Source: a phage
Sequence record: PV467749.1
Length of the DNA: 64,000 nt
Strand: one strand, 5' to 3'
Part shown: positions 1 to 64,000 of the stretch, in pieces
How positions within the stretch are numbered: the stretch's first letter is position 1
Layout: each line of letters starts with the position of its first letter
Translations under genes and position numbers: made by a program
The notes under the pieces: generated by a model
Databases searched by the model: none
What the model saw: only the letters and a program-made list of their open reading frames with translations
Told to the model about the DNA's origin: nothing

Positions 1-208
1 TAATTTCACTGTTCAGTGAGGATAAACGTTTGGTCAATGCCATAAACTGTTTAGCGTCTTCTTTGGAACGGTCGTTACGAACTTTATCGGAACTCCAGTT
101 AGAATATGATTGCTCATCTTTTTTGTTAAGAATGTCCCAGTCCAAACGGACTAGTTTTCGTTCTTTCTTAAGTTCGCTTAGGCGAGATTTCATTTCTTCT
201 TTAGTCAT
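1..208 (-). CDS. hypothetical protein, N-terminal part only (continues past left window edge)
   Basis: ATG at 208..206 overlapping upstream stop (TAATG); AAAGGA Shine-Dalgarno about 9 nt upstream; open frame MTKEEMKSRLSELKKERK... to position 1. Not in ORF track because truncated. Confidence 0.4.
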   Translation of the reverse strand, partial: MTKEEMKSRLSELKKERKLVRLDWDILNKKDEQSYSNWSSDKVRNDRSKEDAKQFMALTKRLSSLNSEI

Positions 209-498
209 TACAATGTTCCTTTCATAAAGTCAGGGATAACGATTACGATAGAAGGATTATACTCCACATATCCATTCTTTGTCAATAGACTTTTGATATC
301 AGAAATAACATTATCATGTTGTTCCATATCTTTATCGCAGTGAATTTCCAATTCTTTTAGGAAAGGTTGTTTAACTGAAATTGATTGGGTCAGTGTTTGA
401 ATACGCTGCATCATATCAATTGGATCAGGACTAAACTCATTACCAACATAAAGTGTACCAGATGCATCCTTTTCAAGTAAGACTTCTAAAATTTTCAT
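208..498 (-). CDS. hypothetical protein (96 aa)
   Basis: ORF track; ATGA start/stop overlap with upstream gene; same-strand tight packing. Confidence 0.45.
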   Translation of the reverse strand: MKILEVLLEKDASGTLYVGNEFSPDPIDMMQRIQTLTQSISVKQPFLKELEIHCDKDMEQHDNVISDIKSLLTKNGYVEYNPSIVIVIPDFMKGTL

Positions 499-1325
499 TT
501 TGTACCCTTTAATGTACCAAAATTACGTAGAGTAAATCCAGGAACTGGGAAATATACATCACAGTCAATGTCAGGATTAATTGTCACTACCTCATTACAC
601 ATTATATCACGAATTCCACTTCCGTCTACGATTTTTTGCATTAAATCGTTCCATTCTTTTCGTTCAATAACATATGTGTTAATCAAACACAAGTCATGAC
701 CACGTTTCGAAATATAACCAAGTACTACATCATTGTGGACAACACGTATAGTAACTTTTCCAATTCGAGTTCCTCGTACTGCATTAGTACTAGTATCGTC
801 GTAAATCAGTTCTATCCTAAGTGAACCATTAGATATAAGAGTTGTGGTATATTTTGAAACCATATTCTCAATTTCTTGAGTTAAATCGTCTCGGTTAAGG
901 TACTCAAACACCGAATATGTCAACTCATTTGCATCCAAATATTGGACTGTTGGAAGCTGGGCAACCATATCCAAAGATACAGGTTCTATGTATATTTTTT
1001 CAATATCAGATGTTTTGACGAATAGATACCCTTCTAGCGTCATTGAACTAACAATTTCCGCATAATAAGAGTACAGATAAAAAACATTCGTCTCATTCGA
1101 ATCAGTTTCTACCCAAACCTCTGGCTGTTTCATCTCATATTGTTGTAGAATTCGTTGTGTAAACCCAATGTAAAATCCAAGATTAACATCGGATTGAGTT
1201 TCAAATGGATTAAACATCAAATATGGATATTTGTCAAGATACTCATTGAACTTACGCTGGGTATCTCTATCACAATCAATGATGTACTTTCGGAATTCAG
1301 AAATAATTACTTTTTCCAATGACAT
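495..1325 (-). CDS. hypothetical protein (about 276 aa)
   Basis: ORF track 495..1331 begins at TTG; first ATG is codon 3 (MSLEKVII...), placed just after upstream stop. Confidence 0.5.
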   Translation of the reverse strand: MSLEKVIISEFRKYIIDCDRDTQRKFNEYLDKYPYLMFNPFETQSDVNLGFYIGFTQRILQQYEMKQPEVWVETDSNETNVFYLYSYYAEIVSSMTLEGYLFVKTSDIEKIYIEPVSLDMVAQLPTVQYLDANELTYSVFEYLNRDDLTQEIENMVSKYTTTLISNGSLRIELIYDDTSTNAVRGTRIGKVTIRVVHNDVVLGYISKRGHDLCLINTYVIERKEWNDLMQKIVDGSGIRDIMCNEVVTINPDIDCDVYFPVPGFTLRNFGTLKGTK

Positions 1326-1327
1326 AA

Positions 1328-1525
1328 TCAATCCTCACGATGCATATAGTACATAAACATCGCCAACCATATGCAGAATCCCACGCAACGAAGAAACAGA
1401 TCAACTGTTGGGTCTGTACCACCATTAACTTGGTAAACGATTACTGGGATTAAAGAAATAGCAATAGACACTGTACATAAGATGAATGCAACAAACACCT
1501 CAAACATAAACTTAATCGTTTCCAT
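1328..1525 (-). CDS. small hydrophobic (membrane) protein, 65 aa
   Basis: ORF track; two hydrophobic stretches (FVAFILCTVSIAISLIPVIV, GFCIWLAMFMYY). Confidence 0.4.
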   Translation of the reverse strand: METIKFMFEVFVAFILCTVSIAISLIPVIVYQVNGGTDPTVDLFLRCVGFCIWLAMFMYYMHRED

Positions 1526-2084
1526 TATTATCCTTCAATGTGTAGTGTAGTACATCTAAAAAGTTATACATTGATTCATTACGCATAACCTTGATTGTTA
1601 AATTACCACAACCCAACATACGTTTGAGGCGACGCTTCACAGCAGTTAAATCATGAGAACTATTTGTGTACAGACCATTAACCTGACCCGGAACAGTAGG
1701 AACATGAAGAATGTAATCATAATTCATTAGTAAGCGTTGATTATATTTCTTTAATGCTTGCTTGTATTCTGAAATATTTTCAAAGAATGTACAATAACGG
1801 TCGTAACGATTCATTTTATTCAAAATTGAAATACGAAAAGCGTTACCACTATTCCAATCATCTTCAGTTGGGTTTGGGTTGATATGTGCCATGTTAGCTG
1901 TACTATACCCACCACTTGTGAAAACTTCAGAATATCCATTCTCAAAAACATACAATGTTGCTTTGTGTCCTCGGAATTCTTTACGGTACTTTGACAGAAC
2001 TTGAATGTGATTACGCTTGGACTTGTACATTTCGTAACCTTCATAATCGCCACTGAATTCACAAATTTTATCAACACCAGCCAT
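1512..2084 (-). CDS. hypothetical protein (about 190 aa)
   Basis: ORF track 1512..2099; internal ATG (MAGVDKI...) has GAGGA SD 8 nt upstream, first ATG has none. Confidence 0.5.
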   Translation of the reverse strand: MAGVDKICEFSGDYEGYEMYKSKRNHIQVLSKYRKEFRGHKATLYVFENGYSEVFTSGGYSTANMAHINPNPTEDDWNSGNAFRISILNKMNRYDRYCTFFENISEYKQALKKYNQRLLMNYDYILHVPTVPGQVNGLYTNSSHDLTAVKRRLKRMLGCGNLTIKVMRNESMYNFLDVLHYTLKDNNGND

Positions 2085-2141
2085 TTCGTATATCCTCATT
2101 TGATTAATATAGGAGTATTATACATACTCCATTTTCATGTG

Positions 2142-2285
2142 TCAAGCTTTATAATACGGAAGACTTTTCACTAAAGATTCTGACGTATTATTTTTTACCC
2201 ATGTACTACCGTTGTCATTGGATACATATCCAGTACCATTAACAAACTTACGCATAATACCAGTAAAAATATTAGTATACACCAT
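2142..2285 (-). CDS. small hypothetical protein (about 47 aa)
   Basis: Hand translation: ATG preceded by AAAGGA SD; MVYTNIFTGIMRKFVNGTGYVSNDNGSTWVKNNTSESLVKSLPYYKA. Below ORF-track size cutoff. Confidence 0.3.
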   Translation of the reverse strand: MVYTNIFTGIMRKFVNGTGYVSNDNGSTWVKNNTSESLVKSLPYYKA

Positions 2286-2455
2286 TACTCAGTATCCTTT
2301 GGTTTAGAATGTAAACCATACTTTTCATCATAACGATCATAGGTAGTGCCATTAGTACTAGCTTTGATGCTTTCGGTGCGATTGATTGGTTCGATTTTGA
2401 CACCACGATAACCAATCTCTTCTTTAAATTGTTCCCATGATTCACGTAGACTCAT
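2285..2455 (-). CDS. small hypothetical protein (about 56 aa)
   Basis: Hand translation: ATG with AAGGGG SD; MSLRESWEQFKEEIGYRGVKIEPINRTESIK...; stop overlaps next start (TAATG). Confidence 0.3.
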   Translation of the reverse strand: MSLRESWEQFKEEIGYRGVKIEPINRTESIKASTNGTTYDRYDEKYGLHSKPKDTE

Positions 2456-2471
2456 TTTAGTCCCCTTTTTG

Positions 2472-2615
2472 TTATTTCATACACTCACGTAGGTCAATCT
2501 TTTCAACTGAACCACCGAGTACTAGATAGTGAAAATTAGAATCTTTGTTTGCCATATTCAAAAGATCTGCTTTCTGTTGAAGCGTAAAGCGTGAAGTACT
2601 GTTACGTACTGGCAT
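2472..2615 (-). CDS. small hypothetical protein (about 47 aa)
   Basis: Hand translation: ATG with AAGGAG SD 6 nt upstream; MPVRNSTSRFTLQQKADLLNMANKDSNFHYLVLGGSVEKIDLRECMK. Confidence 0.3.
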   Translation of the reverse strand: MPVRNSTSRFTLQQKADLLNMANKDSNFHYLVLGGSVEKIDLRECMK

Positions 2616-2617
2616 AG

Positions 2618-3061
2618 TTACTCCTTAAAGTAGATATCACGAATTTGCTTAATCATCTCTAACTCTTGAAGTCCTATCATACCAAAGTTTTCTTGAACTG
2701 TCAACTGTTGGAAGTACATTTCCTCTAAATTATTATAAGGAATATCCACTAATGATAAAGGTACTCGTTCTTCACTGAATGCCAGATCTTCAACTAAATG
2801 TTTTATAATCATAACAGTAAATGAATCTTTTTGTATATGAAATTTGTAAAACGTTTGGTTAGTAGTGAACATTGTGTTTGATGGATGGAAACCCATTTCG
2901 ACAAATACTGTATCTTTATCATTATGTGTGCAATATGTACATCTTGAATTCGCAAGAACTTTAGATTTTGGGTAATAAAAATCACCCAGCAACTTCTGTC
3001 GTTTCCAGTCCTCATATACAACTGGATGCTTAACCTTCTTCAATCGGTGCAGTACTGTCAT
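2618..3061 (-). CDS. small protein, EExFFQQST-motif paralog family member
   Basis: ORF track; contains EEMYFQQLTV about 35 aa from C-terminus; ATGA overlap with upstream gene. Confidence 0.5.
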   Translation of the reverse strand: MTVLHRLKKVKHPVVYEDWKRQKLLGDFYYPKSKVLANSRCTYCTHNDKDTVFVEMGFHPSNTMFTTNQTFYKFHIQKDSFTVMIIKHLVEDLAFSEERVPLSLVDIPYNNLEEMYFQQLTVQENFGMIGLQELEMIKQIRDIYFKE

Positions 3062-3441
3062 AGTTTTTTCCAGTCCAATGAATCGAAATCGATTTGTTCA
3101 GGGTTATCAACAGCGACAACTCGTGCATTATGAAGAGTTTCAAAGTAGCCGTTCCACGGTGTTCGTAATGGAACTGTCACATCACCAACTTTAACCAAGA
3201 ATGAATATGCTGGTGATATTGGGTCAAACCACTCTTTTTGTTTAGCATTTTCGACGATGGTTTCGTGTTCTTTTGTATAGCAATTATCTTGCTTCATATA
3301 AAACACCCAATGCTCTTTTAGGCACTGTAAAGCAGCAACTGCTTCCTCTTTAGAAGACCATTGAATATCAATTGTATTAAGAACGTCATAACAATTTTCA
3401 GTATCACCTGTAGTGTAATGTACTTCAATGCAGTATTTCAT
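3058..3441 (-). CDS. hypothetical protein (127 aa)
   Basis: ORF track; sits inside the paralog cluster but lacks the shared motif. Confidence 0.45.
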   Translation of the reverse strand: MKYCIEVHYTTGDTENCYDVLNTIDIQWSSKEEAVAALQCLKEHWVFYMKQDNCYTKEHETIVENAKQKEWFDPISPAYSFLVKVGDVTVPLRTPWNGYFETLHNARVVAVDNPEQIDFDSLDWKKL

Positions 3442-3896
3442 TATTCATCACCTTTTAGTAATTTACAAATTTCAATCATATGATAATAACATGTATTCCA
3501 AAATTGCCCATTAGTACTACCAACATCATGCACAGTACTTTGTTGGAAAACATATTCATCATTGAACAACTTTTTAATGTCATCAATGTAAAATTCTGGT
3601 TTTGAATCATTATTGTATTCAATACTCGTTTCACCATCTGGATCAAGTGAAATTGATGATATGTCGTGAATTCCTATCGGATTTGTTGGACAAATTCTCA
3701 ACGTAAGAGGATAGAAGTCTGGATCGGTTTCATATGTATATCCGATTATGTAATTACCATCTCCAGTGATTGAGTTATATTTAAATTTAGGTTCAAATAC
3801 ATTATGGACATTATAACCTAGTTTATTCATCTCGTTAAGATGTAATAATATTTTATGTAAAGTCCCTAAGACATGAATCAAATTATCAATTTTCAT
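3441..3896 (-). CDS. small protein, EExFFQQST-motif paralog family member
   Basis: ORF track; DEYVFQQSTVHD at residues about 113-124 of 151; ATGA overlap with upstream gene. Confidence 0.5.
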   Translation of the reverse strand: MKIDNLIHVLGTLHKILLHLNEMNKLGYNVHNVFEPKFKYNSITGDGNYIIGYTYETDPDFYPLTLRICPTNPIGIHDISSISLDPDGETSIEYNNDSKPEFYIDDIKKLFNDEYVFQQSTVHDVGSTNGQFWNTCYYHMIEICKLLKGDE

Positions 3897-4408
3897 TTAC
3901 GATCCTTTGAAAAGTTCAGTTTAAAAGATTTACCAAATTCCATTGTAGCTTTACCCAGATTGTTAATATTTTCTTTCAACATTTCTTGCATTTTTCTCAC
4001 ACTTTCATTCCAGGCTTCCTCTTCTTTACGGAGGATTGGTCGCAATCGTTCCTGAATATCGTTAAAACGTGTATTGAGTTCAACCAATGATTCATATGTG
4101 AAATCTTTCATGTCGATGATAGTACTTCGTTGAAAGAATTCTTCTTCGGATAAATTACTCAAAATGATTTTATCACTACCAATAGATAATGTCAATTCAT
4201 CATCTTGATTTTTTTTAATTACAATACGTACAGGTGATTTTATAGTAATGTGAACATCATGATTATTAAAAGTTTCAGTTTTGTTTGACGTTCTGAATTG
4301 TAGTCTTCCGGTTAGTGCGTGTACTGGCATTGGGTTCTTTTTACCAGTAATAACATCTTCCCACGAATCAAGGATATTATTAATAATTTTAACATAAGGA
4401 ACTGTCAT
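3893..4408 (-). CDS. small protein, EExFFQQST-motif paralog family member
   Basis: ORF track 3893..4435; internal ATG (MTVPYVK...) has AGGTG SD, first ATG has none; contains EEEFFQRSTIID. Confidence 0.5.
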   Translation of the reverse strand: MTVPYVKIINNILDSWEDVITGKKNPMPVHALTGRLQFRTSNKTETFNNHDVHITIKSPVRIVIKKNQDDELTLSIGSDKIILSNLSEEEFFQRSTIIDMKDFTYESLVELNTRFNDIQERLRPILRKEEEAWNESVRKMQEMLKENINNLGKATMEFGKSFKLNFSKDRK

Positions 4409-4450
4409 ATATGCACCTATGAAAAATCCACGCATAGCGTGGATCTGTAA

Positions 4451-4981
4451 TTAATCGAGTATAGTAACTTCAATCAAACGAATTTCGATGAATTCGTTTT
4501 CAGTTTCCCATGATGAACCTAATTTCTTATTAAGTTCAGTTTTAACATCACTTTTAAATTTTCCCATAGTATTAGGAATAATTTGTTTGGTTAGTTTGTC
4601 ATAACCACAATAAAACATAGGTTTCTCCCTTCGAGATATTAGCTCAACAAAATCCTTTGGATATGCAGGTATATTATGCATCACTTCATGAATGCACTCA
4701 GTACTTGAATCTTGTACTTTGTACATTACATTAAGTTTACCTTTGAAAGTTCTAATCATATCAACAATAATACCTTTACCAGATTTAAGTAAAGTTCCAT
4801 TCTTTGTATGAGAACAATAGAATACCTCATCACCAATATTAGGATAGTACAAATTAAATTCTAATTCTTCCTTTGATGACTGACGTTGAAATTTCATTAC
4901 ACGTTCAGTATAGGTGGGGTAGTTCTTCATGTTCAAAAGAATATCTCTCTTAGTAAGTGTGATATAACTGGCATAGTCCAT
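4451..4981 (-). CDS. hypothetical protein (176 aa; start uncertain, alternative ATG at 4930)
   Basis: ORF track; overlaps methyltransferase 3' end by 49 nt unless the internal ATG at 4930 (MKNYPTY...) is used. Confidence 0.4.
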   Translation of the reverse strand: MDYASYITLTKRDILLNMKNYPTYTERVMKFQRQSSKEELEFNLYYPNIGDEVFYCSHTKNGTLLKSGKGIIVDMIRTFKGKLNVMYKVQDSSTECIHEVMHNIPAYPKDFVELISRREKPMFYCGYDKLTKQIIPNTMGKFKSDVKTELNKKLGSSWETENEFIEIRLIEVTILD

Positions 4982-6822
4982 CCATTCCCAAGCATTTTGT
5001 ATGCTTGTGTCTTACTAGACACTTTAAAGAAATCTACAGGAATACCCTGTAATTTACAACATTCTACTACACTTAAGTGTCTATAGTCAATATTTCTTTT
5101 ACCATTCTCCAATAGATATTGACGATTAATCGTTGGGTCACGAAACACCAACTGTCGTCTTGATTTATTAAAGTACTGGTTACAATCACCACCCTTAAAA
5201 TAGTTAGCATCTATACAGTACGAAGCGGTTCTGTCAGTGTACCAACCATCTTCAATGATATCTTGAAGTTTAGGGGCATTTGATAATGCAGGTGGTATAA
5301 AAAGCTTATCAGTACTGCACCAGTAGTATCTCTGCCTGAAGTGAGGCGTATAATGCTGGGAATTTATCAGTACTGGTGTCATCTCAAGAACACTATTAAT
5401 GTATTGCTTGAAATCTTCTTTCATCTTAACATTCTCAAAGAGAACTTTCAAGTTAGGATTTAAACTTTTTATGTGTTGGTAGATATCAACCATCGTGTGA
5501 AACAACATTCCACGTGGGTCATTTATACCACCCTGTTTACCAGCAACTGACCATGCTTGACAATTGTGAACAACTATATTATTTGCAGTGTACGTGTTAT
5601 CAACAGCAACTTCAAAATTATATACAGTTTTCCATTCTCCAGTATGAGTGCTAGTTTTTACACCTTTAACCCACGAATAATTTTTGTCATAAAAAGCTTC
5701 CTCTTTTTTCGGTTGGTCTTTTTTATATGACAAAACATAATAAGGTTTTTGGTTAACAACTCGATTTTCAATAACTTTGGTATTCTCTGGTTGAGTATAG
5801 CTTATATTGGAATGCCTTCCATATACGTTCATTATCAATTGTTGAATACCCAATACACAGTTTATTGATGTTGTAGTGAATTTATAACATCCACTATCAA
5901 TATGTCCATCAGCGTCAAAGTAACCATCAAGAAATGCTTTTTGGTTTTTTATGCATTCCGTGAATAGTTCTGGGTGTACTTGTTTGTTAGAAGCACCCTT
6001 TCCCATTTGTTCACAAAATTCAACCAGATCTTTTGAACATATATAAAATTTATATGAAGTTCTTTCTTTAACATAATTATATTTCATATTCATACCATCA
6101 AAACATGAAACTAATTCATTAAATTCGTCATGTGCACAACAGATGAAAACTCTATATTGGTAACTATTGGTTCTATTGTTACGTTTTACTTTATATGTCC
6201 ATCCATCACCCATAAAGCGACCCATAAAATACCAGAATTTTTCATCTTTCGTTGATTTGTTAGATTCAACTGATTTAACATTACACAGAAAATGGTCATA
6301 TGTCAAATCATGTGCCTCTACCCATTCTGGTTCAGAAAAATGACGTTCATATTGTCTAATGTTGTTATTCCACATAGACGTCATTTTTCTTGAATAAAAG
6401 GGATGATTATCGGTACATTCAATTGGAAGGTGACCTTGACCTGTAATAATACGAGTGGGAGCATTTTTAACACCAGTACTCAAAACTGGATGATATTTAC
6501 CAGTATGTGTCAGTACCATGTCACCAACTTGAATGTCTTTTATATCTTTATGACCTTTGTCTGTCATAATCATGGTTCCTGCTGGGAAGCATGGAAATCC
6601 ACCCATTAATAAATCTATTTTATCCCACTCAATATCCCATTCTCTCCATTTAGTTACATCACCCAATTGGGTGATATCAGGAAAGTTAGCTTGAGATTCA
6701 GCTATTGCGTACTTGTCAATTTCGGATGAATAATATTTTTCAACAGGGATACCAGCATCTTTTAATGCCATGTATCCAACACTCATCCCATTAAAAAGAG
6801 ATAGTACTCTGATAGGTTTCAT
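4933..6822 (-). CDS. DNA (cytosine-5)-methyltransferase precursor containing an intein (629 aa precursor; about 285 aa mature)
   Basis: Motif I FNGMSVG, motif IV GGFP|C..CQAWSVAGKQGG...DPRG interrupted after GGFP, motif VI LFENVK, motif X QAYKMLGNGW; AAAGGA SD before ATG. Confidence 0.85.
   Translation of the reverse strand: MKPIRVLSLFNGMSVGYMALKDAGIPVEKYYSSEIDKYAIAESQANFPDITQLGDVTKWREWDIEWDKIDLLMGGFPCFPAGTMIMTDKGHKDIKDIQVGDMVLTHTGKYHPVLSTGVKNAPTRIITGQGHLPIECTDNHPFYSRKMTSMWNNNIRQYERHFSEPEWVEAHDLTYDHFLCNVKSVESNKSTKDEKFWYFMGRFMGDGWTYKVKRNNRTNSYQYRVFICCAHDEFNELVSCFDGMNMKYNYVKERTSYKFYICSKDLVEFCEQMGKGASNKQVHPELFTECIKNQKAFLDGYFDADGHIDSGCYKFTTTSINCVLGIQQLIMNVYGRHSNISYTQPENTKVIENRVVNQKPYYVLSYKKDQPKKEEAFYDKNYSWVKGVKTSTHTGEWKTVYNFEVAVDNTYTANNIVVHNCQAWSVAGKQGGINDPRGMLFHTMVDIYQHIKSLNPNLKVLFENVKMKEDFKQYINSVLEMTPVLINSQHYTPHFRQRYYWCSTDKLFIPPALSNAPKLQDIIEDGWYTDRTASYCIDANYFKGGDCNQYFNKSRRQLVFRDPTINRQYLLENGKRNIDYRHLSVVECCKLQGIPVDFFKVSSKTQAYKMLGNGWTMPVISHLLREIFF
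5563..6591 (-). mobile_element. intein (343 aa) with LAGLIDADG homing-endonuclease domain, inserted at catalytic Cys of the C5-methyltransferase
   Basis: Starts CFPAGTMIMTD (block A), LTHT (block B), two LAGLIDADG-type motifs (FMGRFMGDGW, FLDGYFDADGHI), ends NNIVVHN followed by extein Cys of the PCQ motif. Confidence 0.8.
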
Positions 6823-6859
6823 ATAAAATCCTTTTTATATTGTTAAGGTACTATAATAC

Positions 6860-6868
6860 ATTATAGCA
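6860..6868 (-). promoter_or_regulatory. sigma70-like extended -10 element (TGCTATAAT) upstream of methyltransferase gene
   Basis: TGCTATAAT on minus strand about 38 nt upstream of ATG 6822; motif recurs upstream of other genes (see findings). Approximate coordinates. Confidence 0.3.
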
Positions 6869-6874
6869 TCTTAT

Positions 6875-7126
6875 TTAGAAATCTTCCAGACTTTTTTCAT
6901 CGCACCATCGAGAAGTACAGATGATCGCAGATGCAAGAATTGAAGCACTGGCTCGACCACCACCAAGTAAGTACTGGCTAATGACACCAATCATATTGAA
7001 GACTTTATCATACTCAGCAAGGAGTTCAAAATCCTTCTTCCAACATTGATATTCTTCTTCAGTAACATTAAACTCATCACCAAGTTCATTTAAAATCTTT
7101 TTAAGTACTGCACGATGTTCACTCAT
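6875..7126 (-). CDS. hypothetical protein (start uncertain; ORF track 6875..7165)
   Basis: ORF track begins at GTG; ATG with GGGGAA SD at codon 14 (MSEHRAVLKK...). Confidence 0.4.
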   Translation of the reverse strand: MSEHRAVLKKILNELGDEFNVTEEEYQCWKKDFELLAEYDKVFNMIGVISQYLLGGGRASASILASAIICTSRWCDEKSLEDF

Positions 7127-7204
7127 CTGATTCCCCATATCGTTCGTCGTAAAAATCATCATCACGGTCCAATGGTTCTTTTGGTTTTTCTGCCATATAT
7201 TTCC

Positions 7205-7465
7205 TCACATGGTAAATGTATTATCACCATCCATATCTTCATCTGTAGCTTCAGCTAAGGTCTTAATCGTTAGCAATTCACGCTTCACGTACAACATGAA
7301 GACCTTTTCATAATTACCGAACATCATCTCAGGTGACATGTAATTCTCCGTTACAATGACGATTGGACGGCCCTGTGACAGCATACGAAACATAGTACGG
7401 TATTTGTCAAAGGTGCGAAATTCATCCATGTTCATCATGTGGCGTTTACGAACTACTTTAGTCAT
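7205..7465 (-). CDS. hypothetical protein (86 aa)
   Basis: ORF track. Confidence 0.4.
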   Translation of the reverse strand: MTKVVRKRHMMNMDEFRTFDKYRTMFRMLSQGRPIVIVTENYMSPEMMFGNYEKVFMLYVKRELLTIKTLAEATDEDMDGDNTFTM

Positions 7466-7479
7466 TTTGATACCTTTAG

Positions 7480-7935
7480 TTAATTGAACTCGATTTCTGG
7501 ATAATGATTATAGAACATCTCACGTACTGCGTCAAGCTGTTCTTTAAATTTCTCAATGTCATCAAGAGTTAGTACAGTGTTACTAACTGTACTCAACTGA
7601 AAAAGTGCCTCTTCAGTACTGTTTTCTGATAAATCAAATGTACATGATGAATCATCTGTTATAATATTATCACATATTTCAAATGTGTCAATATGAACAT
7701 CATTGAGTAGATCACCACTATAATCATTATATATGAACACAAAAATGTATGATGGTTTTTTTATCTCAGTTTCTGACTCATAGGCTACTAAATCATATGT
7801 TACGTAACATTTAAAGTCAGGTGAATCGTATTCCATAGATACAATTCCTATATCACGATATTGATTCGCTTCACTGATTAAATCCGGTATAGGTGTAATA
7901 CTAAGTAAATGGAAAAACTGTCCTGGATTTAGCAT
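7480..7935 (-). CDS. small protein, EExFFQQST-motif paralog family member
   Basis: ORF track; TEEALFQLSTVS motif; start overlaps upstream stop. Confidence 0.5.
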   Translation of the reverse strand: MLNPGQFFHLLSITPIPDLISEANQYRDIGIVSMEYDSPDFKCYVTYDLVAYESETEIKKPSYIFVFIYNDYSGDLLNDVHIDTFEICDNIITDDSSCTFDLSENSTEEALFQLSTVSNTVLTLDDIEKFKEQLDAVREMFYNHYPEIEFN

Positions 7936-8384
7936 TTGATTACCTTCGGGTTTTGCTCTGTGATATCAAACATAGATAGAACGAAATCATTTAGCTTTTC
8001 AACACAATTGATTATAGTGCTTAAATCAGAATAACTAACTGTTAAATTTTTAACAAGAGATTCCTGAAAGTATCCTTCTTCAGTTGAGCAATAACTCACA
8101 TTTGAGATAGTCTCATAATGTATATCTTTGCTTGTTTTACATGTTATAATTTCTATTATATCCGATGTTGTGTTATATAATAATATAAATGTTGTTGTTC
8201 GTGAATTCTTATTGTAAAATGCGAGTTCAGTGCTGTCATATGTTTTCTCAATAAGAACATTGTACTCTTCCGAAAACGATGTGGAAATTCTAATTATCTC
8301 TTCTGGATCAGGAACATAAGAGCCATCAAATTTACAAGACAATGCAATTTCAAAATGATTTTTTATTTCATCAATTTTCATCAT
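7929..8384 (-). CDS. small protein, EExFFQQST-motif paralog family member
   Basis: ORF track; TEEGYFQESLVK motif; ATGA overlap. Confidence 0.5.
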   Translation of the reverse strand: MMKIDEIKNHFEIALSCKFDGSYVPDPEEIIRISTSFSEEYNVLIEKTYDSTELAFYNKNSRTTTFILLYNTTSDIIEIITCKTSKDIHYETISNVSYCSTEEGYFQESLVKNLTVSYSDLSTIINCVEKLNDFVLSMFDITEQNPKVIKC

Positions 8385-8776
8385 AGCTCACCATTTAATT
8401 TGCTATTTACATATTCTAATGCTTTTTTAACAATGCCAATTTCGGTAACTCCTATTACATTTTTCTCGATTAACGACAATTGAAATAGTTCATCTTCCTC
8501 AATATCAATACTATGGGTTCTTGACCAATAAACGTTGAAGTCATATGCATATCGTATTGTATTTTCTTTAATATCAAGTACCAATATAACCATACCATTG
8601 TGTAGGTATGTCAGTGTTTTTCCGTATATATTAAAAATTAACCTATCTGGTGTACCCAATGGAAGATGAATTATATTTTGTGTAGTTCCAACAATAACAA
8701 AATCATTATCTATATTTTTATTCAAGTCACCTAGAATGTCATATATAGTAGTCATGTTAATCTTGACCCTCAGCAT
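8381..8776 (-). CDS. small protein, EExFFQQST-motif paralog family member
   Basis: ORF track; EEDELFQLSLIE motif. Confidence 0.5.
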   Translation of the reverse strand: MLRVKINMTTIYDILGDLNKNIDNDFVIVGTTQNIIHLPLGTPDRLIFNIYGKTLTYLHNGMVILVLDIKENTIRYAYDFNVYWSRTHSIDIEEDELFQLSLIEKNVIGVTEIGIVKKALEYVNSKLNGEL

Positions 8777-9161
8777 TTCTGATGATTCGCATTACTTCTC
8801 TGGATACGTTGTATACTTTTTTATAGTACTCAAATGTAACTGAACCAAAATCATTAACAGTACTATCCATGAAGAACGATTCTTCGGTGCAATACACACC
8901 TGTAATTGAAACATGCTCATGATGGAATTTAGCATCTTTCCAGTAACGGAATTCGAAAATAAATTGCCCGTCATGACCAACCCTACAACACTCAGCACGG
9001 TCACTGTCTACGCAGCTAATCACAATATCCCTTTCGGAGTCATACCAGATATTTCCAATATTTGTTTCAATAACTGCATAATCAATTTTTGTAGAATTGG
9101 GAATTACACCTTTTTTTACCAGTACTAGACTGGTATTATCAATATCAAGTAAACTTACCAT
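8757..9161 (-). CDS. small protein, EExFFQQST-motif paralog family member (degenerate motif)
   Basis: ORF track 8757..9176 begins at TTG; ATG at codon 6 with GGGGAG SD; motif TEESFFMDSTVND. Confidence 0.45.
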   Translation of the reverse strand: MVSLLDIDNTSLVLVKKGVIPNSTKIDYAVIETNIGNIWYDSERDIVISCVDSDRAECCRVGHDGQFIFEFRYWKDAKFHHEHVSITGVYCTEESFFMDSTVNDFGSVTFEYYKKVYNVSREVMRIIRNAEGQD

Positions 9162-9162
9162 A

Positions 9163-9573
9163 TCAACTCCCCACAATTACTGTGTTTTTGATTTCTAACA
9201 ATTCACTATACATCTTCTTCAATTGTACAATATCTTCATATAAAATACCACCCATATCATCAATCAAAGAACGTTGGAATAGTGATTCATCTGACTGTAT
9301 CGTGTCCAAATCAGAAATTTTCAATACTGTAACTGGGTTTAGGGTGTTTACAATAAGTTTGTTTGTGTATGGGATGTATGTGATCTTGATATTCATTTCC
9401 GAATCAAGGGCATACAACCTCAAAACAGACAAATCACCACAAAGTTGGATTTTTGGTTCATCAAACTCATCAGACCACCACATAGTACTAGTCATATAAT
9501 TGACGTGTTGGTTCAAATGTGATATATCCAAATCGAAATAATATTTTAGTTCATTGTGTAAATCTAAACTCAT
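9163..9573 (-). CDS. small protein, EExFFQQST-motif paralog family member
   Basis: ORF track; SDESLFQRSLIDD motif; GAGGA SD 8 nt upstream of ATG. Confidence 0.5.
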   Translation of the reverse strand: MSLDLHNELKYYFDLDISHLNQHVNYMTSTMWWSDEFDEPKIQLCGDLSVLRLYALDSEMNIKITYIPYTNKLIVNTLNPVTVLKISDLDTIQSDESLFQRSLIDDMGGILYEDIVQLKKMYSELLEIKNTVIVGS

Positions 9574-9628
9574 AAATTTATCCTCTATGCATCATTATCT
9601 TACAGTGTAGGATAAACCCACGATAATG

Positions 9629-10024
9629 TCAAGATGTGAATTGCTCATACCAGTGATACAGTTCTTTTAATTCTTCAGTACTGAATAGAACATCTTCAAT
9701 CGTTGTTTGTTGGAAGTGGTAATCTTCATTTAAGTACATTGAAATATTTTTATATACTTTTCGATTACATTTCCCAAGAAATGATGTTCTTTTGGATGTA
9801 TATTCAATAAATGTTAACTTATCTAATTCTACATCCAATGACAATTTCATACAGTATTCAGTATCATCTACGTACATAAGTTTATTTGAATAACAATCAA
9901 CTGTGATATATTCTTTATGTGAGAATTGGTATATACCATTAAATTTTTTACCATTTGTACTTCTGAATTTTTCAAGGTAATAAGAGAGTGGTTTAGATAT
10001 TGTACTACCAATAGTATTATTCAT
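9629..10024 (-). CDS. small protein, EExFFQQST-motif paralog family member
   Basis: ORF track; NEDYHFQQTTIED motif; GAGG SD. Confidence 0.5.
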   Translation of the reverse strand: MNNTIGSTISKPLSYYLEKFRSTNGKKFNGIYQFSHKEYITVDCYSNKLMYVDDTEYCMKLSLDVELDKLTFIEYTSKRTSFLGKCNRKVYKNISMYLNEDYHFQQTTIEDVLFSTEELKELYHWYEQFTS

Positions 10025-10043
10025 AGAACCTCAAAATTTAGAC

Positions 10044-10070
10044 AAGAAAAATGCCCCGAAGGTCGGGGCA
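10044..10070 (-). terminator. intrinsic terminator (GCCCCGA-AGG-TCGGGGC hairpin plus U-tract on minus strand)
   Basis: Perfect 7-bp GC-rich stem at about 10053..10069 followed on the minus strand by TTTTT; downstream of gene 10182..10733. Confidence 0.6.
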
Positions 10071-10181
10071 GTACGAAAAAGATTTTGTACGAAAAAGGGG
10101 AATAATACAATAAAATAATAACGCATCATTATTATGTAAGGGAGGAAAGTAACATGATAATGTTAACCATTACTGGTATAA

Positions 10182-10733
10182 TTATTTATCATTTAATTCT
10201 TTTAATTGAGCTTGTATATCACCAGAAAGTTTACGGATTTTCTTGAAACAGTACACGCTATCATCAAGTTCAAGTTCTAGGCCGTGTGTGATTGCATAAA
10301 GCATTTCAGCAAGTACTAGATCCTGACGCATCCAGTTACCATTCTTATAGGTTGTCATTACACAATAAGGACAGTGGCTGTTTCCGGTTTGTTTACCCAA
10401 GAACACAGATTGGATTGTATCATGCTTGAAACCCACAAAAGATTGGTTGATCTTGTTGATTTCAGCTACTACGTCCATTTGTGCACCAGTGTTGATTGCA
10501 AACACTTGGTCACCGTTCTCGGTTTTGTTAATGTTTAGTTCAATATCACTACCAAGTTTACGAACAGCCAATGTATAAAGTAGGATTTCATACATATCAT
10601 AATTGGTTGTTTCGCCATTTGGTGCAGTTACATCGAGACTAACACCATGCATTTTAACTTCAGTACTGAATCCATCTTTATCTGCTAGAAAATCAGTGAT
10701 TTGTTCAGTTAGGATTTTAATTTGGTCAATCAT
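10182..10733 (-). CDS. hypothetical protein (183 aa) with CPYC motif
   Basis: ORF track; flanked on both sides by hairpin terminators; no family assignment possible by eye. Confidence 0.5.
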   Translation of the reverse strand: MIDQIKILTEQITDFLADKDGFSTEVKMHGVSLDVTAPNGETTNYDMYEILLYTLAVRKLGSDIELNINKTENGDQVFAINTGAQMDVVAEINKINQSFVGFKHDTIQSVFLGKQTGNSHCPYCVMTTYKNGNWMRQDLVLAEMLYAITHGLELELDDSVYCFKKIRKLSGDIQAQLKELNDK

Positions 10734-10752
10734 TATTCATATCCTTATGTTG

Positions 10753-10780
10753 GAAAAAGCCCCCATTACGGAGGCTTTTG
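10753..10780 (-). terminator. intrinsic terminator-like hairpin with U-tract
   Basis: AAAAGCCCC / GGAGGCTTTT imperfect stem followed on minus strand by TTTTTCC; between genes 10790..11218 and 10182..10733. Approximate coordinates. Confidence 0.45.
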
Positions 10781-10789
10781 TTAATCTAA

Positions 10790-11218
10790 TTATAGGGAAG
10801 CTTCGTATTCAGCTACAATGTCAACCATCTCATTGACAAAGTTGATGTGGTCATGAGTTACGGTACGGAAATCATAAACCAGTGATTGTTGGAAGAATAC
10901 GTCTTCAGCCAGATTACCTTCAAAGTTCAGGTCGATGTTTTCTTCATCGTTGGTTGGAGCAACTTTGATATTTAGTTGATTTTCATCAACGACCAATTTC
11001 ACTACACAACCCAATGCAATCGCCAGTACATAGGCAGGTTTCTTAGCTGCTTCAGAACGGAATGGAGCACGTAGTGCACAAATGGTGCTGCTAATCTCAT
11101 CATTCAGTTCTTTATATTTAACGTTAATCATCAGTTCTTCAATTTTGACGCTCTCGATTACACGACCAGTTTCAGCAGCGAAGAAAGAGTGGTTACGGAT
11201 AGTTTGTTCGATATTCAT
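10790..11218 (-). CDS. small protein, EExFFQQST-motif paralog family member
   Basis: ORF track; AEDVFFQQSLVYD motif. Confidence 0.5.
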   Translation of the reverse strand: MNIEQTIRNHSFFAAETGRVIESVKIEELMINVKYKELNDEISSTICALRAPFRSEAAKKPAYVLAIALGCVVKLVVDENQLNIKVAPTNDEENIDLNFEGNLAEDVFFQQSLVYDFRTVTHDHINFVNEMVDIVAEYEASL

Positions 11219-11221
11219 GTG

Positions 11222-11416
11222 TTATTCCTTATATAGATTGCTAAAGTTACGAAGATTACGGTTTGCTTTAAACTGTTTTAAATCACCAAATCTATCATCA
11301 ACGATAAAAGTGGCAGACTGTTTTGATTGGCATATTGTACAAATCAACATACCCTGTATTGTATACTCGGTTGAACAATTTGTACAGTACTTTTTTTCAT
11401 AAAGTTCAGTACTCAT
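11222..11416 (-). CDS. small Cys-rich (zinc-ribbon-like) protein, 64 aa
   Basis: ORF track; CTNC...CTIC pairs. Confidence 0.4.
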   Translation of the reverse strand: MSTELYEKKYCTNCSTEYTIQGMLICTICQSKQSATFIVDDRFGDLKQFKANRNLRNFSNLYKE

Positions 11417-11748
11417 AAAACCTTCACATCACTACGTTTATCTCTTTCTTCTTTCTTTACCTCATCGGAGCGGGTATCTTCTAATTGTAACACAACTTCT
11501 TTCAGAATGTCAACATCAATCATTGCTTCTTTGTATTGAAAGTCGTTTACGCCGAAAATATACTTCAATGCAACCCATACACGTTTGTACCATTTTAAGA
11601 AAGGATTCAAACGCATACTCACCAGACATTGACCAAGTTTATCATCTCCATGTTCTTGTGTCAAGTCAAATTGTGAAATGTGAACACAATGTTCCGTATT
11701 ATCGCCACAACTACAACGCACTATAAATTCTTTGCTGTCTTTGCTCAT
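11413..11748 (-). CDS. hypothetical protein (111 aa)
   Basis: ORF track; ATGA-type overlap with neighbours. Confidence 0.45.
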   Translation of the reverse strand: MSKDSKEFIVRCSCGDNTEHCVHISQFDLTQEHGDDKLGQCLVSMRLNPFLKWYKRVWVALKYIFGVNDFQYKEAMIDVDILKEVVLQLEDTRSDEVKKEERDKRSDVKVL

Positions 11749-12167
11749 ACTGGATAAGCCTTCATAAATTGTTTTAGAACTCCAAACTTAGAAGCACTGT
11801 AATCATACTGATAACTTAGCTCACGTTTATCATTCATTCGATAAACCATATGATTGTTTGGATAACCTATTCTAACAGGTTTGTTAGGATTTGCAAGCAA
11901 AATTGCCCATTCTTTTACAGGAAAAACGTTTTCAGATAACATCTTCACATCTTTACTGTAATACTTCATTGCTTGGGTACAGTGCTTGTAATCTTCAGCA
12001 CTCAGTTCTTCACACACAACACTGTGTGTTTCAGTACTGGATACCCATGACTCTTCTTCATAATATAAGTCAATTACATCTTCTACGGTATAGCTATCAG
12101 GTAAATCATAATATACCCAATTACTAAAACCAGAGCTTACACCAACTCGAATTCGATAGTACTTCAT
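11745..12167 (-). CDS. hypothetical protein (140 aa)
   Basis: ORF track. Confidence 0.45.
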   Translation of the reverse strand: MKYYRIRVGVSSGFSNWVYYDLPDSYTVEDVIDLYYEEESWVSSTETHSVVCEELSAEDYKHCTQAMKYYSKDVKMLSENVFPVKEWAILLANPNKPVRIGYPNNHMVYRMNDKRELSYQYDYSASKFGVLKQFMKAYPV

Positions 12168-12331
12168 ATTTTTTTATCATCCGATTTTACATAATAGTAA
12201 CATACAATGCAGTGAATTACAAGAAGAATAATTTCTACTACATTCAGTGCCACAACATGCCCTTGCGGGACCGTAAGTGACAATAACAACATTATAGTAG
12301 GTATTACGAATATTGTCAATGTTTTTTTCAT
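12164..12331 (-). CDS. small membrane protein (about 55 aa)
   Basis: ORF track 12164..12370; ATG at 12331 has AAGGAAATAAA SD, upstream in-frame extension lies in a duplicated segment without SD; hydrophobic MKKTLTIFVIPTIMLLLSLTV. Confidence 0.4.
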   Translation of the reverse strand: MKKTLTIFVIPTIMLLLSLTVPQGHVVALNVVEIILLVIHCIVCYYYVKSDDKKI

Positions 12332-12417
12332 TTTATTTCCTTGTGGGACCGTAAGTGACAATAACAACATTATAGTAGGTATTACGAATATTGTCCATGT
12401 TTTTTCATTTTATTTCC
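12261..12417. repeat. tandem direct repeat, 2 copies of about 78 bp, near-identical
   Basis: 12261..12338 and 12339..12417 align with about 3 differences (C/T, A/C, one T in a T-run); each copy carries AAGGAAATAAAATG. Confidence 0.7.
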
Positions 12418-12641
12418 TTAATGTAGGCAAATGGTAAAAATACAACCTCTACCCCAGGAAATGCAGTTGCGAGTGCATCAACTATAGATTTGTTTTTATT
12501 ACATTGCCATACTTTTGTAACTTTGTGCTGGAATACCTTGCCATCTTTTACTAACCAATACATTTGCATTTTAACAGTACTGTTATCAGATGGTATTAGT
12601 AAATCTTCCATATCATATGAATTAAAGATTCTCTCGTTCAT
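12405..12641 (-). CDS. hypothetical protein (78 aa)
   Basis: ORF track; C-terminus and stop lie in repeat copy 2. Confidence 0.45.
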   Translation of the reverse strand: MNERIFNSYDMEDLLIPSDNSTVKMQMYWLVKDGKVFQHKVTKVWQCNKNKSIVDALATAFPGVEVVFLPFAYIKEIK

Positions 12642-12900
12642 ATAATCTCCTAGTGAAAAAAGCCAGATTCTTTCTTATATATTCGGCGACACAATCAGTA
12701 GTTTGTGTATTTGTGAATGCAACAACTTCATTCGATACACCATTCCCATTACACAATGGACAAATCCCCATATACTTAGGTGTTGGAACTGTATCTAGTT
12801 TATATTTCCCTGAAGATATCATGTATTGTTGTGGTAATACATCCAAAGAAATAATATAATCTTCATCGAATTGCTTACAACATACCCAACATTTACTCAT
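12622..12900 (-). CDS. small Cys-rich protein (92 aa)
   Basis: ORF track; CWVCC and CPLC motifs. Confidence 0.45.
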   Translation of the reverse strand: MSKCWVCCKQFDEDYIISLDVLPQQYMISSGKYKLDTVPTPKYMGICPLCNGNGVSNEVVAFTNTQTTDCVAEYIRKNLAFFTRRLYERENL

Positions 12901-13384
12901 TGTGGTTCTCCTTCAAAACAATTCTTATATCTTCGAATGTTTTAACAAACCAGTCATGTTCATCAGATACATCAACCACCTTCCCACCATAAACATAGTA
13001 ATGGTAGAAGGGTAACTTACTTTTCCTCAATCGTTCAGCAAGTTCTGGGTTTTGAAATATCTTAGCACATATTGCATCCTGGATACGAGAAATGCATTCG
13101 GGTGTCATTTCAATACGGTCGTGCATATACTTGTTCGCCGCTGCTTTTGCAGCAGCACCCGACACTTTTCTAAGATCATCATGTTTCTGGCCTGTTAAAA
13201 ACCAAAAATAAAAAGTTTCTACCGATGGGAACCAACCGTATGGTTCTAAGGTAAAACTATGTGACGAAAAGTTAGATAGATCCCTACCTAACTTAGTTTT
13301 AGCTTTACTATAGATATTAATGTGTCTGTATCCGTCATCAGTAGGGTCAATATAGTTAAATGACTCTTCAGGAAATTCAAACAT
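12893..13384 (-). CDS. NADAR (YbiA/DUF1768)-like protein
   Basis: By-eye match to E. coli YbiA as recalled from memory: INIYS...LSNFS...PYGWFPSVETFYFW and AKIFQNPELAERL versus INFYS...FSNFA...WPTSEHYFQAQKF and AKFEQHAELRALL. Confidence 0.6.
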   Translation of the reverse strand: MFEFPEESFNYIDPTDDGYRHINIYSKAKTKLGRDLSNFSSHSFTLEPYGWFPSVETFYFWFLTGQKHDDLRKVSGAAAKAAANKYMHDRIEMTPECISRIQDAICAKIFQNPELAERLRKSKLPFYHYYVYGGKVVDVSDEHDWFVKTFEDIRIVLKENHNE

Positions 13385-13386
13385 AA

Positions 13387-13740
13387 TTACTCTTCTTCAC
13401 CAGATGGTGTACCACGCAGTTTATCAAAATCAACCCAAATACCATGCTGGTTTTTGAAGCGACATTTCTCATAGTACCAGCTATAGTCGGTTTCAACACC
13501 CTGAGAAATTGAACGAACACTACAGTCATACATATTGTATAAATGTGTACGTACAATGAATGTTCCTATAAGAAGAACAAACACAACAATCCCAGTACAG
13601 ATCTTTGGATGATCCATAATTAGGTCCAACACAGAACTGGTTTCAGTACTATCAATTTTACTACGACCGATAGCAACAACTTTCAGTACTGCTAATGATA
13701 CCAGTAATGAAATAACAAGAACACTCAAATAAATTAGCAT
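13387..13740 (-). CDS. membrane protein (117 aa, two predicted TM segments)
   Basis: ORF track; hydrophobic LIYLSVLVISLLVSLAVLKVVAI and GIVVFVLLIGTFIV. Confidence 0.45.
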   Translation of the reverse strand: MLIYLSVLVISLLVSLAVLKVVAIGRSKIDSTETSSVLDLIMDHPKICTGIVVFVLLIGTFIVRTHLYNMYDCSVRSISQGVETDYSWYYEKCRFKNQHGIWVDFDKLRGTPSGEEE

Positions 13741-13742
13741 AT

Positions 13743-14327
13743 TTAGACTCCTACCCCAAAACGTAAAAGGATGTTATTAACAAACACAAAATCAAATGGA
13801 GACTTTGGTTCAGATACCGAGTACTGGAAAGTTTCAGTGGCAAAATTTTCCCTATTATGCCATGTTGATGAATCGATTAGTAATTGTTTATCACCAATTG
13901 ACGTTGAATGTAATGGGACGTGTGCTGATGAATTTATAGAATACGCATTTAGTTTTCCTTGTTCATCAAATGTAACACAAAGGTAATATCTCTTCTTAAC
14001 ATCAGGAGAACGCTCTTTAATATACGAATATATTGATTCATTCAAATCATCATCATTCCTTGTCTTAGCACCGAGAACTTGAGCAAAAGACAAATTACGT
14101 TTCGGTTGGATCGTTCCTGGTCTTTTTAGAATGAATTCTTTTGTTAAGTAAAAGTTATTGTGTTTTACCTCAATATTAACAGTTTTAAAGTTTGTGATTT
14201 TGTCATATACGTTCCTAAAAACTGTTATATCCCATGAACTAATTTCTTGCATCGTTACCGTAACTAGTTCTTCTAGTTCTTGGATAAATGGCAAATCGTC
14301 TTGATCAAATCTAATCACAGTTTTCAT
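13743..14327 (-). CDS. hypothetical protein (194 aa)
   Basis: ORF track. Confidence 0.45.
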   Translation of the reverse strand: MKTVIRFDQDDLPFIQELEELVTVTMQEISSWDITVFRNVYDKITNFKTVNIEVKHNNFYLTKEFILKRPGTIQPKRNLSFAQVLGAKTRNDDDLNESIYSYIKERSPDVKKRYYLCVTFDEQGKLNAYSINSSAHVPLHSTSIGDKQLLIDSSTWHNRENFATETFQYSVSEPKSPFDFVFVNNILLRFGVGV

Positions 14328-14898
14328 ATACCTTTTTTAAATTCATAATTTCAAGAAGACTATATTCTTTTTCACTAATCAAATCTTCAGTGAGTGCTTC
14401 TGGTTCGGTGTTACAATACAACTTCCCATTAATGATAACATAACCATTGCTAAGATACAACGCACTCATTATCTGTTGTCCTTCTTTTGCATTGACTGCT
14501 ATACCAGCATTTGTTACAACAAGCCCATTGTTTGCAAATGCTGATGTTAGTTCTGACCATTCAACTGATATTAAATCACGATAGTCTTTTGATACTTTTA
14601 TATTAACAATACAAGCAACTCTTGTAATAGATGGAGTACTAATCGTATACATCTGTGGGTGTTGGTAGTTTGAGTTATATGTTTGTGGTGTATTAACAGC
14701 AGTTCCTGAATTCGGAGTTGTTGGCATAATTACTTGATCTATATTTGGAACAGCCGTTCTTAGTGATGCAATACGCCCAGTTTCATCCAATTTCAAAACT
14801 AAACGATGAGTTTTATCCTCAGAGTGATACGGGAATAGACCACCGGAATTCATATTTTGAAGCATTTTAATTAATTCATAAGTATTTTTTAAAAACAT
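14311..14898 (-). CDS. hypothetical protein (195 aa)
   Basis: ORF track. Confidence 0.45.
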   Translation of the reverse strand: MFLKNTYELIKMLQNMNSGGLFPYHSEDKTHRLVLKLDETGRIASLRTAVPNIDQVIMPTTPNSGTAVNTPQTYNSNYQHPQMYTISTPSITRVACIVNIKVSKDYRDLISVEWSELTSAFANNGLVVTNAGIAVNAKEGQQIMSALYLSNGYVIINGKLYCNTEPEALTEDLISEKEYSLLEIMNLKKVYENCD

Positions 14899-14910
14899 AA
14901 TAAATCCTAT

Positions 14911-14936
14911 AGAAAATGGGAGTACAATGTACTCCC
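14911..14936 (-). terminator. hairpin (GGGAGTACA/TGTACTCCC) with U-rich tail
   Basis: Palindrome at about 14918..14936 downstream of gene 14946..15500, followed on minus strand by ATTTTCT. Confidence 0.4.
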
Positions 14937-14945
14937 AGATTTAGA

Positions 14946-15500
14946 TTATAGTTTAATTACTTCTTGGATACCAGTATCCATTGCTTTCTTAGTGCGTGTA
15001 TCAGAAACTACTGTACATAAATGTTCAATATTTTCACTTGGGAATGTGTTAGTATCAAGAATTTTGGAGTTCCAGAAACCTTTACGGAACTTAGCATAAT
15101 CAGTACACTGGTCAATTTTCATTTTCTGAAGATTGTTGAACTGTGTACGTCCTGACTCGATAGTTACCATAAGTTCTTGATAAATCTTAGGATCGAGATT
15201 AGGAACCTGTTGTTGAATCTGTGACATCACAAACTTCTGGTCAACACCTTCACGACCTTTAAAGTATGTTTCGATGGTTTCTTTCAATGCATCCTTATAC
15301 TTATCAGAAACTTGTACTTTTTCTTGAATGACAAGAGTGTATTTACTTAGTTGACTTTCTGATGCATCATAGTACTTTTTAATATTACCTTCAAATTCAA
15401 CAGCACGGTCATGTGCATCTACATACATACTAACTGAACCAATTGCCATAAGACCGAATACAACAACAACACCAATCAATGCAATAATTTTACCATTCAT
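14946..15500 (-). CDS. membrane-anchored protein (184 aa, N-terminal TM)
   Basis: ORF track; N-terminal IIALIGVVVVFGLMAIGSV; ATGA overlap with upstream membrane protein gene. Confidence 0.5.
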   Translation of the reverse strand: MNGKIIALIGVVVVFGLMAIGSVSMYVDAHDRAVEFEGNIKKYYDASESQLSKYTLVIQEKVQVSDKYKDALKETIETYFKGREGVDQKFVMSQIQQQVPNLDPKIYQELMVTIESGRTQFNNLQKMKIDQCTDYAKFRKGFWNSKILDTNTFPSENIEHLCTVVSDTRTKKAMDTGIQEVIKL

Positions 15501-16591
15501 AACTTGTTATCCCTCATATAAAGGCCAATGAAAATAGATACAATCAGTAACAAAATAGAAGCACCGATGAGAACATCTTTACGTGGTTCCATTTTTACAG
15601 ACAAGTACTCGAACTCTTTATTAGAGAGTCTTTCAAACTTTGTGTCAATATTATGCACTTCTTTGCTCAACAAGTCAAGAGTTAATTTTTCATTTAATGC
15701 ATCCATTCGCATCTTAGCATGTAGTTCTTCGTTCTTCATGCCTTGTGCAAAGGAAGTGCTATCAAATTTAACAATCTTCCCATCATTATCAATTCCAAAG
15801 AACATAATAACATCATTCTTCTTACCACCACGCCACGAAGCGAGTGTTGCCTCAACAAAATCTACGTTTTTATAATCATAAACCAAAACTTGGATGTTGA
15901 CTTGTTTACGTGCACCCATAGTTTTTAGTTCTTCACGCAGATACTCATCATAACCATCTACATTATAATTAGTAGTGTTGATTACATGGTGTGTTTTATA
16001 ATAGTCTACCACACTTGGGTATTCTGGTAAAGTACTAAGATATTTCTCATCATACATTTCATGTAATTCACCAGGACTAAACAATGAGTTTTTATCAGCG
16101 AACAGATAGTTAATATAAGAACTTTCTGCGGCAGCATAATCCCCAATGTTAACCTGTTGCCAGCGTGGAGGGGTCATTGTACCCTGACGGTTTACTCGCT
16201 CAATCTCAAACTTCCCTACAGTACTTTTTACATACCAGTCAACTTCGTATGAATAATCAAATACCTTATAGGACTCACATTCACGATGGGATTTCCCCTT
16301 ACTATCATAACGAGTTCTGCATTTCTCGTGCCACGTGTAATGCTTACATGAGCTTGATTGTGTACAAAACTCCTTGTGATTATATTTGGATGTTACCTGC
16401 CCATTTAGAATCTCTACATCGTACAATTGGCTGTAGTTGATTGCATATGAGATACCAAGCACAAGAGCAGCACCAACTATACAACAACCAATATGAATCA
16501 ACAGTTCTTTAGTACTGATATGCTTATCATACATGTATTTCATAACAAATACAACGATAAGTGAAGGAATCAACAGAATAATAAAATTCAT
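15497..16591 (-). CDS. membrane protein (364 aa; N-terminal and C-terminal TM segments, Cys-rich central domain)
   Basis: ORF track; TM-like FIILLIPSLIVVFV, CCIVGAALVLGISYAI, LIGASILLLIVSIFIGL. Confidence 0.5.
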   Translation of the reverse strand: MNFIILLIPSLIVVFVMKYMYDKHISTKELLIHIGCCIVGAALVLGISYAINYSQLYDVEILNGQVTSKYNHKEFCTQSSSCKHYTWHEKCRTRYDSKGKSHRECESYKVFDYSYEVDWYVKSTVGKFEIERVNRQGTMTPPRWQQVNIGDYAAAESSYINYLFADKNSLFSPGELHEMYDEKYLSTLPEYPSVVDYYKTHHVINTTNYNVDGYDEYLREELKTMGARKQVNIQVLVYDYKNVDFVEATLASWRGGKKNDVIMFFGIDNDGKIVKFDSTSFAQGMKNEELHAKMRMDALNEKLTLDLLSKEVHNIDTKFERLSNKEFEYLSVKMEPRKDVLIGASILLLIVSIFIGLYMRDNKL

Positions 16592-16594
16592 GTA

Positions 16595-17284
16595 TTAGTC
16601 CAGTTTAAGTTTATTGAGACAATAGGAGATTTGGATAGCTTCACGTGCTGCATCATACAGAGGGTGATGTAATTCCAAACCATTAATACCACATTTTTCT
16701 ACATACTTCACGAATTTAGCTAACTGCACTGACACAATCTCATCCATTTCGGTGCGAGCTTCTTCATTCAATAAACGCTTCAGGGTTCGTGCGTTTTCAG
16801 GAGCATCATATTTCCACAAATCACCAACATTCAATAGTTTTAAGTGATTAGCTTGTAAAATACTACAGTCGAAGTTGCAGCCATTTCCCCAAATTGAATG
16901 TTCAACCTCTTTACCATAACAATCAAAACGGATATCTTTCCAGAAATCGACAATACCATTAGAAGTAAAGATTTGTTTGGATTTACCATTAGGACCGTAC
17001 AATTCTGGTGCAACAAGTGCCATAGTACTGGCAACTTCAGCATATGCATTAGGATATTCCTTCTGACATGTATTCATCCAGAAATCCATTGCACCTGCAT
17101 CTGATTTCAGCCCAGCGTTGACTTGTGCTTGGTATGGTAACTTAACATATACAAATTGTCTGATATCATGTTCAGGTTTACTTGGAACAACTACTGCTGC
17201 ATAATTTGGAATAATAATATCATAACCAGAGTTTTCAGGAGTGCCGAGAGCTTCAATATCAACACTAACATGACGGCGTTTCAT
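16595..17284 (-). CDS. DEDD-family 3'-5' exonuclease (T4 DexA-like size, 229 aa)
   Basis: Exo motifs VSVDIEALG (Exo I), WGNGCNFD (Exo II), HHPLYDAAREA (Exo III). Confidence 0.6.
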   Translation of the reverse strand: MKRRHVSVDIEALGTPENSGYDIIIPNYAAVVVPSKPEHDIRQFVYVKLPYQAQVNAGLKSDAGAMDFWMNTCQKEYPNAYAEVASTMALVAPELYGPNGKSKQIFTSNGIVDFWKDIRFDCYGKEVEHSIWGNGCNFDCSILQANHLKLLNVGDLWKYDAPENARTLKRLLNEEARTEMDEIVSVQLAKFVKYVEKCGINGLELHHPLYDAAREAIQISYCLNKLKLD

Positions 17285-17311
17285 ATTTCGTTCCTTATCT
17301 GTATATTAAAA

Positions 17312-17355
17312 AAGAGTGCGTTTCAATAAGAACATTATATTGAAAACGCACTCTT
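17312..17355 (-). terminator. long hairpin (about 17-bp stem, 7-nt loop) followed by U-tract on minus strand
   Basis: AAGAGTGCGTTTCAATA-agaacat-TATTGAAAACGCACTCTT; minus strand continues TTTTTT; between 17366.. gene and exonuclease gene. Confidence 0.45.
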
Positions 17356-17365
17356 GTGTCAACTA

Positions 17366-18508
17366 TTACTTGTTAGCTTTTTCAGCAATTTCACGAAGAG
17401 TATCTTCAAGTTCATGAGAGAGTTTTGCGATTTCAATCTTAGCACGCTCACGCTCTTCTTTACCTTTCTTCTCTTCAATCAGTACTGCTTCGATGCTATC
17501 GATCATTGTTTTGTGTACATTACGCAATGTTTTAATATCCACGATACCACGATTATTTGCTTTAGCAGCATCCAACATGTTAGTTGCTACCATTTTAGAG
17601 TTTACTTCGAGTAAACGGTTAGTTTCATTGTCAATCAGATTACCCAACTCATTGTCTTTACGTTGACGTTCGGAAATCAACTGTTCAGCCAATTGTGATT
17701 TCCATGCTGGAATAACAACTGATTTCAAATCCTCAAACTTAGAAACAGTGTTGAGGTTTACTTTCTTCATACTCATCAGGCGAGGACCGCTCAGTTCACA
17801 CATCATGATAAGACGACGAATCTTATCTTCCTGTTTAGAAAGAGCTTCACAAATCATCTTTTGCTCCTGGATTGCAAAAGAATCAACGTCAGGGTTCGCT
17901 TGCATTGCTACCAATTCAGCATCTTGTGCTTTGGTAACTTCTTCCAACTCAACTAACGTATCACGCAATTCAAAGAGATAGTTTTTGTTTTCGTTGTAAG
18001 CAGTGTCTAGCCATGCACATTCCCCATGCTGGCGGTTAATACCAACCTGAAGAGTGTTCATGATTTCATCAATTTGTTCTTTACTGTTTTTGTACTGATC
18101 GCCAACTTTCTGTTTAGCATTAACAAAAAGTTTTTTGACCCATCCTACGATTGATTTATCATCCTGTAGACTATCAATATCAACTGCACGAGTCAATGTC
18201 AAGATAGTAGTAATAGACTTACCGAATTCGGTATTATCATCAGTGACGTTAACTTTTGACATGATTTCATCAGCCAAACGTCCTACACCTGCCCCAGCAG
18301 TGGTTCCGATGGTATTAATATTCTGCACAGTTAACGCCATACTGTTGCCTTTAGTATCTTTCAGTACTGGAAGTGACTTGGACTGTTGTTCGAAGATATC
18401 AGTTGCGTCAATTGTGTGTGCTGCTGTTTTGGTAGTACGTTTGGCAGTTTTGGTTGCTTTGGCTTGTTTAACTGTTGCTTTTTTCGGATTGATTTCTTTC
18501 TCGGACAT
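17366..18508 (-). CDS. hypothetical coiled-coil protein (about 380 aa)
   Basis: ORF track 17366..18583; ATG at codon 26 (MSEKEINPKK...) has GAGGAA SD; Lys/Ala-rich N-terminus, helical repeats. Confidence 0.5.
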   Translation of the reverse strand: MSEKEINPKKATVKQAKATKTAKRTTKTAAHTIDATDIFEQQSKSLPVLKDTKGNSMALTVQNINTIGTTAGAGVGRLADEIMSKVNVTDDNTEFGKSITTILTLTRAVDIDSLQDDKSIVGWVKKLFVNAKQKVGDQYKNSKEQIDEIMNTLQVGINRQHGECAWLDTAYNENKNYLFELRDTLVELEEVTKAQDAELVAMQANPDVDSFAIQEQKMICEALSKQEDKIRRLIMMCELSGPRLMSMKKVNLNTVSKFEDLKSVVIPAWKSQLAEQLISERQRKDNELGNLIDNETNRLLEVNSKMVATNMLDAAKANNRGIVDIKTLRNVHKTMIDSIEAVLIEEKKGKEERERAKIEIAKLSHELEDTLREIAEKANK

Positions 18509-18591
18509 TGTGTATTCCTCAGTTAATTTAAGATAGTGTTGCTCAGTGATAAACATTCTACAGGCAACACTCAGTACTGTCAACTACTTTT

Positions 18592-19719
18592 TTACTCTTT
18601 ATTTCCATACGCTAGGTTGCGAATGATATTGGCAGTATCTTCATCGACTGCTTTACCAGTTTGTGCTTGTAAACGACCTATAATCAATGGGATAGTGATA
18701 GTTTGAATATCAATCATTCGGCTCATATCAATCTGATACTGCTTACTAACACCAACAATACTAGTTTCAGTCATTGCTGTTGAAATACCCATTTTCATAA
18801 TACGTTCAAGCGTTAGTTCATATTCAAATGGATCTTCCAAACGACGAATTGCATATTCACACCCAATCTTACCATACTCAAGTTCATTTTTGATTTCACG
18901 AACTTCATCACGAATTTCAGTGAATAAAGACGTAATACCACTAAACTTGTTAGTATCGTACTTCACGGCCTCATTCAATGCTTTCATTACTTTTGGCAAA
19001 TCAGATGGTTGAACTTTGATATCTGCTTTCCCAAACAACTTCTGTGCAAAGGTAGGTTTCAACGGGAATAACTTTTCCAGTGCTGTTGTAAGGTTACCCA
19101 TTAATAAACGGATATAATCACTGTGTTGTTGTAGTGCTGCGTTCAAATCCAATTGTCGCTCAGAGATCTTCTGAATCTTCATACCAACTTCTTGTGCACA
19201 TACTGGGAGGTTAACATACCAATCCAGTACTTTTACCGAATCTTTTTTAATTGTATCTGGGAATTCCATCCAACGTTCAATGTCAGCAACCATATCACAT
19301 TCAGGATCGATAGGTTTCTTCTTAAGAACAATAGGAGCCGGAACTTCTGGTGAAGTAGCTACTGCTGCCATGTTTGGACGAAGTTTGCCTTCCTTCCAGT
19401 CTCGGTACTCCTTCTCTAACGGAGGAATTGGGAGATCTGGAACGATTCTCACATTTGAGAAATGAATTTTATCTTTCATCAAATCCATTACCTTCAAACG
19501 GCGATTATCAAAATAGATCTCGTCGAGTGAAAGTGAACGGGTGTCGAAATGTGGATTTCCCAATGAATCGTATGTTCTGTCCACAACAATGGTATACATA
19601 TATTTTCGATTCGATGAACGATCATACTGTTTTAACAGTGAGTTAAGAACGTAGTTGAAGTTAAATTCTTTGATTTCAACTTCTTTGCCGTTGTCAATGA
19701 AAAAATATTTTCCTTTCAT
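18592..19719 (-). CDS. hypothetical protein (375 aa)
   Basis: ORF track. Confidence 0.5.
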   Translation of the reverse strand: MKGKYFFIDNGKEVEIKEFNFNYVLNSLLKQYDRSSNRKYMYTIVVDRTYDSLGNPHFDTRSLSLDEIYFDNRRLKVMDLMKDKIHFSNVRIVPDLPIPPLEKEYRDWKEGKLRPNMAAVATSPEVPAPIVLKKKPIDPECDMVADIERWMEFPDTIKKDSVKVLDWYVNLPVCAQEVGMKIQKISERQLDLNAALQQHSDYIRLLMGNLTTALEKLFPLKPTFAQKLFGKADIKVQPSDLPKVMKALNEAVKYDTNKFSGITSLFTEIRDEVREIKNELEYGKIGCEYAIRRLEDPFEYELTLERIMKMGISTAMTETSIVGVSKQYQIDMSRMIDIQTITIPLIIGRLQAQTGKAVDEDTANIIRNLAYGNKE

Positions 19720-19799
19720 TACTAACCTCTTAATTAATTAAAATTGATACGATACGTACATTCTACATACACACGATGTATTTGTCAAACCATTTTTTA

Positions 19800-19830
19800 A
19801 AGAAAAAAAGGACGCACCTTAGTGCATCCT
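19800..19830 (-). terminator. intrinsic terminator (AGGATGCAC / GTGCGTCCT stem plus U7)
   Basis: Hairpin overlaps stop codon of gene 19819..20637; minus strand continues TTTTTTT. Confidence 0.5.
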
Positions 19831-20637
19831 TTTGTTACTCTTGTCCTTGTACCACACAAATGTTTTTACTGGTGGGTACTTTTCATTCTTTGGTGGTTCC
19901 GGCATATCATACACAGTTGCATTTCTGAATTTTAAAATGTATGAATCCATTAAACGAATTATACAATAGTTCATGCACTTTTGTGCACGTTCTTTCCAAA
20001 AATGTTTATATGGTTCTGGACACCCAAGATAATCCAATTTGTACATACCCATAGCAGCTTGCATAAAGCGTTGAGCAGAGAACTTACGCTTGTCTACCTT
20101 ACTAGCTCGATGCTGGTCACATGTCCAACTAGAGATACCAGGGAGATGACAGAATAAATCAAAACTCACCATACTATCAAAGTACTTGTTATGACCGTTC
20201 AACTCTCCATAAAATACCGCTTCGGAAACAGTTTCATATAGTGAGTAATTTGTATGTATATGTTCATTGTCAAATATAGCTTTTAGATCTTTGTAAGTTT
20301 CTGGTACTGGTGGCTCTGGTAAAACTTCACCGAACGTCTCTAAGCACCAAATCTTCCACAAGCCTTTCGTAAATTTTACTTCAAGTTCTTTATCGCTGTC
20401 AATATAAAAAGTTTTCTCATTGATAAAAACTTTTCGTGCCATGTATGCTTTGAATACCGCATCAGGGTCGATATCTTCACGCTTGATATCGTCCCATCCT
20501 TTACCGATTCGAGAAATTTCGAATCGTCTCATATACATCCTACATGCCAAATCTTTAGTTGTACTACGATGATACTTGTCGTCTTGGTGAAGTTTGGTAG
20601 TCTCATGGAGAGATTTAAGCATGTTTAAAATTCTCAT
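19819..20637 (-). CDS. hypothetical protein (272 aa)
   Basis: ORF track. Confidence 0.5.
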   Translation of the reverse strand: MRILNMLKSLHETTKLHQDDKYHRSTTKDLACRMYMRRFEISRIGKGWDDIKREDIDPDAVFKAYMARKVFINEKTFYIDSDKELEVKFTKGLWKIWCLETFGEVLPEPPVPETYKDLKAIFDNEHIHTNYSLYETVSEAVFYGELNGHNKYFDSMVSFDLFCHLPGISSWTCDQHRASKVDKRKFSAQRFMQAAMGMYKLDYLGCPEPYKHFWKERAQKCMNYCIIRLMDSYILKFRNATVYDMPEPPKNEKYPPVKTFVWYKDKSNKRMH

Positions 20638-21314
20638 CGTAACACCAAATACTTCCCATCTTTGCCTACTACATACTGATTACCACTACGTAGGACGCTA
20701 TAACTTTCACCTAGTACCGAACTTAAGCGAGATGTATCTACCTGTGTATCGTTCGATAGAAGCTGTTTTACGTATGCTTCTGACACAAAGCCACTACCAG
20801 TACTGTAATGTAATTTACCATATGCAGTGTTTAGTGCAAGCATGTGACCTTCTTTAACAACTGATACACCAGCAAAGTCTAAAAATTCACTGATGGATTT
20901 AGGAATACCCAAATCGATACGTTGTTGAATTTCATCAAAATCAACATCAATCGGATCATTCACACCATAAAGCTGAATCTTCCAGCCAGGATTTGGGCAA
21001 ATGTTTTCAATAGTTTTGATAAGACGAAGTAGGTTTTCTGGAAATTCCGCATCACGTTCCATTTCAACGAATACCTGATAACGACCATCCAGGTTAGGTG
21101 TTTCAGCAGCTTCAGTATCAACTGCATCAATTGGAGACTTCTCAATAAAAGATGACAGGTCATATGCAGCATCAAAGTTGTTTAGTACTTGAAACATAAC
21201 AACGATATTACTATCTTCAATCTTAGGAGTATATTCATCTACACTAATAATAGGATGAATCAAATCCTTTAGTACTTGTGGACGTAAACCTTGTTCATTT
21301 AGTTTCTTTTTCAT
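20634..21314 (-). CDS. hypothetical protein (226 aa)
   Basis: ORF track; 4-nt overlap with upstream gene. Confidence 0.5.
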   Translation of the reverse strand: MKKKLNEQGLRPQVLKDLIHPIISVDEYTPKIEDSNIVVMFQVLNNFDAAYDLSSFIEKSPIDAVDTEAAETPNLDGRYQVFVEMERDAEFPENLLRLIKTIENICPNPGWKIQLYGVNDPIDVDFDEIQQRIDLGIPKSISEFLDFAGVSVVKEGHMLALNTAYGKLHYSTGSGFVSEAYVKQLLSNDTQVDTSRLSSVLGESYSVLRSGNQYVVGKDGKYLVLR

Positions 21315-21877
21315 TGCATACCACCTTGTTGTACATCATCAGATACTTCTACATCTAAATCAACATCTTCACCAGTAATTGGTTCATCTGATGGTTCTTG
21401 TGCATTCATAGGATTACTATTGAACTCGGAAGCCATTAGTTTGTATTCATCAAAACTTTCAGGGTTGATTAGGTTTCTAGGAATTTGTACACGAACCAAT
21501 AGAACTGGAATTCGTTCATTTTTTGGAATACGAACAGAACCAGATTGCGTTGCCACACTCTTCATATCAGCCTGACGGTTAGGATCTTGAATAGGTGTAA
21601 TTTCATAATCTGCTTTCACATATACCTTAGTCCCGTGCTTCTCAAGAATTGAGAATGCAGTAGGGTCAGGGAAATTCTCACGATAGTATTTGAATGTCAC
21701 AGTACACCAGTACTTACTAACAATCGGACCTTCAACAAGTTCACCTTCGATGATACCATGATATGCGTACAAATCATTATCATCAAAATATTTTTCAACA
21801 GCCAGAAGTATATCTAGCATACCGCTGTTATCATACAACTGCTGGACTGCATTATCTGTATAATCTAAATCATCCAT
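21311..21877 (-). CDS. hypothetical acidic protein (188 aa)
   Basis: ORF track. Confidence 0.5.
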   Translation of the reverse strand: MDDLDYTDNAVQQLYDNSGMLDILLAVEKYFDDNDLYAYHGIIEGELVEGPIVSKYWCTVTFKYYRENFPDPTAFSILEKHGTKVYVKADYEITPIQDPNRQADMKSVATQSGSVRIPKNERIPVLLVRVQIPRNLINPESFDEYKLMASEFNSNPMNAQEPSDEPITGEDVDLDVEVSDDVQQGGMQ

Positions 21878-21943
21878 GTTTTATATTATCCTTAAAAAAC
21901 TAGCACATATAATACTATTTACTACTTTTAAAAAACAATAAAA

Positions 21944-21970
21944 GGGGATTAAATAATCCCCATTGTTTTT
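21944..21970. terminator. bidirectional intrinsic terminator (GGGGATT-AAAT-AATCCCC flanked by A-run and T-run)
   Basis: Perfect 7-bp stem with AAAA upstream and ATTGTTTTT downstream on plus strand. Confidence 0.55.
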
Positions 21971-21976
21971 ACTATA

Positions 21977-22603
21977 TTATTGGTAATATTTCGACAGTAC
22001 TGAATAGATTTTTAAACGTAGTTCATCCCAGTTGTTAACATAGTCATACCCATAACCATTTTTATACATATGATTGTGGGACGCTCGCATCATAACTGAT
22101 GGGATACCCAATTCCATTGATGTTTCAATATTATTGATATAATCATCAATCATCAGTTTTACGTCATATCGTTCTTTTAATTCTACTAGTGCTTCATGCT
22201 TAGATTCATTCATTTCAACAATGATGATTTCATCAAAACATGTCTCACCAAATACATGCATAAGATTAGTATTGCGAAGTACCTCGCTATAACCTTTCTT
22301 ACCACACTTAGTCAGTACTATGAATTTTTCCTTGTAAAAACGATCACGCAGTTCATGCATAATACTTACAGTGTTAGTTTCTACAGGTTTTAGTAATCCA
22401 AACATATACGAACGTTGATTGAATTCAGTAATGATCTCTTGAACTTTTTCTCGTGAAACACCAAACCATTCAGATAAATCGTATGCGAGTGGGTATGGTG
22501 TTGTTGGGTTGATATCATATTGGAGTTTTGCGTATTCTCCTAATGAACCAATGTGATCTAGTAGTACTTCATCACAGTCGAATACAATACAACGGTCTTT
22601 CAT
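21977..22603 (-). CDS. HAD-superfamily phosphatase-like protein (possible nucleotidase)
   Basis: N-terminal VFDCDEVLLD matches HAD motif I (DxDx[TV]); size 208 aa. Confidence 0.5.
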   Translation of the reverse strand: MKDRCIVFDCDEVLLDHIGSLGEYAKLQYDINPTTPYPLAYDLSEWFGVSREKVQEIITEFNQRSYMFGLLKPVETNTVSIMHELRDRFYKEKFIVLTKCGKKGYSEVLRNTNLMHVFGETCFDEIIIVEMNESKHEALVELKERYDVKLMIDDYINNIETSMELGIPSVMMRASHNHMYKNGYGYDYVNNWDELRLKIYSVLSKYYQ

Positions 22604-23556
22604 TACATGTTCCCCGAACAGATTAGGTCAATCTCACACAGTAATGCACTGAGATTCATTTCACGGTCAGACACGGTAGCTTGTTTAACAACAGCGTCAC
22701 GAATCTTAACCTTAATTTTCATTAGAGTAATTTCATCAGTACTGAACATTTCTGCATTACGATACAGATAAGAGAAGAATGCATCCATCTCATCATCAGG
22801 AATGTTTTGCACGATCTGCTCACGCATTTGACGAATGTTACCAGCTTTTAGTGCATCAATAATGGCAGTACGATACCCAGCAGAGTTCTCAATACTGTCT
22901 TCAAGCTTTACAAGTTTACCATCGACTACTGAACTTTGCAATACGTTTAGCGTTTTGCGGAAATCAGGATATGAAGCATTGATGTATTTTTGTACTTGTT
23001 CAATACTTTCATCAGTACTTAGATCTACTCCTTCTGCCAATAGTACGTTGTAGATGCGTGACATGAATTGTTCCATATCATGCTTCTCAATGGTGATGAC
23101 CTGAACACGAGAGATAATAGGTTTCTGAATCTTATGTGGTTCATTACTGGTAAGAATGAAACGAGCATTTTCATGGTAATCTTCCATGACACGTTTCAAG
23201 CTACCCTGTGCTTTGTGGTTCATTTGTTCCATTTCTTCCAGAACAAATACACGATAACGACCAAAACATGATAGTTTTGCTGCTGCATCAATTTTGTCAC
23301 GAACAGCATCGATACCTTCATCTGACATATTCAGTGTTGTTACATCACTAGGGTCAAGGTGTCCGTTAGCTTCCAGACCATTCAGTAGTACTTTGATTGC
23401 TGAAGTTTTTCCTGTCCCTGCTGGTCCAAAAAATCCAATATGTGGGATATCACCAGTGCGAATCCATTCTTCCATCTTCTGACGTAGGGCTTCGTTCTTA
23501 GATACATAATCTTCCATAGTTTGTGGGCGGTATTTTTCAGTCCATAATGTAGTCAT
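22603..23556 (-). CDS. 44: clamp-loader ATPase subunit (T4 gp44 / RFC small-subunit family)
   Basis: WTEKYRP box, Walker A GPAGTGKTS, VLEE Walker B; 317 aa. Confidence 0.8.
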   Translation of the reverse strand: MTTLWTEKYRPQTMEDYVSKNEALRQKMEEWIRTGDIPHIGFFGPAGTGKTSAIKVLLNGLEANGHLDPSDVTTLNMSDEGIDAVRDKIDAAAKLSCFGRYRVFVLEEMEQMNHKAQGSLKRVMEDYHENARFILTSNEPHKIQKPIISRVQVITIEKHDMEQFMSRIYNVLLAEGVDLSTDESIEQVQKYINASYPDFRKTLNVLQSSVVDGKLVKLEDSIENSAGYRTAIIDALKAGNIRQMREQIVQNIPDDEMDAFFSYLYRNAEMFSTDEITLMKIKVKIRDAVVKQATVSDREMNLSALLCEIDLICSGNM

Positions 23557-23582
23557 GTTTTATTTCCTTGTATATTAGGTGT

Positions 23583-23852
23583 TTATGAAATCCAATCTGC
23601 ATAATCATACAACAATGCAGTGAATAAGTCTTCTGTCATTTCAAGTTGATTAAACAAAAAATTAAATGAGTTTGCTTTGTTCTTCACACCCATTGCTTCG
23701 GCCTGGGCTGATACGATAAGTAAGTACTTAAACATATCATGAGAAACTTCATATACGTACTTCGTGTTAGTTCTATCTTCAAACATAAATCGTCCATTTT
23801 TAGAAACTAACGTAACGTCAGAAAAACTATATTTTCCATCATCAGTTATCAT
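23583..23852 (-). CDS. hypothetical protein (89 aa)
   Basis: ORF track. Confidence 0.4.
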   Translation of the reverse strand: MITDDGKYSFSDVTLVSKNGRFMFEDRTNTKYVYEVSHDMFKYLLIVSAQAEAMGVKNKANSFNFLFNQLEMTEDLFTALLYDYADWIS

Positions 23853-23908
23853 GTATTTTCATCCAAATAAAAAGCCCAGATAATATATCCGAGCTTTAGA
23901 TTTATGTT

Positions 23909-24235
23909 TTAACGACCAAATGTTTGAGCAGAGATGCGTGGATCATTGTCAGATACCAAACTTACTGCTGCTGGATAATCCACGAGATTCATTTTAATAC
24001 CATCAATCTCAATAGTTCTCGACCAACGACCGTGGTCAATTAGAATCCATTGTCCTTCTTTGATATCGGTAATGTCTTCACCAACAGAATATACTTTAGC
24101 CCAACGACAACGAATACCACGTATCTTACCATCATCACTTGTCAGTACAATACCACCTGCGGTTTTACGCTCACCATGTTCTAGTTCAGTTACAATAACT
24201 TTACCTTTACAAGCTGTCATTACTTTATTGGTCAT
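23909..24235 (-). CDS. GroES-like co-chaperonin (Cpn10; functional analog of T4 gp31)
   Basis: KTAGGIVLTS matches GroES KSAGGIVLT mobile-loop region; 108 aa. Confidence 0.6.
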   Translation of the reverse strand: MTNKVMTACKGKVIVTELEHGERKTAGGIVLTSDDGKIRGIRCRWAKVYSVGEDITDIKEGQWILIDHGRWSRTIEIDGIKMNLVDYPAAVSLVSDNDPRISAQTFGR

Positions 24236-24238
24236 GAA

Positions 24239-24583
24239 TTACTCCTGATCTTTAGTTTTTGCTCGGCGTGGAGCTTTCTTCTCTTCAGATACTTCAACTT
24301 CTGGTTCTTGTGGTTGAACTTCAAAGCTTTCATCATCCCATACTTCTTCAGTACTATATTCAGCACTGTGAAGTTGGTGTTCAGGAATGAAATCAGGAAT
24401 TTGCATTTCACGTTCTTTTTCTTGGATTAGTTCTTCACGGGTTTTAATGACCGTACCACCTGAACCAATCTTATCACCACGAGCATTTAGGTTTGCATTA
24501 CCTAGTGCTACTTGGTGCTGGTTTTGATACTTTAGCATATCCATATCAATGGTGGTTCCACGATAAGTTGTGTGTTTTGACAT
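24239..24583 (-). CDS. hypothetical protein (114 aa), acidic C-terminus
   Basis: ORF track. Confidence 0.45.
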   Translation of the reverse strand: MSKHTTYRGTTIDMDMLKYQNQHQVALGNANLNARGDKIGSGGTVIKTREELIQEKEREMQIPDFIPEHQLHSAEYSTEEVWDDESFEVQPQEPEVEVSEEKKAPRRAKTKDQE

Positions 24584-24646
24584 ATAAAAATCCTTTTTCT
24601 ATGTGAGTGATATAACGCCTCAAACAACATTATATCACATGTTTTT

Positions 24647-25165
24647 CTACCATTTCAAAAATTCATTTACATCTAGTTTATACTTCAAAGAATCAACCAT
24701 ATGCAAATCAATCAGGAACAAACAATACGAAGCCACTGAACTACCACGCCCAAGACCCCAAAAAATATTGTGCTCTTCCATATAATCAACTAACCAGATC
24801 ATACATCTTAAAAGCTTAGTCATGTTGTAATGTTCAAACAAATCAATCTCATACATTACACGTTCACGGGCTTCATCCGATGTACATTTCTGTAAAAAGT
24901 ACTCACGCAAGTTGATGTTATCGTACACTGGATCATAACGCCATAGCTCATGGTTTTTATCATGTTCTATTGTATAATCCAGCATACGCTGTTCTAAACC
25001 AAATTTTTTACAATTATCGTTAAATTTCAATCGTTCCGGTTCATCAATCTCCTGTAGCTGTAAGTACTGAATATCTGCACCACAGTTGATTGCATACACG
25101 ACTGCATTAAGGTTACATTTTACATCACCATTGGGACTTATAAATCTGTTTCCTTGTACTTTCAT
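24647..25165 (-). CDS. hypothetical protein with DnaE (Pol III alpha) PHP/palm-junction-like motif
   Basis: GLGRGSSVASYCLFLIDLHMVDSLKYKLDVNEFL resembles DnaE [34 protein letters not shown] (recalled from memory, by-eye alignment). Confidence 0.45.
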   Translation of the reverse strand: MKVQGNRFISPNGDVKCNLNAVVYAINCGADIQYLQLQEIDEPERLKFNDNCKKFGLEQRMLDYTIEHDKNHELWRYDPVYDNINLREYFLQKCTSDEARERVMYEIDLFEHYNMTKLLRCMIWLVDYMEEHNIFWGLGRGSSVASYCLFLIDLHMVDSLKYKLDVNEFLKW

Positions 25166-25436
25166 TTTTCTTCTTCTGATCCTCTTCGTTATCCGTTAAG
25201 TAAGAGTTCATGTCAAATATACATGGGTCTTGCTCATCATAGGAGGTTTTTTCTTTTTGTCCCTGACGAATCTCTAATTCAGCATAGCACTGATTCAGAA
25301 CGGTTTGCATGTTACCAACAATCATATCACTCATACCTGCTGCACGAGCAGACGTAATACGCATCGATTGTTCGTTAATTTTCAATTGTAACTCTTTCTC
25401 GGTCATGGTTGATGGATCAAAAAATGGATTGAACAT
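25125..25436 (-). CDS. hypothetical protein (103 aa)
   Basis: ORF track; overlaps downstream ORF by 41 nt in another frame. Confidence 0.4.
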   Translation of the reverse strand: MFNPFFDPSTMTEKELQLKINEQSMRITSARAAGMSDMIVGNMQTVLNQCYAELEIRQGQKEKTSYDEQDPCIFDMNSYLTDNEEDQKKKNESTRKQIYKSQW

Positions 25437-25437
25437 A

Positions 25438-27834
25438 TCATCCTCCTAAATTGCTGTTTTGTAATGAAATCAAAAATGTATCATGAACGTAGTTTTCGAA
25501 TTCATGTGCAAAGAATCCAAACTCAACTCCTGTGATTTCAAACTCAACACCAACCATCTTACCATGTTCATTGTTCTGAAGTAAAGTGTTAAAGAATGCT
25601 TCACCCTTTCCTGGTGCACAATATGCAACTGGAATGATTGGCATAAATTTCTTTTCAACTCCATTTTCTTCGTATGGGTGATTCATGAAGCGAGGAACAG
25701 TGTCAAGCATCTCATCAGAAATTCCTGGTATAGCATCTACATACAAACCACGGTTTTGTAAATCAGTTGGGTCTTTCACAAGGTTAGTTGTGTCTTCGCC
25801 AATTGCTGCAAAAATATTTTGACGCAAGCCAAATATTTCACCGAGTGTTCCGTTATCAATTTGCGTGTAACTTCTTGGATTCTTAGAAACCGACACCAAT
25901 GAACCTGCGGGTAAAACTTCACGGTATAATATATCATACTGCAAGTTACCTTGGTTGTCAAGTGCTGACATTACTTTATAGTTGCCCATTACCATTCTAA
26001 ATTTTCCATCAGGTATAGTTGCACCAGATTGGTTTATGATATTTTCCCTAAGTACTTTTTTAATATCACTCAACGTAGTGTAAGTATAGTTCTGACTCAA
26101 AAAGTTTTCTTTTAATAGAATACGTGGTACTTTTTGTAACCCGTATCTATCATCTGATTGACGATGGAAAGCTTGTTTTGTAAATGATGGTGTACTAATA
26201 CACTTAAACCATTCACGTTCAAAATAAACAGAAGGTACAATATGTGCACTTAAGTAGTTTTGTCCAAAACCACGTACAATTTTCAGTTTAAATAACTTGG
26301 ACGCAACACCACCTTCAGTGTCATATGCTTTGATGTTGAATTCTAATTTTATATCATCATTTGCACTGAAATCTAAACTTTTTGCATATGCCGTCCCGAC
26401 CAAGAACCCATCTGCGGTGAGGTCCAAACCATATTTGCGAATATCATCAGGCCCACCATCTAATACATAAGATACCTGATTAGTACTGGTAGTTTGTATT
26501 TGTGGATAAGTACTGTGACCGAAATATTCACCCACATGAATACTACCTAAATCACTATCAGTTGTGAAGTCTATTGAGTTTCCTTCTTCTGCGTTCACTA
26601 GAACACGGAACATCTTCTCTTCACCTATAATATTCTCACCTAAGCTTGAATCATAATATCCTAAATCAATCCAATCTGAACTTTTAAACACTGGCTTTGT
26701 TTCACCTAGATCATATTCACCAGAGATTACATATGGATATACAACGTTATCTTTCAACTGATACAAATGATTAGGTAAAGGTTTATCACCATCAGCGTAT
26801 ATACCATCTACATTGTCTGGACATACCCACATTTGATATGCTTTGAAACGTTGGTTTATAGCGAAGCGGTCAGTGTCATAACTATATGTACTCAAAATAT
26901 CAACAATTTCAACTTTGAAATATGCATCACATGCATCAGAGTCATATAGGAATGTTTGCAGAAATTGTCCATTTGGGTTGAAAACCAATCCTGAATCTAG
27001 TAACTCCCCAGAGCTAGTTTGAATATTAACCTTAATTTCTTTATTAATACCAAATACAGGCCATATATTATCAATAGGACGTAGGATTGCATAATCATCA
27101 GTAATGTGGCGAGCAGGAACTTCTGCTGGGGTCATATCGAGTAGACGATACGCTGGATAAAATACTCTAGGAGATAGGTCAGTTGATGTATCCGTTCCTA
27201 AAATAAATGGACGACGACGACCAAATCCCTGTACAAATAAAGTACTGTTGGAACCGTATTCAATATCACCAATACAATATAATTTGTCATCATCACCGAT
27301 TTCGATTCCAGGAGTAACCCACACTTCCTGACTATCATATTCAATTGTTACTTCATTTGAACCAATTTCACCACTAGGGGAAATGTTACCATAGTACATA
27401 ACATTTACTGCTTGAAGATAGAAGTTAATCTGTTCAGAGTTGTTAAATGTACCATCATCTTTACAATGCAATTTAATAAAATAAACATCTTCGGTATTAG
27501 TGCTTGCCGATAGATCAAATTGAGTTTTATCAATTTTACATTTGTGCTTACCATTAATCAACTTGTTACCAGTAATACCTGATGATATAGGTGTGAGATT
27601 AGATTCATCATTACCAACATACACTGCGTAGTGATCTTCTGGTTGAAATACTGCATCAGAACTATCCAAACCCTGAATAGTTAGAATCATCTCTAAGTAT
27701 TCGTTTTCATTAAGTATATAACTATCATCCGTTGTGGTTTCTTTGTTGATACTCAAACGCACAAGAATGTCTTGTCCTTCTTGTATATATCGAGCATCGG
27801 CTTTTATATCCCATCTAGGGGTAAAAGTTGTCAT
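25438..27834 (-). CDS. large protein (about 798 aa), probably late-expressed / structural
   Basis: ORF track 25438..27861; ATG at 27834 has GGAGA SD; T4-type late promoter TATAAATA lies about 40 nt upstream. Confidence 0.55.
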   Translation of the reverse strand: MTTFTPRWDIKADARYIQEGQDILVRLSINKETTTDDSYILNENEYLEMILTIQGLDSSDAVFQPEDHYAVYVGNDESNLTPISSGITGNKLINGKHKCKIDKTQFDLSASTNTEDVYFIKLHCKDDGTFNNSEQINFYLQAVNVMYYGNISPSGEIGSNEVTIEYDSQEVWVTPGIEIGDDDKLYCIGDIEYGSNSTLFVQGFGRRRPFILGTDTSTDLSPRVFYPAYRLLDMTPAEVPARHITDDYAILRPIDNIWPVFGINKEIKVNIQTSSGELLDSGLVFNPNGQFLQTFLYDSDACDAYFKVEIVDILSTYSYDTDRFAINQRFKAYQMWVCPDNVDGIYADGDKPLPNHLYQLKDNVVYPYVISGEYDLGETKPVFKSSDWIDLGYYDSSLGENIIGEEKMFRVLVNAEEGNSIDFTTDSDLGSIHVGEYFGHSTYPQIQTTSTNQVSYVLDGGPDDIRKYGLDLTADGFLVGTAYAKSLDFSANDDIKLEFNIKAYDTEGGVASKLFKLKIVRGFGQNYLSAHIVPSVYFEREWFKCISTPSFTKQAFHRQSDDRYGLQKVPRILLKENFLSQNYTYTTLSDIKKVLRENIINQSGATIPDGKFRMVMGNYKVMSALDNQGNLQYDILYREVLPAGSLVSVSKNPRSYTQIDNGTLGEIFGLRQNIFAAIGEDTTNLVKDPTDLQNRGLYVDAIPGISDEMLDTVPRFMNHPYEENGVEKKFMPIIPVAYCAPGKGEAFFNTLLQNNEHGKMVGVEFEITGVEFGFFAHEFENYVHDTFLISLQNSNLGG

Positions 27835-27872
27835 TATAATTCTCCATAGCCAAGCTACCATTATCTATAGAT

Positions 27873-27880
27873 TATTTATA
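27873..27880 (-). promoter_or_regulatory. T4-type late promoter core TATAAATA
   Basis: Exact TATAAATA on minus strand upstream of the large ORF; only exact occurrence found by eye in intergenic regions. Confidence 0.45.
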
Positions 27881-27922
27881 TAAAGGACAAGGAAGACCCA
27901 TAAAGGTCTTCCCTGTTTATAA

Positions 27923-29335
27923 TCAATCTTCAGTTTTTGGCGTGAAGTCAATCTTACGTAGTTCTTTCAACTCATCTTTATAGATGTTCCAAATCAAATC
28001 ATGATTCGACAGGAGATTGTTATATTCATCCATTAAATCCAAGTTATGTTGAATATCAGCTAGTACTGATTGATAATTGTCTTGGGTCCAACGATATGAT
28101 GGGAAGTTTACGATGCTTTGAATATTCTCATCGGTTGCTTCGATTTCAGTGTTTAATGATTTAACAAACTCAACCATTTCTGAACGGTTAGCAAAACCCT
28201 TAACCTTAGCAATCATATCATTATCAAAACATTCTTTGATTAGAATCTTATAACGTACTTCAGCAGCACAATCATCAAGTTTCTTCTCATAGCGTTTCAC
28301 ATAGTATTTGAAACGGAATTCAACAAAGTCCTTAATCAAATCCATTGTGTTATCATAGACTTTAACCTTACCATTCTCACCTAGAACAGTTAGGATTTGT
28401 GTCATCTTCTTATGAATGCCAAAGTATTCAATTACATCTTTCTCCACCCATTTAGCAGATGTTCCGCGTGGCAATTTGATTGTAATATCAATAACATCAG
28501 TACTATCATTATCATAATCACGAATATCACCATCATCGCTCATCTTAATGAGTTTCTCGATGAATTTCTCAATACTGTAGTTAGGTGGTAGACCTGTTAC
28601 TTTAACAGTACTGGCATCAATTACTTGTGCTTTACCATAGAACTCATATTTGTTTTCATCAAGCTTAGTTACGATATCACTTGCACCACATGAAACATAG
28701 TATGGAGTCATTTCTTTTAATGGTTTTTTATCAATAGCACGAATACAGTTATCAATAACATCTTCAATCTTATGTGGTAGAATTGTACTCTTATAACCTA
28801 CTGACATACTATCGTTACCAAACAAAGATAGTGGGATAATAGGTAAAAAGAAACTTGGTTCCATTGTAGTACCATCATAGTTCTCTTTCATTGGAATAAT
28901 GTCAGAGTCACGCAGTACTAACATTTCAGTACTTTTATTCTTTTTAACATAAGTATAACGAGCAGAAGCTGGAGTACTGTTTACTTGTGTACCAAAACCA
29001 CCACGTTTACCAATGAGTGGGTAGTTGTTTACGACTGGTGATGCTAGGTTCTGAAGAGTACCAGATGCAGATGCATCACCGTGTAGATAGATACCATCAC
29101 TAATCATTTTACCAGCACATGATACAGTTTTGATTTCACCACTAACTTTTGAGAGGGTGAAGATTGCTTTACGCTGTGAACTCTTAAGGCCATCAATCCC
29201 AGGGATTGCACGGTCTAGTGTGTACATTGAATATTCTAGTGATGTGGTATTCACATAATCAGAACTGTTATAATCTAGTAGAGTTAGTGTTTGGTTATCG
29301 ATGCTTTGATTTTCGGTTTTTTTACTTTTAGCCAT
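27923..29335 (-). CDS. 52: DNA topoisomerase II medium subunit (GyrA-like cleavage domain; T4 gp52 family)
   Basis: EYSMYTLDRAIPGIDGLKSSQRK matches the type II topoisomerase A-subunit N-terminal signature; 470 aa. Confidence 0.8.
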   Translation of the reverse strand: MAKSKKTENQSIDNQTLTLLDYNSSDYVNTTSLEYSMYTLDRAIPGIDGLKSSQRKAIFTLSKVSGEIKTVSCAGKMISDGIYLHGDASASGTLQNLASPVVNNYPLIGKRGGFGTQVNSTPASARYTYVKKNKSTEMLVLRDSDIIPMKENYDGTTMEPSFFLPIIPLSLFGNDSMSVGYKSTILPHKIEDVIDNCIRAIDKKPLKEMTPYYVSCGASDIVTKLDENKYEFYGKAQVIDASTVKVTGLPPNYSIEKFIEKLIKMSDDGDIRDYDNDSTDVIDITIKLPRGTSAKWVEKDVIEYFGIHKKMTQILTVLGENGKVKVYDNTMDLIKDFVEFRFKYYVKRYEKKLDDCAAEVRYKILIKECFDNDMIAKVKGFANRSEMVEFVKSLNTEIEATDENIQSIVNFPSYRWTQDNYQSVLADIQHNLDLMDEYNNLLSNHDLIWNIYKDELKELRKIDFTPKTED

Positions 29336-29356
29336 TCCATTGTCTCTTTGTAAAAG

Positions 29357-29375
29357 GGGAACACCATGTTCCCCA
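29357..29375 (-). terminator. hairpin GGGGAAC-ACCAT-GTTCCCC between topoisomerase subunit genes
   Basis: Perfect 7-bp stem; short T-run (TTTT) follows on minus strand; may attenuate or be a processing/regulatory structure. Confidence 0.4.
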
Positions 29376-29385
29376 TTAATCTATA

Positions 29386-31350
29386 TTATTCCATCCAGTT
29401 CTTACGATCATCAGCACGTTTCTTGTTGAAAATCAAATCAAGAGTTTCACCAAGGCGACCATCATCTGTAATCGCTACTGCAACACTGTTAGTGAATGCA
29501 TCACGGAAGTTTGCTTTTTCTAACGTACCCAATCCTTTCGCACGGGTTGCTTTCCAACCTTTCCAATCATCTGGGTTGTATTCATGTACATCATGACCAT
29601 AGTAGTACTTGGATTCCTTACCTTTCTCTAGAATGATGAATGGTGTTTTGAATATATACACAAATGGATTCTCTGGGTCTTGGAATAGTTCAGGCCAGAA
29701 TTTGTATAGGAAGTTACATACTAAAGCACCAATGTTCTTTCCATCCTCATCTTCATCGGCACAGATATAAAGCTTACCATAGTTAAGGTCTGCTCTTTCC
29801 GCTTTTACACCAGGAATCAGGTTGATACTCGCCATTATATCATGCAATGCCATTGAATCCATTAATTCTTTGGTTTTCTCATTACCACTGACGTTCATAA
29901 TTTTACCACGCAATGGTAGAATACCATGAACTTTAGGATCACGAGCACTCGCCATGTTGGAAATAGCAGAATCACCCTCAGCAATTAGTAGGATGCATTT
30001 GGAACGATCCGTGCCTGTACTGTCCAGTAGTTTTGCAACTTTACCTTTCAGTAGTTTTTTAGCTAGACGGCGATCTTCTTCTGCATCTTTCTTGTTGGTA
30101 CGAGCAGCACAGCGTTCAAAAATTTCATCAATCCACTCTTTGTTCTTCTTGACTAATTCATCGAACCATTCAGAATTCATCGCTTGTTGAATTGGACGAA
30201 TAACGTTTTCGTTGGTTAGTTTTGATTTAATCTGTGAGTTGAATGATGGTGCTTTCATCGTTGTTACGTTATAAATCAACAGACCTTCTTCAATATCAGA
30301 GCGGTTAGGTTTCATCTTGCGTTTCTTTGATTCTTTCTCTAGAGCAGTTCCTACTCCTAATGAGAAGAATTTCTTGAATGTATCAAGATGTGTACCACCA
30401 TCAAATGCTGGGGCATTGTTAACCAAACCATGCATATGGAAGTTAGTGTTCATACCCGATACTGCATTAGGAACAATGTAGAAAGTACTGTTAAAGTTGA
30501 ATGATTCATCTTTAACGTTCAATTGCATCAGTTTAGATGCGTTGAATAGTGCTTTTTCAGTAGTTCCTTTAATTGCAATACGCTTACCGTTAAGGAAAAT
30601 CTTATAGGTAGGGTTAGCAGCAGACATTTCTTTCAAAATACTGTATAACAATTCGGTTGGCAGTTTACGGTTAGGAAATACCTCAGAACTCAGAGTGAAG
30701 CGAATTGTTGTTCCAGTCTTATCTGCTTGAACCTTACGAATAGTTGGTTCATGTACATGAAGTTCAGGAAACATAATAGTTCCTTCTTCGAACTTCTGAT
30801 TGAACTTATAAAAACCGTCATATCCGTCATTGCTACTTTGTGTTTTATACGGGCGACCTTGGCGATGGATTTCAAGTTCAGCTTTAGAACTTACAATCAT
30901 TGCAACTGAACCACCCAATCCATTCTGACCGATTGTTTCATCACGCTTCGAGTCATCAAAGTTGCGACCAGTTTTAGTTTCAGTCATTACCATTGTACAT
31001 AGATTTTTCTGATACTCAGGAACATAGTCAATTGGAATACCACGACCATTATCACTGATCTCAAAGGATAACTCTTCTTCATTGAAATCAACTTTGAGTA
31101 CTGGTTCTTTTGTGCCAGCTTTTTTAAATTCATCTAAGCTGTTATCGATAATTTCACGAGTAGCAGTTAGAATTGCAGGAACCCACTCAACGTTTTTAAC
31201 TTCATATCCAGACTCACCAAAGATCAGTACTTGACTTTCGTGAACAGAACGTGAACCCAGATACATCTCAGTACGTAAGCGAGCATGTTGATAATCGTTT
31301 AGACGTTGTACATCATGTTCCTGAAGAACAGCACTTTCTTTCTTAGCCAT
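29386..31350 (-). CDS. 39: DNA topoisomerase II large subunit (GyrB-like ATPase plus TOPRIM; T4 gp39 family, single polypeptide of 654 aa)
   Basis: GHKL motifs EIIDNSLDE, DNGRGIP, QNGLGGS; TOPRIM EGDSA. Confidence 0.85.
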   Translation of the reverse strand: MAKKESAVLQEHDVQRLNDYQHARLRTEMYLGSRSVHESQVLIFGESGYEVKNVEWVPAILTATREIIDNSLDEFKKAGTKEPVLKVDFNEEELSFEISDNGRGIPIDYVPEYQKNLCTMVMTETKTGRNFDDSKRDETIGQNGLGGSVAMIVSSKAELEIHRQGRPYKTQSSNDGYDGFYKFNQKFEEGTIMFPELHVHEPTIRKVQADKTGTTIRFTLSSEVFPNRKLPTELLYSILKEMSAANPTYKIFLNGKRIAIKGTTEKALFNASKLMQLNVKDESFNFNSTFYIVPNAVSGMNTNFHMHGLVNNAPAFDGGTHLDTFKKFFSLGVGTALEKESKKRKMKPNRSDIEEGLLIYNVTTMKAPSFNSQIKSKLTNENVIRPIQQAMNSEWFDELVKKNKEWIDEIFERCAARTNKKDAEEDRRLAKKLLKGKVAKLLDSTGTDRSKCILLIAEGDSAISNMASARDPKVHGILPLRGKIMNVSGNEKTKELMDSMALHDIMASINLIPGVKAERADLNYGKLYICADEDEDGKNIGALVCNFLYKFWPELFQDPENPFVYIFKTPFIILEKGKESKYYYGHDVHEYNPDDWKGWKATRAKGLGTLEKANFRDAFTNSVAVAITDDGRLGETLDLIFNKKRADDRKNWME

Positions 31351-31410
31351 TTGAATTCCTTTTTAATGTCTCTTTGTCATGCAACATTGTATCATCAATG
31401 CTTTGTTTGT

Positions 31411-31442
31411 CTCAAAAAAATATCGGGACATTAAATGCCCCG
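31411..31442 (-). terminator. intrinsic terminator (CGGGGCA-TTTAA-TGTCCCG plus U7)
   Basis: Stem at about 31424..31442; minus strand continues ATATTTTTTTGAG. Confidence 0.5.
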
Positions 31443-31449
31443 ACAATTA

Positions 31450-32243
31450 TTATTTTACCAGAAGTAATTGTAATTCAGCACTAGGACTAAATTCATCATC
31501 ACTCCAGTACTTGTGAACCTTCTCTGGACTAGCCTTAGCCAATACTTCACCACCACCTACAATGTAGACTTGGTGTGAACCAATCAATCGGGTCCAGAAT
31601 TTAATTGCATCATCTGTGTGAAGACTGTCACTTAGTACTTTAATACCATGAGAAACCATATCCATAAAGATATTATAGATGATACCTTTAGTACCAGTTT
31701 TAGAGGCCGTAGCAGAAATCTCAAACACTTGTGGTACACCAACCACTGCATCATTCGACAAATGTCCACTAACGATAGCAAGCTGTTTACCCGCTTTATC
31801 ATAGGCAATAAACCCAGTACCATTCTTATTCATAAACACATCATAATCTTTGTGTTCTGCGAACTTAACCATGTTGTGCTTACCTGTCATCTCGGCAGTT
31901 TTGTCAACGAACTCGTCACGGTCTTGGCCTTGGAAACTATCGAAACGTTGTGGCATTTCTTCCAATTTCTCTTTATGGTCTTCTTCACATGAATCCATTA
32001 TATCACTAGTTCTGTCTTCTGTATCAGCTAATTCTGCATCTTGTACAATATCAACCAAACCACGCATACTAGATTCTTTTACTTTATTAGGGAGTTTTGA
32101 ACCTTTCTTAAGATTTCCCTCTTTTTCATCGGCTGCATTCCACTCTTTTGCTGCACTTTGTGAAATCCCTGCTTTTTTGGCGAATTCAGGATTATGGGCA
32201 GCAGCAGCGAAGAATTTCGCTTGGCTTTTACTTTTACTTGGCA

Positions 32244-32244
<1 letters not shown>
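31450..32244 (-). CDS. hypothetical protein (264 aa)
   Basis: ORF track; Lys/Ala-rich N-terminus. Confidence 0.5.
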
Positions 32245-34411
<2,167 letters not shown>

Positions 34412-34424
34412 AGGTTATATACTG

Positions 34425-35487
<1,063 letters not shown>

Positions 35488-35556
35488 GTAATAAAAGCTC
35501 CGATATGGTTTTAATGTTCAATTCGATAGTAATTATAGCTAAGAACTAATGTTCTG

Positions 35557-35751
35557 TCAAGCACTATCATTATGTTTTTTAATTGCTTCACAGATTGCTT
35601 GAACTTGCACTAGATAAGTTTTAGCAAACTCTGCTTGAGTACGCACACGTGGATTTGGTGCGTCTTTGATCATAAGTTCTAAATCATAAACTACTTTATC
35701 GAAAACACCCTTGTCTTCAATAATACGATCATAAAAGGTTTTGTCAGTCAT
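35557..35751 (-). CDS. hypothetical protein (64 aa)
   Basis: ORF track. Confidence 0.35.
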   Translation of the reverse strand: MTDKTFYDRIIEDKGVFDKVVYDLELMIKDAPNPRVRTQAEFAKTYLVQVQAICEAIKKHNDSA

Positions 35752-35774
35752 GTCAAGAACTCCATGTGGTTAAA

Positions 35775-36365
35775 TTATAATTTTACGTAAGAAACTACAG
35801 CAGCATCAGTTACAGAAGGTACGTTTAAGTACACATTCTCGTACTCAATGAAATCAACAGTGGTAGTAGATAGTGCATCTTTAACACGTTGGATTGTTTT
35901 CTGTACAGAAATTTCTTGATTCTCAATTGCATTAGTACCATCACCTTTAAGTGATTCGTTTAACAATTCTTGAATAACTTCTGCTGCTTTAGCAGTTTTA
36001 AGATCAACAGTGGTTAGTGCAGCTTGTTCTTCAACGCTTAGAGTGCTTAGGAATGGCTCGTAGCTGATATAACCCACATTGATGGTTGCACCAGTTGGAA
36101 TAGTTGCTGCTGTGCCTGGGGTAGCAAATTCAACAGTACAATACACTGGGACAGAATAAGTTGATAGTAGGCGTGTAACCTGTAGGTAACGTAGTAGTGC
36201 TACAGACTTGTCAATTGTTTGTTGGTCGGTTGGTGCAGTTGTTGGGGAAGATGAATCATAATCTTCATACATATAATAAGGAATATTATCTAGATTTGTC
36301 CCTGCAACTTCAATTTTGAATACTTGTAGTAAATTGTTCATTGTATATTCTTCTCCATAATACAA
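35775..36365 (-). CDS. hypothetical protein (196 aa), Thr/Ala/Val-rich
   Basis: ORF track. Confidence 0.45.
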   Translation of the reverse strand: MYYGEEYTMNNLLQVFKIEVAGTNLDNIPYYMYEDYDSSSPTTAPTDQQTIDKSVALLRYLQVTRLLSTYSVPVYCTVEFATPGTAATIPTGATINVGYISYEPFLSTLSVEEQAALTTVDLKTAKAAEVIQELLNESLKGDGTNAIENQEISVQKTIQRVKDALSTTTVDFIEYENVYLNVPSVTDAAVVSYVKL

Positions 36366-36424
36366 AACACTTTTGATTATTTATTGTTAAGAATCAAAAT
36401 TATTTATGTATATCATTTAGTCTA

Positions 36425-37768
36425 TTAGAATCGTGCATTCTGACGCAACATAACATTGTAACGCGGTCGTGTCATAGCAGTGTATAGGATTCTGCATTTT
36501 GTATCGTTAGTTCCGATACGCTCAATAAAATCAGTATCAAACCAGATGTTATCGAATGTACTTCCTTGTGATTTGTGAACAGTTGTTGCATAAGGATAGT
36601 TGATAATATGTAATTTGTTTTTAATCACATAGTAATCTTGCCACATATATGGTTTCTTTGTCAATGGGTTGATTTCTTTTTTCTCAATGTTTTTAACTAG
36701 TTCATCGAGTTTAGCTTCCATTGCAATTCTCGTTTCTGGTCCTACACCTAAGATGTAGCTACCATTTGGCAAACGGAATTGCCAACAATCAATACCCATG
36801 AAACTTTCGGTTTTCACATCAGGACATTGGATGATTTGCTGAACCACATATGGACTGTTCTCAGTAATGCTTTCAAAGACAATCGGTTCACCTTTTGTGA
36901 ATTCCTCTGGTACTTCGAACAATTGGCTACGAATGTAGATGTTAGCCAAGTTCACACGGTAGTTGGTGTATGCCAAAATTTTATTTTCATTAACAAAATC
37001 AAATATCTTCTTAGCTGAACCTTTGTTCTCCATAATGAATTCACGGTAAACTTCCAAGAAAAGATCTTCATCTTCAATTGGTGTAATAGTACTCAAACCA
37101 TGTGTCTGGTGCATAATATCAAACGGGTTCTTGGAAGTACCTATGCACTCACGAATTGCAGTTGCAATTGCAAGTATAGGGTTATCCAACGCTTGACGTA
37201 AAACTTCTGTTAATTCATATTGTACTGGAACATCAAAAGTAGGGGAAAGCTTAGTTTCTCCTATTGTGCCTTCTGATTCAACTGGAGGCAACTGACAGCG
37301 ATCACCGATGAATAAAACCGCTCGGCGAACACGCCACAATTGATCCTGAATGTGTTGAAACAGTTCTTCTGAAATCATACTACATTCATCGACAATTAGA
37401 ATATCAACATTAGTATTACTAACTTTACTTTGTGGGTCATGCTTCAGTACTTGACGATTCTTTTCATATACTAGTTTTAAACCTAGAAATGAGTGAATAG
37501 TACTAACCTGTGCATCTTCTTTAGTTAACCCAGCATTGTTGATTAGCATATTGCGAATAACAGAGTTTGCCTTGTGTGTTGGCGATGTTACTGCAATATT
37601 GTAATTTTTACATAGTGCTTTAACAATCTCAGCAGTAGTGAAAGTTTTACCTGTACCCGCTGGTGCTGACAGTACAGATATAGTTTTACCTGCATAATTA
37701 TAAACACGATCTACAAAATTATCAAAAATTTCTTGTTGCTTATCCGTAAGCTTGATTTTACTCATCAT
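36425..37768 (-). CDS. dda: SF1B DNA helicase (T4 Dda / RecD-like)
   Basis: Walker A SAPAGTGKT, Walker B ILIVDECSM, C-terminal VHKSQGSTFD; 447 aa (T4 Dda about 439 aa). Confidence 0.8.
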   Translation of the reverse strand: MMSKIKLTDKQQEIFDNFVDRVYNYAGKTISVLSAPAGTGKTFTTAEIVKALCKNYNIAVTSPTHKANSVIRNMLINNAGLTKEDAQVSTIHSFLGLKLVYEKNRQVLKHDPQSKVSNTNVDILIVDECSMISEELFQHIQDQLWRVRRAVLFIGDRCQLPPVESEGTIGETKLSPTFDVPVQYELTEVLRQALDNPILAIATAIRECIGTSKNPFDIMHQTHGLSTITPIEDEDLFLEVYREFIMENKGSAKKIFDFVNENKILAYTNYRVNLANIYIRSQLFEVPEEFTKGEPIVFESITENSPYVVQQIIQCPDVKTESFMGIDCWQFRLPNGSYILGVGPETRIAMEAKLDELVKNIEKKEINPLTKKPYMWQDYYVIKNKLHIINYPYATTVHKSQGSTFDNIWFDTDFIERIGTNDTKCRILYTAMTRPRYNVMLRQNARF

Positions 37769-37790
37769 TCCCTCGACTGATTATTACACT

Positions 37791-39099
<1,309 letters not shown>

Positions 39100-39176
39100 T
39101 TATTACTTTAACTCCATATAAACTATCAAAAAAACGTAAATTTGGGTAAATACTTTATAAAAATAACAATAAGATT

Positions 39177-40632
<1,456 letters not shown>

Positions 40633-40634
40633 AA

Positions 40635-42039
<1,405 letters not shown>

Positions 42040-42074
42040 TCATTATAGCACAGTTCTGGTGTTTGTCCTAAATT

Positions 42075-42269
42075 TTATTCGGTTGGTACAAACATGACAA
42101 TGTGTGCCTGAACGACTCTAGTACCATCAACCAGTACAAGACCATTGGGACAAACATCAGATACTGCACCAGTTACCTTAAATCCACCAGTTAGGTAGAA
42201 GTCATAGATAACATTACGCTCAATTGTAAAAATATCACTCATATAAATTCCATAAGAAAAGGGATTCAT
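42075..42269 (-). CDS. hypothetical protein (64 aa)
   Basis: ORF track. Confidence 0.35.
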   Translation of the reverse strand: MNPFSYGIYMSDIFTIERNVIYDFYLTGGFKVTGAVSDVCPNGLVLVDGTRVVQAHIVMFVPTE

Positions 42270-42290
42270 AGAATCCCTGTTAGTTTTATT

Positions 42291-43415
42291 TTATAGTTTA
42301 AATGGCGAGAATGTATCTCCTTGGATATCATTCACAATACCACCAATGATATAAGAACTGATTTCAGTTTCTTGTGGTGCTACCTGTACAGAACTACCAC
42401 TTACCCAGTGTTCAGTCCACGGTAGTGGGTTACTCTTGGATACAGTATATGGACATTTGATACCAAGTGCAGTCATACGCTTAGAACCAATCCAGCGAAC
42501 ATACTGTTTAAGAATTTCAGAGTTCAATCCAATAATAGAACCATCTTTAAAGAGGAAATCTGCCCATGCTTCTTCTTGGCGAATAGCAGACATAAACATT
42601 TCCAGTACTTCATCATAGCACTCTTCGGCAATTTTTACCATATCTGGATCTTCTTTCTTTAGAAGACGTAAAATCATTTGTGTTGCTGCGAGATGAAGGT
42701 TTTCATCACGACAAATTAGACGAATAATCTTTGCATTACCTTCCATGAGGTTGTTCTCTGCAAATGCCCATGAACAAGCAAAACTAGCATAGAAACGAAC
42801 ACCTTCAAGAATGTTAATACTATTCAAACATAACCATAGTTTTTTCTTTAGATCATACATATTAATTTCAATAGTTTTACCATTAACAGTATGAGTACCT
42901 TCACCTAATGCACGATACAATGTTCCTAGTTCATCAAGGTCATCATAGTATTTTGAAACATCAGCAGCACAATCAGTGATTTCTGGAATGTCCAACATAG
43001 TATCAAAAACTTCAGATGGATTAGGATAAATGTTACGAATAATATGTGTATATGATTTACTATGAATAGCACCTTCAAAGAACGCCCATGTTTCAATAAA
43101 GTTTTCAAGTTCAGGTAGAGATGCATATGGCAGTAGCATTAGATTAGGACCACGACCTTGAACTGAATCAAGAAGGATTTGACGTTTTAAGTTTGATGTA
43201 AAGATATGCTTCTCAGAATCATTGAGGTTAGCAAAATCAATTTTATCTTTAGATACGTCAACTTCACCTGGTGTCCAGAAGAAACTTTTCTGTTGTTCAG
43301 TTAGTTTTTCAAGTGTAGAGTATTTGTTACTTTCAAATCGTTGAATATCAACACTTTCATCAAAAAACATATTCTTTTCTAGGTGAGACTTCTCATTAAT
43401 TTTGAAAACTGACAT
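42291..43415 (-). CDS. nrdB: ribonucleotide reductase small subunit (class I R2)
   Basis: R2 signatures GVRFYASFA, ICRDENLHL; 374 aa, uninterrupted. Confidence 0.85.
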   Translation of the reverse strand: MSVFKINEKSHLEKNMFFDESVDIQRFESNKYSTLEKLTEQQKSFFWTPGEVDVSKDKIDFANLNDSEKHIFTSNLKRQILLDSVQGRGPNLMLLPYASLPELENFIETWAFFEGAIHSKSYTHIIRNIYPNPSEVFDTMLDIPEITDCAADVSKYYDDLDELGTLYRALGEGTHTVNGKTIEINMYDLKKKLWLCLNSINILEGVRFYASFACSWAFAENNLMEGNAKIIRLICRDENLHLAATQMILRLLKKEDPDMVKIAEECYDEVLEMFMSAIRQEEAWADFLFKDGSIIGLNSEILKQYVRWIGSKRMTALGIKCPYTVSKSNPLPWTEHWVSGSSVQVAPQETEISSYIIGGIVNDIQGDTFSPFKL

Positions 43416-43427
43416 ATATATATTCCT

Positions 43428-44201
43428 TTATGTATTAATTTTATGACCCAATTTATATGATAGCCAATGGATATCACTAATTCCTTCTTGTGAACCCAAG
43501 TGTAGTGTAAGTAGTTCATTCCATGTCAAAACTGTATTATTGTCCGGTGTATGAGCATTGTATCGAGCCATACCATCGGCACATGGGTCCAACGCGAGTA
43601 TTTGATTACCCGTAATAGTTTTTGCTGGTGCTTCTAACCCCATCAATGAGCGTATATCATCCGATAGTATTTGAAATGCGGATACTGCTGCAACATTTAA
43701 TGCAGTAATATTATCTTTGATAAAATCAACCGTTAAAGTTTGATAATATGAAATATAGTTCTTATCAATATAATCCCATTTATCTTTAATGAAATCAAGT
43801 GTTAGTTTTTGGTATCTGGAAATTTCCGACATTACACCATCTCTAAATTCAACAAGGTCATTCCATTTGTCTTGAATAAAATCTTGTGTTAGTTTTTGAT
43901 ACTTAGCAACAGTATCCAGAAAGTTATCTTTGAAGTCATTCCATTTTTCCATAATCAATTCCATTGGCATGACTACATATTGTGCAATAACATTTTTATC
44001 AAACCACTCCCACTTTTCTTTAAGAAAATCAGTTGTCATTGTTTGATATCGAGCTAACATATTAGGGTTCATTTTATCAAAATGTTTTTTTATAAAGTCT
44101 TGTGGGAGTTTTTGATAGCGAACAATCATATCCATATCAAGATCATCCCAAAATTCTTCTATGAATCCAATATCTATTGGACTACGATAGTCAACTTTCA
44201 T
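43428..44201 (-). CDS. tandem-repeat protein (six or more 22-aa repeats) between nrdA and nrdB
   Basis: Repeats of [RK]YQ[KT]LTxDFIKDKW (RYQKLPQDFIKK, RYQTMTTDFLKEKW, KYQKLTQDFIQDKW, RYQKLTLDFIKDKW, YYQTLTVDFIKD). Confidence 0.55.
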   Translation of the reverse strand: MKVDYRSPIDIGFIEEFWDDLDMDMIVRYQKLPQDFIKKHFDKMNPNMLARYQTMTTDFLKEKWEWFDKNVIAQYVVMPMELIMEKWNDFKDNFLDTVAKYQKLTQDFIQDKWNDLVEFRDGVMSEISRYQKLTLDFIKDKWDYIDKNYISYYQTLTVDFIKDNITALNVAAVSAFQILSDDIRSLMGLEAPAKTITGNQILALDPCADGMARYNAHTPDNNTVLTWNELLTLHLGSQEGISDIHWLSYKLGHKINT

Positions 44202-44209
44202 TATATCAC

Positions 44210-44240
44210 TCCTATGAAATAAATCCCGCCGAAGCGGGAT
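44210..44240 (-). terminator. intrinsic terminator (ATCCCGC-TTCG-GCGGGAT, UUCG tetraloop, U-rich tail)
   Basis: Perfect 7-bp stem immediately downstream of nrdA stop; minus strand continues TTATTTC. Confidence 0.55.
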
Positions 44241-44246
44241 CTTTAA

Positions 44247-46565
44247 TTAGATCTTACAACTATCACAATCACCTTCATCTAAGTCAGGTAGTGTAGGCAA
44301 CACAAACTGTCCTGATTCTGGTTTTGCAGCTTCTTTTAGTACTTTCTCAACATCAACTTCATCAGAACCATCATTAGTATTATGATAGTACAGATTTTTC
44401 AAACCAACTTTGTATGCATACATTAATTCAGTTAGTAGTGTTGACATTGGCAACTTACCATCAGGGAAGTGTGCTGGATTGTAACTGGTATTCACACTGA
44501 TACTTTGGTCAATGTATTTCTGAAGAACACCACAGATTTGTAGATAACCGATGTTATCTTTCTGGTCCCACAATAAATCATATTTGTTTTTCAACTTATT
44601 GATTTCAGGAACTACTTGTTTCAGAATACCATCTTTAGATAGTTTCTTAGTTACAAGTGAACGAGGTTTCTCAATACCATTAGTACTGTTACTGATTTGT
44701 GCACTAGTTTCTGCTGGCATCAGTGCCATAGTTGTTGCGTTACGAATACCATATTGTTTGATATCCTGACGCAATGTTTCCCAATCTTGTTTTAGTTCAG
44801 GAGATACCAACGCATCAATATCTTCTTTATAGGTATCAATTGGTAAAATACCTTTAGCATATTTTAGTGTGTCAAAACCTTCACACTTACCTTTCTCTTT
44901 AGCAAGCTGAACAGAAGATTTAATTAGATAATAAGACCATGCTTCAGCCCACTCGTTAACTGTTTCCAATGCAGCTTCATTGTAACGCAAACCACGTTTA
45001 GCAAGGAAGTATGCAAAGTTAATTATACCAACACCTAATGGGCGATACATTTTAGTTGCACGGTCAGCATGAACTACTGGGTAGTCTTGATAATCCAATA
45101 GAGAATCAAGAGCACGTACAGAAAGATCACAAGCAGTTTCCATATCTTCTGGGCGGTCAAAGTTACCCCAGTTGATTGCACTCAAAGTACATAGACTAAT
45201 CAAACCTTCGCCAGTATTAATATCATCAAATGGCACAGATGGTAGTGCGATTTCTTGACACAAGTTGGATTGTTCAATTGGTGCAATTGATTCAATAAAG
45301 GTTGAGTGTGTGTTTGCATGGTCAATGTTTTGAATATAGATACGACCAGTTTCTGCACGCTCAGTCATTAGAGTACTGAATACTTCAACAGCAGATACAG
45401 ATTTTTTACGAATGCTTGGATCAGCTTCATACTTCTTGTACAGCTTTTCAAATTCTTTTTGGTTAGAACAGAATGCTTCATATAGCCCAGGAACTTCATT
45501 AGGACTAAAGAATGTAATATTCTTGCCATCCACTAAACGTTGATATAGTGTTTTGTTCACTTGGAAACAATAGTCAAGTTGTCGAACACGGTTGAACTCA
45601 GTACCTTTGTTATTTTTCAGTACTACAAGATTGTCAAATTCCAAATGCCACAATGGGAAGTGGACTGTTGCTGCACCACCACGCACACCACCTTGAGAGC
45701 AACTTTTAACGGTCTTAGCAGTTGATGCAATGAAAGGAATCAAACCAGTGTGTACTGCATCACCTGAACGAATCTCGGAGTCCAGAGCACGAATGCGGCC
45801 CATATTGATACCAAGTCCAGCTTTACGGGAAATATAACGTAGGATAGCGTGGTTAGAAGAACCAATACTATCTAGACTATCCCCAACGTTTAGTACTACA
45901 CAAGAACTAAACTGACGTGTATTGGTACGTAGACCAGCCATGATAGGAGTCGGGAGACTGATATCAAAGTTACTAACAGCATCATAAAACTTCTTAACAT
46001 AAGACATACGTACAGAGCGATCATACTCCATAAAGATGATTGCTGCAATGGTCATATATGCCATTTGTGGAGTTTCGTAGATTTTCTTAGTTACGCGATT
46101 CTTATATAGATACTTTCCTTCCCACTGACGCATAGCAACATAAGTGAATTTATCATCACGTTTATGTTTGATGTAACGTCCAAGCTCTTCAATTTCTTGA
46201 AGTGTGTATTTCTCAAGAATTTCTGGATCATAGATTTTTGTATCTACCATTTCTTGTAGATGTGCAGTGTACTTGATAGGGTCATAGTCACCATACACTT
46301 GCTTACGGATACTATAATTTAGTAAGCGACCAGCAACGTATTGGTAGTTTGGTGTATCTTCAGAAATAAGTTCTGCTGCTGATTTAATCAGAATATCATG
46401 AATAGTATTTGTTTCAATACCTTCAAAGAATTGAAGTTGTGCACGAATTTCAATTTCGGAAACAGATACACCACTCAGCCCTTCGGCAGCAAAAAATAAA
46501 ATTTGATGGATCTTATCCAAAGATAACGGTTCTTTTTTTCCATTACGCTTGGTTACGTTAATCAT
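44247..46565 (-). CDS. nrdA: ribonucleotide reductase large subunit (class Ia R1)
   Basis: N-terminal ATP-cone (VTKRNGKKEPLSLDKI), catalytic-core motifs, C-terminal CDSC; 772 aa, uninterrupted. Confidence 0.9.
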   Translation of the reverse strand: MINVTKRNGKKEPLSLDKIHQILFFAAEGLSGVSVSEIEIRAQLQFFEGIETNTIHDILIKSAAELISEDTPNYQYVAGRLLNYSIRKQVYGDYDPIKYTAHLQEMVDTKIYDPEILEKYTLQEIEELGRYIKHKRDDKFTYVAMRQWEGKYLYKNRVTKKIYETPQMAYMTIAAIIFMEYDRSVRMSYVKKFYDAVSNFDISLPTPIMAGLRTNTRQFSSCVVLNVGDSLDSIGSSNHAILRYISRKAGLGINMGRIRALDSEIRSGDAVHTGLIPFIASTAKTVKSCSQGGVRGGAATVHFPLWHLEFDNLVVLKNNKGTEFNRVRQLDYCFQVNKTLYQRLVDGKNITFFSPNEVPGLYEAFCSNQKEFEKLYKKYEADPSIRKKSVSAVEVFSTLMTERAETGRIYIQNIDHANTHSTFIESIAPIEQSNLCQEIALPSVPFDDINTGEGLISLCTLSAINWGNFDRPEDMETACDLSVRALDSLLDYQDYPVVHADRATKMYRPLGVGIINFAYFLAKRGLRYNEAALETVNEWAEAWSYYLIKSSVQLAKEKGKCEGFDTLKYAKGILPIDTYKEDIDALVSPELKQDWETLRQDIKQYGIRNATTMALMPAETSAQISNSTNGIEKPRSLVTKKLSKDGILKQVVPEINKLKNKYDLLWDQKDNIGYLQICGVLQKYIDQSISVNTSYNPAHFPDGKLPMSTLLTELMYAYKVGLKNLYYHNTNDGSDEVDVEKVLKEAAKPESGQFVLPTLPDLDEGDCDSCKI

Positions 46566-46608
46566 GTGTCATCCTTGTTATATTGTTTATACAGTTCTTA
46601 AATTTTGT

Positions 46609-46633
46609 GGAAGAAAAAGGCGGGACGCCTTTT
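46609..46633 (-). terminator. hairpin with U-tract overlapping stop of upstream gene
   Basis: AAAGGCG-GGA-CGCCTTT stem; minus strand continues TTTTTCTTCC. Confidence 0.4.
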
Positions 46634-47213
46634 AAGGTTTGTCCCACCCACGATATACAAATTCTATGTGGTATCCTGAATTTAAATAATCCGCATTAAC
46701 TATGTCAAATTGCATATTTCCAGTACTTGAATCATAAACTGGATTACTAAACAGAATAGATAAAATTGCATCAGTACGGCTTGTGTTATTTGACTGTGCA
46801 ATCATAGTTGAAGAACCAGCAGCAACAATTTGCACTGTGCCTGATTCTAAAATAGTCTCATTGCTATTATACGCGATGTAGTCGATGAATACACGACTTT
46901 CACTTTCAATAATAACTTCAACACTCTCTTGGTTTTGTGGAATGTCTACTTCAAATGGACGGTTGATGATTTTGGATACCGTTCTCCACGGTGAGAATTC
47001 GGTAATTATTTCCACGTTCTCTTTACCAGAGTTTGGATCAGTTTCCCATGTACGCCCAGCAACTAAGCTTGCTGGGTCTGATGAGGAAGGTAGGCCGATG
47101 AATACACGACCCACATCAGTACTGAATCCTATCTGGCCTTTTTCCAACGCGTCTGGTAAGTCACGTTGCTTACCAGTTCTTACTTGCTGTAACGCAATTT
47201 GTTGTTGTGCCAT
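46632..47213 (-). CDS. hypothetical protein (193 aa)
   Basis: ORF track; GGAGA SD 9 nt upstream of ATG. Confidence 0.5.
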   Translation of the reverse strand: MAQQQIALQQVRTGKQRDLPDALEKGQIGFSTDVGRVFIGLPSSSDPASLVAGRTWETDPNSGKENVEIITEFSPWRTVSKIINRPFEVDIPQNQESVEVIIESESRVFIDYIAYNSNETILESGTVQIVAAGSSTMIAQSNNTSRTDAILSILFSNPVYDSSTGNMQFDIVNADYLNSGYHIEFVYRGWDKP

Positions 47214-47241
47214 AAAAACTATCTCCTATAGTATTATAGGA

Positions 47242-47799
47242 TTATTTAGCGTTTTCTTTAACTTCAGCAATACGCTCATTGATTAGTTGAGATACAACAG
47301 AGCTATCAACGGAAGAAAGAATTGATTCAGGAACTAGGGATTTCAAGTGTTTTACATAGTTTGCAACACTTTTTAGTTCTTTGGTTTTTAGTGCTTCTTT
47401 GATAATATCCAAATCTTCTTTTGAAGCTTCAACACGTTCAATAACAACAACGTCTTCTTCTTCAACAACAGGTGCTAGTTCTTCAGCGATTACTTGTACT
47501 TCTTCAGATACTTTAATTTGTTCTTCAGTATCTACTACATATGATTCGATTACTTCTGGTGCAACATTACGAGATACTTCATCAACACTAATATCTTCAG
47601 CAATTTTCTCTTTGATTACTTCTACTGGTTTTGCACCGCGAGATTTATAATCTTTAATATTAACTAGAAGTTTATTTGAAAGTTGTAGTTTGTCAATTTC
47701 TTCATCACTTAGTTTGATTACTTCATCTAAGGAGTAGCCTTTACTTTCTAGTGCACGAATTGTATATAGGTCTTGTTTCATTTGTTTATGCTGTTCCAT
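47242..47799 (-). CDS. acidic hypothetical protein (start uncertain: 47799 or 47781)
   Basis: ORF track 47242..47886 overlaps upstream gene by 101 nt; internal ATGs at codons 30 and 36 give minimal overlap. Confidence 0.4.
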   Translation of the reverse strand: MEQHKQMKQDLYTIRALESKGYSLDEVIKLSDEEIDKLQLSNKLLVNIKDYKSRGAKPVEVIKEKIAEDISVDEVSRNVAPEVIESYVVDTEEQIKVSEEVQVIAEELAPVVEEEDVVVIERVEASKEDLDIIKEALKTKELKSVANYVKHLKSLVPESILSSVDSSVVSQLINERIAEVKENAK

Positions 47800-48505
47800 T
47801 TGATTCAATTTCTCCACGTAAAATATAGTATTGTTCAACTCTACCAATCCACATATCAACCGCATCCTTGAAGTCTTGTCCTTCAATAACGAATTCTTGA
47901 TATTGTAAATTGTTAGGATCTTTTCTTACACAGATGAAAATTACACCACGCTCAATATTTGTTCCAAACATTTGATTATGCGATAGTGCATATGCAGCGA
48001 TTTGCATACGGTAATTTTCGATATGTTCCCATGTCTTTAATTTACGGGAATTCTTATAGTCCATGATAGAAGGAATACCATCATGAACTCCAACTAAGTC
48101 AGTTGTTCCAGCCCATAATCCTTCATAGAATAATGGAACTTCCTGACCCCACACTTCATTGATTCTAGGCCATGCTTCTTCTTGAATTTTGTCAGCCATT
48201 CTACGGGCCAGAACTCGTATCGGCATACCACCTTGGTGGTCTGGCTTTCCATCCAGACGATATTCTAAGTTCTCGTGCATAAAAGTACCAACAGTACATG
48301 CTTCTAATGTAATCTCATTAGCTTTCTCTTCACCAACAAATTCTCTCCATTTTTTCAACCCCTCATTGTCAGAGGTGGCACTAAGAATTGTTGTTACTGA
48401 CGGCAGATTCCCTGTTGGAGTTGAATAAAGGCGACCTTCGGGGCCGCCTTCAATTCTTTTGTAATCAACGTATGTATATCTGCTAACAATTGGTGGTGTG
48501 TACAT
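47786..48505 (-). CDS. PD-(D/E)xK-family nuclease-like protein
   Basis: GTTDLVGVHDG...SIMDYKNSRK fits the D...(D/E)xK arrangement; AGGAG SD; 239 aa. Confidence 0.5.
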   Translation of the reverse strand: MYTPPIVSRYTYVDYKRIEGGPEGRLYSTPTGNLPSVTTILSATSDNEGLKKWREFVGEEKANEITLEACTVGTFMHENLEYRLDGKPDHQGGMPIRVLARRMADKIQEEAWPRINEVWGQEVPLFYEGLWAGTTDLVGVHDGIPSIMDYKNSRKLKTWEHIENYRMQIAAYALSHNQMFGTNIERGVIFICVRKDPNNLQYQEFVIEGQDFKDAVDMWIGRVEQYYILRGEIESNGTA

Positions 48506-48551
48506 CCGTGTACTCCTAATTATAGCATCGTATTTTTGTTTGTCTCAGTTT

Positions 48552-48881
48552 TTATTGCTTATTTGCTGCAACAGCAGCTTTTGTTGCCCAATCTTCAACT
48601 TGGTCTTCAGAGTTCTGTTCAACTTCACCAGTACTTTCTGAATCATTACCAGTAAATGTTACAACATCCGAATTCGCATCTTGCACAAATGGCAAAGAGT
48701 TTAGAATATCCATCATAACATTATAAGGAACATCAATGTTGGTTCGCTTTTTGATTTCAGCGATTAAAGATTGTAGGTTCACTTCTTCGCGACCCGATGA
48801 TACTAAAGACAACGCAATAGTAGTAATCATATTGCGTATGTCTTTACCAGGAGCCTCTTCTGTAAGATCTTGAAATCTCAT
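48552..48881 (-). CDS. hypothetical protein (109 aa)
   Basis: ORF track. Confidence 0.4.
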   Translation of the reverse strand: MRFQDLTEEAPGKDIRNMITTIALSLVSSGREEVNLQSLIAEIKKRTNIDVPYNVMMDILNSLPFVQDANSDVVTFTGNDSESTGEVEQNSEDQVEDWATKAAVAANKQ

Positions 48882-48897
48882 TTAGATTCATCCTTAA

Positions 48898-49530
48898 TTA
48901 TTTTTTAACGTATCCTAGTACACGTTTAACTTTCTTCTCGTTCTCAGATAGCCAAGTTTTCATTTCTTCTTTGTTTTTGAAGAATTTAGTACCTACAGTA
49001 CCGCGAACACTTTCCATCTTAATACCAATTTGAGTTGGTTTTACAGATTCTTTCATTTCACGTTCAGTTGGTACTGGCTCAGAAATAATATCTTCTTCGA
49101 AATCAGCATCAGCACCCATGTCGAACGTTGGGGTGTCAGCAGCAATGTCGATATCAACATCTTCACTACCAATATCAGAAACTGCTGGACCATCAGTGAT
49201 ATCACCAGTTAGTTTTAAAGTTTCAGTACTGATTTTGTCTTTAACATCCATTAGAGTAGTAACTGCATGTTGAAGTAGGTGGCGAACACTATCACTAAAG
49301 TTCTGTGCAGCATCAAGACCTTGTTCCGCTTTGATACGGTCAAGTAGTGGGCCTAGAACGTCAACGCCCATGTTGTTGATTACTTCAGACTGACGTTGTA
49401 GTTTGTCAACGATTTCACCTTTAACAGAGAGAACGATTTCAGCTTTCTCAATATTAGATTCGTTCAATTTGATGAACTTCATTGCTTCAACACGTGAAGC
49501 AGATTCCATTAGTTTTTTGTAGTTAGACAT
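48898..49530 (-). CDS. hypothetical acidic protein (about 210 aa)
   Basis: ORF track 48898..49554 begins at GTG; ATG at codon 9 has AAGGAAA SD. Confidence 0.45.
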   Translation of the reverse strand: MSNYKKLMESASRVEAMKFIKLNESNIEKAEIVLSVKGEIVDKLQRQSEVINNMGVDVLGPLLDRIKAEQGLDAAQNFSDSVRHLLQHAVTTLMDVKDKISTETLKLTGDITDGPAVSDIGSEDVDIDIAADTPTFDMGADADFEEDIISEPVPTEREMKESVKPTQIGIKMESVRGTVGTKFFKNKEEMKTWLSENEKKVKRVLGYVKK

Positions 49531-49563
49531 TTGAATTTCCTTATAAAATATCACTAAATTTAT

Positions 49564-50241
49564 TTACTTTATATAACCTTCACTCTTTAGAAAGTTCAGT
49601 ACACGCTCTTTGAGTTTGTATGCTTCAGCTTTCTTTTCAGCGATGATGATATCTAAATCTTTTGCTTCATCGTACTTCGACTCATTCAGAACACGTTGAC
49701 GTTTCTGTGCAGCCTTCAATGCTTCGGTAATTACATTGGTGTATTGTAAACCGGAACTGATGATACCAAGAACTTTTGCATCTGTCAACATTCTTCCTTC
49801 GTTGAGAAGGTTTACTAGTGTTAGTGCAGCTTCATACATCATAATATTATTCATGATAACTTGAGAACTATGATTACATTTAACACTGTATACTTTTGTT
49901 GATTTAGTACCTTGAATTTTTTCTTCTACTAAACTCCAGTTAGTTTTAGGTTTAGCAGGTGCACGTTGTACAACAGGTTGTGCTAGTTGGTGACCAAGCA
50001 TGTGTTCATTGTATGGGGCGTGGAATGGAACAACATGTGGATGTGTCTGTTCTGGATCAACACCATAATTCATACCAGCTTCATTTAATGATGTCAAAAT
50101 GTCGGTCATTGCACCGATATCACCACCTGACTTGTAAGGAACACCAGACGCATTATGGGTTGCACCAGCTTCAATGTCATTCAAACCGCTTAACAAATCA
50201 GCCATCTGATTAACTGATTGTTGATCGTACTCGTAATTCAT
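49564..50241 (-). CDS. hypothetical protein (225 aa)
   Basis: ORF track; ATGA overlap with upstream gene. Confidence 0.45.
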   Translation of the reverse strand: MNYEYDQQSVNQMADLLSGLNDIEAGATHNASGVPYKSGGDIGAMTDILTSLNEAGMNYGVDPEQTHPHVVPFHAPYNEHMLGHQLAQPVVQRAPAKPKTNWSLVEEKIQGTKSTKVYSVKCNHSSQVIMNNIMMYEAALTLVNLLNEGRMLTDAKVLGIISSGLQYTNVITEALKAAQKRQRVLNESKYDEAKDLDIIIAEKKAEAYKLKERVLNFLKSEGYIK

Positions 50242-50456
50242 TTATTACTCCTAACAGTTGAATACTCTTCAGTACCGTCATCTTTCTCAACAATATTTAG
50301 GACTCCACGAGATACCATTTTATCCGCTAGTTCCTGATAGTATTCGTTTACTTTTTCAACTGGCACGGAACCTCGTGCCTTAATTTTCTGTAATAGTCGA
50401 TATTCTTCGTTGGAAACCATAGTGTTGTGACCATGAACATTAGGTACAGTTCTCAT
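50238..50456 (-). CDS. hypothetical protein (72 aa)
   Basis: ORF track; TAATG overlap with upstream gene. Confidence 0.35.
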   Translation of the reverse strand: MRTVPNVHGHNTMVSNEEYRLLQKIKARGSVPVEKVNEYYQELADKMVSRGVLNIVEKDDGTEEYSTVRSNK

Positions 50457-51418
50457 TATCGGCCTCGCATACGGTGACAGAAATCAATGATTTGATCTAC
50501 CATCTCATCATTCTCTTGTTGTGCAGAGTTTGCCATTACACTTTCATCACCATAGATATCATCTTCTTTTTCGATATCAGCGATTGCATGAATCATTTCA
50601 CCCATACCTGGTGCGTGTTGTGTTAGTGGAGATGGTGAATTTGGATTACCGTCTGGTTCCATACCAGGCTCACCCATCACTTCACTATTAATTTCTTGTG
50701 GTGATTTCTCTTCACGAATTGTAGTACTTTGATTTTGATTGTCAACTGGAGTTACATCATCCAAAGGGAAAACATTCAATTCGTTTGGCTTAGTGCCACT
50801 TTTAGTTACTACTAAAGATTGCTGTGGGTTTTGTCCAGCATCGATACCAACAACAGGTTCAATTGAATCAGTACCGCTTTGATTCCCAGGGACGCTAACT
50901 TTAATGTTATTAGCATTACGTTGTAGTTCTGCTTGTTTAAGTTTAGCTTGGGTTTGTGGGTTCACTTGCTGTTGTTGCTGTGACACATTCATTTTAGCAA
51001 TCTGTGTAGATTTTAATTGATTTTCTGGATTTTCCAAATTAGAGGATAAATCTTCAAACACAATAGTTTTTAATTCTTGAATACTCAACTTAGAAACATC
51101 AGAGTATGTGAAGTTACTTTTGTATGCTTCAACTAAGTCTTTCATTGTCATAGAATCAACTGTCTTATGCCAATCAGAACTTTCAACAATATGTTTAGTT
51201 ACATTATCAGTACTGAAATATGAGAAACTTTCGCTCATTTGTGCTTTGTACTTTTGTAGAATTTGAAAAATTTCACGGTTATCTGAATTATCCATAGCGG
51301 CATTTAGTGTGATGAAATCACCCGCATCCATATTATCCAGTACAACAGAAACATCAACATTCAAATTATGTGCGTCAGCAAACTTCTGTAGCTCCGCTGC
51401 TGTTTGGTTTATATTCAT
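50456..51418 (-). CDS. hypothetical Gln/Asn-rich protein (320 aa)
   Basis: ORF track. Confidence 0.45.
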   Translation of the reverse strand: MNINQTAAELQKFADAHNLNVDVSVVLDNMDAGDFITLNAAMDNSDNREIFQILQKYKAQMSESFSYFSTDNVTKHIVESSDWHKTVDSMTMKDLVEAYKSNFTYSDVSKLSIQELKTIVFEDLSSNLENPENQLKSTQIAKMNVSQQQQQVNPQTQAKLKQAELQRNANNIKVSVPGNQSGTDSIEPVVGIDAGQNPQQSLVVTKSGTKPNELNVFPLDDVTPVDNQNQSTTIREEKSPQEINSEVMGEPGMEPDGNPNSPSPLTQHAPGMGEMIHAIADIEKEDDIYGDESVMANSAQQENDEMVDQIIDFCHRMRGR

Positions 51419-51475
51419 AATTACTCCATATAAAATAAAAAAGACCTCTGTCTTGCTTTATGATATTTATCACAA

Positions 51476-51868
51476 TTAAGAAAAGGTCTGTTTGCTGATG
51501 CTAATATTTGTATCATTACCTGTTGTGATAAATTTTGTAATTCTTTTACCATTTAATTCTGTCGGTAAAACTAATGGTATTCCATTCAAACGCAAGTCAA
51601 CATCCATTGGTATTGCGAATTTGAAAGTACTAAGAGTACATTTACCCCATGAAACTGGAAGATTATAGAAAGATGCGTTGTTATCTTTATATAGATCTAC
51701 TTCAGTTTTTACTACACTTACCATCATGGGATAATCATGTGCCATAATAGCCTCCAACAATCTCGACAAATTCATAGCACCAGTGAACTTAGAATCGATG
51801 ATTGTTGGAGTTGTACCATCACCTATATCTACAACAGTATTAATTGTGTAGAAAGTATATGGTTTCAT
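51476..51868 (-). CDS. hypothetical protein (130 aa)
   Basis: ORF track; ATGA overlap with upstream gene. Confidence 0.45.
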   Translation of the reverse strand: MKPYTFYTINTVVDIGDGTTPTIIDSKFTGAMNLSRLLEAIMAHDYPMMVSVVKTEVDLYKDNNASFYNLPVSWGKCTLSTFKFAIPMDVDLRLNGIPLVLPTELNGKRITKFITTGNDTNISISKQTFS

Positions 51869-52032
51869 TCCTTATCCTTATTTTTAGTCTCAACAACTTT
51901 ATATCCAAAGAAATTTGTAGGAGGCATTCTTCGAAGTAATGGGTAATTTAATCCAGTACTGACTGATGCTACTGCACCTGCTGATGTTGCACCAGCAGAA
52001 GCATTTTCTTTTAGTTTAGTTTTCTTCTTCAT
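51865..52032 (-). CDS. small hypothetical protein (about 55 aa)
   Basis: ORF track 51865..52062 begins at TTG; ATG at codon 11 has AAGGGAA SD and follows upstream stop. Confidence 0.35.
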   Translation of the reverse strand: MKKKTKLKENASAGATSAGAVASVSTGLNYPLLRRMPPTNFFGYKVVETKNKDKE

Positions 52033-52033
52033 A

Positions 52034-52306
52034 TCAATTCCCTTTATTACGTTTTTCATCAAGTGCTATGTTCTCCAAGCCCTTCTGAAACTTTTTATAA
52101 TCTCGGTTCTTAATACTAAGAAATAAACGTTTCTTCAAATCTTCAGCATCAGTTTGGTTAAATTCATCTTCGATACTCTCCAATAAATGAATAACAGAGT
52201 TGATTGCATGATCTGCACGATTACCAAAACTCTGTAATGTATCTTTCTCTGGTGTATAGTCAACTATACTATCAAGTAGATTCTTTTTATTGGATTTACT
52301 AGACAT
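52034..52306 (-). CDS. hypothetical protein (90 aa)
   Basis: ORF track; AAAGGAAATAA SD region overlapping end of helicase gene. Confidence 0.4.
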   Translation of the reverse strand: MSSKSNKKNLLDSIVDYTPEKDTLQSFGNRADHAINSVIHLLESIEDEFNQTDAEDLKKRLFLSIKNRDYKKFQKGLENIALDEKRNKGN

Positions 52307-52309
52307 TCA

Positions 52310-53830
52310 TTATTTCCTTTGATTTAACCATTGCTTCATTGCATTTACACGATCAGTACCAATGTGAGGCTGTTGAGGCTGGGATTCAGTTTGTGTAGAA
52401 GTGATTGGATCACTATCTGTATTTAGTGTTACGCTTTCAACACTCGGTGTAGTGCTTGGTTTAGGAGCACCAGAAAGCGTATGACGCAGTGTTTGCATTG
52501 TACTTGGTGGCATTGCCATGTTACCACCGCCGACCTTAGAGATGCCACTGTGACGGAATCCTGACCCATCAGTTTCGAATTGTTGGATTGTGGTTGCGTG
52601 GTCTAGTACACGAAGTGAATCGATATCATATGACATACGCAAACGTGAACCAACTGCACTACTGTTACGTGTTTTCTGGAAGTCAAACCAAAGTTCGCCA
52701 GTTTCTTTACGTGCTTCAATGTAGATAACGTTATCCGCAGTATAGATTTTAGAAATACCACCAGCAATCTGACTTTGACTTTTCTTATCTTCATCCATAC
52801 CACTACGGTTAAACTGTGACGCAGTGAAGACGGTCAAATCCATTTTGGTTGCTAGTGCACGCAATTCTTCAGATACAAATTTATCTTTTGTAAATGTATT
52901 AGATTTATCATTAGGACCAAGACGATTTGATGTTAATAGGTCAAGGTAGTCCACACAAACATAATCTAATTTGACTTCCATTTTAATTTGCAATTCACGA
53001 AGATAACTTTCAATATCATCAGTGGTTGTTACGGATTCTGGTAAACGTTTAATACGCAATATACCACTATCCTTGCCTTCCATTTGAACTCGTAGACCAA
53101 TCTTTTCAGCTTCGTTCTTAACGTTACTTAGCTTAGATTCAGTCATCATACCATAGATACGAACGGCTACCAACTCTTCTGCTAGTTCTAGTGAAATGTA
53201 TGCACCATTCATACCAGCCTTAGCAAAGTTAACTGCTAAGTTCTGTAGTACTACTGATTTACCACCACCAGACGCGGCTGCAAAGATTTCAAGTTCACGG
53301 CGACCAAAACCACCGAATAGTTTATAGTCAAGGGTTTCCCATCCACTCTTGAATGAACCTTGCATAGTGCTCAATGAACGAATGGTATCTTCTGGATTTT
53401 CAAAGATATCAAGACCCAACTCATTCTGTACAGATACTAACATAGCTTCACGAATGAGTTCTTCGATGCCACCATATTTTTTCTGATGTACTAATTCCAT
53501 ACCTTTCTCTACTGCTAGAGCTAGAGCTTTGTGACGGCAAAACTCACTACAGGTATCCAGTACTGCCTGTTTATGAAGTTCTTGTACTTCATAATGATCA
53601 TACTGATAACCACCTTTCACTTCGATATCTTTCAGTGTAGGGGATGAACTATATTTTGCTGCATAATCATGAACGTACTGAATACTTTCATGAAATGTTT
53701 TATCAAAATATTCTGGCTTTAGAATATTTTTACAACGTACAAATAAATCTGGATTACTGAAAACTTGGGATAGTAAGTATTGTTGTGCATTAATCCCATA
53801 CTGTTTGACGTCCACTGTGCTTTGAATCAT
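52310..53830 (-). CDS. 41: replicative DNA helicase (DnaB family; T4 gp41-like)
   Basis: Walker A FAAASGGGKS, DnaB-like N-terminal domain, Walker B-like LDYVCVDYLD; located directly downstream of primase as in T4 61-41. Confidence 0.85.
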   Translation of the reverse strand: MIQSTVDVKQYGINAQQYLLSQVFSNPDLFVRCKNILKPEYFDKTFHESIQYVHDYAAKYSSSPTLKDIEVKGGYQYDHYEVQELHKQAVLDTCSEFCRHKALALAVEKGMELVHQKKYGGIEELIREAMLVSVQNELGLDIFENPEDTIRSLSTMQGSFKSGWETLDYKLFGGFGRRELEIFAAASGGGKSVVLQNLAVNFAKAGMNGAYISLELAEELVAVRIYGMMTESKLSNVKNEAEKIGLRVQMEGKDSGILRIKRLPESVTTTDDIESYLRELQIKMEVKLDYVCVDYLDLLTSNRLGPNDKSNTFTKDKFVSEELRALATKMDLTVFTASQFNRSGMDEDKKSQSQIAGGISKIYTADNVIYIEARKETGELWFDFQKTRNSSAVGSRLRMSYDIDSLRVLDHATTIQQFETDGSGFRHSGISKVGGGNMAMPPSTMQTLRHTLSGAPKPSTTPSVESVTLNTDSDPITSTQTESQPQQPHIGTDRVNAMKQWLNQRK

Positions 53831-53856
53831 TTATGTTCCCTCATTTATATCCTGTG

Positions 53857-54912
53857 TTACATCCACTTATCCGTTTGTGCTTTAATATAGAAAGGCTCGT
53901 CAACTATACTATCATGTATCAGTTGTAAACAAAATAATCTTCCAAATCTAGCACATGCTTCGTCAAAATCTTTAATGTGACGTATAGTACTTCCAACACG
54001 TACTGCCCCAAAATCTGGGAAAGAAACACTAAATCCATATTCTAGTGCTTGTTCGATTGTTTGTAATCCATCCTTATCACGGTCTGGTACGATAACAATC
54101 TTTTTACCTTTTTCTTGTGCAGCTTTAAGTACATCTATTTGTACTGCTGACAATTTAAAGTTATTTGCAGAAACACCACCCATTAGTGCTGCATCCATTG
54201 GACCTTCACAAACTAATATAGTTTTAATTCGTTCATCTTGTAACAGATCATAATTATATAGAATATTAGTACTGACCTGATTAATAAAACGATAGGTACT
54301 TCCTGGGTCTTTAAGTTTGTGTCTAGCAGTATATCCGATAATTTTACCGTTCATAACGTATGGTATGATAAATCGGTCATACATTTTATGTTCTTTAGCT
54401 GGACTCCAATACAATTCTAAATCTAATAGATATGGATTTCGCTCATTCACATGATTCAGAACACTAATAAATTCTTGTGGTATTTGCTCTTCTGGTAACG
54501 ATGCCCATTCCCAGAATGTTTTTGAGTTCGGTGGTAATTCACGAACAGTTACACGTTGATATAGTTTAGATGCAGTAGTTTCTTGTTCTGCAAAGTCTCC
54601 ACTATCAACCATTTCTTTAATGTAAAATTTAGCTAGTTCTATTTCCTTATCCTGTGCACCAAAAGAAATGAGCAAAGACTCCATATCTTTGCTCATATAT
54701 TTTCCAGGTTGCCACCCAGTTTTTAGACTACAGTTAAAACAGTTATAAGAAACAGAACCATCTGCGTTAAACATATGATTGCCGCGATTTTTAGTATCGG
54801 GGCGTGAATGACCACGGAACACACAAGCAGGACAATTGTGATGTGTCCACATACCAATTCCTGGTACTGGGTCATTCATGATTTGTGCCATGATGTTTTG
54901 TACAGCGTTCAT
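53857..54912 (-). CDS. 61: DNA primase (zinc-finger plus TOPRIM; T4 gp61-like)
   Basis: Zinc-binding HHNCPAC...CFNC, TOPRIM VCEGPMDA and VPDRDKDG. Confidence 0.8.
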   Translation of the reverse strand: MNAVQNIMAQIMNDPVPGIGMWTHHNCPACVFRGHSRPDTKNRGNHMFNADGSVSYNCFNCSLKTGWQPGKYMSKDMESLLISFGAQDKEIELAKFYIKEMVDSGDFAEQETTASKLYQRVTVRELPPNSKTFWEWASLPEEQIPQEFISVLNHVNERNPYLLDLELYWSPAKEHKMYDRFIIPYVMNGKIIGYTARHKLKDPGSTYRFINQVSTNILYNYDLLQDERIKTILVCEGPMDAALMGGVSANNFKLSAVQIDVLKAAQEKGKKIVIVPDRDKDGLQTIEQALEYGFSVSFPDFGAVRVGSTIRHIKDFDEACARFGRLFCLQLIHDSIVDEPFYIKAQTDKWM

Positions 54913-54941
54913 AATTTAATCCTTGTTATTTCTCACAAATG

Positions 54942-54950
54942 ATTATAGCA
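54942..54950 (-). promoter_or_regulatory. sigma70-like extended -10 element (TGCTATAAT) upstream of primase gene
   Basis: TGCTATAAT on minus strand about 30 nt upstream of ATG 54912. Approximate coordinates. Confidence 0.3.
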
Positions 54951-54967
54951 CAAACACTTGTTTTGTC

Positions 54968-55945
54968 TCACCTGCGAATCAAAATTTTAGGAACTGACAG
55001 TAGTGGGTCATAGACTTTTCTTACTGCCGCATAGTCATAAGGAACTGGAACGATCTTAGGATGAATACAAACAACCAATCGCAACCACATGTAATTACCT
55101 TTAAAATTAAATGCTTGAATCCCATCTAACGCTTTAGGGAATCCATTTTCATCAATATCATTTTCGATATATTCTTTACCATCCAATTTAACAATAAACC
55201 ATTTATAGTTTTCGTTATCAGTTGGTGCGTTATTACACAAACATCCTTGTAATTGAATTCTACCAATGAATTTATCAAAGTACATTGCAATAGTACTAAG
55301 ACCATCAACTAATCCGTACTGCATTTGTGCAGGAAGGGGAGATGTTGCCATTATATCAAATTCACCAATAACGCCACGAGCGATTGGTTCATGATACAAG
55401 CGTTTGATGGTAGTCCATGCTGGGTTTTTATTAACAGATACTTCAATACTTGGCACAAACACAGGAGCAGCTTGGTCGGAAATGATCAATTCAGCAGAGG
55501 CTTCATAATCAAGACCAGTGTATAAGTACTGTGTAGGTTCAATCAAGGAACCATCCATTGTTACTTTAGTAATACTCCATCTATATTTTGAACCAGGACT
55601 AGTATCCTGAATTACACCAGCAGGAACAATACATCCATAATATACTTTTTTACTATTGCCTAATGTTTGTCTTGCTTGTCCACTTTCTGATAGCCATGAT
55701 GGTTTTTGTTTATCCAAAACTACATCGAATAATTTAGTATTGTTTCTAGCATCAAAAATCATGAATGTTAGATATTCGTTATCTTTTAGTAATGTATATT
55801 TTCCATCAGCGTTATGCACTGTGAATGATAAATTGTTATTTGCACCTCTGTATATTGTAAGTTTCTCATTGCTATATGGCATATTAAAATTGCCCAATGA
55901 TACTTCTTGGTTATAAGGGTACATAAACACGCCGTGATGAGCCAT
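54968..55945 (-). CDS. hypothetical protein (about 325 aa)
   Basis: ORF track 54968..56179; ATG at codon 79 (MAHHGVFMYPY...) has AAGGA SD; upstream extension overlaps a divergent plus-strand gene. Confidence 0.5.
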   Translation of the reverse strand: MAHHGVFMYPYNQEVSLGNFNMPYSNEKLTIYRGANNNLSFTVHNADGKYTLLKDNEYLTFMIFDARNNTKLFDVVLDKQKPSWLSESGQARQTLGNSKKVYYGCIVPAGVIQDTSPGSKYRWSITKVTMDGSLIEPTQYLYTGLDYEASAELIISDQAAPVFVPSIEVSVNKNPAWTTIKRLYHEPIARGVIGEFDIMATSPLPAQMQYGLVDGLSTIAMYFDKFIGRIQLQGCLCNNAPTDNENYKWFIVKLDGKEYIENDIDENGFPKALDGIQAFNFKGNYMWLRLVVCIHPKIVPVPYDYAAVRKVYDPLLSVPKILIRR

Positions 55946-55970
55946 AGTTTTTCCTTCCATAAATAATAGG

Positions 55971-55982
55971 TATAAATTTATA
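55971..55982. promoter_or_regulatory. palindromic TATAAATTTATA element in divergent intergenic region
   Basis: Perfect 12-bp palindrome giving TATAAATT (7/8 match to T4 late core TATAAATA) on both strands, between divergent genes 54968..55945 and 56003..56356. Confidence 0.3.
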
Positions 55983-56002
55983 CTAATATTTATGGAACTC
56001 AT

Positions 56003-56356
56003 ATGAATCAATATAATACTATTCCACCATTTATCACGGTAGTTCAGTGTGATGGTAAAACTTTCATTGGTATTATCAAGATAAAAAGTAAACAGTATAC
56101 TACTCTTTACTGCTTTGATGATATGGATGAACCAATGCAAGATGAATTGTTGGGTATAGCACATGATTGGTGGTGGCAAAGCAACAGGTCAATTCCAGTC
56201 TGTCTATTCTTCCAAGAAGAGATGGAGAAATTTGAACCTTACACACAGAGATTCGATACCCCTGCGGTGAATTTCGTTTGTGGTCCAGTAGTTTCTTTAA
56301 GTGATTTGCCACAAAAACGCATCAAGCGTCGTAATGTGGCTCTTAAGAAGAAGTAA
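56003..56356 (+). CDS. hypothetical protein (117 aa), plus-strand
   Basis: ORF track; ATG start; Trp-rich HDWWWQ and basic C-terminus; convergent with 56343..56981. Confidence 0.45.
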   Translation: MNQYNTIPPFITVVQCDGKTFIGIIKIKSKQYTTLYCFDDMDEPMQDELLGIAHDWWWQSNRSIPVCLFFQEEMEKFEPYTQRFDTPAVNFVCGPVVSLSDLPQKRIKRRNVALKKK

Positions 56357-56981
56357 GATGTTCAACTAAAGCGTTAAGTTGAACTACAATCATTAAGCTG
56401 TATGCATAAGCATGTGGCTTTTTGAAATATCGTAACTTATTTCCTGCTTGGTCTGTGCCAATAGTACTGTAATCCCATATAGTGGATTCAACTTCACTCC
56501 ATGTATTCATACTTTGGCACTGCCTTTTTCCAGGACGAATCATTGCAATAAACATTGCAAGTTCATCAATGGATTTAGGTTTCCACACATTTAATAATGT
56601 AACGTGTTTTTTAATCTGTGAAAGATGTTCAACTATTTCTGGTTCTAACAGAAGATCCCAATTAGGTTCCTGATTCATTAGTTCTTTTAAATGTGCTCTA
56701 TCACGAACATACTGGTAAGCCGATTGTGACAGGATATCTACCTTTTGATATCCCAAGCGTTCGGCTTCTTTATATTGTATGCTGGCTAAACCAGTGATAG
56801 GGTCAATTGGTATATTATCAAAATGAACACCACTGTTATGGGGGATTAAACCATCCTCCGTAATTTTTTCTGTACTTCGCACACAAGGAAGCTGTGCAAT
56901 CACTGACTTACTATCTTTAAAGTCAATGTCGATATCTGTTCGTGCTTTACGGTACGAATTAGAATTTGTCGAATCCTGCAT
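56343..56981 (-). CDS. hypothetical protein with DnaE fingers-domain-like motifs
   Basis: IDELAMFIAMIRPG and KKPHAYAYSLMIVVQL resemble DnaE ...FEDMIALVALFRPGP and GFNKSHSAAYALVSYQ (recalled, by-eye). Confidence 0.45.
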   Translation of the reverse strand: MQDSTNSNSYRKARTDIDIDFKDSKSVIAQLPCVRSTEKITEDGLIPHNSGVHFDNIPIDPITGLASIQYKEAERLGYQKVDILSQSAYQYVRDRAHLKELMNQEPNWDLLLEPEIVEHLSQIKKHVTLLNVWKPKSIDELAMFIAMIRPGKRQCQSMNTWSEVESTIWDYSTIGTDQAGNKLRYFKKPHAYAYSLMIVVQLNALVEHLTSS

Positions 56982-57288
56982 TTTTGATTTGCTCCTGCAA
57001 TTTGTTTACAGTGTTAGATAATTTGGTTACCTGATTTTCTAACATTGTACACTTTTGTTTGGTCTTTGACAACTCTTGACTTAGACCAAAGAATCTTTCC
57101 TCATGTCTTTCAACCATACTGATAATTTTTTCTACACGAACAGGATCGTGCACCTGAAAGGTTTTACCATCAAGTGTAATTTCAGTTATAGAACCCTGTC
57201 TAAGCAATGATAAAGATTTAGATTTATCTGCTTTAGGCACAGGTACATACCCTTCTGGTATTTTATTATATATACTTTTTCCATTCAT
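56959..57288 (-). CDS. hypothetical protein (109 aa), C-terminal coiled coil
   Basis: ORF track. Confidence 0.4.
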   Translation of the reverse strand: MNGKSIYNKIPEGYVPVPKADKSKSLSLLRQGSITEITLDGKTFQVHDPVRVEKIISMVERHEERFFGLSQELSKTKQKCTMLENQVTKLSNTVNKLQEQIKNAGFDKF

Positions 57289-57995
57289 AATCCAGCCTCA
57301 CGTAGCATACTTTTTATTTCATCACATTCCTTTTTGTACTTTATAGTTTTAACCTCAAAGTAACTAGGATCAATGTATTTAAGTATATACTCGATTTCAG
57401 AGTTAGAGAGATTCTTGAAAAACTTATTAGTACTTTCTTTTGGTGCTAACCAGATAATCCAAGGTGAAATCTTACCACTCTCAATCCATGCAATTGCACG
57501 GGCAGAACTCACATTGGAAAAAAACTTATTCCACTCCAAGTTCAGATTCTGACCCCATTCCACCATCGCAACAACACTACGGGAAACCGCAGCATTGGGA
57601 GATTCTGAACGAATACAATCTAATATCCATTCATCCTTTGCTTTATAAGTACTCCATTCCATAATAGGACGGTTTCTTACAATTAGACTTTTTACAAAAC
57701 CATCAATATCTAAAATATCACGGTTGTTCAAATAATAAATTGCAAAATCATAAAAATCACTAAAGTACTTTGATTTTATAAAAGCCATTAATGGTTCAAC
57801 TCCCTTCTTGAAAGGGAAATGGTTTAACTCCATGAATTGCATATAAATGCGAAAAGCCTCCCTCATGGGGCGGCTATCACGATCTTCGTAGCGGTCACGT
57901 TTAACACACTTATGTGTGTTAACTGTGTCTTCGCGTTTAAATTCTTTATCACAGAACTTACATTTGTATACGGGACTACTTGATTTCTTTGCCAT
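57285..57995 (-). CDS. hypothetical protein with N-terminal C2H2-like zinc finger
   Basis: YKCKFCDKEFKREDTVNTHKC. Confidence 0.5.
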   Translation of the reverse strand: MAKKSSSPVYKCKFCDKEFKREDTVNTHKCVKRDRYEDRDSRPMREAFRIYMQFMELNHFPFKKGVEPLMAFIKSKYFSDFYDFAIYYLNNRDILDIDGFVKSLIVRNRPIMEWSTYKAKDEWILDCIRSESPNAAVSRSVVAMVEWGQNLNLEWNKFFSNVSSARAIAWIESGKISPWIIWLAPKESTNKFFKNLSNSEIEYILKYIDPSYFEVKTIKYKKECDEIKSMLREAGL

Positions 57996-58821
57996 ATTTC
58001 TTACATTCTTCTTTAAATAATTTCATCATTGATTTCATTTCTTTCTCTTGTAAACCTATGTCTTCAAGGAAAGACTCGAATGTTTTTTTGTTATATTGCA
58101 ACAAAACAATTTTATATTCATCTTCGTTCATTTGAGTTGCGATTGAATCTGGCTGTGTACTTTTAATGAGTTCAAATAATTCATTATTAGCACGCTTAAA
58201 ACTCTTGGAAAAGTTTAACCAGTTTCGTGGCAATTCCTTACCACCCAACATATCATGAACAGAACATAGTAGTTGATATACAAGTTCAGGGTGTTCTTTC
58301 ATATCCCAGAACCCATCATTAACCATATCATTCAACATAATCAACTGATAACGTACAACGTCACTGTCAACCAATGAGATGATCTGTCCACCAGCAATAC
58401 TAAATTCAGTCATTGCTGCAATCAACTTGTTAGCATCATCATTGCTTTGTACGGCAAACTTGATACGCCAATCATAGTCACTGTGACAGTACTTAGTAAC
58501 TGATGTTACATTAACACCAGTGCTATTGAGTTCTTTGACAAGTTCAGTTAGTGCTTCTTTACCACCAGCTTTCCACTTACCAAATACGTTTTCCACTTTA
58601 CTACTAGGGAAAGTCACTTGAAGTGAGTCATCAAGTGAACTTACCCAACGAAGTACAGTATAAGGCGTAAATTCCTTACGCTCATCTTCGGTCATGTCAT
58701 TATAGTATTTGTAATCTGCACGGTCAATATGTTTTAGAAATTCAGCAATAGAAAATGTATGCTGGGTTGGTTTATCGTTTTCGTCTACTGACTTAGCTTT
58801 AATATTACTGAAATCTAACAC
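57976..58821 (-). CDS. hypothetical protein (281 aa)
   Basis: ORF track. Confidence 0.45.
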   Translation of the reverse strand: MLDFSNIKAKSVDENDKPTQHTFSIAEFLKHIDRADYKYYNDMTEDERKEFTPYTVLRWVSSLDDSLQVTFPSSKVENVFGKWKAGGKEALTELVKELNSTGVNVTSVTKYCHSDYDWRIKFAVQSNDDANKLIAAMTEFSIAGGQIISLVDSDVVRYQLIMLNDMVNDGFWDMKEHPELVYQLLCSVHDMLGGKELPRNWLNFSKSFKRANNELFELIKSTQPDSIATQMNEDEYKIVLLQYNKKTFESFLEDIGLQEKEMKSMMKLFKEECKKYGKEIK

Positions 58822-58823
58822 TA

Positions 58824-59321
58824 TTACACTCCTAGATACAAATCTTGAATTTTCTCGTTCTCATCTGCAAAGTAAACACAAGGTGGATTATCACCACTGT
58901 GCAGAGGAACACATAGTAAGTTCTTCTTAGGCAGCATAGGGATCTGCCACTTAGTAGTGAGTGCGAATACACGCAGTACTTTTACAGGTTCAAACTTAGG
59001 ATACATCGAACGGATTGGATTGTAAACAAAAGCTTTAGGTTCTTTCATATTAAGAATGTTTTCAATGGTACACATCTCAACCATACCCGTCTCTTCATCA
59101 CCCAACATGATTTGCCAACCCAATGGTACTTGGATAATCTTTTCACCAATCTGCAAATCAGCACTGATACTATTAAATGATACAGTGTTCAAAATGTGGC
59201 GAAAATAAAAGTCAGAGTCACCGTTTGGACTCAAATCTAAAACACAATACATTTCTGATGGAATGTGTTCAGTTACTAAATCCATATCAAATGAATTATT
59301 TTCTGGGGTTAATACGTTCAT
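58824..59321 (-). CDS. hypothetical protein (165 aa)
   Basis: ORF track. Confidence 0.45.
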   Translation of the reverse strand: MNVLTPENNSFDMDLVTEHIPSEMYCVLDLSPNGDSDFYFRHILNTVSFNSISADLQIGEKIIQVPLGWQIMLGDEETGMVEMCTIENILNMKEPKAFVYNPIRSMYPKFEPVKVLRVFALTTKWQIPMLPKKNLLCVPLHSGDNPPCVYFADENEKIQDLYLGV

Positions 59322-59330
59322 CTCATCTCC

Positions 59331-59759
59331 TTAGTACTGGGAATCTTCATCTTCATCGTAGTAATCTTCTTCATCTTCATCGGATGTACCATAGAATTCA
59401 AGACCATACGTTTCACACATTTCTTGAATCTTATCAACATCGGTATCTAAGTAAGAATCAAAATTACCACTAAGACTAACAACATCAATAAACGTTGTAG
59501 TATCAGTACTTGCATAGATGATATCATATTTTAATGATTCAACTTTCGAGTCAATTCTGGTTTGCAATTCATAGATATTAATCCATGAATTAGTGTCAAT
59601 ATTACATCTCCAAACATTAGTATCGTCAGTTTCTAGTTCAGGTATATAGTCAAGTGAAGATACCATGTCATCCATAATACCATCATCATTCAACAATACA
59701 TCAATTACATCTAACGTTTCTTGGTCACAGATAAAAGCAATACTAGATCTTAATTCCAT
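59331..59759 (-). CDS. hypothetical protein (142 aa) with highly acidic C-terminal tail
   Basis: ORF track; C-terminus SDEDEEDYYDEDEDSQY; AAGGAAG SD. Confidence 0.45.
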   Translation of the reverse strand: MELRSSIAFICDQETLDVIDVLLNDDGIMDDMVSSLDYIPELETDDTNVWRCNIDTNSWINIYELQTRIDSKVESLKYDIIYASTDTTTFIDVVSLSGNFDSYLDTDVDKIQEMCETYGLEFYGTSDEDEEDYYDEDEDSQY

Positions 59760-59815
59760 TTTTATTTTACTTCCTTGTTGTTGTCATACGACACATTATA
59801 TCATGTACAGCGGGA

Positions 59816-61300
59816 TTATCCCGCTGTATTTTCCCAATCCTTAACATCTATGATACTATGAGGATATTGTGCTTCCTTATAGTATTGTAAACGTTCACGT
59901 AAGTGTTTTGCACTATATTTGTTTGTACCACTGATATCAAAGATTTCCACGTGGTCTTTGTCTTCTGCACGACGCAACCCACGACCAATGGACTGTATTG
60001 TACGAACGAAGCTTTTTCCTGGTTCGATTAGAACGACATTATACAAACGAGAAATACTGATACCAGTACTTGCTACCCCATAGGTTGCAATGAGTATTTT
60101 GTTATCAGCCCAGCGAATTTCACCATATGAAGATTCACGGTCTTTCTTTTTGGTTTCCCCACGAACAAATTCTGACTTAGGAATACCCAAAAATTCACAA
60201 AGCAATTCACCAGCTTCAAGTCTATCAACCAGTACTAAAGTGTTTCCAGATTCTGCTAACGCACCTATCAGTGATGCTACATATGCCATTCTATCACGGT
60301 CAGTAACTAAGTACTTCAATTCTTCTGCATATGACGCGAACTTTAAATTACTTTTAAGTTTAATACAGTTCACATTACATGTGCTTAGTATTTTTTTATC
60401 TTGTAATTCTTTAGCTGTGATTTTAAATATCACATCACCAACGTTACATTTAATCTTCGCAGCGACAACTTGGTCTTTAGGGATTGTACCAGTTAATCCC
60501 CAGCGAAGTGGGACGTTATTCATAACTTTAGAGAGTACTTGAACTAATGCATCACCACCAGCACCTTGACACTCATCGACAATCACACAAACCACACCAT
60601 CAATAAAGTCATGAACGTCTTGTTCAGTCAGTTCAATTTCACCTTTCTTTGTTTTCTTCCACAAAGAGTTGAATGACTGCCAGGTAGTGATTGTGTGTTG
60701 GTGACCAAAGTCTTTCTGTGCACCATAGAACACTCCAGTGTCAAGACCACACATAACATAGTCATCATATGTTTGCTGCACCAAATCAGTACTAGGTACG
60801 ATAATCACAGAACGTCCATACTCTTGTACCTTCTTGGATAATGCCGCTGTGATGAGCGTTTTACCAGCCCCTGTAGCTGCTAATAATAAACCATGTGGGT
60901 TTGCAAGGCAAGCATTAACTGCGTTCACCTGATGCTCTCTGAGCTTGATTGACTTACCTTCCATGTGGTGTCCAGCACCAAACACAACATCACTAAAAAT
61001 ATCTTCATCAATTGGTTCAAAATTGAATCCGTAATTGACACGATGATCTTCAAGTTCAATATCAATTTTTGCTTCATCTAAGATTGGCAACAACTTATCC
61101 AACATGTGGTAGTAAGTACTGCCACCTAAGTTCATAAACTGTACCTTACCATCCCAACGACCAATACGACCAGCAGGGGTGAACTTAGCGTATGGAAGTA
61201 CATATTCTGTTGCACGAATCATCTTCTGACGAATTGAGGGATCTAGTCCCTCAAATTTACAATTAACCTCGTCCAGTAAGGTTAGCTTACAAGTTTTCAT
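59816..61300 (-). CDS. uvsW: SF2 DNA helicase (T4 UvsW-like)
   Basis: Walker A ATGAGKT, DECQ box, TGT motif, arginine finger region QSIGRGLRR; 494 aa. Confidence 0.8.
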   Translation of the reverse strand: MKTCKLTLLDEVNCKFEGLDPSIRQKMIRATEYVLPYAKFTPAGRIGRWDGKVQFMNLGGSTYYHMLDKLLPILDEAKIDIELEDHRVNYGFNFEPIDEDIFSDVVFGAGHHMEGKSIKLREHQVNAVNACLANPHGLLLAATGAGKTLITAALSKKVQEYGRSVIIVPSTDLVQQTYDDYVMCGLDTGVFYGAQKDFGHQHTITTWQSFNSLWKKTKKGEIELTEQDVHDFIDGVVCVIVDECQGAGGDALVQVLSKVMNNVPLRWGLTGTIPKDQVVAAKIKCNVGDVIFKITAKELQDKKILSTCNVNCIKLKSNLKFASYAEELKYLVTDRDRMAYVASLIGALAESGNTLVLVDRLEAGELLCEFLGIPKSEFVRGETKKKDRESSYGEIRWADNKILIATYGVASTGISISRLYNVVLIEPGKSFVRTIQSIGRGLRRAEDKDHVEIFDISGTNKYSAKHLRERLQYYKEAQYPHSIIDVKDWENTAG

Positions 61301-61315
61301 CCATGAATACCTTTA

Positions 61316-62134
61316 TTAATTAGTTCGAGTATTATATTCGTACTCAAATGTATATACTAAATCTTTATCACAGTTTGGGTTACTTGCATCAAGGATATCA
61401 CTGTTAGTAATCATCCATTCAATATAGTTCAATGGAACAGTTTCCATTGGTTCGCCTTTGTGTTTACCAAATGGCATGAATTTATAACGCATTGGTGTAT
61501 TACAGAATGTTACTATTTGTTCACCAATGTCACCATTAGGGTCAATATGACCACGTTCAATAGCAACTTCAATCAATTTGATTAGAACTTGGTAACACAT
61601 GAATACGTCATCTTTTGCTGCGTGAGCATTCACTGCACGATGTACGTCACGATAGCAACCAAATTTATACCACAAATAACTTAGAGTTAAGTTTTTGAAT
61701 TCAGTGTCTTCTGCAAACATCTTCTTAGCTAAACGAAGAGTACAAATCCATTTATCTTCATCGAGCAAGTACTGTGAAACTGAGTTACGATATTTATATT
61801 CGTTATCTACCATCATTCGGCGGTCAAATTGAACGTTGTGTCCAATAAAATAATCACGACAGCCCATGAGTGCGTCGATGTTTTCTAAGTCATCTTTATA
61901 ACCAATGCAGTTTGCTACATCTTCAGTACTGATAAAATGCACAGCACTTGCTTCTGGTGGTATATCTTTTAGTGGTTTATAACGCAAAGTGTAGTTATCA
62001 ATAGTATCAATATTCTCATGTGCACCGTGAGGATATGAAATACTAAATTCAATAATATCATCTTCACTTTCTACACCAGTCGTTTCGGTGTCTAGTACTG
62101 ATACGTTTGATAGAAACTCATCTAATTTTGTCAT
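61316..62134 (-). CDS. DnaQ-like DEDDh 3'-5' exonuclease with C-terminal FGKHKG-containing domain
   Basis: Exo I LDTETTG, Exo II HNVQFD, Exo III HRAVNAHAAKDD; C-terminal MPFGKHKGEPMETVPLNYIEW. Confidence 0.65.
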   Translation of the reverse strand: MTKLDEFLSNVSVLDTETTGVESEDDIIEFSISYPHGAHENIDTIDNYTLRYKPLKDIPPEASAVHFISTEDVANCIGYKDDLENIDALMGCRDYFIGHNVQFDRRMMVDNEYKYRNSVSQYLLDEDKWICTLRLAKKMFAEDTEFKNLTLSYLWYKFGCYRDVHRAVNAHAAKDDVFMCYQVLIKLIEVAIERGHIDPNGDIGEQIVTFCNTPMRYKFMPFGKHKGEPMETVPLNYIEWMITNSDILDASNPNCDKDLVYTFEYEYNTRTN

Positions 62135-62147
62135 TTTATTCTCGCAT

Positions 62148-62172
62148 AGAAAAAGGACGCAGAATGCGTCCT
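62148..62172 (-). terminator. intrinsic terminator (AGGACGC-ATTCT-GCGTCCT plus U-tract)
   Basis: Perfect 7-bp stem; minus strand continues TTTTTC; between 62182..62643 and exonuclease gene. Confidence 0.55.
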
Positions 62173-62181
62173 TATGGATAG

Positions 62182-62643
62182 TTATTCTAAACGTGCATCT
62201 TCAATACCAGCAGCACGTAGTCTCACAATATTGTTTAACTGAAAAGCTTTCATCTCTAAGGATTTAACAATACTGGAAAACGTATTACGGATATATGATA
62301 CTTCATTTATTAGTTCGGATAATTCACAAACTTCTTTATCACCTTCAACATACTTTTTACAGTCAGAAGATGATAGTGCTCGACGATATGCTTCAAGGAA
62401 ATATTTAAACTTTTCAGCTTGTAGTTGACGCATTTCAATTTCTAGCATTTCAAGTACCGCTTCTAGTTCTTGAAGCTGACTGAGACGAGTCTCATGCCAG
62501 CCTGGAATCTCCTGAGCAATCTTTTCAATGATGCCAATCTTTTTAACTTCACGACGAGCTTCTTCAGTTTCTTTTTCGAAGTGTTCAATCATGTCGATTA
62601 TTTTAGATTTATCATCTTTGATGATCCAATGCCAAGGTTTCAT
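62182..62643 (-). CDS. hypothetical coiled-coil protein (153 aa)
   Basis: ORF track; 1-nt overlap with uvsX stop. Confidence 0.45.
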   Translation of the reverse strand: MKPWHWIIKDDKSKIIDMIEHFEKETEEARREVKKIGIIEKIAQEIPGWHETRLSQLQELEAVLEMLEIEMRQLQAEKFKYFLEAYRRALSSSDCKKYVEGDKEVCELSELINEVSYIRNTFSSIVKSLEMKAFQLNNIVRLRAAGIEDARLE

Positions 62644-63761
62644 TATTCCTCACTACTTCCAATATCAGTACCAAATGATTCATCACCTTTTTCTTCTTCT
62701 TTGACTTCTTCAATCAAAGGGTGACGTTTGAATTGATTCATAACTAAATCAAGGCAAGAATCTTCGTTACGCATCCATTCTTTACGATATTTTAGAATCT
62801 GTTCACCAGTGTCAATATCAACGTACATTAGACGGTTACCAGATTTAACGATAAGTTCATATTTCTCGAACATATCTAGTAGACCACTGCGTGGGTCCAT
62901 ACCTTTATCCCAAGGAATTTTAATCTCAACATCTTCAAATGGTTTGTTGTAACGAGTCTTCATGACTTTACATTTAGAACGAATACCACTTACATCTGAA
63001 GTCTTGTTGCCTTCTTCATCTTCTTTAAGTTTTAGTTTACCCATTGCGATAACCATAGAAGATGCATAAATCAAACCACTACCACCAGATACTTTTGGAT
63101 CAGGGTTGAACATATCTTGGGATTCATAACTATGGTTTACACAAACCATACCAATGTTAAGTGAACCAATCGAGTTTACGCAGTTGGTGATGTAAGCTTT
63201 AAGCTGTTTAGGTTTGTGACCCATATCACCTTTCAAGTTACCAGCTTTCATCTGGTCATTAGCAACTTCAGTATTCAACATACCAATTGAGTCGATAATG
63301 AATAATACTTTTTGACGTTCTTCTTTAGGAGTATTTTCGTATTCTTTACGATACCCTTCGATGAACTCATAGGTAAATTTAGCAACATCACCAATCATAC
63401 CCATGTTTACTTTTAGTAGTTTTTCTTCTGAAGTGTCTACACCTAGTGCTTGTAGCCAATCTGAATCCAATGCGTTCTCGGAATCAATCATAACAACAAA
63501 GATACCTTGTTGTTGTGCTTCACGGGCGATGTTTCCAGAAACGATAAATGATTTACCAGAACCAGATTCACCAGCAAACATTGTTACTTTACCTAGTGGA
63601 ATACCACGGTCAAAATAACCACTAATACGATAGTTCAAAGCAAAGTTACCAGTACTAATCCATGTATCAGGATCATGAAAGCCTACGCTAACACCAGTAT
63701 TCTTTTTAACGCTACCAGTACTATTTTTTAGAATGTTTGCAAAACCACTTGTCATTTTCAT
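62643..63761 (-). CDS. uvsX: RecA-family recombinase (T4 UvsX-like)
   Basis: Walker A GESGSGKS, RecA-fold core, acidic C-terminus; 372 aa. Confidence 0.85.
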   Translation of the reverse strand: MKMTSGFANILKNSTGSVKKNTGVSVGFHDPDTWISTGNFALNYRISGYFDRGIPLGKVTMFAGESGSGKSFIVSGNIAREAQQQGIFVVMIDSENALDSDWLQALGVDTSEEKLLKVNMGMIGDVAKFTYEFIEGYRKEYENTPKEERQKVLFIIDSIGMLNTEVANDQMKAGNLKGDMGHKPKQLKAYITNCVNSIGSLNIGMVCVNHSYESQDMFNPDPKVSGGSGLIYASSMVIAMGKLKLKEDEEGNKTSDVSGIRSKCKVMKTRYNKPFEDVEIKIPWDKGMDPRSGLLDMFEKYELIVKSGNRLMYVDIDTGEQILKYRKEWMRNEDSCLDLVMNQFKRHPLIEEVKEEEKGDESFGTDIGSSEE

Positions 63762-63782
63762 AATTCGCTCCTTGAATTTTAT

Positions 63783-63812
63783 GAAATAAAACGGGGCAAA
63801 CTCCGTTGCCCC
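63783..63812 (-). terminator. intrinsic terminator (GGGGCAA-CGGAGT-TTGCCCC plus U-rich tail)
   Basis: 7-bp stem downstream of partial gene stop (63831..63833); minus strand continues GTTTTATTTC. Confidence 0.5.
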
Positions 63813-63830
63813 TTAACTTTTCAAATACTA

Positions 63831-64000
63831 TTACTTACCTTGTTGTTTCAAACGAGCAACTAGTGCAGATGCAGAAAGTTGTTCTTTTGGAGCTTCAGCT
63901 ACTGGTGCTGGTGCAGCAGCTACTGGTTCAGCAGCAGGAGTAGGAGTAGCTACTGGTGCTTGCGGAGCAGGAGTTTGTGCAGGAGCAGGTTGTTGTACTG
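63831..64000 (-). CDS. hypothetical protein, C-terminal part only (Pro/Ala-rich linker; continues past right window edge)
   Basis: Hand translation ...QQPAPAQTPAPQAPVATPTPAAEPVAAAPAPVAEAPKEQLSASALVARLKQQGK-stop; open to window edge. Confidence 0.45.
   Translation of the reverse strand, partial: VQQPAPAQTPAPQAPVATPTPAAEPVAAAPAPVAEAPKEQLSASALVARLKQQGK

Follow-up and report, generated by a model that had tools for sequence, protein, structure and literature searches.

A probable minor virion protein with a predicted beta-sandwich array and 2H-like domain, encoded behind the topoisomerase genes of a RaK2-like jumbo coliphage

A 798-aa protein encoded in phage record PV467749.1 is likely to be a minor virion component of a RaK2-like (Asteriusvirus-type) jumbo coliphage, namely a late-transcribed, modular, surface-exposed accessory protein. 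The window analyzed, the whole stretch of 64,000 nucleotides, shares about 99.8% identity with the RaK2-like jumbo coliphage WPEC3. The finding is largely known in its parts, as the protein family is catalogued, homologues have been found in virions, the late motif is published, and the scattering of structural genes across the genomes of such phages has already been described (PMC7247149, PMC5259590). New here is the predicted architecture, in which approximately 520 residues of beta-sandwich domains would be followed by a compact C-terminal 2H-phosphoesterase fold.

The gene, its late promoter element and its neighbors

An earlier note, made from the sequence alone, had described an ORF of about 798 aa, rich in Gly, Asp, Asn and Tyr, with a Shine-Dalgarno-preceded ATG about 40 nt downstream of an exact T4 late-promoter core, lying directly downstream of the topoisomerase genes. 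All of these observations were borne out, as the following features show; the location of the gene on the minus strand had not been stated.

31421-31445: terminator, preceding the topoisomerase promoter
31386..31415, minus strand: sigma-70-like promoter (TTGAGA-18 nt-TG-extended TACAAT) ahead of the topoisomerase genes
29386..31350, minus strand: topoisomerase II large subunit (T4 gp39-like)
27923..29335, minus strand: topoisomerase II medium subunit (T4 gp52-like), the upstream neighbor
27887..27916, minus strand: strong hairpin resembling a terminator (13 pairs, -23 kcal/mol, z = -4.9), at the end of the topoisomerase unit
27873..27880, minus strand: TATAAATA, T4-type late-promoter-like element, 38 nt before the ATG; its clade-conserved part is [ACG]TAAATA
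27842..27845, minus strand: Shine-Dalgarno GGAG, 7 nt before the ATG
25438..27834, minus strand: CDS of the 798-aa protein, stop codon included (90.0 kDa, pI 4.6)
25125..25436, minus strand: 103-aa ORF (phrog_15348, function unassigned), beginning 1 nt past the stop codon of the 798-aa CDS
24647..25165, minus strand: truncated PolIII-alpha-like protein (172 aa, PF07733), overlapping the 103-aa ORF by 41 nt
24629..24658, minus strand: site resembling a middle-type promoter (TGAAAT-N17-TATAAT), at the head of the next transcription unit

The automatic ORF call (25438..27861) gave 807 aa and was revised to 798 aa via the start preceded by a ribosome-binding site, the ATG at 27834-27832 on the minus strand, which is also the start annotated in WPEC3, 121Q, RaK2, GAP32 and CBB. 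The longer start (ATG at 27861) was dropped, as no ribosome-binding site precedes it and the promoter element is just 11 nt away; it is also contradicted by the relatives, all of which begin at the MTTF/MANF position. The 798-aa protein contains 8.4% D, 7.8% G, 6.4% N and 5.8% Y.

The exact octamer TATAAATA is under-represented, with 2 copies in the window (the second inside a CDS) against approximately 8 expected from shuffles. Enrichment of the exact octamer was therefore discarded as evidence and the relaxed heptamer [ACG]TAAATA, which is the published consensus for late promoters in the RaK2-like group (PMC5259590), was taken instead. This occurs 20 times on the coding strand of the window and twice on the other. 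Twelve of the 20 coding-strand copies sit 15–65 nt 5' of start codons, where 1.5 would be expected (binomial p = 3e-9), an 8-fold, strand-specific enrichment accompanied by depletion elsewhere in the window; for permuted heptamers, used as a control, just 2–25% fall in these upstream windows. The motif also precedes the homologue of the 798-aa gene, or its operon, in 14/14 related genomes and contigs. It lies 24–40 nt before the ATG in 121Q, RaK2, CBB, GAP32, fHe-Yen9-04, Hallingskeid, SE_PL, EJP2 and pEa_SNUABM_47, where it is kept despite diverged flanking sequence, and it is found 5' of the homologue in three remote metagenomic relatives and, in a Vibrio phage, ahead of a two-gene operon containing the homologue.

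A gp55-like late sigma factor with 75.6% identity to CBB_244, a type of sigma related to cyanophage gp55, is encoded by WPEC5 and other close relatives; its gene lies outside the window, so that the evidence for it comes from relatives with 99% identity over the window region. From the conserved motif we infer late timing for the 798-aa gene. The CBB paper gives no late promoter for the orthologue CBB_326, and our literature search found no transcriptome of the RaK2-like group. As the CBB authors did not find homologues of gp33 and gp45, coupling of late transcription to replication via the sliding clamp is unproven.

The weak T-tail of the hairpin at 27887..27916 extends into the late promoter element. 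A hairpin occupies this junction in the 10 isolated-phage relatives of the RaK2-like group, and the CBB paper lists an equivalent terminator, Torf325; of the promoters given there, Porf_324 has the same position as that of the topoisomerase genes, and the TGAAAT-N17-TATAAT site matches "promoter 1" Porf_329. The 103-aa ORF is probably co-transcribed with the 798-aa gene. Linkage of the PolIII-alpha fragment to this locus is kept in all relatives, and the order topoisomerase, 798-aa gene, small ORF, truncated PolIII-alpha is kept far beyond the close ones. Alternatively, this invariant location among replication genes may point to a DNA-related function of the protein.

The view that the gene is embedded in an otherwise early/middle block stood in part. 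Its neighbors are of topoisomerase and PolIII-alpha type, but at least four other units led by the late motif lie in the window, and the phAPEC6 counterparts of their proteins are in the virion proteome (gp150c/149c, gp162c/161c and gp167c, matched by gene order and mass).

Family membership and virion association

The protein is 99.9% identical to a WPEC3 protein annotated "virion structural protein" and matches phrog_13911, of the same description, over residues 1–797 of 798 (E = 0, 1364 bits). Ninety-five homologues were found, most at 99–100% query coverage, and the position of the gene, between the topoisomerase II genes and the PolIII-alpha fragment, is that of the family. Searches for homology to replication enzymes (Pfam and PDB sequence search) gave none, in agreement with the earlier reading that recognizable enzymatic motifs are lacking.

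Three homologues have been detected in purified virions by mass spectrometry (MS): RaK2 gp160 with 6 peptides (8.1% coverage), phAPEC6 gp158c with 9 peptides (17.1% coverage), and GAP32_321 (gp321; CBB paper Table S1). The CBB orthologue CBB_326 was not detected in the CBB authors' own virion MS. The phAPEC6 list also holds proteins that are clearly non-structural (the adjacent topoisomerase subunit, SSB, a RecA-like protein and thymidylate synthase), and thus detection by virion MS alone does not prove a structural role. Taken with the phrog_13911 match, the conserved motif and the gp55-like sigma, the presence of homologues in three virions supports the earlier suggestion of a late, probably structural or host-interaction protein.

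Predicted domain architecture

A structure model of the full-length protein (pLDDT 88.7) agreed with the expectation of a beta-rich protein for residues 1–520 and suggested three parts.

27322..27834, minus strand: residues 1–171, predicted N-terminal beta-sandwich domain, found in the RaK2-like group only; boundary approximate
26275..27321, minus strand: residues 172–520, predicted beta-sandwich array (Ig-, cadherin-, Calx-beta- and cohesin-like)
25441..26274, minus strand: residues 521–798, predicted C-terminal domain, compact and alpha/beta, whose fold resembles that of 2H phosphoesterases; conservation in the protein is highest here

Remote homologues begin at the position corresponding to residue 172 (motif WVTP). 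ORF052 of the Vibrio phage, the ORF upstream of the homologue there, was considered as a detached counterpart of residues 1–171 and ruled out, having no similarity. Foldseek searches with the full model gave mostly generic cadherin-like and Ig-like arrays at TM-scores near 0.1, which are informative on domain type alone. Pfam searches with the whole protein and with each of the three parts found no family, even at E <= 1, and PDB sequence and profile searches gave nothing or chance matches only. In remote homologues, He_PIG Ig domains and carbohydrate-binding CBM_5_12 modules stand N-terminal to the C-terminal domain; the argument from these modules is drawn from remote relatives only, the window protein itself having no Pfam domain.

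Modeled alone, the C-terminal domain gave a pLDDT of 87 and a pTM of 0.86. Against viral models, Foldseek matched it to phage 2'-5' RNA ligases and cyclic phosphodiesterases (probability 1.0), as well as to large phage proteins named "Ig" with the same C-terminal domain. The predicted fold is two-lobed alpha+beta with internal pseudo-twofold symmetry, as in 2H proteins, and its elements run b1-a1-b2-a2-b3-b4-a3-b5-a4-b6-b7, which we take to be the order of LigT. Both H-x-T/S motifs are absent from the domain, with no His or Thr/Ser pair on b2 (RILLKEN) or b5 (IIPVAYC), whose LLKEN and IPVAY strands we equated with the 2H motif strands from element order. H719 is the only His invariant in the close family, and most remote members have Asn, Ser or Gln in its place, so that no His is conserved across the wider family of the domain. 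Invariant polar residues include R540, R558, D561, K575, N577, N618, D626, Y633, E639, D711 and Y738. As an hhalign comparison of the C-terminal family with a ThpR/LigT alignment (the ThpR alignment being shallow, at >=73% identity) gave a probability of ~0, the 2H relationship is at the level of fold only, and as both catalytic His-x-Thr/Ser motifs are missing, a canonical 2H mechanism is excluded.

One reading of this domain is a repurposed 2H fold, in which the dyads would be replaced by K575 and N577 (b2), Y738 (b5), R540, R558, D561 and others, giving either a new module, displayed on a virion protein, that binds an anionic glycan or a nucleotide, or a particle-borne non-canonical phosphodiesterase. 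We regard this as improbable; if true, the combination of Ig-like array and 2H-like domain would be an undescribed class of virion protein in a broad jumbo-phage clade. The combination recurs in other large phages, and we found no earlier description of it in the literature.

Proposed role, alternatives and comparison with known systems

Our best guess is an adhesion or decoration protein exposed on the particle surface. Middle-type transcripts over both topoisomerase genes would stop, at least in part, at the 27887-27916 hairpin. Late in infection, host RNA polymerase with the phage gp55-like sigma would start a few bases downstream of TATAAATA, and the late transcript would cover the 798-aa gene and probably also the two tightly coupled small genes behind it. 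The acidic N-terminal region of approximately 520 residues would form a string of beta-sandwiches of the type seen on phage exteriors and cell-surface adhesins, and the 278-residue C-terminal domain a two-lobed 2H fold with its catalytic motifs lost. The Ig-like and carbohydrate-binding-type modules may then bind weakly to glycans on the host surface or serve as particle decoration, with the C-terminal domain acting as virion anchor or ligand-binding head. We hold a surface-exposed, low-copy accessory role with moderate confidence.

It is unlikely that the protein is instead a late non-structural one, such as a fiber or capsid assembly factor or a DNA-associated protein, that merely co-purifies with virions. 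Such a reading would account for the topoisomerase subunit and other replication proteins on the phAPEC6 virion list, for the missing detection in CBB virions, and for a linkage to topoisomerase II and the PolIII-alpha fragment that is kept even in very distant relatives. However, detection was independent in three phages by three laboratories, the 9 peptides in phAPEC6 compare with 2–4 for obvious contaminants, and the architecture is unlike that of any replication factor. Lower still is the probability we give to a primary receptor-binding protein, a tail fiber or tailspike setting host range. Although the protein is large, beta-rich and presumably expressed late, with relatives carrying carbohydrate-binding modules, its divergence from relatives is near-uniform along its length with no mosaic breakpoint, and length and synteny are kept in phages infecting Escherichia, Klebsiella, Erwinia, Yersinia, Xanthomonas and Vibrio. 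No resemblance to beta-helix tailspikes or fiber folds was seen, and the known fibers lie in separate clusters (RaK2 ORF526-534; phAPEC6 gp248, gp256 and gp314).

We also consider it very unlikely, only slightly less so than a receptor-binding role, that this is an internal head protein ejected with the DNA, whose 2H-like domain binds or cleaves a nucleotide signal in the cell as a virion-borne counter-defence like Acb1. The C-terminal fold is that of 2H phosphodiesterases including Acb1 and the poxvirus cGAMP phosphodiesterase, many polar residues of the domain are invariant, and in phAPEC6 there is an inner body, along with many head proteins that carry no assignment. Against this, both H-x-T/S motifs are missing, no His is conserved family-wide and there is no ThpR/LigT profile similarity. 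Modules of the Ig-like, cadherin-like and CBM5/12 types typically occur in extracellular proteins, and a separate Acb1 is already encoded by at least one RaK2-like phage (fHe-Yen9-04). Residues 17–20 form a conserved I-x-E-G, which in our view resembles a T4 prohead-protease site and would also fit an ejected protein. Its use as a protease site or capsid-targeting signal was judged unlikely, as it lies inside a confidently folded beta-sandwich, in a domain absent from remote homologues.

Approximately 83% of genes in RaK2-like phages have no known function. The predicted fold, an Ig-like array with a catalytically dead 2H-like domain, may offer a handle for placing a conserved virion protein in cryo-EM maps; we found no cryo-EM assignment of the 798-aa protein or its homologues in the literature, and the fEgEco12 paper added nothing on this gene. 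The junction of terminator and late promoter after the topoisomerase genes is kept from coliphages to marine and metagenomic relatives, and is thereby well suited to mapping where late transcripts start in RaK2-like phages.

Among known systems, the closest are RaK2 gp160, GAP32_321, phAPEC6 gp158c and 121Q gp54, which are full-length orthologues of equal length (45–80% identity) with the same post-topoisomerase position and the same junction of terminator and late motif; there is no essential difference from this family (phrog_13911), of which the window protein is a member. T4 late promoters, which are read by RNA polymerase with gp55, the co-activator gp33 and the gp45 clamp, have the same octamer at about -10, need no -35 element, and are likewise found before a virion gene in a lineage with a gp55-like sigma, but the conserved core is shorter in the RaK2-like clade ([ACG]TAAATA). 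With the 2H superfamily (LigT/ThpR, Usb1, the AKAP18 central domain, CPDase and Acb1) the predicted fold is held in common, whereas both H-x-T/S motifs, a conserved His and detectable sequence-profile similarity are lacking; typical 2H enzymes are also approximately 100 residues smaller, the window domain having an insertion between a3 and b5. T4 Hoc consists of tandem Ig-like domains and a C-terminal capsid-binding domain, and is present at one copy per hexamer. Like Hoc, the window protein appears to be a dispensable-looking late accessory protein with an Ig-like string and one distinct, more conserved C-terminal domain, but it is much larger, and Hoc did not appear in the top hits by sequence or by fold. 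The low to moderate MS coverage of its homologues (8–17%) suggests that, unlike Hoc, it is present at low copy number.

Gene start, late-promoter motif and neighboring genes

The region was 99.8% identical to that of Escherichia phage WPEC3, at least 99% identical to those of BF17, WPEC5, EC.P1, vB_Ec-M-J, fEgEco12, Ecwhy_1 and CMSTMSU, 98.9% to Turkey3, 98.1% to TH47 and ~78% to the 121Q, PBECO4 and phAPEC6 group. These relatives are RaK2-like jumbo myoviruses of roughly 350–385 kb. An earlier note had described an exact late-promoter core ~40 nt before a Shine-Dalgarno-preceded ATG, opening an ORF of about 798 aa directly downstream of the topoisomerase genes, and this arrangement was confirmed.

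Features at the locus
31445-31421 (-): terminator before the topoisomerase genes
31415-31386 (-): sigma-70-like promoter, TG-extended, before the topoisomerase genes
29386..31350 (-): topoisomerase II large subunit gene, upstream of the hairpin
27923..29335 (-): topoisomerase II medium subunit gene, upstream of the hairpin
27916-27887 (-): GC-rich 13-bp hairpin, -23 kcal/mol, z = -4.9 against shuffles
27880-27873 (-): TATAAATA, 38 nt 5' of the 798-aa ATG
27845-27842 (-): Shine-Dalgarno GGAG, 7 nt from the ATG
27834-27832 (-): ATG of the 798-aa protein, GGAG in front at 7-nt spacing
25438..27861 (-): ORF by mechanical call, 807 aa
24647..25165 (-): truncated PolIII-alpha-like protein, 172 aa (PF07733, E = 6e-9)
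24658-24629 (-): TGAAAT-N17-TATAAT site, start of the next unit

The upstream ATG of the 807-aa call was rejected as a start, as it has no ribosome-binding site and lies merely 11 nt past the promoter-like element. The weak T-tail of the hairpin extends into TATAAATA. A 103-aa ORF begins 1 nt past the stop codon of the 798-aa gene and overlaps the truncated PolIII-alpha-like gene, which is probably on the same late transcript. This truncated gene always lies two genes 3' of the 798-aa gene, including in remote metagenomic relatives and a Vibrio jumbo phage, and its truncation was also remarked on by the CBB authors (PMC5259590). In RaK2 (locus L002, 2796-4505) a homing endonuclease gene lies between the two topoisomerase subunit genes, an insertion missing in the window, 121Q, GAP32 and CBB.

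The late consensus of this phage group is already known: ATAAATA (first base A, C or G) followed by A/T-rich sequence, located 5' of structural genes in CBB and GAP32 (PMC5259590). Exact TATAAATA was not enriched (2 copies in 64 kb, ~8 expected). The relaxed form [ACG]TAAATA occurred 20 times on the coding strand and twice on the opposite strand. With WPEC3 gene starts mapped onto the window, 12 of the 20 lay 15–65 nt before a start codon, a zone comprising 7.6% of positions (expected 1.5, binomial p = 3e-9). Twelve composition-matched permutations of the motif had 2–25% of their copies in this zone and were overall commoner than [ACG]TAAATA. Such general avoidance, combined with concentration before genes, is what marks a functional signal.

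Several motif-led genes matched phAPEC6 virion proteins by gene order and mass (gp150c/gp149c; gp158c, the counterpart of the 798-aa gene; the gp163c-gp162c-gp161c unit; gp167c), indicating that the "replication block" is interleaved with small late units. The gene is placed as the earlier note had it, but the surrounding block is not purely early/middle.

The 11 further [ACG]TAAATA copies, 22–59 nt before start codons, are at 21916, 34380, 36378/36401, 47243, 49561, 50294 and 51464 (-) and at 6872, 8404 and 10183. The second exact TATAAATA (61791-61798, -) lies within CDS 61315..62134, annotated as a DNA polymerase exonuclease subunit, and no start codon follows it. An ATAAATA at 55987-55993 (-), followed by GGAAGG and, ~41 nt downstream, an ATG, lies within CDS 54968..56164 (a virion structural protein in the WPEC3 annotation) and could be an internal late promoter or reflect a mis-set start codon.

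Sequence comparison argues for the promoter more strongly still than these counts. The spacer after the topoisomerase genes has diverged in sequence, yet a GC-rich hairpin and T-run followed by [AG]TAAATA ~24–40 nt before the ATG were present in 9/9 relatives (121Q, RaK2, CBB, GAP32, fHe-Yen9-04, Hallingskeid, SE_PL, EJP2 and pEa_SNUABM_47). Three remote metagenomic relatives, recognisable via the C-terminal domain only, have ATAAATA 24–26 nt before the ATG, and in Vibrio phage 2.275.O the motif lies 5' of a two-gene operon whose last gene is the homolog. The CBB authors' late-promoter list is without CBB_326, the CBB ortholog (PMC5259590); the late motif is nonetheless present before it. Close relatives of the window phage encode a homolog of CBB_244 ("sigma factor for late transcription"; 75.6% identity in WPEC5), whose relatives include the cyanophage late sigma gp55. 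A literature search found no transcriptome of any phage in the RaK2-like group; we infer late timing for the 798-aa gene from its sequence context.

One further gene in the window was found to contain an intein:

4933..6822 (-): C5 cytosine DNA methyltransferase (Dcm-like), 629 aa, intein-interrupted

Its catalytic PC motif is split (GGFPC/FPAGT...VVHN/CQAWS) by a ~343-aa intein with a LAGLIDADG homing endonuclease, and Pfam identified DNA_methylase, Hint_2, LAGLIDADG_3 and Intein_splicing. WPEC3, otherwise 98–99% identical, is without this insertion (Dcm of 286 aa), the window having ~1027 extra bases at roughly 5563-6589.

Virion association and possible role

WPEC3 annotates the gene as "virion structural protein", and the match to phrog_13911, with the same description, spans the 798-aa protein end to end. 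Searches with this protein found no Pfam family and no sequence relative in the PDB. Homologs were detected by mass spectrometry in purified particles of three phages in three independent studies: RaK2 gp160 (87.7 kDa, 6 peptides, 8.1% coverage; PMC3622015, supplementary table), phAPEC6 gp158c (90.3 kDa, 9 peptides, 17.1% coverage; PMC7247149, Table 1) and GAP32_321 (Table S1 of the CBB paper, PMC5259590). CBB_326 was undetected in CBB's own virion mass spectrometry (PMC5259590). The checks proposed in the earlier note are largely in the literature, as virion proteomics of three relatives and a late-promoter consensus, and its description of the protein as late and probably structural or host-interacting is supported. 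The peptide coverage values point to a minor virion component. The best-supported reading is that of a late-expressed, low-copy virion protein. Ig-like, cadherin-like and CBM-type modules, combined with an acidic pI (4.3 for residues 1-520), are typical of proteins at the surface of phage particles or cells.

The phAPEC6 virion list also includes the topoisomerase II medium subunit gp159c, SSB, a RecA-like protein, thymidylate synthase and a PhoH-like protein (PMC7247149, Table 1). The first four of these show that such mass spectrometry lists include proteins that accompany the DNA or are co-purified; the alternatives are that these jumbo phages package DNA-bound proteins or that the preparations were contaminated. 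We rate lower than a low-copy virion protein both a late non-structural protein co-purifying with virions and an internal or ejected protein whose 2H-like domain binds nucleotides. A receptor-binding fiber is also rated lower: divergence is nearly uniform along the protein without mosaic breakpoints, and its conservation extends over phages of many host genera, both of which speak against a primary host-range determinant.

For the low-copy virion protein, the C-terminal domain (residues 521-798) is the most conserved part (mean identity 56% versus 44% for the rest) and could either anchor it in the particle or act as a binding head. Unexplained hair-like fibers and small decoration densities have been described on the capsid, collar and distal tail of phAPEC6 and CBB, and the protein might account for one of the low-copy features among these.

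Predicted fold and spread of the C-terminal domain

The AlphaFold2 model of the full-length protein, built on a 52-sequence alignment, had a mean pLDDT of 88.7 and a pTM of 0.50, the latter as expected for predicted beads on a string. A beta-sandwich array and a 2H-like domain were predicted. The 2H-type matches of the full model are attributable to the C-terminal alpha/beta region only. Modeled alone, residues 521-798 gave a single compact domain (pLDDT 87, pTM 0.86) with the predicted element order b1-a1-b2-a2-b3-b4-a3-(insert)-b5-a4-b6-b7, which is also that of LigT.

Foldseek comparison of the C-terminal domain with predicted viral structures gave three groups of matches: the K64-1 ortholog (TM 0.82); several large phage proteins of 640–1250 aa at 12–22% identity, some named "Ig" and one from Agrobacterium phage Atu_ph07; and stand-alone phage 2'-5' RNA ligases and cyclic phosphodiesterases (probability 1.0, target-normalised TM 0.53–0.62). 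Acb1 proteins matched more weakly (probability 0.66–0.93, TM 0.44–0.55).

When all 1.84 billion cluster representatives were searched with a profile, no more than 47 proteins reached E <= 1e-3; the family is small and confined to phages. The 20 best matches that span the whole domain have it at the C-terminus of proteins of ~540–1010 aa, the one exception in size being a 270-aa protein, hardly more than the domain. Pfam placed He_PIG Ig domains immediately N-terminal of the domain in remote members and, in several, CBM_5_12 carbohydrate-binding modules farther upstream. Remote N-termini (MAHWVTP...) align with residue 172 (WVTP) of the window protein, which makes residues 1-171 an extension particular to RaK2-like phages. 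Orthologs in Erwinia phages pEa_SNUABM_12, _19, _47, _49 and _50 (locus L014; proteins P0045, P0071, P0086 and P0089) are ~1010–1025 aa, with a ~220-aa insertion that splits the tblastn match in two.

The genomic neighborhood is conserved to a remarkable degree across the family. The Vibrio phage and three remote metagenomic contigs all have the homolog close to the truncated PolIII-alpha gene, and a GroES-like or clamp-loader gene is also nearby in contigs reaching far enough; in the Vibrio phage and 2/3 contigs the homolog comes after topoisomerase II, and a small ORF precedes the PolIII-alpha gene.

Little about the gene itself is new: it belongs to a family already catalogued, and deposited genomes nearly match that of its phage. 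This analysis adds the predicted fold, in which a beta-sandwich array is joined to a 2H-like domain that is catalytically degenerate, the finding that other large phages share this architecture, and the depth to which gene order and the terminator and late-motif junction are conserved.

2H phosphoesterases are defined by two H-x-T/S motifs, carried by strands b2 and b5. H719 is the sole histidine in the C-terminal domain that close relatives share without exception; it sits in a loop, and most remote members (P0102-P0111) have Asn, Ser or Gln instead, whereas P0100 and P0101 keep the histidine. An HDTF close to the end of the window protein is not conserved. A profile of the domain found nothing relevant in the PDB, and hhalign detected no similarity to a ThpR/LigT alignment (probability ~0). 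Conserved family-wide are R540, R558, D561, G565, K575, N577, G617, N618, D626, Y633, Y637, E639, D711, Y738 and G742. Carrying RILLKEN on b2 and IIPVAYC on b5 in place of the H-x-T/S motifs of 2H phosphoesterases, the domain is not a 2H-family enzyme, at least by the canonical mechanism.

Follow-up and report, generated by a model that had tools for sequence, protein, structure and literature searches.

The C-unit gene and its neighbors

The window analyzed here, a 64,000-nucleotide stretch of phage DNA (PV467749.1), is 99.9% identical to a 356-kb coliphage. At 56343..56981 on the minus strand lies an ATG-initiated open reading frame encoding a 212-aa protein, with an AGGAG located 10 nt upstream of the start codon and a 23-nt overlap between its start and the upstream gene (56959..57288). 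Composed of palm strands bearing catalytic aspartates and a reduced "middle finger", the protein is referred to here as the C-unit of a putative split minimal Pol III alpha. The dN/dS of its gene, calculated against phage 121Q, is 0.044, revealing strong purifying selection. In several records, the C-unit carries the name "putative membrane protein" or "hypothetical protein".

The original prediction placed two motifs resembling those of the DnaE fingers in this frame, with shortened spacing. Both strings are present, residues 134-151 reading KPKSIDELAMFIAMIRPG and residues 185-202 reading YFKKPHAYAYSLMIVVQL, and represent two elements of C-family fingers, namely the RPG loop and the "steric gate" helix bearing K-x-H. 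The strings cited for comparison do occur in E. coli DnaE, where FEDMIALVALFRPGP has residue 642 as its last position and GFNKSHSAAYALVSYQ begins at 755; R149 and K188 of the C-unit are 39 aa apart, vs 119 aa for R639 and K758 of E. coli. Among the 576 six-frame ORFs of the window, the pair RP[GAS]...[KNR][KR]xH[AS]x[AGS]Y occurs in the C-unit ORF only, and shuffling of residues yields the RP[GAS]/[KNR][KR]xH pair 0.003 times per window; the match is not a chance one. A colinear five-motif pattern, composed post hoc (DxDxD, HxxG[VI], KxD[FIL]L, RPG, and KxH), is matched only by the C-unit ORF and E. coli DnaE (401-764).

Downstream, the C-unit gene converges with a 117-aa gene on the plus strand (56003..56356), as had been noted, and the two 3' ends overlap by 14 nt. 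This neighbor, gene 17 in the RefSeq annotation of phage 121Q, matches phrog_11637 over its full length (E 6e-55) and possesses a WWWxSNR motif and a basic C-terminal tail; searches of Pfam, PDB, and PHROG gave no match for it beyond that uninformative family. In 79 of 81 metagenomic viral loci it is encoded on the strand opposite to the C-unit, mostly as its direct downstream neighbor. On the other side, a 236-aa gene (57285..57995, minus strand; phrog_11058, E 6e-101) encodes an N-terminal CxxC...HxxC zinc finger, with weak C2H2 matches in Pfam, and lies upstream on the same strand in 73 of the 81 loci.

Fold of the C-unit

Sequence comparison of the C-unit with Pol III alpha, a check proposed in the original prediction, yielded consistent, colinear alignments that do not reach significance by themselves. 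The Pfam finger family PF17657 (DNA_pol3_finger) matches residues 129-162 with 13.7 bits (E 0.04), below the cut-off of 22 bits, and phmmer of the C-unit against PDB returned nothing. The family profile retrieved only Mtb DnaE1 from PDB (E 0.65), and hhalign gave an E of 0.03 against single E. coli DnaE and 0.005, with a low reported probability, against a profile of 81 gammaproteobacterial DnaE sequences. The aligned profile pieces follow E. coli residues 401-420, 596-641, and 740-767 in order, and hhalign also aligned residues 469-772.

Structure comparison was decisive for the proposed assignment. The modelled palm and fingers fold superimposes on solved DnaE and PolC structures, with an identity of just 15-19% in the structural alignments to DnaE. 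The prediction had called the protein fingers-like; the fingers motifs are indeed present, but so is the catalytic part of the palm, which occupies the first 85 residues and includes all three metal-binding aspartates.

Catalytic and substrate-contact residues

The metal-binding DxD strand, D16-I-D18-I-D20 (56922..56936, minus strand), corresponds to D401-F-D403-V-D405 of E. coli DnaE and lies in a region whose profile pieces align with E. coli 401-420 and Mtb DnaE1 413-424. Among 223 family members, D16 and D18 are each conserved in 221 and D20 in 218. The position of D405 is Asp in the DnaE groups and Asn in PolC (PMC3919608), making the third aspartate of the C-unit typical of DnaE, not PolC. 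[quoted passage not shown] D16, D18, and D82 thereby match the metal-binding D401, D403, and D555 of E. coli, which are absolutely conserved in the definition of the C-family core (PMC3919608). Between the two strands, H48-N-S-G51 (56829..56840, minus strand; H48 in 220/223, G51 in 219/223) corresponds to E. coli H511-A-G-G and is aligned by hhalign to KHAGGV; H511 contacts primer position -2 (bioRxiv 10.64898/2026.06.29.735100).

In the fingers part, R149-P150-G151-K152 (56526..56537, minus strand) is equivalent to E. coli R639-P640-G641, a loop touching the templating nucleotide, its residue roles having been described for E. coli Pol III (bioRxiv 10.64898/2026.06.29.735100). R149 is found in 219 and P150 in 221 of the 223 members. 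K152, an extra lysine beside the RPG loop that was called invariant, is found in 210. A helix-loop-helix positioned over the incoming dNTP, Y185-F-K-K-P-H190-A-Y-A-Y194 (56400..56429, minus strand), corresponds to E. coli Y754-G-F-N-K758-S-H760-S-A-A-Y, with F186 in 195, K187 in 209, and H190 in 216 members. From the alignment, H190 is the predicted equivalent of H760, the steric gate of the E. coli enzyme (PMC8485763; bioRxiv 10.64898/2026.06.29.735100). Altogether, D16, D18, D20, H48, K80, D82, R149, P150, K187, and H190 each recur in 209-223 of the 223 members, at identities down to 26%, and the E. coli counterparts of the conserved phage residues lie ≤4 Å from dGTP or the templating base (bioRxiv 10.64898/2026.06.29.735100).

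The N-unit gene

The original prediction also pointed to 24647..25165 as a second DnaE-like fragment, and this proved correct: on the minus strand, this interval encodes a 172-aa protein, the N-unit of the putative split Pol III alpha, that lies above the Pfam threshold for the Pol III alpha palm (PF07733, E 5.8e-9) and reaches 93.6% in hhalign. The plus strand across the same interval contains 9 stop codons. A phage-specific N-terminal region of ~95 aa is followed by two helices and the GS motif of a Pol-beta-like palm, G139-R140-G141-S142-S143 (24737..24751, minus strand), equivalent to E. coli G361-R362-G363-S364. GRGSS is invariant in 73 N-unit family members; the GS motif binds the dNTP triphosphate in E. 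coli Pol III, where R390 also contacts the dNTP and an R390A substitution reportedly causes a 27-fold loss in catalytic efficiency (bioRxiv 10.64898/2026.06.29.735100). The phage position aligned to R390 is an invariant Glu, E168.

Directly downstream of the N-unit in most cases, and on the same strand in 77 of 80 loci, lies a 114-aa gene (24239..24583, minus strand; phrog_14844, E 2e-62). Like the 117-aa and 236-aa genes beside the C-unit, it is tied to the polymerase units by synteny only. Both units reside in replication modules, the C-unit gene between UvsW and primase/DnaB and the N-unit gene near the clamp loader. The conserved synteny around them may simply be the core gene order of the phage clade, and because that order is conserved clade-wide, linkage to the gp31/GroES-like, clamp-loader, primase, and helicase genes is not counted as functional evidence.

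Junction, co-occurrence, and natural fusions

The N-unit terminates in ...EFLKW, equivalent to ...ERFLNP (residues 389-394) of E. coli DnaE, while the DxD of the C-unit, at residue 16, corresponds to residue 401; in DnaE coordinates, the aligned units abut without overlap. Their genes are separated by 31 kb in the window and occur together in ~95 jumbo-phage genomes, 14-224 kb apart in every case. They are present in 96 and 93 of 50,697 phage records, with a nearly identical genus breakdown, and in at least 585 and at least 590 IMG/VR loci, respectively. Apart from one fused ORF (L084), no adjacent pair was found in 160 IMG/VR loci with flanks of ≤10 kb. Lengths are fixed across hundreds of phages of Gamma- and Alphaproteobacteria, at ~172 aa for the N-unit and 190-216 aa for the C-unit.

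Two metagenomic proteins among the 150 of 534 profile matches listed, P0296 (375 aa, on a contig of only 2.4 kb) and P0365 (336 aa), fuse both halves in DnaE order through a linker of ~10 ordinary residues. PF07733 spans the N/C junction in the fused chains, and P0365 is matched by both PHROG families. In one fused form, there is translational coupling with a plasmid-type Rep protein. No further fused forms emerged when P0365 was used as a query, P0365 being a singleton and all other matches split C-units; the combination of Rep and mini Pol III therefore rests on one 8-kb contig.

To our knowledge, the only precedent of a dnaE naturally divided between distant genes is the split-intein DnaE of Synechocystis, reportedly described by Wu, Hu and Liu in 1998. 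There too the C-family catalytic subunit derives from two far-apart genes, although the cyanobacterial split site lies late in the fingers and the halves are joined by a split intein, whereas the phage enzyme is split inside the palm and has no intein halves. Covalent joining of the phage halves after this precedent is scarcely conceivable: the N-unit stops within 1-2 residues of where its DnaE homology ends (...EFLKW*), too soon to accommodate an intein N-half of ~100 aa, the DxD strand of the C-unit is preceded by only 15 residues, many homologues begin MDIDIDF, and the fused forms are linked by ordinary residues. An arrangement of this type was ruled out, there being no extra sequence on either side of the junction.

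The prediction further spoke of DnaE-derived fragments. Homology to DnaE holds, but the genes have not decayed; they are two conserved halves of one split enzyme. Their small sizes, the two separate loci, and the "truncated" label given to the 172-aa protein in the CBB genome paper (PMC5259590) could suggest pseudogene pieces of a full-length, host-acquired dnaE. Fixed lengths across hundreds of phages, strong purifying selection, and precise complementary boundaries make such decay very improbable, and tblastn with full-length E. coli DnaE, run as the prediction had advised, found no other DnaE-like debris (PHP, thumb, or OB pieces) in the window. Conservation and the dN/dS of 0.044 rule this origin out.

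Reduction relative to full-length C-family polymerases

Bacterial DnaE, as represented by the E. coli, Taq (2hpi), and M. tuberculosis (DnaE1, 7pu7) proteins, is a single chain of ~1160 aa, whereas the phage N- and C-units together comprise 384 aa (vs 1160 aa for E. coli DnaE) in two chains. The PHP domain (E. coli 1-270), near-universal in cellular members, is absent, the N-unit having no PHP match in Pfam. The thumb is absent as well: D20 and H48 are separated by ~27 residues vs 105 between E. coli D405 and H511, ~12 residues replacing the thumb region (E. coli 421-509). In E. coli, R709, K714, and K715 come from the index finger, which closes on the dNTP (bioRxiv 10.64898/2026.06.29.735100). 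Of this element (E. coli ~641-756, including R709, R710, K714, and K715), the C-unit lacks all but the last helix before K-x-H, ~13 residues standing for E. coli 643-739. The C-unit ends 22 residues past H190, near E. coli ~785, and thus has no clamp-binding/(HhH)2 region or OB domain; the ring and little fingers and the tau-binding domain are absent from both units. Of the fingers, only the "middle finger" survives, carrying the RPG loop and the steric-gate histidine helix. R390 of DnaE is replaced by Glu in the N-unit.

Firmicutes PolC (Geobacillus kaustophilus, 3f2b) also differs from the phage enzyme, having Asn as the third residue of the DxDxN strand where the phage has Asp, like DnaE, and containing a proofreading exonuclease insertion as well as a thumb and full fingers, none of which the phage enzyme has.

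Reduction from 1160 to 384 aa is extreme and could indicate catalytically dead polymerase remnants kept as structural or regulatory subunits, such as a scaffold or DNA-binding factor in the T4-like replisome. The "membrane" and "hypothetical" labels of the C-unit would fit such a role, as would the outcome of our literature search, which found no experimental or follow-up papers and no activity assay for any member. Inactivated enzymes, however, normally lose catalytic residues. The three aspartates, GS loop, gamma-phosphate lysine, and steric-gate histidine are instead retained in 97-100% of 223 diverse members, and together with the low dN/dS this makes a dead enzyme improbable.

Comparison with described phage polymerases

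A split minimal Pol III alpha of group 2.2 jumbo phages has already been described computationally by Iyer, Anantharaman, Krishnan, Burroughs and Aravind (2021, Viruses 13:63; PMC7824862), and the 212-aa and 172-aa pair is the same entity; the finding is confirmed but already known. Shared features include two free-standing proteins, one N-terminal and NTP-binding, the other C-terminal and Mg2+/template-binding, two distantly located genes, and an origin in T4-related jumbo phages with PolB, clamp, clamp loader, gp32, UvsX/Y/W, and a DnaG-type primase, with no difference in kind from the pair in the window. The absence of the other domains was likewise stated there, and the split form was proposed to be an ancestral-like bacterial replicase, not a reduced copy (PMC7824862). 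Our additions are the mapping of residues and subdomains onto E. coli Pol III, the recognition of the sole "middle finger", two fused forms, quantified co-occurrence, and conserved synteny. In GenBank and RefSeq, both ORFs are annotated as DNA polymerase or Pol III alpha in many phage entries. A C-family polymerase is also encoded by group 3.2 jumbo phages such as Bacillus phage G, but theirs is a host-like, full-length Pol III alpha with PHP and their only replicase (PMC7824862), whereas the phage enzyme here is minimal, split, and found alongside PolB.

The expectation that this phage uses a family-B polymerase is borne out by fEgEco12 (99.8% identical), which encodes a 1001-aa PolB (PF03104 + PF00136) ~10 kb past the right end of the window. 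Genes for the clamp loader, primase, DnaB, UvsW/X/Y, and gp32 are present, and the window contains other group 2.2 hallmarks, namely IF3, a KTSC protein, and TelA.

Discussion

We propose that the 212-aa protein is probably the C-terminal subunit of a two-piece minimal C-family (DnaE-type) DNA polymerase formed with the 172-aa N-unit. The N-unit would supply the first part of a Pol-beta-like nucleotidyltransferase fold, comprising two helices, strand 1, and the GRGSS loop gripping the dNTP triphosphate. The C-unit would contribute the DxD strand, a hairpin with the primer-contacting His, and a strand with the Lys and third Asp, together with a pared-down "middle finger" whose RPG loop would face the templating base and whose Lys-Lys-x-His helix would place the His as a steric gate against the deoxyribose. 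Both units would assemble into one active site adding dNTPs to a primer on a template. Neither half is expected to be active alone, because the break falls inside the catalytic fold, and assembly would have to be non-covalent because intein halves are absent. With no thumb, closing index finger, clamp-binding/OB, PHP, or proofreading domain, the enzyme would be distributive and probably less accurate. It would most likely operate beside the family-B replicase in a specialized step such as primer extension, gap filling, or repair/recombination synthesis.

The Pol-beta-like fold is also used by many non-polymerase nucleotidyltransferases, and the pair could form an active enzyme of that fold that copies no template, performing untemplated addition to DNA or RNA ends, repair or tailing, or making a nucleotide product in phage-host conflict. 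Most DNA-holding surfaces are lost with the thumb, the index, ring, and little fingers, (HhH)2, and OB; the dNTP-binding R709, K714, K715, and R390 of E. coli are absent or changed; and a complete PolB with an exonuclease domain, as seen in fEgEco12, is already available to the phage. We nevertheless regard untemplated activity as rather unlikely, since the near-invariant residues that are retained include some whose only importance in E. coli is for templated DNA synthesis, namely the RPG loop, the primer -2 His, the steric-gate His, and an aromatic residue before F186, where E. coli Y754 stacks on the incoming base. In addition, both genes lie in replication/recombination modules, not defence islands, and one fused form is coupled to Rep.

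Somewhat less likely again is a variant in which the mini Pol III is the core of a larger multi-subunit polymerase, with the small, closely linked 117-aa, 236-aa, and 114-aa proteins providing thumb, clamp-binding, and DNA-holding functions in trans, or an autonomous replicase of small elements. The coupling of one fused form to Rep suggests the latter role for a minimal C-family core and would fit the ancestral-like proposal of Iyer et al.

If active, the two-piece polymerase that we favor would be the smallest known C-family polymerase, with ~384 aa in two chains amounting to one third of DnaE, and the only one known to build its catalytic fold from two gene products with no intein involved. 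It would set the lower limit for Pol III-type catalysis at a palm and one finger, without thumb, PHP, or clamp-binding domain, and would offer a simple system for studying an antibiotic-target family. The mini Pol III is also relevant to whether the bacterial replicase developed out of such a core, and one may ask why a bacterial-type polymerase is maintained in hundreds of T4-related jumbo phages alongside a complete family-B replicase.

Identity and conservation of the C-unit gene

The 212-aa ORF at 56343..56981 (-), termed the C-unit, is real, with an ATG start, an AGGAG 10 nt 5' of it and a 23-nt overlap with the upstream gene. The original prediction of a small ORF bearing DnaE fingers-like motifs is confirmed: both strings are located at residues 134-151 and 185-202, the E. 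coli DnaE strings quoted as their parallels are genuine, and the convergent plus-strand gene at 56003..56356 is real and conserved (phrog_11637, E 6e-55; gene 17 in 121Q). The RPG...K-x-H-A-x-A-Y pair is unique to the C-unit among the window's 576 six-frame ORFs, with a chance expectation of 0.003 per window in shuffled sequences. Compared with 121Q, the C-unit shows 87.5% nucleotide identity, 95% protein identity and a dN/dS of 0.044. The gene is under strong purifying selection, and pseudogene debris is a very improbable description of it.

Fold and active site of the C-unit

Judged by sequence methods alone, the assignment would be lukewarm. Pfam DNA_pol3_finger falls under threshold (E 0.04), the sole PDB match of the family profile is M. 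tuberculosis DnaE1 (E 0.65), and hhalign against DnaE yields E 0.005-0.03; the suggested profile link to Pol III alpha is weak in score (E 0.005-0.65), though the M. tuberculosis DnaE1 match consists of four colinear pieces. In PHROGs the protein falls into phrog_11778 'DNA polymerase' (E 2e-106). An AlphaFold2 model built from 84 homologues is confident (pLDDT 93.5), and Pol III alpha structures make up all nine of its top Foldseek matches in the PDB, so that ~90% of the C-unit superimposes on the C-family polymerase core. For the predicted model, placement with Pol III alpha is unambiguous, which, together with the residue map, supports and sharpens the earlier reading of a DnaE-like protein paired with 24647..25165.

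Family alignments of 37, 84 and then 223 members, anchored on E. coli DnaE (Ec), match D16-I-D18-I-D20 to Ec D401-F-D403-V-D405 (aspartates kept in 221, 221 and 218 of 223), H48-x-x-G51 to Ec H511-A-G-G (220 and 219), K80-V-D82 to Ec K553-F-D555 (222 and 223), R149-P150-G151 to Ec R639-P640-G641 (R149 in 219, P150 in 221; G151 is G/A/S) and Y185-F-K-K-x-H190 to Ec Y754-G-F-N-K758-S-H760 (K187 in 209, H190 in 216). By this alignment the C-unit is more than fingers, with the predicted catalytic residues of the palm also present. In a 2026 cryo-EM preprint on the E. coli Pol III active site, D401, D403 and D555 hold metals, K553 forms a salt bridge to the last phosphate, H511 contacts primer position -2, R639, P640 and G641 contact the templating base, and a helix-loop-helix (Y754, F756, N757, H760) covers the dNTP (bioRxiv 10.64898/2026.06.29.735100). 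Ribonucleotides are kept out by H760, the steric gate, a residue that does not vary in Pol III alpha (PMC8485763). At the position of the third aspartate, Ec D405, DnaE groups typically carry Asp and PolC carries Asn (PMC3919608); D20 agrees with the former. Alongside these residues, an inactive scaffold appears improbable.

Relative to E. coli DnaE, the thumb (Ec 421-509) is replaced by ~12 residues and most of the index finger (Ec 643-739) by ~13 residues, and the C-terminus lies near Ec ~785. The exact domain boundaries are reportedly those of Lamers et al. 2006. In E. coli the index finger swings onto the dNTP, bringing R709, K714 and K715 with it (bioRxiv 10.64898/2026.06.29.735100); by that preprint's nomenclature, essentially the 'middle finger' alone remains in the C-unit. 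The missing thumb would suit a non-templated nucleotidyltransferase, but the retained R149 and P150 speak against it, and this alternative is unlikely.

The N-unit and the junction

The companion ORF proposed as a second DnaE-like fragment, the 172-aa N-unit at 24647..25165 (-), proves to be one: it scores above the Pfam cut-off for PF07733, the Pol III alpha palm (E 5.8e-9, profile positions 15-95), belongs to phrog_11127 and matches the DnaE profile in hhalign (93.6% probability, E 2e-7). No further DnaE-like ORF is present within the 64-kb window. The invariant G139-R-G-S-S143 of the N-unit corresponds to the GS motif, Ec R362-G363-S364, which grips the triphosphate (bioRxiv 10.64898/2026.06.29.735100). 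The N-unit C-terminus (...LDVNEFLKW) aligns to Ec ...LLFERFLNP (386-394) and the DxD strand of the C-unit starts at Ec 401, making the two proteins exactly complementary. The split comes after the helix that follows the GS motif and before the DxD strand, within the nucleotidyltransferase fold, so a complete active site is impossible in either half alone. Joining of the halves by intein splicing is exceedingly improbable, since many C-units begin MDIDIDF and the N-unit stops at the homology boundary, leaving no room for intein halves.

At the position of Ec R390, the phage family invariably has a Glu, E168 of the N-unit (24662..24664 (-)), and a near-invariant Lys follows three residues later. 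Ec R390 contacts the dNTP, and R390A is reported to be 27-fold less efficient (bioRxiv 10.64898/2026.06.29.735100). This substitution and the loss of the index-finger basic residues may be consequential differences from E. coli; K152 after the RPG loop (210/223) perhaps compensates for the latter. In the close relative Escherichia phage CMSTMSU (MH494197.1, ~229549..229962), the N-unit is matched in two places (81% coverage, 74% identity), which may reflect a disrupted or rearranged gene or a sequencing artefact.

Co-occurrence and fused forms

A tblastn search of 50,697 phage records gave 96 with the C-unit and 93 with the N-unit, with nearly identical genus breakdowns (C-unit/N-unit: Escherichia 34/34, Pseudomonas 11/11, Klebsiella 11/10, Salmonella 8/8, Erwinia 8/8, Xanthomonas 4/4, Yersinia 4/4); among the records listed, nearly all genomes with either unit measure 280-490 kb. 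IMG/VR holds at least 585 C-unit and at least 590 N-unit loci. The units are separated by 31 kb in the window and by 14-224 kb in Stenotrophomonas, Pseudomonas PA5oct, Agrobacterium Atu_ph07 and Sinorhizobium phages, and of 160 loci with flanks of up to 10 kb, none carries both, apart from a fused ORF (L084).

A profile search of 1.84 billion representative proteins returned 534 relatives, nearly all of which, among the matches listed, are standalone (180-215 aa) or shorter fragments. Two proteins, P0296 (375 aa; L084:1066-2193) and P0365 (336 aa), carry both halves in a single chain in DnaE order, joined by linkers of ~10 residues (...EFIKDNKEGIYNIADFDID... and ...EFIKDTRPDYDIELCD...). The Pfam palm domain spans the P0296 junction without a break; P0365 matches both PHROG families and is a singleton in a 5.8-billion-protein database. 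At L166:1516-4181 (JGI 3300080032, 8-kb contig), the P0365 gene overlaps by 4 nt the 3' end of a 552-aa gene whose product has an HTH and a Pfam 'Replicase' domain (PF03090, E 2.5e-13); a peptidoglycan-binding gene of endolysin-like type lies nearby. This single case is suggestive of what may be a Rep and mini-polymerase module of a small element. Co-occurrence and these Rosetta-stone fusions point to the two halves working together.

Genomic setting

The 4 kb around the C-unit share 99.5-99.9% identity with eight Escherichia jumbo phages of 354-384 kb (including EC.P1, fEgEco12, WPEC5, Ecwhy_1, BF17 and Turkey3) and ~82.5% with the 121Q/PBECO4 (Asteriusvirus) group, all Rak2-like, T4-related jumbo myoviruses. 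The window corresponds approximately to g372-g470 of fEgEco12, which encode topoisomerase II, clamp loader, primase, DnaB-type and UvsW-like helicases, DnaQ-type exonuclease, UvsY, RecA/UvsX, ribonucleotide reductase, IF3, a KTSC protein and TelA. The expected family-B polymerase (PolB; 1001 aa, PF03104 + PF00136) is found in fEgEco12 ~10 kb past the window's right end. The fEgEco12 large terminase subunit is annotated as three successive ORFs of 229, 113 and 445 aa (g367-g369, L001:31392-33694, outside the window), apparently another core gene split in this phage.

The syntenic block of the C-unit is kept even at ~40% protein identity. Across 81 divergent viral loci, with counts limited by the extent of each contig, the 117-aa gene at 56003..56356 (+) lies on the opposite strand, most often directly downstream, in 79, its 3' end overlapping that of the C-unit by 14 nt. 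Its product carries invariant W56-W57-W58 and N61-R62 (WWW-x-x-NR) and a basic C-terminal tail (KR-x-KR), has no relative in Pfam or PDB, and might be a DNA-binding partner or plain conserved synteny. Upstream, a 236-aa protein (57285..57995 (-), phrog_11058) with an N-terminal zinc finger (C-x2-C...H-x4-C) occurs in 73/81 loci; primase (62), DnaB (53), UvsW (52) and a 165-aa protein (54) are also near, and a 281-aa upstream protein is annotated as clamp-loader small subunit in one record. The 109-aa coiled-coil protein overlapping the C-unit start by 23 nt (56959..57288 (-), phrog_14909 'virion structural protein') is limited to close Rak2-like relatives (2/81 loci), marking an insertion specific to this lineage that separates the C-unit from the zinc-finger gene. 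A 3'-5' exonuclease of the DnaQ/RNase T type (61316..62134 (-), PF00929 E 5e-14), with a QSregVF_b-like stretch at its C-terminus, lies 4.3 kb upstream of the C-unit and is a candidate standalone proofreader; homologues occur in only 2/81 divergent loci.

Gene calls differ here: the 403-aa ORF from TTG at 54968..56179 (-) and the 1197-nt fEgEco12 CDS there run into the plus-strand gene, an overlap avoided in Turkey3 and 121Q by a shorter gene with ATG at 55945 (MAHHGVF...). fEgEco12 calls a 70-aa minus-strand ORF (56100..56312) instead of the PHROGs-supported plus-strand gene.

The N-unit is followed by a 114-aa protein (24239..24583 (-), phrog_14844; 77/80 loci), a gp31/GroES-like co-chaperonin (23909..24235 (-), Cpn10 E 1e-4, phrog_931; 75/80) and a clamp-loader ATPase (22603..23556; 53/80). 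Both genes belong to replication modules; since core gene order is conserved across the clade, synteny does not prove that the proteins are physical partners.

Proposed function

Split Pol III alpha is already known as a computational prediction. Iyer et al. proposed for it a role in repair or in cooperation with PolB and took it as a model of an ancestral form (PMC7824862); the CBB genome paper noted a 172-aa 'truncated' Pol III alpha (PMC5259590), and both ORFs already carry the name 'DNA polymerase' or 'DNA polymerase III alpha' in RefSeq and in several GenBank records. We found no experimental follow-up in the literature. Added here are a residue-level map (catalytic triad, primer His, steric gate, middle finger only), two fused forms, one Rep-linked, quantified co-occurrence and selection, and tightly conserved small neighbours.

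Beyond the homology, fold, active-site conservation, complementary boundaries, co-occurrence, fusions and selection established here, the N-unit and C-unit most likely associate non-covalently into one Pol-beta-like active site. The assembled pair would add dNTPs to a template-bound primer in a Mg2+-dependent manner, with dNTP selectivity through H190. Synthesis would be distributive and probably less accurate, because the pair lacks a thumb, a closing index finger, clamp binding and proofreading. Beside PolB, the pair may serve in primer extension, gap filling, or repair and recombination synthesis.
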